Shown here: positions 1 to 15,526 of the stretch, one piece after another
Layout: each line of letters begins with the position of its first letter
Position numbering within the stretch: the first letter of the stretch is position 1
NCBI GenBank assembly: GCA_028713935.1
Contig: JAQTNI010000033.1
Span: forward strand, 1 to 15,526
Direction: 5' to 3'
DNA length: 15,526 nt
From: Candidatus Iainarchaeum sp.
Lineage (GTDB): Archaea > Iainarchaeota > Iainarchaeia > Iainarchaeales > GCA-2688035
Translations under genes and position numbers: made by a program
Notes under the pieces: generated by a model
What the model saw: the letters and a program-made list of their open reading frames with translations, nothing else
The model's database searches: none
Told to the model about the DNA's origin: nothing

Positions 1-1102
1 CCACAACAGGTTCAAACACAACAACAGTTACCAGCACTTTTGTGTTATCATAACTTATGCTTGCAATTTCCGCTGCCCTTATTGTTATCAGGGAGCAAAT
101 AAAAGCAAAGAACCAATTTCTAATGAAACACTTGACAAAGTAATTAAATTCATTAAAAACACTTGCCTTGAAAGAAAAGCAAAAGATTGTGAAATAACCC
201 TTTATGGTGGAGAACCCTTTTTATTTCCAGAAAAATGCAAGAAACTTGTAGAAGAAATAAGTGCCTGGGCAAAACAAAATGAAATAGTGTTTCATTTGAG
301 CGCATTAACAAATGGTTCTCTTTTAACCAACGAGCTCGTGGATTGGCTTTCTATTTACTCTACAAGAGTCCAAGTCCCATTGGATGGCGCCAAAACAATT
401 CATGATCAATATAGATATCACGTGGAAGAAAAAAGAGGCTCTTATGAAGATTTAATAAAATTCTTTTCTTATGCAAAAGACTCCAACATCGACTTACATT
501 TACGAATAAGTGTAACAAAAGAAACCTATCCAACAATGGAAACAATGTTGGATGACTTGAAAGAAAGAGGGTTGATGCATTTGCATCCGGATTTTTGCTA
601 TATCACTTCTTTTGTAGATGCCTGCCTCCCTTTCAGCAAATATTGTTTGGTTGATTCCGAATTGTACAAGGTTTTGCCAGAACTCTGGAAAATGGCTAGA
701 GAAAAAGGATTTAAGACAGATTTATTAAGACCAAGAGTGTCTCCTCTGCCCTGCAGCAGTATTGCAGATGGAAGCTATGTAATAGATCCTGATGGCGATG
801 TTTACAAGTGCTGGGAATTGGTAATCCAAAAACAACACTCTGTTGGAACAATCACAGAAGAAGGAAAACTTGATATCCGAGCACCATATCACGACACGCT
901 CACAAGAGACCCCGCAAACATCGAAGAATGCAGCAAATGCAAATTTTTACCAGCATGCTCTGGGGGCTGCATTTGCAAAGCAGTATGGAACAAGGGAACT
1001 TATCATGCAAGCGGTTGCGGAACAGTAAAGTATCTGCTTGTTGAACAACTGAAAGCATATCTGCTTCAAGAATACCCCGAAAAATTTGAAAAATTATTAT
1101 AA
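1..1102 (+). CDS. Radical SAM / SPASM-domain enzyme (peptide-maturase or anSME-like), 5' end cut by window edge
   Basis: The frame of ORF 287..1102 stays open back to nt 2. Nt 2-286 translate to ...VIITYACNFRCPYCYQGAN... (CX3CX2C radical-SAM cluster motif, codons 62-85) and ...EITLYGGEPF. The C-terminal part has YVIDPDGDVYKCWE and CSKCKFLPACSGGCICK (about 929-975), typical SPASM auxiliary-cluster Cys motifs. The GTG at 287 used by the ORF track is internal. Confidence 0.85.
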   Translation, partial: HNRFKHNNSYQHFCVIITYACNFRCPYCYQGANKSKEPISNETLDKVIKFIKNTCLERKAKDCEITLYGGEPFLFPEKCKKLVEEISAWAKQNEIVFHLSALTNGSLLTNELVDWLSIYSTRVQVPLDGAKTIHDQYRYHVEEKRGSYEDLIKFFSYAKDSNIDLHLRISVTKETYPTMETMLDDLKERGLMHLHPDFCYITSFVDACLPFSKYCLVDSELYKVLPELWKMAREKGFKTDLLRPRVSPLPCSSIADGSYVIDPDGDVYKCWELVIQKQHSVGTITEEGKLDIRAPYHDTLTRDPANIEECSKCKFLPACSGGCICKAVWNKGTYHASGCGTVKYLLVEQLKAYLLQEYPEKFEKLL

Positions 1103-1115
1103 AAAAGGTGATTTA

Positions 1116-1205
1116 TTGGAGAACACAAACAAAAAAAGTTTTAAAATAGAAATTATAGAGGAATATTCAAATCCAAAGATTTCACATTGCTTTGTTCTTG
1201 TCTAA
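1116..1205 (+). CDS. Candidate short precursor-like peptide, 29 codons: (M)ENTNKKSFKIEIIEEYSNPKISHCFVLV
   Basis: Hand-translated ORF below the track's size cutoff. TTG start at 1116, TAA at 1203-1205. AAGGTGA (1104-1110) lies 5 nt upstream of the TTG. The ORF fills 90 of the 115 nt between the SPASM enzyme and the MBL gene. Charged N-terminal half, hydrophobic C-terminus with a single Cys. There is no homology evidence; it could be a chance ORF. Confidence 0.3.
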   Translation: MENTNKKSFKIEIIEEYSNPKISHCFVLV

Positions 1206-1217
1206 GCAAGGGAAAAA

Positions 1218-2105
1218 ATGGAATTAAAAAACATCTCCGGTTCAGTGCACTATATTCCAAACTCGTCAAATATTGGAGTAATAATCAAAAACAAAAATTG
1301 TGTTTTGATTGATACAGGATTAGATTCTGACACGGGGAAAAAAATATTAAAACTTCTCGAAGAAAAAAACCTGTGCCTAAAAGCCATTATTAACACCCAC
1401 GCGCATGCTGACCATTTTGGGGGAAACAAAATAATAAAAGAAAAAACAAATTGCTTAGTTTGTGCTCCAAAAATTGAAGCTTGCATAATTGAAAATCCAA
1501 TATTAGAATCATTACTGTTTTTCTCTGGAGCTGAGCCTTTGCCAGAATTAAAAAACAAGTTTTTAATGGCAGAACCCTGCGAAGTAGACAAAATTATTGA
1601 AAATGGAACGTTAGAAATTGAAAATTTTTCAATGCAAATTACCAATCTGCCTGGGCACTCCATAAATCAAATTGGAATTATTTTTGAGGGCGTGATTTTT
1701 TGCGGAGATAGTTTTTTTTCAAAAGAAACAATAGAAAAACATAAAATCCCTTTTTTTGTTAATATCGAAGAAACAAAAAAAACCCTAAATTCTTTGAAAG
1801 AAACAAACTATTCAACTTATGCTCCTTCGCACGTAGACCCGCAAAACAATGTTAAGGAAATAATTAATGAAAACTTAAAAACAATAGAAAAAATAGAAAA
1901 TGCGATTTTAGAAATTTTGCAACAGTCCAAAAGCACAGAACAAACTCTTAAACAATTAGCAAGAAACTTTAAAATCAAAATAACTTCGGTCCAACAATAT
2001 TACTTGCTGAAAACCTCTTTATTAGCATATTTGGAATATTTATCCAAAAATAAAAGAATAAAAACAGAAATCGAAAATAACCAGTTACAATGGATTAGGC
2101 TGTAA
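1218..2105 (+). CDS. MBL-fold metallo-hydrolase (metallo-beta-lactamase superfamily)
   Basis: INTHAHADHFGGN carries the HxHxDH zinc motif. Downstream LPGHS and CGDSFF fit later MBL motifs. ATG at 1218 is preceded by AAGGGA. Markedly AT-richer than the rest of the window. Confidence 0.85.
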   Translation: MELKNISGSVHYIPNSSNIGVIIKNKNCVLIDTGLDSDTGKKILKLLEEKNLCLKAIINTHAHADHFGGNKIIKEKTNCLVCAPKIEACIIENPILESLLFFSGAEPLPELKNKFLMAEPCEVDKIIENGTLEIENFSMQITNLPGHSINQIGIIFEGVIFCGDSFFSKETIEKHKIPFFVNIEETKKTLNSLKETNYSTYAPSHVDPQNNVKEIINENLKTIEKIENAILEILQQSKSTEQTLKQLARNFKIKITSVQQYYLLKTSLLAYLEYLSKNKRIKTEIENNQLQWIRL

Positions 2106-2261
2106 AAAAATAAACCAGGAAAAATTATTGAGAACCGCCAATTCAACAGGCTTGTTTAGCAGTGTTAAACTGTTTTGGCAACAGCGGAAATCTGCTTTCA
2201 AAAAGAACTTATTTTTGTTTGACGGAATTATTTGTAAATTCTGTTTTTGGGGTGGTTTTTT

Positions 2262-2477
2262 ATGAAAAAGTTTATAGCCAGGGCTTTGGCAGTGATTTTG
2301 GTTTTTTGTTTGCTTGGAACAGCGAGCATTTTGCGGGAAAAACAAAGCGAGAGCTTGGAGCAGATTGAAAAGTGCTGTTTGGAAAAGTGTACAAAGGAAA
2401 AAGCAGGGATTTTTGCGGGGGAAGAGAAAAAATTGGTTTTCAGGCAAAAAACAGGATTATTCTCCTTGCCTTTTTAG
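2262..2477 (+). CDS. Small (71 aa) putative secreted or membrane-anchored protein with CCxxxC motif
   Basis: ATG at 2262 is preceded by GGGGTGG (2249-2255) at 6-nt spacing. N-terminus MKKFIARALAVILVFCLLGTASI looks like a signal peptide or TM anchor, followed by a charged region with CCLEKC. The 3' end overlaps the convergent Roadblock gene by 21 nt. No recognisable family. Confidence 0.4.
   Translation: MKKFIARALAVILVFCLLGTASILREKQSESLEQIEKCCLEKCTKEKAGIFAGEEKKLVFRQKTGLFSLPF
2427..2451 (-). terminator. Two oligo-T runs (minus strand) just after the Roadblock stop
   Basis: Plus-strand A6 runs at 2446-2451 and 2427-2432 are T6 runs on the minus strand, starting 6 nt after the stop codon at 2457-2459. 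Archaeal termination commonly uses oligo-T tracts. Confidence 0.35.
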
Positions 2478-2831
2478 GATTTCAACTATTTTTCTTTTAG
2501 TGTTTTCAATTTCTACATCCAATAAGCCCATGTTGGCAAGCGAGGGAATTACAACAATTAGGCTGATTGTGTTTGTGATTGTTGCAACAATGACTGTGTA
2601 TTGGTTCATTTCAAGGTATAATCGTTCAAGCTTGTAGCTTTCATAAAACTTGTCAATCAGGTCAAAGACTGGGTCAGTAGTGTTTCTCAGCAAAACCCAG
2701 AAATCAATGTTCCTGAGTTTAATGCTGCCAGGAATCAGGCCTTCAAGGCCTTTGCGTGCAACCATGCAGGCTAAAACATCTTCCAAGCGCAGCAAATCGT
2801 CAAGGATTTTCAGGATTTCTTCTCTTTTCAT
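2457..2831 (-). CDS. Roadblock/LC7 (MglB-like) domain protein
   Basis: 124 aa. The pattern LEDVLACMVARKGLEGLIPG ... LERLYLEMNQYTVIVATITNTISLIVVIPSLANMGLLDVEIENTKRKI matches the alpha-beta-alpha Roadblock/LC7 layout. ATG at 2831. Confidence 0.6.
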   Translation of the reverse strand: MKREEILKILDDLLRLEDVLACMVARKGLEGLIPGSIKLRNIDFWVLLRNTTDPVFDLIDKFYESYKLERLYLEMNQYTVIVATITNTISLIVVIPSLANMGLLDVEIENTKRKIVEILKRQGE

Positions 2832-2851
2832 TAAAAAAACCTTTTGCGAAG

Positions 2852-2885
2852 CTTTCTTTCACAAGGCTTTCTTTTCCAAAGAAAG
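2852..2885. repeat. CTTTCTTT direct copy plus CTTTCTTT/AAAGAAAG hairpin in the membrane-gene/Roadblock spacer
   Basis: CTTTCTTT at 2852-2859 and 2867-2874. Inverted copy AAAGAAAG at 2878-2885. This gives an 8-bp perfect stem with loop TCC (2875-2877), beginning 7 nt after the stop codon at 2892-2894 (minus strand). Confidence 0.6.
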
Positions 2886-2891
2886 GCTTTG

Positions 2892-3512
2892 TTATACTCC
2901 ATTGGTCCTTTTGTGGTAATAAAACTTTCGCATATGGGCTAATTTTGCACTGTATTTTGTGATAAGTGCATATGCAATGTCAAAAGCCAAAAAAGCAAAG
3001 AAATAAACAGGCGCAAAAATTCCGAGCAGGACAAAGCAAAGAACTGCAATTTTCATTACAAAGCGGTATTTGAAAAAAAGCCAGATTGGCTTTCTGACTT
3101 CCAGGTGCTTGTCAACATAGTCATTTCCCAATTCATCAAACAAGCCTGCGATAATTAAAATGAGCATTGGAATCCATAGGAAATTAAAAAAGCCAAAAAT
3201 GAAGAGCAGGAAAAAAATACTTATAATTCCAAGCTGGTGAGCTATATTGTCAATTTTTCCTTTTAAAAAAACAGCGATTACAATTGCGCCGAGGATTGTT
3301 GCCGATTCTGGGCTCAGAATCATTGTTACAAACCAAAAAATCCCCAGAATTGGAGCGAATAAGACCGCATTTCTGGTCCGAAAAACTTTTTCGTCAAACG
3401 CGTCGTCAATGTATTTGATTCCTCCTCCGAGGATTGCGTATGCCCCTATGAAGAATAGCCAGGTGATTATTGGGTTTGAGAAGATTATTGCATTAAGAAA
3501 GAATTCCGCCAT
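2892..3512 (-). CDS. Multi-pass integral membrane protein with two Asp-rich loops (UbiA-like motif arrangement, unverified)
   Basis: 206 aa with about 6-7 hydrophobic segments. KYIDDAFDE follows the first helix and LFDELGNDYVD follows the fifth. This resembles the two Asp-rich motifs of intramembrane prenyltransferases, but the protein is short for that family. Confidence 0.55.
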   Translation of the reverse strand: MAEFFLNAIIFSNPIITWLFFIGAYAILGGGIKYIDDAFDEKVFRTRNAVLFAPILGIFWFVTMILSPESATILGAIVIAVFLKGKIDNIAHQLGIISIFFLLFIFGFFNFLWIPMLILIIAGLFDELGNDYVDKHLEVRKPIWLFFKYRFVMKIAVLCFVLLGIFAPVYFFAFLAFDIAYALITKYSAKLAHMRKFYYHKRTNGV

Positions 3513-3585
3513 AGAAAAGCCGTTGTGCTAACAATATTAAAACAAATGCAAAGGCAAAAACTGTTTACCATGCAATTTAGGTTTT

Positions 3586-3634
3586 CTTTCTTTTGGACAA
3601 CTTAACATTTCTTTCTTTTTCAAAAAGAAAGAAA
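3586..3634. repeat. CTTTCTTT direct copy plus 13-bp perfect hairpin in the KaiC-like/membrane-gene spacer
   Basis: TTTCTTTCTTTT at 3583-3594 and again at 3608-3619. TTTCTTTCTTTTT (3608-3620) pairs perfectly with AAAAAGAAAGAAA (3622-3634) around a single C at 3621. It begins 3 nt after the KaiC-like stop codon at 3638-3640 (minus strand). Confidence 0.65.
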
Positions 3635-3637
3635 AGG

Positions 3638-4393
3638 TCAGAGGTTGAATTCTTGCTGCTTGATTTCAATTCCTTTCGGAGTCATGTCACAAGTGAGAGA
3701 AGATTTTTCATGGTCAGTGTAACGCATTTTTCTCACCCGAAGAGTGCGGAAAGTTGCTGCGCCTGCGCCGATATAGTGCAGTATGATTACTCCATCTGCA
3801 ATGAATTCTGAAACACCATCAGCCGAAAGGCGGGTAAATTCCTCGTAAAGCTCTGAAGTTAATAAGGTTGTGAGCCTGAATTTTTTGATTTCTTTTATCA
3901 AGCTGTACAAAATTGTTTTTGAAATAATCTGGTCTGTCCTTGGAATAGGAGAAACTGTTTCCGCAATCTGAACCAGTGAAAAAGGCTCTTTTTCGCCAAT
4001 GCCGGAAATCATAAGGGCATCTGTAAGCGTTGTCATTGAATCAATTACAATTCTTTTTGGCTGAAAAGATTTGACCATCTCATCGACTCTTTTCAAAAAA
4101 TTTTCTCCCGAGCCAATGTCAAAATAAGTTATTTTCAAAAGCCCTTTTTTTTGGAGTTCTGAAATGTCCCAGCCAAAAGAAGAAGCCTGTTTTTGGAGTT
4201 CTTCCTCGTTTTGTTCAGTGGAAATATACAATCCTTTTTCCCCGAAAAGCTTTGCGCCGTTAATAATGAATTGCAGGCAAAGAGTTGATTTTCCAGTTCC
4301 TGCTCCGCCGCTTACCAAAACAATGTTTCCTTCGGGAAAACCACCATTCAAAGCCTTGTCCAATCCCTGAATCCCAGTTTTTGTTCTCAGCAT
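3638..4393 (-). CDS. Single-domain KaiC-like / RecA-superfamily ATPase (COG0467-type)
   Basis: TGIQGLDKALNGGFPEGNIVLVSGGAGTGKSTLCLQF contains Walker A. RIVIDSMTTL is Walker B-like. I moved the start from the track's TTG at 4411 to the ATG at 4393, which is preceded by GGTGA (complement of 4398-4402) at 4-nt spacing. Confidence 0.85.
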   Translation of the reverse strand: MLRTKTGIQGLDKALNGGFPEGNIVLVSGGAGTGKSTLCLQFIINGAKLFGEKGLYISTEQNEEELQKQASSFGWDISELQKKGLLKITYFDIGSGENFLKRVDEMVKSFQPKRIVIDSMTTLTDALMISGIGEKEPFSLVQIAETVSPIPRTDQIISKTILYSLIKEIKKFRLTTLLTSELYEEFTRLSADGVSEFIADGVIILHYIGAGAATFRTLRVRKMRYTDHEKSSLTCDMTPKGIEIKQQEFNL

Positions 4394-4415
4394 CCAATCA
4401 CCTGTTCTCAAATTA

Positions 4416-4423
4416 TTATATAA
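4416..4423 (-). promoter_or_regulatory. Possible TATA box upstream of the KaiC-like gene
   Basis: TTATATAA (palindromic) is centred about 26 nt upstream of the ATG at 4393, in the 45-nt spacer after the HAD gene. Confidence 0.3.
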
Positions 4424-4438
4424 TCCAATTCCAAATAT

Positions 4439-5110
4439 TTAAGCCTTTGCGTCAATTCTTTTTATTATCCCAATTGCCTTGTCAAGCCTTCCAATGAGAT
4501 AATCAGGCTGCTTTTCCTTAAGCCTTTTTACGGAGAACCAGCCTCCAGCAATTGCTATGGACTTCACTCCAAGCTGCCTTGCAATCTTTATTTCTTCAGG
4601 AGAATCCCCGACAATAATGATTTGCTCTTTTTCAAACCCGTTTTCTTTGATATATTTTTCAGCATGCTTTGCCTTGTCTTTCAAGCCAGTTGACAAAACA
4701 TCACTGTTTGCCAAAACAGCAGAAACATATTTTTCCAGTTTCAGGCGCTTCAGGTGCCTTTCAATGCTTTCAATTGTGTGATTGCTCAGAATAATAGATT
4801 TTATTCCGTTTGAATGAAGCCATTTCAACAAGGCTTTTGTTCCGGTTCTTGCCCTGCATTGTTCAATGCGCTTTTCATAAAAACCATGATATGTTTTTTG
4901 AATTTTTGCATGATTTTCAAAAAAGCTCTTCTCATTCATCCCTACTTTTGCATAATATTTTGTCAAGGGAATATCAAATAGTTCCCTGTATTGCCCAAGC
5001 GTTACTGGTTTAATATTAAACAGCGAAAGAACCTTGTTTTCTGCTTCAAGTGTTGCAGTGGCATCGCTCAGAATTGTTCCATTCCAGTCAAAAATAACAA
5101 GCTTAATCAC
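4439..5110 (-). CDS. HAD-superfamily hydrolase with non-canonical motif I (DxN instead of DxD)
   Basis: MIKLVIFDWNGTILSD is motif I with Asn at the Asp+2 position. IILSNHT is motif II-like. IIVGDSPEEIKIA is motif IV. GTG start at 5110, with no ATG alternative upstream of motif I. Confidence 0.8.
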   Translation of the reverse strand: MIKLVIFDWNGTILSDATATLEAENKVLSLFNIKPVTLGQYRELFDIPLTKYYAKVGMNEKSFFENHAKIQKTYHGFYEKRIEQCRARTGTKALLKWLHSNGIKSIILSNHTIESIERHLKRLKLEKYVSAVLANSDVLSTGLKDKAKHAEKYIKENGFEKEQIIIVGDSPEEIKIARQLGVKSIAIAGGWFSVKRLKEKQPDYLIGRLDKAIGIIKRIDAKA

Positions 5111-5130
5111 AAAAATCAGTTTTTATAATT

Positions 5131-5697
5131 TTATGGCTCTATCTCAAGCTGTTCCCTTACCTGCTTGCTGCCAAGGTCAAAATCATTCAGGGGCTTTAAA
5201 ACGAATTCACATTCTTTTGCGCCTGTTGCGGAGCAATTGGTTTCAATGCATTCAACTTCTTTTTCAAATGCCCTTGAAAAAATTCCAGCAAAAATTCCCC
5301 TGAAAAGAGAATCAACAGGCCTTTTTGCCGGAGAAGCCAAAAAAGGCACAAAAGGATTGTCTGAAACGGAAACAATTGCCTCTGATTTTGAAAAATTCAT
5401 GTCCATTACCTGGATTGTTCCCCAGCCGCTGGAAGAAAAATAATCCTTTAAAAAATTAACAAGCTTATCCCCCTTAAAGCCGAATTCAAGAGACATGTCC
5501 TTTACAAGATTGTTTTTAACAGACTGCTTCACAAGCAAATAAAGCTTTTTCTGGAATTGGGCATCCTCAGAAGAAAGCATAACCGAAAGCATTTCAACAG
5601 GCATAATCAGGAACGGCAAATTAATCAGGAAAAAATTATTATGCCTGAATTTCAGGCCATTAGTGAAAATAAACTTGTCATAAAAACTGTTAAGCAC
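5131..5697 (-). CDS. V4R (4-vinyl reductase-type) domain protein
   Basis: The C-terminal ECIETNCSATGAKECEFVLKP matches the V4R signature (E..C...G...C.F). GTG start at 5697 directly abuts the TAA (5698-5700) of the upstream wHTH gene. Confidence 0.7.
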   Translation of the reverse strand: MLNSFYDKFIFTNGLKFRHNNFFLINLPFLIMPVEMLSVMLSSEDAQFQKKLYLLVKQSVKNNLVKDMSLEFGFKGDKLVNFLKDYFSSSGWGTIQVMDMNFSKSEAIVSVSDNPFVPFLASPAKRPVDSLFRGIFAGIFSRAFEKEVECIETNCSATGAKECEFVLKPLNDFDLGSKQVREQLEIEP

Positions 5698-6006
5698 TTA
5701 AGGTGCCTCCCTCAAAATTGTTTCAATTGCCCTGTATTTTTCAACACGCAAAGGCCAGACAACAAGCGCATTGCCAACTCTTTTGGAAAGAACAAGCTTT
5801 TTTTCAACAAGCTTTTTCAGGTAATAAGAATACTTGGTGCTGAGCTTTTTCTTATGCTCACGAGAAGAAGGAGACTCGCGCAGATGCTCAGCAATTTCCA
5901 AGGCAGAAATAGGCCAGTTCTGGAGAACAATTTCAAAAATTCGCCTCTCCATATCCGAAAGATTCCTGCCTGAAACAAAATCTGGATTGCCAGAATTGAA
6001 ATCCAT
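5698..6006 (-). CDS. Winged helix-turn-helix DNA-binding protein (MarR/ArsR/TrmB-like)
   Basis: 102 aa. MERRIFEIVLQNWPISALEIAEHL ... YYLKKLVEKKLVLSKRVGNALVVWP has the helix-turn-helix plus wing pattern. ATG at 6006. Translationally contiguous with the V4R gene. Confidence 0.65.
   Translation of the reverse strand: MDFNSGNPDFVSGRNLSDMERRIFEIVLQNWPISALEIAEHLRESPSSREHKKKLSTKYSYYLKKLVEKKLVLSKRVGNALVVWPLRVEKYRAIETILREAP
5981..5994. promoter_or_regulatory. Operator-like palindrome copy 1, TCTGGATTGCCAGA, inside the first codons of the wHTH gene
   Basis: AAAATCTGGATTGCCAGAATT (5977-5997) matches AAAATCTGGCATGCCAGAATT (6048-6068) at 19 of 21 positions. The TCTGG/CCAGA arms are inverted repeats. Confidence 0.5.
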
Positions 6007-6027
6007 AGTTATGTAAAAGAAGCCAAG

Positions 6028-6039
6028 TTATATATAAAA
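6028..6039 (-). promoter_or_regulatory. TATA box of the wHTH-V4R operon
   Basis: TTATATATAAAA is centred about 28 nt upstream of the ATG at 6006. That spacing fits a leaderless or near-leaderless archaeal transcript. Confidence 0.45.
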
Positions 6040-6051
6040 CTAACTAAAAAA

Positions 6052-6065
6052 TCTGGCATGCCAGA
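6052..6065. promoter_or_regulatory. Operator-like palindrome copy 2, TCTGGCATGCCAGA (14-bp perfect palindrome)
   Basis: Perfect dyad at 6052-6065, just upstream of the TATA box. It also lies immediately 3' of the stop codon (6067-6069) of the minus-strand gene 6067..6582, so a terminator-hairpin role is an alternative. Confidence 0.5.
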
Positions 6066-6066
6066 A

Positions 6067-6582
6067 TTAAGGCTTCTTTGTTCTTTTCTTTGCCAATTTT
6101 AAAATCTGCGCAAGAAGCTGGCGGTTTGTTGGTTCTGTTTGGGAAGCATTCACTTCAGTGTAATTCTCTGGGAGTATAAAAATTGGCGGTTTGTTTGGGG
6201 AGTTACTTCGGTTATCTTCAATTATCCTCGCAATATCTTGCCCTGTCGTAACAATGAAATGTGGCCTGTTAAAGTTTGGGTGTTGCCAGACTCCAGTGGT
6301 ATTGATCAAAAGGGTGACTGGGAGCTTTCTTGTTTTGGCGTATTGTGAAAAAATCTCTCGTGCAATGACTGATGTTAGCGCACCCACTGCACAAACAAAC
6401 CATATTCGCAGGCTGGGGGCGTTTGGCTTGGCGGAAGGTATTGTTAATGTCTCCGATATACGAGGACACAAATTTTCTTCGGGTCGCATTCGTAATCGTT
6501 CAATACGTTTTGCTTTTTTTGTTGGAGTGCCTCTTGCACGGTACTTTTGCAGCAATGCCCTATATTCTCGATTAAAAACCAT
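6067..6582 (-). CDS. Hypothetical protein with PTS EIIB-like Cys-loop domain and a basic N-terminal extension
   Basis: RIWFVCAVGALTSVIAREIF fits the C-x2-G-x2-T-S phosphocysteine loop of PTS_IIB-type domains. HFIVTTGQ resembles the later strand of that fold. ATG at 6582. Arg codon usage differs from neighbours (see findings). Confidence 0.45.
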   Translation of the reverse strand: MVFNREYRALLQKYRARGTPTKKAKRIERLRMRPEENLCPRISETLTIPSAKPNAPSLRIWFVCAVGALTSVIAREIFSQYAKTRKLPVTLLINTTGVWQHPNFNRPHFIVTTGQDIARIIEDNRSNSPNKPPIFILPENYTEVNASQTEPTNRQLLAQILKLAKKRTKKP

Positions 6583-6675
6583 TCTATTATTTGTGTGTTC
6601 TTTCTATTATTAAAATTTTGTTTTTTTGCAAAATTGTTTTTTTAACCCTTTTGTGTTTTCATTTAACCAGTTGTT

Positions 6676-7632
6676 ATGGCTGAAAAGGTTTTCACTGCTG
6701 ATTTGCATACTCATTTGCTTGAGAAAAAAGTCAGGCCAAGGGATTTCTGGGCAAATGTAATTGCAAGAAAAATTGATGTTGTGGCAATTACTGAGCATGC
6801 AGAGTTCAACCCTGAAAAAGCGTTTGAGGCACTGCTTGAAACAAAGCCGAAAAATGTCCTGCTTATTCCCGGCATTGAAATGAATTCCAGCATTGGTCAT
6901 GTCCTTGTCTTTGCGCCTGATGAAAAGGTTTTTGGCTTTCCGGAACTGCTTGAAAAAAGAGTTAAAATTGAAAAAATTGTTTCAATTGCAAAGAAAAATG
7001 GCTTTCTTGTCAGCATTGCCCATCCCTGGGGCTTTAGTTATGACAGCGCTGCCTTTATTGCAGGGGAAAAACGCCTTGAAAAAATTGTTTTGGAAAACAG
7101 GATTGGAGTTGAGGCTTTTAACGGAATGGTTGGGCAGGTTGGAAATTTTGTTTATAACACAAATTGGGTGAAAAGGCCGCTTAATTTTTTTGAAAAGCTT
7201 GAGAACAACAAAGTGGCAAAAAAAATACGGCTGAGTAAGATAGGGGCAAAGGCAAGGAAAAAAATTGATGAAAAAAGCAGGGAAGTGATTGAAAGGACAG
7301 CAAAGCCGATAATCCTGGGAAACAAGGCTGCTTTCATGACTGCCGGAAGCGATGCGCATTATGCAACAAGAATAGGCGCAGGCATAATGAAAATGCGCCT
7401 GGAAGAAGGAATCGGCAATGAGGATTTTCTTGGGGCATTGTCAAAAAAGACTGGCATTGAATGGATAGGCCCCCTTACAAAAGAAAGAAACGGAATTATG
7501 GAATTTGCAAAGTTGCCGAAAAAAAGAATTGAGGCTTTGCAGGCATTGAAGTATGCAACAAAAACCTGGATAATGAAAAAAACAAGGTTAAAGGAAAGGC
7601 TGTTTGGAAAAAAAGTTGCGCGCAAGAAATAA
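6676..7632 (+). CDS. PHP-domain metal-dependent phosphoesterase
   Basis: The ordered PHP motifs are present: ADLHTHL, AITEHA, PGIEMNSSIGHVLVF, SIAHPWG and TAGSDAHY. A Lys-rich insert lies between the last two motifs. Confidence 0.8.
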   Translation: MAEKVFTADLHTHLLEKKVRPRDFWANVIARKIDVVAITEHAEFNPEKAFEALLETKPKNVLLIPGIEMNSSIGHVLVFAPDEKVFGFPELLEKRVKIEKIVSIAKKNGFLVSIAHPWGFSYDSAAFIAGEKRLEKIVLENRIGVEAFNGMVGQVGNFVYNTNWVKRPLNFFEKLENNKVAKKIRLSKIGAKARKKIDEKSREVIERTAKPIILGNKAAFMTAGSDAHYATRIGAGIMKMRLEEGIGNEDFLGALSKKTGIEWIGPLTKERNGIMEFAKLPKKRIEALQALKYATKTWIMKKTRLKERLFGKKVARKK

Positions 7633-7667
7633 TAATTCTTCTGTCCTAATTTTTGTGTGTTTTGAGC

Positions 7668-8078
7668 ATGAAGTATTCTGTTTATCCTTTTACCAGCGCC
7701 AGGAACATTCCTGCCGATTCTGAAGCTATTCATCTTGTCAGGCCAGTGAAAAAAGAATTGCTTGAAAAAATCCTGAAAAAGTGCGGTTCATTGAAAAGGA
7801 TTTCTTTGAGCAGTTCCTGCTTAAAGAGGATTCCGAAAAAAACCAGGAAAATTTTTTCTGAAAAGAGAATTGAGCTGCGCATTGAGGAAAGCAGGGGAAG
7901 GGCAATTGAGATTCCTTTTGAAAAAATGCTTCATCTTATTGAATTGAGAAAGGATTTCCAGAGCCTGCGCGGTATTGAGGAAACAACTGGCATTCCTAAA
8001 AGCACTGTGCATTACCTTGAAAAGTATGCCAAGCGCGCAAAAGTGAAGAAGGGCTCTGAGGTTATTCATCTCAAGTGA
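7668..8078 (+). CDS. Small HTH-containing protein (resolvase-type HTH at C-terminus), family unknown
   Basis: LRGIEETTGIPKSTVHYLEKYAKR is an HTH-like segment. I take the ATG at 7668 (MKYSVYPF...) rather than the track's upstream non-ATG start at 7653. Confidence 0.45.
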   Translation: MKYSVYPFTSARNIPADSEAIHLVRPVKKELLEKILKKCGSLKRISLSSSCLKRIPKKTRKIFSEKRIELRIEESRGRAIEIPFEKMLHLIELRKDFQSLRGIEETTGIPKSTVHYLEKYAKRAKVKKGSEVIHLK

Positions 8079-8224
8079 AGCTCTTTGCGCTTCACTGGCT
8101 TTGAAGCTGGCTGTTCAAGGCGGTAATGGCAGTTTGGGCATTCAAGCGTGAAAAAAACTCTTTCTCCCTGCAGGCCTGCAAGGTCTTCTTTTCGCATAAG
8201 GGTTCCGCATTTTGGGCAGTTCAT
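8066..8224 (-). CDS. Zinc-ribbon miniprotein (52 aa)
   Basis: MNCPKCGTLMRKED...LECPNCHYRLEQ has two CxxC pairs. The track's start at 8317 would overlap the HAD gene start. The ATG at 8224 removes that overlap, but no clear SD precedes it. Confidence 0.45.
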   Translation of the reverse strand: MNCPKCGTLMRKEDLAGLQGERVFFTLECPNCHYRLEQPASKPVKRKELHLR

Positions 8225-8285
8225 AATAATTATTGCCGCAGAAATTGATTTAAAAAGAACCAGGATTAATCTATTGGATGTTTTT

Positions 8286-8960
8286 ATGATTAAGGCAATT
8301 GTTTTTGATTTGGACAATACTCTTGCCGATTTTATCAGGACAAAAGAGCTTTGCTGCAGTGCGGCTGTCAGCGCAATGGTTGAAGCCGGCCTGCCTTTAA
8401 GCGAAAAAATTGCACTGAAAAAATTAATGGCTCTTTACTGGAAACAGGGCATTGAAAGCCAGGATATTTTCCAAAAATTTTTGGAAAAAGAATTGAAAAA
8501 AATCGATTACAAGATTCTGGCAAGCGCAATTGCGGCTTATCGCAGGACAAAAGCGGGAAATTTAATGCCTTATCCCGCTGTCAGGCAGACTCTTTTGAGA
8601 ATCAGGGAAAAAGGCCTGAAAACAGGCATTGTAAGCGATGCCCCAAAAATGCAGGCATGGCTGCGCTTAGCTGAAATGGGGCTTGCGGATTTTTTTGATG
8701 CAGTTGTTGCCTTTGAGGATACTGCGGAAAAAAAGCCTTCTGAAAAGCCTTTTCTGGCAATAACAAAAAAGCTCGGCGTGAACCCCGATGAAGTTGTTTT
8801 TGTAGGCGACGACATTCAAAAAGACATTGCGGGTGCAAAAAAAGTCGGGATGAAAACCTGCCTTGCAAAATATGGTGTTTCAAAATACACCAAAACAAAA
8901 AAAAGCATAAAAGCGGATTTTGAAATAAATAATTTCAGTGAATTGCTTGAAAAAATCTGA
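8286..8960 (+). CDS. HAD-superfamily hydrolase, canonical (subfamily IA-like)
   Basis: MIKAIVFDLDNTLADF is the DxDxT motif I. GIVSDAP is motif II. FVGDDIQKDIAGA is motif IV. The true ATG is at 8286; the track's 8148-8285 extension is antisense to the zinc-ribbon gene. Confidence 0.85.
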   Translation: MIKAIVFDLDNTLADFIRTKELCCSAAVSAMVEAGLPLSEKIALKKLMALYWKQGIESQDIFQKFLEKELKKIDYKILASAIAAYRRTKAGNLMPYPAVRQTLLRIREKGLKTGIVSDAPKMQAWLRLAEMGLADFFDAVVAFEDTAEKKPSEKPFLAITKKLGVNPDEVVFVGDDIQKDIAGAKKVGMKTCLAKYGVSKYTKTKKSIKADFEINNFSELLEKI

Positions 8961-8975
8961 TTTGGAGATTAATGC

Positions 8976-9725
8976 ATGAAGAAAGCACAAACAATTTCAA
9001 TCTATAAAATGCCCCCAGAAATATACAATATATACATGAGCACAAAAATTGAAGCAAGAAACTTTCAAGAAGTTTATAACCAAATAAAAAAAACACTTGA
9101 CAAGAAAAACACGATAAAAATCCTGGATTTGTGCTGCGGCACAGGCATTTTTTTTAGAAACTGGCTTTCACAAAAGCGCAACATATGTTACATTGGTGTT
9201 GACATTAACAAAGATTTTCTTGCGTTTGCAAGGAAAAAAATTACCAGCAGTCGCGTTGCATTCATTGAAAGTGATGCCTCCAAGGCAAAACTGGGAAAAA
9301 AATTTGACATTGTTCTGGCAACCTCTGCATACCACCACATCGAAGATTCTGGCAAAGGCAAATTCTTGGAAAATGCAAAAAGGCACCTCGATGAAAATGG
9401 AATTCTTGTTATTTATGAAAAGTTGATTGCAGAGTTTAACAGCAAAATAGAAGCTGCAAAAGCTGGAACAAATTTTTATGCCGAGAGAATTCTAGACATG
9501 ATGGGCGAAGAAAAATTAAACCAAATGCAATTGTTTGCGCTTTACAATGAACTTTATCTTACAGCAGTAAGAAAAGAAGAATACAAAGTGCCTTACAACC
9601 GAATAATTTCTGATTTGCAAAAAACCGGCTTCAATGTTTTGAAAGAAATCAAATTATGGCCAAAAAACAACAAGTTTGTTGACCCCAAAGTAGGAGATTT
9701 TGTTTTTGTGTGCAAAAAAGCATAA
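8976..9725 (+). CDS. Class I SAM-dependent methyltransferase
   Basis: KILDLCCGTGIFF is the glycine-rich SAM-binding motif I. IGVDIN and FIESDA fit motifs II and III. GGAG (8964-8967) lies 8 nt upstream of the ATG. Confidence 0.8.
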   Translation: MKKAQTISIYKMPPEIYNIYMSTKIEARNFQEVYNQIKKTLDKKNTIKILDLCCGTGIFFRNWLSQKRNICYIGVDINKDFLAFARKKITSSRVAFIESDASKAKLGKKFDIVLATSAYHHIEDSGKGKFLENAKRHLDENGILVIYEKLIAEFNSKIEAAKAGTNFYAERILDMMGEEKLNQMQLFALYNELYLTAVRKEEYKVPYNRIISDLQKTGFNVLKEIKLWPKNNKFVDPKVGDFVFVCKKA

Positions 9726-9747
9726 AAATCTGATTCAGAATTTTTTT
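9724..9747. terminator. Bidirectional terminator-like element between convergent methyltransferase and DHH genes
   Basis: AAAAATCTGATTCAGAATTTTTTT. TCTGA (9729-9733) pairs with TCAGA (9735-9739). An A-run lies on the left and a T7 run (9741-9747) on the right, giving an oligo-T tract after the stop codon on both strands. Confidence 0.4.
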
Positions 9748-10736
9748 AATTGCAAATCAGGGTTTTTTGTTTTCAGGAATTCAAATGCCAAATCAATGCA
9801 TTTTTGCAATGGCTCTTCAATTGTTTCTGATTCTCCTGTGAAAGCAGCCGCTCCTGCATGGCCTCCGCCATTGCCATTGAAAAAAGCCCCGAGTTTTTGG
9901 AAAATGTCTTTTGCAAGGTCTATTTTTGCTGTTTGCAGCGCAAAATGGCTTGCCCTGCCGGAAATTTTCAGGATTCCTTTTTCCGAGTTTCCAACAAAAG
10001 CAATGTCCGCCCCATTTCTCACAATTGCCATTGCGGATTCTGCTTCAAATGCGCCGACTTCAGATGCCGCAAGAACAAAGCTGCCTGCTTCAAAAATCCG
10101 GACTCTCTGGGCAGCTTTTAACAATGCAATTTTTTTGCCTGTGTCAAGCGGGTTTTTGTATAAAAGAAAAATTTCGTGAATGTTTTTTCCTGATTTTTCA
10201 AGGAGTTCAGCCATTATAAAAAAAGTTTTTTTTCCGGCTGTTTGAAAATGCGCAGAGTCCTCTATTATGCCGCAGGCAAGCGCTGCCGCAGCTTTTTTGC
10301 CTATTTCAAGCCTGCTTTTTTTGAGCCATTCAAAAACCATTTCAGAGGCAGCCGCATAGGACTCATCCACAAAAGAATTTTTTTTGGATGCAAGGTTTTC
10401 GCCTGTTTTTGCGTGATGGTCAAGCAAAAAAATTTTTCCTGAAAATTTTTCCACCTGGGCTGCCATTGGCCCGAGCATTTCTTTTGAATTGAAATCAAGC
10501 AGAATAAGAATGTCAAAATTTTTTGTGTCCGGGTTTATTTGATAACGAAGCCCCAGGCTTTTTGCAAGTGCATTTGCGCTTATGGAAGCGTGGTCTGGCA
10601 CTCCTATTGAAACAGAATTGTTTTTTTTAAGCGCAAAAAAAAGCGCTGCGCTTGAGGCCATTGCGTCAATGTCTGCCCTTGAATGGCAGACAAGAAGAAT
10701 ATGCTTTTTTTTGAACAAGGACAGGCTGGGAAGCAA
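9735..10736 (-). CDS. DHH/DHHA1 phosphoesterase (NrnA-like nanoRNase / pAp phosphatase family)
   Basis: VCHSRADIDAMAS is DHH motif I. LLDHHA is the DHH motif. GGGHAGAAAF is the DHHA1 GGGH motif. TTG start at 10736 is preceded by GGTG (complement of 10741-10744) and lies 12 nt after the pfdB stop. Confidence 0.85.
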   Translation of the reverse strand: MLPSLSLFKKKHILLVCHSRADIDAMASSAALFFALKKNNSVSIGVPDHASISANALAKSLGLRYQINPDTKNFDILILLDFNSKEMLGPMAAQVEKFSGKIFLLDHHAKTGENLASKKNSFVDESYAAASEMVFEWLKKSRLEIGKKAAAALACGIIEDSAHFQTAGKKTFFIMAELLEKSGKNIHEIFLLYKNPLDTGKKIALLKAAQRVRIFEAGSFVLAASEVGAFEAESAMAIVRNGADIAFVGNSEKGILKISGRASHFALQTAKIDLAKDIFQKLGAFFNGNGGGHAGAAAFTGESETIEEPLQKCIDLAFEFLKTKNPDLQLKKF

Positions 10737-10748
10737 CGAGCACCACTT

Positions 10749-11135
10749 TTATTTTTTCCTTGGTTTTTCGCTTTCTTCTTTTGCCTTTTCTTCTGTGCCT
10801 GCGGAAAAGCCTTTTTGTGCTGATTCTATTTCCGATTTGAGCTTGTTAAGCCTGTTAATAAGGGAATCTTCCTGTTTCTGAAGTGTTTTGATTCTCAGTT
10901 CAATTGATTCTTTTTTTTCCTGCAGTTCTTTTTTTGCTTCGGCTGTTTCGGCCTGCACCAAAATGTTTCCAACTGCCTTGTAAACTTTTTTTTCCTTTGT
11001 CTTGGCAAGCTCTTCAACAGAATTTGCAAGCGCTGTTTGCTGCATCTGGAGCTGCTGTTTTTGTGCGGAAACATTCATCAATTGGTTCCTGTTGCGCTCA
11101 AATTCCATTGCTTTTGCCTGAATTTCGTCTGCCAT
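10749..11135 (-). CDS. pfdB: Prefoldin beta subunit
   Basis: Coiled-coil, beta-hairpin, coiled-coil layout with KKVYKAVGNILVQAE at the centre. Position after pcc1 matches the conserved superoperon. ATG directly abuts the pcc1 TAA (TAAATG) and is preceded by GGAGGT. Confidence 0.8.
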   Translation of the reverse strand: MADEIQAKAMEFERNRNQLMNVSAQKQQLQMQQTALANSVEELAKTKEKKVYKAVGNILVQAETAEAKKELQEKKESIELRIKTLQKQEDSLINRLNKLKSEIESAQKGFSAGTEEKAKEESEKPRKK

Positions 11136-11387
11136 TTATTCTACCTCCAAAATTTCTTCAGCAAGAATAATTGATTTTAAGCAAGAATTCAAAGAGGCCT
11201 TCAATGCTGTTTTGTCAAGCGCCTCAATATCAATTAAAATCAAAGAATTTTTAATTTTAACAATTGTTTCGGAACGAATGTTCCTGTAAGGGGTTATTTC
11301 AGGCATTATGGAAGCGCCTATTGAATGCGCTTTTTCTTTATTCCCAAAATCAAGCCTGAGGCGAAATTCAAATTTTGCATTCTGCAA
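11136..11387 (-). CDS. pcc1: KEOPS complex subunit Pcc1 (CTAG/Pcc1 family)
   Basis: LILIDIEALDKTALKASLNSCLKSIILAEEI matches the Pcc1 C-terminal helix signature. The track's start at 11465 would overlap rpoP in another frame. TTG at 11387 (MQNAKFEFRLRLDF...) gives an 83-aa protein beginning 5 nt after the rpoP stop. The exact start is uncertain. Confidence 0.65.
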   Translation of the reverse strand: MQNAKFEFRLRLDFGNKEKAHSIGASIMPEITPYRNIRSETIVKIKNSLILIDIEALDKTALKASLNSCLKSIILAEEILEVE

Positions 11388-11392
11388 AGCGC

Positions 11393-11524
11393 TTACCTTG
11401 CCTTGATTGTTTTTGCCACTGCCGGCCTTGTCTTGTACAAAATTTTGTATGCGCAAGCAGGGCACCTTACCAGGCCTTCGGGAAGCTTGTTGAATGTTTC
11501 ACCGCATTTTCCGCATCTATACAC
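11393..11524 (-). CDS. rpoP: DNA-directed RNA polymerase subunit P (Rpo12/RpoP), 43 aa, absent from the ORF track
   Basis: Hand translation of the minus strand gives (M)[42 protein letters not shown], with TAA at 11393-11395. It has the CxxC...CxxC zinc ribbon followed by ILYK.R typical of RpoP/Rpb12. GTG start at 11524 has AAGG about 10 nt upstream. An alternative TTG start is at 11533. Confidence 0.8.
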
Positions 11525-11549
11525 AAAAACCAACCTTGTTTAAAATTTC

Positions 11550-11966
11550 TTAATCGTCCTTAATTTCGCCGGGATTTTTTTCCGTTTTTTCTTTTGCATG
11601 CTTTTTTTCTTTTTTGCCATGCTTAGGGCGCGCTTCGGAATCCGCATTTGCTTCTGCCTGCACAGGGGCTTTTTCTTTTGCTTCAATTAAATTGCGCAGG
11701 TTTGGCAAAAAAACTTTTTGGGAAACCATTTTTTTTACTATGGTTCCGGACATTGTTTCCGGAACATACGCTCCGCCTGCAAACTCGTAACCGCATTTTT
11801 TGCAGTAAAAAATTCCCGGAGCTTTCCTTTTCACTTTTGGAGCTCCGCACTCTGGGCAATTGTGAGGGGCAAACTGTTCCGACTCAATTTTCAGAAGCCT
11901 TTTTCTTATGCCCACACCATATCTTGAGCCGAGCCTTCCTGTGCGTTTTACTTTTTTTGTTGCCAT
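11550..11966 (-). CDS. rpl37ae: Ribosomal protein L37Ae (eL43) with long charged C-terminal extension
   Basis: GSRYGVGIRKRLLKIE...CPECGAPKVKRKAPGIFYCKKCGYEFAGGAY is the eL43 zinc-ribbon core. Residues from about 90 to 138 are a Lys/Glu/Ala-rich tail. Confidence 0.9.
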   Translation of the reverse strand: MATKKVKRTGRLGSRYGVGIRKRLLKIESEQFAPHNCPECGAPKVKRKAPGIFYCKKCGYEFAGGAYVPETMSGTIVKKMVSQKVFLPNLRNLIEAKEKAPVQAEANADSEARPKHGKKEKKHAKEKTEKNPGEIKDD

Positions 11967-11980
11967 GGATTTATCACTGG

Positions 11981-12766
11981 TTACAATTGTTTCCTGATTT
12001 CTTTTGCCTTTGCAAAAGACAAATCAATGCATTCGTCAATTTCTTTTGGCGAAAAGCTTCCTGAACCGCCTTTCTGGTATGCAGCCATATAACCGTCTTC
12101 TGTTGTTGCAACGGAAAACCTTGCTTCCATTGCTTTTTCCTCTGCAAAACAGGCATCATTCACAAGATGGCCAGCAATTTTTGTAGTTGTGCAAAGCAAA
12201 GGTTTTCTTGCTAAATGCAGTTTTCCGGAATACTCGCCTTTCACTATCTTGTATTCGTCCCCAAGCTTTGGTATTTTTGTTTCAAGCAGGGCAGAAAGCG
12301 CTGCAATTGAACAGGCATCAAAAAGATTGCCGTCATCGTTCATTGTGTACATGTCAATGAAAACAACCCAGACTTTTTCGCCTTCTTTTATGCACAATTT
12401 TTCAAAATCAAGGCACTTGCTTTCCCTTATTCCCCTGTCAACAACTCTTGCAAGCTCTGTTTCATTCTCTCTCGGAGGGCCTGGCTCGAACAAAGGGCTT
12501 GCCAGAGGCAAAAATTCAACTCCGACACTGATAGAACCCTCTTTTGGAGTGTCAGGAAATGGATCTCCTGGAACCATTTTTATTCCCGCAATTACGTCTG
12601 TTTCGCCAAGCAGGACTCTTGCGCTGCCATTGGCATTTTCACTAATGTTTTTTGTAATTTTCAGTTTCCTGTATTCGTCAAATTTCCTGTTGTCAAGCCT
12701 TTTTCCCAGCTTGATTGCTTCAATTACCTTGTCAGCCCGCAAATCCAAAACAATATCGCTTGCCAT
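11981..12766 (-). CDS. rrp42: Exosome complex subunit Rrp42 (RNase PH-like, non-catalytic)
   Basis: GKRLDNRKFDEYRKLKI...ANGSARVLLGETDVIAGIK is the RNase PH domain pattern. Gene order is rrp41 then rrp42. I prefer the ATG at 12766, 1 nt after the rrp41 TAG and preceded by GAGGGTGA, over the track's GTG at 12775. Confidence 0.9.
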   Translation of the reverse strand: MASDIVLDLRADKVIEAIKLGKRLDNRKFDEYRKLKITKNISENANGSARVLLGETDVIAGIKMVPGDPFPDTPKEGSISVGVEFLPLASPLFEPGPPRENETELARVVDRGIRESKCLDFEKLCIKEGEKVWVVFIDMYTMNDDGNLFDACSIAALSALLETKIPKLGDEYKIVKGEYSGKLHLARKPLLCTTTKIAGHLVNDACFAEEKAMEARFSVATTEDGYMAAYQKGGSGSFSPKEIDECIDLSFAKAKEIRKQL

Positions 12767-12767
12767 C

Positions 12768-13547
12768 CTATTCACCCTCTTCCTGTGTTGCTGTTTCCGT
12801 ATTCGGCTCGGATTCCTCTTTTTCGGCTTCCAAGTATTTTTTTCTCAAAGCCTCTTTTTGCACTTCATAAACCTGCTTGCATCCTTTCAAGCCGAGCTTT
12901 AAGGCCTTTTTCCATTCTTCAGGAGTTAAAAGGCCGTCCATCTGCAACAAAACAATTTCTTCTGTTCTCGGCAGGATTGCCATTGGAATATCAACGGCAT
13001 CTGGGGCGTCTTCTTCGTCCTTGTTCAAATCAAGAATTATTTCCCCGCCTGCTTTTCCAACTCCGACAGCGGAAACCATGTCTCTCATTGGAATTCCCGC
13101 ATCTGCCAGTGCAGCGCTTGCAGCAACCAAAGCCGCAACCCTTGTTCCGGCATTGCTGTCAAGGATTTCAACAAAAATATCTATTGTGGTATTGGGAAAT
13201 CTTTCCAAAAAAATTGCTTTTTCAAGCGCTTCCCCTGAAACCTTGCTTATTTCCATTTCCCTTCTTCCGGGCTTTGGATTTTTTCTGTCAGGAACTGAAA
13301 AAGTCGCCATCCTGTACTGGTAGTCCACCAATGCCTTGTAAGGATTCTGGATATGCTTTGGCAGTGCCTCTCTTGGGCCGTAAACAGCCGCAACAACCTT
13401 GTTCTGGCCCCATTCAAGGGCACAGCTTCCGTCTGCCCTGCTCAAAACCCCGACTTCAATTTTTAATGGGCGCAATTCTTCTGTGCCTCGCCCGTCAAGC
13501 CTTTTTCCATTTTTCACATACTCTGTTTTTTCCTCTTTTTTGCTCAA
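12768..13547 (-). CDS. rrp41: Exosome complex exonuclease Rrp41 (RNase PH-like, catalytic)
   Basis: GKRLDGRGTEELRPLKIEVGVLSRADGSCALEWGQNKVVAAVYGPRE and DSNAGTRVAALVAASAALADAGIPMRD are RNase PH signatures. TTG start at 13547 is preceded by GAGGGA. Confidence 0.9.
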   Translation of the reverse strand: MSKKEEKTEYVKNGKRLDGRGTEELRPLKIEVGVLSRADGSCALEWGQNKVVAAVYGPREALPKHIQNPYKALVDYQYRMATFSVPDRKNPKPGRREMEISKVSGEALEKAIFLERFPNTTIDIFVEILDSNAGTRVAALVAASAALADAGIPMRDMVSAVGVGKAGGEIILDLNKDEEDAPDAVDIPMAILPRTEEIVLLQMDGLLTPEEWKKALKLGLKGCKQVYEVQKEALRKKYLEAEKEESEPNTETATQEEGE

Positions 13548-13558
13548 ACAAATCCCTC

Positions 13559-14179
13559 TTATGCATTATTGTTTTTTTCTTTCAAAAAATTTTCAATCTT
13601 GTTAGTCAAATTGCTCAAATGAGATTCAACCTCAATTTTTTTAATCGCTTCGGAAAGCAGCTGAGTATTCCCGCCTTTTGCCCAGATCCTGCCATTGCGG
13701 CCAACCATTATGTTTGCGCCTGTGCCGATTTTAAGGGCTTCCATCATTGAAGCGTTTTTTCCGATTACGCGCGGCACCTTGACAGGGCTGATGTTTATTA
13801 TTTCGCCGCCGTAAAAAACCCTTACCTGCCCGAGCTCTGCCTCATTTATTTCGTTGACTGAAAGAATCTTTGCGGAAATAATCGAGCCTCTCTGCAGCCT
13901 GTCCCTCATGAATTCCTTTGAAACAAAGGAATAGTAAAAGGAATTAATGTCAACAATATAACCCGCGAATGTTTCCTGCACAACAATTCCTATCACAAGG
14001 TCGTCCCTTTGAGGGAAATATTTTCCATGCAATGCTACCACTGACGCGTCCTGGGAATCATTGTAAACGAGCCCAAGCGCATCGGAATAAATTTTTCCGT
14101 TTTCCATGAAAACATGCGAGCCTACTTGTTTCCTTTCTTCCGAAACGAGTTCTCCGGGAATAACAATTTTTTTCTTCAT
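13559..14179 (-). CDS. rrp4: Exosome complex RNA-binding subunit Rrp4 (S1 + KH domains)
   Basis: PGELV N-terminal domain. [21 protein letters not shown] is S1-like. [33 protein letters not shown] is KH-like. The ATG overlaps the SBDS stop (ATGA, 14176-14179). Confidence 0.9.
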
Positions 14180-14877
14180 TTTTGATTCTCCACAAATTTT
14201 GTTTCAACATTTCCATGGGTTAAATGGTTCAATTCATTCAAAAATTCCGACCTCATTCCCGCAGGCAATTCAACCAGGACAAGGAGGCTTCCGTCATTGC
14301 CCCATTCCTCTTTTTTAAGGTCGTACCTGTGCAGCATTGCGCTTGCCTTGCCGCTGAACTCAGCCGGGACCTTTATTGCAATTTTTGATTTTTCAAAGCT
14401 GATTGGAATAATTTTTTTCAATTCCTTAAGAATTTCAGTGACCTGTTCCTCAACAGGCTTAAATTCATCAATATGAACTTTTGCCTCGTTCAAGGCATTC
14501 TCAATTCTTTGCGGAGGGTGAGGTGAATTTGTCTGGGGATTCATTGCGTTTCTCGCAATCAACTGGATAATTTCCTTTCTTTTCTGCTCGCGCAACTCCC
14601 TTCTCTGCTCAGTTGTCAATTGCACTGTACCGGACTTAATGATTTTTTCCGCAATCGTTTCAATCCTTGTTGTGCCAAAAGCCTTGTTCAGTGCCTCAGT
14701 GCCCTGGACAGTTCCCTTGTTGGCGTCCTTGAAAACAGAGTCAATTGCAAGCAAATCATTAAAGCTAATTTTGTCACCTTTCCTCAGTTTCATTGCCAAA
14801 TCCGGGTCAACCAAAATTTCAAATTTTTCTCCAGAATGCTCAAGCCGCGCAATAACGGCCTCCTCAAGCTTCACCAT
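14176..14877 (-). CDS. SBDS-family ribosome maturation protein
   Basis: [27 protein letters not shown]...DANKG...AFGTT is the SBDS N-terminal domain pattern. I use the ATG at 14877 (MVKLEEAV...), preceded by GGAG, rather than the track start at 14928. Confidence 0.9.
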
Positions 14878-14891
14878 GAGACACAAAACTC

Positions 14892-14908
14892 CTGCAAAAA
14901 TTTTGCAG
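14892..14908 (-). other. Short hairpin in the psmA-SBDS spacer
   Basis: CTGCAAAAATTTTGCAG is a perfect dyad of 8 paired positions around a central A. It lies between the psmA stop (14931-14933) and the SBDS SD and ATG. Confidence 0.35.
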
Positions 14909-14930
14909 TTATTTTGAATTAAAATCAAAT

Positions 14931-15526
14931 TTATATTTTCCCTAAAACAGCCTTTAATTTCTGTTTGGAAAGCCTTTCAAACTGCTTTCCGCTTTCAATA
15001 ACAACAAAATCAAGCCTGTTAACATCAACCTTCTGCTTGTCAAGCGCCAAACCCTTGTCAATTCCCTTAAGAAGCAAAACAATCGCATCATCAAGAGGCA
15101 AATTTTCAGAATACTCTGTTTCAAAAAACTTCATGCATTCCTTTTTCCCTTTTCCAATTGCAATCGCCTTGTATTCCGCAAGAGCGCCGCTCGGCTCTGT
15201 TTCAAAAAGCCTTGCCCCAGAATCATCAACTCCGCCGACAATAAAAGAAACTCCAAAAGGCCTCATTCCGGCATACTGGGTAAACAACTGTTTCACAGCG
15301 CCAATTTCCTTTGCAAGGGTATCAACAGGAATTTTTTCATCATAATACATCTGGTTTTCCTGTGCCTGTTTTCTTGCAATCTGGACAAGCCTTCTCGCAT
15401 CACCAACAAGGCCGGAGCCGATTACTGCAACATGCTCGTCAACCCTGAAAACTTTTTCAATAGATTCAGGCATAACAAGCCTGCTGACAATTTTTTTGTC
15501 AGCGCCCAAAATAACTCCCTTATCAA
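14931..15526 (-). CDS. psmA: Proteasome subunit alpha, N-terminus beyond the window edge
   Basis: The frame stays open to the window end (...[17 protein letters not shown]...). [13 protein letters not shown]-like [18 protein letters not shown] and FETEPSG are 20S alpha-subunit signatures. The track's TTG at 15509 is internal. Confidence 0.9.

Follow-up and report, generated by a model that had tools for sequence, protein, structure and literature searches.

The window analysed here, which is the whole of a 15,526-nt contig from a Candidatus Iainarchaeum MAG, opens with a partial radical SAM (rSAM)/SPASM enzyme gene, a 29-codon ORF and a gene for a metallo-beta-lactamase (MBL)-fold hydrolase. 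The features referred to below are as follows.

2 to 1102, forward strand: rSAM/SPASM peptide-maturase-like enzyme, C-terminal 366 residues, with PF04055, PF13186 and TIGR04085 above their cut-offs
62 to 85, forward strand: codons of the CX3CX2C motif (C-N-F-R-C-P-Y-C) for the radical SAM [4Fe-4S] cluster; Cys 21, 25 and 28, invariant in alignment A1
752 to 1006, forward strand: SPASM auxiliary-cluster domain; Cys 251, 270, 310, 313, 319, 323, 325 and 339 (partial-protein numbering)
1105 to 1111, forward strand: Shine-Dalgarno-like AAGGTGA, 4 nt 5' of the TTG start of the short ORF
1116 to 1205, forward strand: short gene, candidate cognate peptide, with a leader-like half F-K-I-E-I-I-E-E followed by a C-terminal core; the ORF is conserved in loci L002-L010
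1173 to 1202, forward strand: core P-K-I-S-H-C-F-V-L-V-COOH, with a single conserved Cys codon at 1188-1190
1218 to 2105, forward strand: MBL-fold metallo-hydrolase of 295 aa, made up of an MBL domain bearing H-A-H-A-D-H and a helical/beta-hairpin domain at its C-terminus

Part of the locus lies beyond the start of the window, as the original prediction had anticipated. The rSAM gene is truncated by the contig end, and about 75 N-terminal residues, comprising a predicted RRE domain, were judged to be missing because the match to the CefB profile begins at profile position 75; full-length homologues are 441-445 aa long. The remaining part belongs to the radical SAM superfamily on the basis of its CX3CX2C motif and its score against PF04055 (65.4 bits, cut-off 29.5). 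The SPASM assignment rests on PF13186 (25.2 against 21.5 bits, residues 251-314 of the partial protein), on TIGR04085 (56.4 against 27 bits, residues 254-335) and on a CX2CX5CX3C motif with additional flanking Cys. The best-scoring profiles were all Cys-crosslinking RiPP maturases, namely CefB (276 bits), TIGR04463 (198), Clo7bot (170), PapB (151) and geopeptide (150). Among the HMM profiles searched, the enzyme reached no curated family cut-off: CefB (NF038107) scored 276 bits with the partial protein and 337 and 302 bits with the full-length homologues P0003 and P0022 against a cut-off of 600, PapB (NF047865) 151-152 against 340, and anSME (TIGR03942) 95 against 349. These scores agree with the peptide-maturase type proposed from the sequence, and neither the window nor any homologous locus contained a sulfatase gene.

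An AF2 model of P0022, a homologue with a fused C-terminal tail described below, predicted an N-terminal beta3-alpha3 domain of the RRE type at residues 7-77. Foldseek placed CteB (5WHY/5WGG) at the top of the structural matches with an E value of 1e-20, followed by TigE, anSME, ChlB and SuiB. CteB aligned over the full length, and the CefB profile matched the full-length homologue from position 1. By profile and by predicted fold, the enzyme appears closest to thioether-forming RiPP maturases (CefB, TIGR04463 and PapB by HMM, CteB by fold).

The rSAM frame stops at TAA 1100-1102 and the MBL gene starts at ATG 1218, leaving a spacer of 115 nt (1103-1217). As first described, this spacer is nearly filled by an ORF from TTG 1116 to TAA 1205, whose 29 sense codons encode (M)ENTNKKSFKIEIIEEYSNPKISHCFVLV. 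The Shine-Dalgarno sequence AAGGTGA reported in front of it is present, although at 1105-1111 and not at 1104-1110, and the KaiC-like gene on the minus strand (PF06745, 189 bits) shares this type of signal, with AGGTGAT three nt 5' of its ATG at 4393. An alternative in-frame TTG at 1086 would extend the ORF to 39 codons. The gene is unannotated in the source record. In DNA of 31-38% GC, where 37 ORFs of at least 25 codons occur within the first 3 kb, a 29-codon ORF taken alone is within chance expectation, and it was taken as a real gene because it is conserved across homologous loci.

A 26-29-codon ORF was found at the same position in six distinct homologous loci. Each of loci L002-L006 has it between the rSAM and MBL genes, with GGTGAT 3-6 nt 5' of a TTG, GTG or ATG start and kept at an equivalent position overlapping the rSAM stop codon. 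Over the last 21 codons, pairwise pS was 0.55-1.1, indicating synonymous saturation, versus a pN of 0.02-0.17. The C-terminal ISHCFVLV was invariant across these ORFs, and all of its codons varied synonymously. The conservation, invariant H-C-F core and purifying selection that had been put forward as a test are therefore found between orthologous rSAM and MBL genes. All three relations of the ORF to the rSAM frame (0, +1 and +2) occurred among the six distinct loci, which argues against read-through or frameshifting, and a peptide joined to the enzyme in this way was rejected for these loci. One gene caller predicted a homologous 29-aa gene (P0341). A search with a 48-residue tail profile matched only this called 29-aa gene and one contig-end fragment, and an Rfam scan of positions 1-2600 gave no match. 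The ORF from TTG 1116 to TAA 1205 is a real gene under selection, always linked to the rSAM and MBL genes. Frame breaks in orthologues and an anSME-family enzyme beside a sulfatase had been named as outcomes that would count against the original prediction, and neither was observed.

The same peptide sequence forms the C-terminal tail of the rSAM enzyme itself in 29 homologues (42-52% identity) from DPANN archaea and bacteria, with the consensus ...IIEGxQEPxMSHCYVLV-COOH. Sequence alignments A1 and A2 show the micro-gene peptide to be homologous to these fused tails. The fused form is the majority, accounting for 29 of the 36 distinct cases. Across the 36 distinct tails, Pro-10, His-6, Cys-5, Leu-2 and Val-1 were invariant, so that conservation reaches the very last residue; position -4 was Tyr or Phe, with Phe replacing Tyr throughout the clade with split genes, and position -3 was Val in 35. 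The invariant His-Cys pair is equally compatible with a metal or cluster ligand instead of a reaction site. The linker preceding the fused tail was variable in length and sequence and poorly conserved, as a tether would be. In the AF2 model of P0022, the leader-like stretch of this tail at residues 443-455 formed a beta-hairpin with a pLDDT of about 94, and the last nine residues had a pLDDT of 62, a predicted contrast that is like a split into leader and core. The enzymes themselves also differed: the second Cys of the SPASM CX2C was Cys in all eight split enzymes versus His (27), Asp (2) or Cys (1) in the fused ones, and cluster ligation therefore differs between the two architectures.

The family is rare. 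Among 1.84 billion representatives it comprised two 50%-identity clusters, scoring 798 and 717 bits versus at most 382 bits for the next-best rSAM enzymes, which had no match to the tail columns. The pattern H-C-[YFW]-x-x-x-stop was restricted to family loci among the 177 loci compared. Profile searches of genome and metagenome contigs added two loci among the matches listed, L011, which is cut at a contig end, and L097; the remaining matches listed were maturases at 22-35% identity. A plasmid search returned relatives at about 28% identity only, and viral contigs gave one partial match at 30%. A literature search returned neither the motif nor a description of a radical SAM/SPASM maturase with a substrate fused to its own C-terminus. 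These features mark a rare, undescribed system for what would be peptide modification.

The third gene is a member of the MBL superfamily (PF00753, 90.2 bits against 22.7) with HxHxDH and the distal His, Asp and His; H61, H63, D65, H66, H147, D164 and H205 were invariant in alignment A3. Its AF2 model had a pLDDT of 94.5, and the best Foldseek matches were LACTB2 (4AD9) and TTHA1429 (2ZO4), with GloB and PqsE also among the nearest structures. Glyoxalase II is a structural neighbour only, since the score against TIGR03413 (GloB) was 64.1 bits versus a cut-off of 200.8. PqqB was not among the top 50 structural matches. The likeness to the PQQ trio that had been pointed out at the outset holds for the folds, but with an MBL protein nearest to LACTB2 and glyoxalase II it is an analogy only fold-deep. 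An MBL gene lies directly 3' of the rSAM gene or tail in every intact family locus, including archaeal L091, bacterial L093 and L095 and all split-clade loci, and no other neighbour was conserved across family loci. In Orenia marismortui and Bathyarchaeota, MBL relatives sharing 43-52% identity are encoded in the absence of an rSAM gene; the MBL protein can therefore work independently, and a dedicated tailoring role for it is putative. The cultured Caloranaerobacter sp. DY30410 retains just a 48-codon remnant of the tail together with the MBL gene.

Upstream of the enzyme in homologous loci, where RRE, transporter or protease genes had been suggested as something to look for, there was no sulfatase, transporter or protease; the RRE appears instead as the predicted N-terminus of the enzyme itself. 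PqqC/D/F- or MftB/D/E/F-like genes were found in no locus examined. A conserved regulator was considered and rejected, as the genes directly 5' in L003, L004 and L006 were mutually unrelated. A weak Apyc1 Pfam flag on the MBL protein and nearby CYTH genes prompted consideration of a defence system, which was also rejected: PADLOC gave generic rSAM-core matches only (prokaryotic viperin models at 55-69 bits) and none for the MBL protein, and the CYTH gene was present in just three loci and poorly conserved among them.

A short encoded peptide that adjoins its candidate modifying enzyme and is conserved with it follows the general pattern of a RiPP system, and we consider it fairly probable that positions 2-2105 form a compact operon of this kind, in which the rSAM enzyme would modify a single-Cys C-terminal core. 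The short peptide is likely the substrate of the adjoining enzyme. The N-terminal RRE would bind the leader-like beta-strand half (F-x-I-x-V/I-I-E-E) of the 29-residue peptide, and the enzyme would then act on the invariant core P-x-[I/M]-x-H-C-[F/Y]-V-L-V-COOH. The product is probably a thioether from the Cys to one of the last residues of the core; the likeliest reaction would be hydrogen abstraction by a 5'-deoxyadenosyl radical followed by attachment of the invariant Cys to a carbon in one of the last four residues, and the C-X3-X-COOH spacing equals one five-residue unit of the PapB/CefA type. PapB joins a Cys inside the peptide leader-CSANG to its C-terminal residue (C-X3-Gly-COOH), for which the carboxylate must be free, but it left peptides with C-terminal L-Ala, Lys, Phe, Asn, Ile or Gln unprocessed (PMC12373016). 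A crosslink to C-terminal L-Val would therefore be without direct precedent. Since TigE, which ranks second among the structural relatives, acts on Val and not on Cys, the V-L-V end may also undergo a different chemistry. The gene for the MBL-fold metallo-hydrolase begins 12 nt 3', and its protein may process the product, for instance to free the modified end or to hydrolyse it. In the Iainarchaeum/Micrarchaeota clade the peptide is the product of a separate, translationally coupled micro-gene and would be modified in trans, whereas in other members it is tethered by the variable linker to the enzyme C-terminus and would be modified in cis, with one substrate per enzyme.

Other explanations were weighed against this modification system. 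A chance ORF in an AT-rich spacer, or a regulatory or RNA element, next to an enzyme of the anSME or a cofactor type would agree with the abundance of short ORFs in the first 3 kb and with the missing annotation in the source record, but the codon-level pattern is that of protein-coding selection, the start and Shine-Dalgarno sequence are conserved, the ORF is homologous to protein tails and was called in one case (P0341), Rfam gave no match, and the anSME score is far below its cut-off with no sulfatase nearby; this explanation is extremely improbable and already effectively refuted. We regard it as unlikely that the tail or peptide is a detachable segment of the enzyme, serving for instance to ligate an auxiliary Fe-S cluster through His/Cys or to plug the enzyme autoinhibitorily, and that the Iainarchaeum/Micrarchaeota clade has a split protein, with the true substrate being something else, possibly linked to the MBL protein. 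Such a segment would account for the presence of the sequence within the enzyme polypeptide in 29 of the 36 distinct cases, for the invariance of His-6 and Cys-5, which are typical metal ligands, and for the SPASM CX2C difference with its differing cluster ligation, and it would avoid the unusual single turnover per enzyme that a fused substrate would mean. A poorly conserved linker of variable length is unlike a structural element, however, and the enzyme without the tail already has the full SPASM Cys set. The sole known role of an RRE-type N-terminal domain is peptide substrate binding, conservation up to the last residue with a free carboxylate resembles C-terminally modified precursors, and the closest families all process small Cys peptides.

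A pathway to a cofactor or another small molecule, of the PQQ or mycofactocin kind, in which the rSAM enzyme would decarboxylate or C-C crosslink the C-terminal residues (Tyr/Phe or Val) and the MBL protein would excise a small product, seems to us quite unlikely. Its attraction lies in the match of the three folds to PqqE/PqqA/PqqB, in a peptide of about 30 residues with an invariant extreme C-terminus as in MftA, in a 1:1 enzyme-substrate fusion that would suit a low-flux product, in the hydrolase that always adjoins and in the structural closeness of TigE-type Val chemistry. The accessory Pqq and Mft genes are nevertheless missing from every locus, the E-X3-Y and G-V-Y motifs are absent, and Phe in place of Tyr in the whole split clade means that phenol chemistry is unnecessary. 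The MBL protein is nearest to LACTB2, TTHA1429, GloB and PqsE with PqqB outside the top 50, and the best HMMs are thioether maturases, with PqqE and MftC outside the best 25.

The candidate RiPP-like cassette originally proposed is thus supported, with a putative chemistry, and each of the three computational checks suggested with it gave a favourable result. The system is not specific to archaea, the family being present in bacterial contexts as well. More tentatively, and with somewhat less than even confidence, the family may constitute an unrecognised RiPP class in which an rSAM/SPASM maturase carries its own substrate, mostly tethered C-terminally (a self-modifying enzyme with one turnover, parallel to the borosins but of the radical SAM type) and as a 29-residue micro-gene in a DPANN clade. 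Its product would be a natural C-terminal macrocycle with a thioether from Cys-5 to one of the last residues beside a free carboxylate, a dedicated MBL-fold hydrolase would process it, and the two- or three-gene module would have moved between archaea and bacteria.

Radical SAM/SPASM maturases rank among the main sources of new chemistry on peptides. A substrate-enzyme fusion would identify the substrate without guesswork and give a one-protein test system, and the family offers a natural split/fused pair for studying leader recognition and tethering. To our knowledge, C-terminal thioether macrocyclisation has so far been shown only with engineered PapB substrates, and a core with a single Cys five residues from a free carboxylate may be its natural counterpart. 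Few candidate RiPP systems come from DPANN archaea, which retain little that is dispensable in their small genomes, and the locus is one of them; it also illustrates that the central part of an operon can be a 29-codon gene that annotation overlooks.

Several known systems share parts of this arrangement. In PQQ biosynthesis, the PqqA peptide, which is often overlooked by gene callers, is accompanied by the rSAM/SPASM enzyme PqqE and the MBL-fold PqqB. The three adjoining folds are alike, but here E-X3-Y is lacking, the split clade has Phe at position -4, the MBL protein is not PqqB-like, PqqC/D/F are absent nearby and the predicted RRE forms part of the enzyme. In the mycofactocin system, MftA is likewise a peptide of about 30 residues that an rSAM/SPASM enzyme modifies and whose extreme C-terminus is conserved up to its final residue; the core here ends in H-C-[F/Y]-V-L-V versus G-V-Y, MftB/D/E/F genes are absent and MftC is outside the best 25 HMMs. 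Borosins of the OphMA type, made by an autocatalytic N-methyltransferase, also have the core fused to the C-terminus of the modifying enzyme, and in their split bacterial relatives enzyme and precursor are encoded by separate genes (PMC8429565). The borosin enzymes are SAM methyltransferases and not radical SAM enzymes, with unrelated sequence, chemistry and taxa, so the analogy is architectural only. PapB/PapA of the ranthipeptide freyrasin share the C-X3-acceptor unit, and C-terminal macrocyclisation by PapB in vitro matches the geometry proposed for C-[F/Y]-V-L-V-COOH. Natural PapA, however, has Asp acceptors in six repeats, and the enzyme here scores 151 bits versus the PapB cut-off of 340. 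PapB also rejected C-terminal L-residues with side chains (PMC12373016). CefB/CefA, TIGR04463 and Clo7bot are the highest-scoring curated HMMs and match end to end over the profile, and the C-x-x-x-x-COOH stretch of the core is as long as one five-residue period of CefA; however, CefB scores stay at 276-337 bits versus 600, and where a CefB precursor has Cys at every fifth residue, the peptide here has one conserved Cys, at position -5, and no repeat array. CteB, the thioether-forming thermocellin maturase with an N-terminal RRE, differs in sharing only 19% identity, in acting on a separate multi-Cys precursor (CteA) and in having neither a fused or downstream single-Cys C-terminal core nor an MBL partner. 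It is nevertheless both the best structural match of the modelled fused homologue (TM 0.63-0.70 over 458-488 columns) and the best PDB sequence match (52 bits), and it shares the rSAM and SPASM architecture, with an RRE that is predicted here, and works on the Cys of a small peptide, as the enzyme described here probably does.

The window spans one entire contig (15,526 nt) of a MAG assigned to Candidatus Iainarchaeum (DPANN); a prefoldin-to-proteasome gene string at 10.7-15.5 kb confirms its archaeal origin. About 75 N-terminal residues are missing from the radical SAM/SPASM enzyme (rSAM) because the contig ends there. The features are as follows, with MBL denoting the metallo-β-lactamase-fold protein.

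2-1102, plus strand: last 366 residues of the rSAM, with a CX3CX2C motif (C21-N-F-R-C25-P-Y-C28 of the partial protein) and a Cys-rich SPASM domain; stop codon TAA at 1100-1102
1105-1111, plus strand: AAGGTGA upstream of the short ORF
1116-1205, plus strand: short ORF of 29 codons (TTG 1116 to TAA 1205) inside the 115-nt spacer, encoding (M)ENTNKKSFKIEIIEEYSNPKISHCFVLV
1218-2105, plus strand: MBL of 295 residues, starting at ATG 1218
2247-2477, plus strand: 76-codon ORF just 3′ of the MBL gene; its product begins like a signal peptide (MKKFIARALAVILVFCLLGTA) and includes a C-C-x-x-x-C stretch
10749-15509, minus strand: prefoldin beta, Pcc1, L37ae, Rrp42, Rrp41, Rrp4, SBDS and proteasome subunit

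The original prediction placed AAGGTGA before the short ORF; the element is present, one base from the coordinates then given. As had been claimed, the KaiC-like gene on the minus strand (ATG at 4393) is likewise preceded by AGGTGAT.

Taken alone, the short ORF is unremarkable: 37 ORFs of 25 codons or more lie wholly or partly within the first 3 kb of the window. However, Micrarchaeota-type contigs encode seven close homologues of the window rSAM (74-81% identity, 441-445 aa), and every locus retrieved (L002-L010) carries a 26-29-codon ORF between the rSAM and MBL genes, the encoded peptides including MEKNQKAKFEIEVIEEKSKPKISHCFVLV, (M)KKENFEIEVIEKYIKPTISHCFVLV, (M)EKNQKSRFEIQVIEECSKPKISHCFVLV, (M)KKECTLDFKIEVIEEKAKPQISHCFVLV and MEKKPKFEIKVIEEKSKPKISHCFVLV. 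Each homologous ORF starts with TTG, GTG or ATG and has GGTGAT 3-6 nt 5′ of that codon; in most cases this motif shares bases with the rSAM stop codon (GAG-TAG-GTGAT). The frame relative to the rSAM differs by locus, and the occurrence of frames 0, +1 and +2 rules out recoding and indicates that the short ORF is translated on its own. Pairwise comparison of the last 21 codons gave saturated synonymous differences (pS 0.55-1.1) versus few nonsynonymous ones (pN 0.02-0.17), with synonymous variation at all eight codons of the invariant ISHCFVLV. This codon-level selection, together with the lack of any Rfam family matching the region, effectively excludes a chance ORF or an RNA element. One gene caller annotated the short ORF once, as protein P0341. 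At locus L005 (1482-1500), the usual rSAM stop TAG reads CAG, the enzyme extends by four residues (QVIV), and the TGA ending it shares bases with the TTG at which the peptide gene begins.

Second-tier rSAM homologues (42-52% identity, 463-499 aa) end in ...[L/F]-x-[L/I]-x-[I/V]-I-E-G-x-Q-E-P-x-M-S-H-C-Y-V-L-V-COOH. Position by position, this fused tail matches up with the free peptide F-K-I-E-I-I-E-E-Y-S-N-P-K-I-S-H-C-F-V-L-V, and the linker joining it to the enzyme's last helix varies in both length and sequence. Across 36 distinct tails (29 fused, 6 free and 1 remnant), numbered from the C-terminus, Pro-10, His-6, Cys-5, Leu-2 and Val-1 never vary; Met or Ile occupies position -8, Tyr (30/36) or Phe (the 6 free peptides) occupies position -4, and Val occupies position -3 in 35/36. 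Among 177 loci examined, more than 150 of them carrying other SPASM maturases, H-C-[YFW]-x-x-x-stop was restricted to family loci. When 1.84 billion representatives clustered at 50% identity were searched with a profile, the family amounted to two clusters (scoring 798 and 717 bits) and some fragments, and the next matches (at most 382 bits) end before the tail columns. These results mark the family as rare and its tail as family-specific. The cassette that had been proposed to be RiPP-like is shown to contain a translated micro-gene on which selection acts; its product is homologous to the enzyme tails, and it is tightly linked to a maturase-like rSAM/SPASM enzyme and an MBL hydrolase.

A neighbour-joining tree placed the split clade, in which the peptide has its own gene, as sister to all fused enzymes, and the outgroups end, as the split enzymes do, in ...Y-P-x-K-F.... 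Crude as the tree method is, both features suggest that the separate downstream peptide is older and the fusion derived. Two outgroup rSAM relatives (P0040 and P0045, 33-36% identity) end in ...E-[E/R]-C-T-Y-E-T-I-V-[V/L]-COOH, which may be a second, different Cys-containing fused tail.

The curated HMMs scoring best against the rSAM all describe Cys-crosslinking RiPP maturases. The window fragment scored 276 bits with CefB, 198 with TIGR04463, 170 with Clo7bot, 151 with PapB and 150 with geopeptide; for P0003, a full-length split-clade enzyme, four profiles passed the scan threshold (CefB 337, TIGR04463 231, Clo7bot 184 and PapB 152 bits), geopeptide not among them. With neither protein does any of these HMMs reach its own cut-off (340-600). 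The anSME profile gave 95 bits versus a cut-off of 349, and no sulfatase lies near the rSAM. In the AF2 model of P0022, a fused enzyme (pLDDT 89.6), the N-terminal β3-α3 domain is predicted to have RRE topology, and the leader-like part of the tail (residues 443-455) is a confident β-hairpin (pLDDT about 94), with the last nine residues at lower confidence (pLDDT 62). The tail may dock on the RRE. The best structural matches of the model were CteB (5WHY/5WGG, E 1e-20), TigE, anSME, ChlB and SuiB, CteB being the best PDB sequence match too. The second Cys of the SPASM CX2C (window 929-940, C-S-K-C; alignment A1/A2 column) is Cys in 8/8 split-clade enzymes and His (27), Asp (2) or Cys (1) in fused-tail enzymes; from these residues, auxiliary-cluster ligation seems to differ with architecture.

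The window MBL has the full H-x-H-x-D-H/His/Asp/His ligand set (model pLDDT 94.5), and its closest structural matches are LACTB2, TTHA1429, Burkholderia MBL-domain proteins, GloB and PqsE. PqqB, which the original prediction had cited as a precedent, is not among the top 50 structural matches. The MBL gene lies within tens of nucleotides 3′ of the rSAM or tail in every intact family locus. No other neighbour is conserved, and the gene directly 5′ of the cassette varies from locus to locus.

L091/L092, archaeal: adjoin ribosomal and FtsZ genes; MBL downstream
L093/L094, bacterial: with CsrA and histidine kinases; MBL downstream
L095/L096, bacterial: element with TrwC, ArdA and a transposase; MBL downstream
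L097 and the whole split clade: MBL downstream

At L097 (5361-6308), the alignable part of the MBL 3′ of the fused rSAM opens with I-E-L-K-R-V in place of the M-E-L-K of homologues; the mechanically called ORF begins at an upstream TTG overlapping the rSAM end, leaving the start codon ambiguous. Three split-clade loci (L003 1-1894; L004 2340-4374; L005 2499-2981) have a CYTH-domain gene close to the cassette, and in two of them it is accompanied by a second radical SAM protein (450-500 residues, 65% mutual identity, weak AAA_18 match); the L005 CYTH protein is only 26-34% identical to the other two. A YbaK-like tRNA_edit gene, on either strand, flanks the MBL gene in four Micrarchaeota-type loci (L002 2605-3111; L003 4806-5342; L004 7458-7994; L006 6090-6629; 56-73% identity between loci). 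Both neighbours are absent from the window and probably reflect clade-specific synteny, and the YbaK-like gene, because of this absence, probably lies outside the system.

With 506 matches at E below 1e-10, the MBL family outnumbers that of the rSAM. In this sample, the rSAM or tail never occurs without the MBL, but the MBL does occur without them, as in Orenia marismortui and a large Bathyarchaeota clade about 43% identical to the window MBL (L179/L180 6001-6891 and MBL tree). The Bathyarchaeota MBLs appear to stand alone without the rSAM, as judged from one genomic context. In Caloranaerobacter sp. DY30410 (GCA_050286925.1), a fused rSAM is reduced to its 47 C-terminal residues, encoded 9 nt 5′ of the MBL gene; the segment is flanked by RNase R and SmpB.

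L177, 5845-5991: intact remnant ORF of 48 codons encoding MYLLKDKVRIYVKTIDLTKTKVIKSGNLTLEIIEGKQEPKMSHCYVLV, 66% identical to P0022 residues 423-469

Either this cassette is decaying or, in a cultured organism, peptide and MBL form a stand-alone unit. In a rough MBL tree, the MBLs of Orenia and Caloranaerobacter fall within the rSAM-linked ones, consistent with secondary loss of the rSAM.

We propose that the RRE would bind the β-strand-forming half of the peptide and the invariant core would enter the active site, where a thioether would join the single Cys to a carbon in one of the four C-terminal residues. Processing of the resulting product would fall to the MBL. Fused enzymes would react intramolecularly and stoichiometrically. 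The distance from the Cys to the free carboxylate is exactly five residues (C-X3-X-COOH), the spacing of the repeat unit of CefA and PapA. PapB has been shown to link Cys, in a reaction that depends on the carboxylate, to the last residue of C-S-A-N-G-COOH, but not to L-residues bearing side chains (PMC12373016). The tail could instead be a cluster ligand or regulatory segment; in favour of this are the invariance of the His-Cys pair and the replacement of CX2C by CX2H in fused enzymes. The pathway could also be cofactor-like, of the PQQ or mycofactocin type; however, the partner genes and motifs of these pathways are missing, and the Tyr is replaced by Phe.

As a putative crosslinking system, the cassette works like those of sactipeptides and ranthipeptides, yet it falls below the membership cut-offs of every curated family tested. 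Among the full texts searched, with partial coverage of subscription papers, the motif occurs in no paper and no precursor-fused radical SAM maturase is described, although an earlier description is possible. Whether attached to the enzyme or encoded by a micro-gene of its own, the substrate is arranged in a way that parallels the borosins, which use a different enzyme class.
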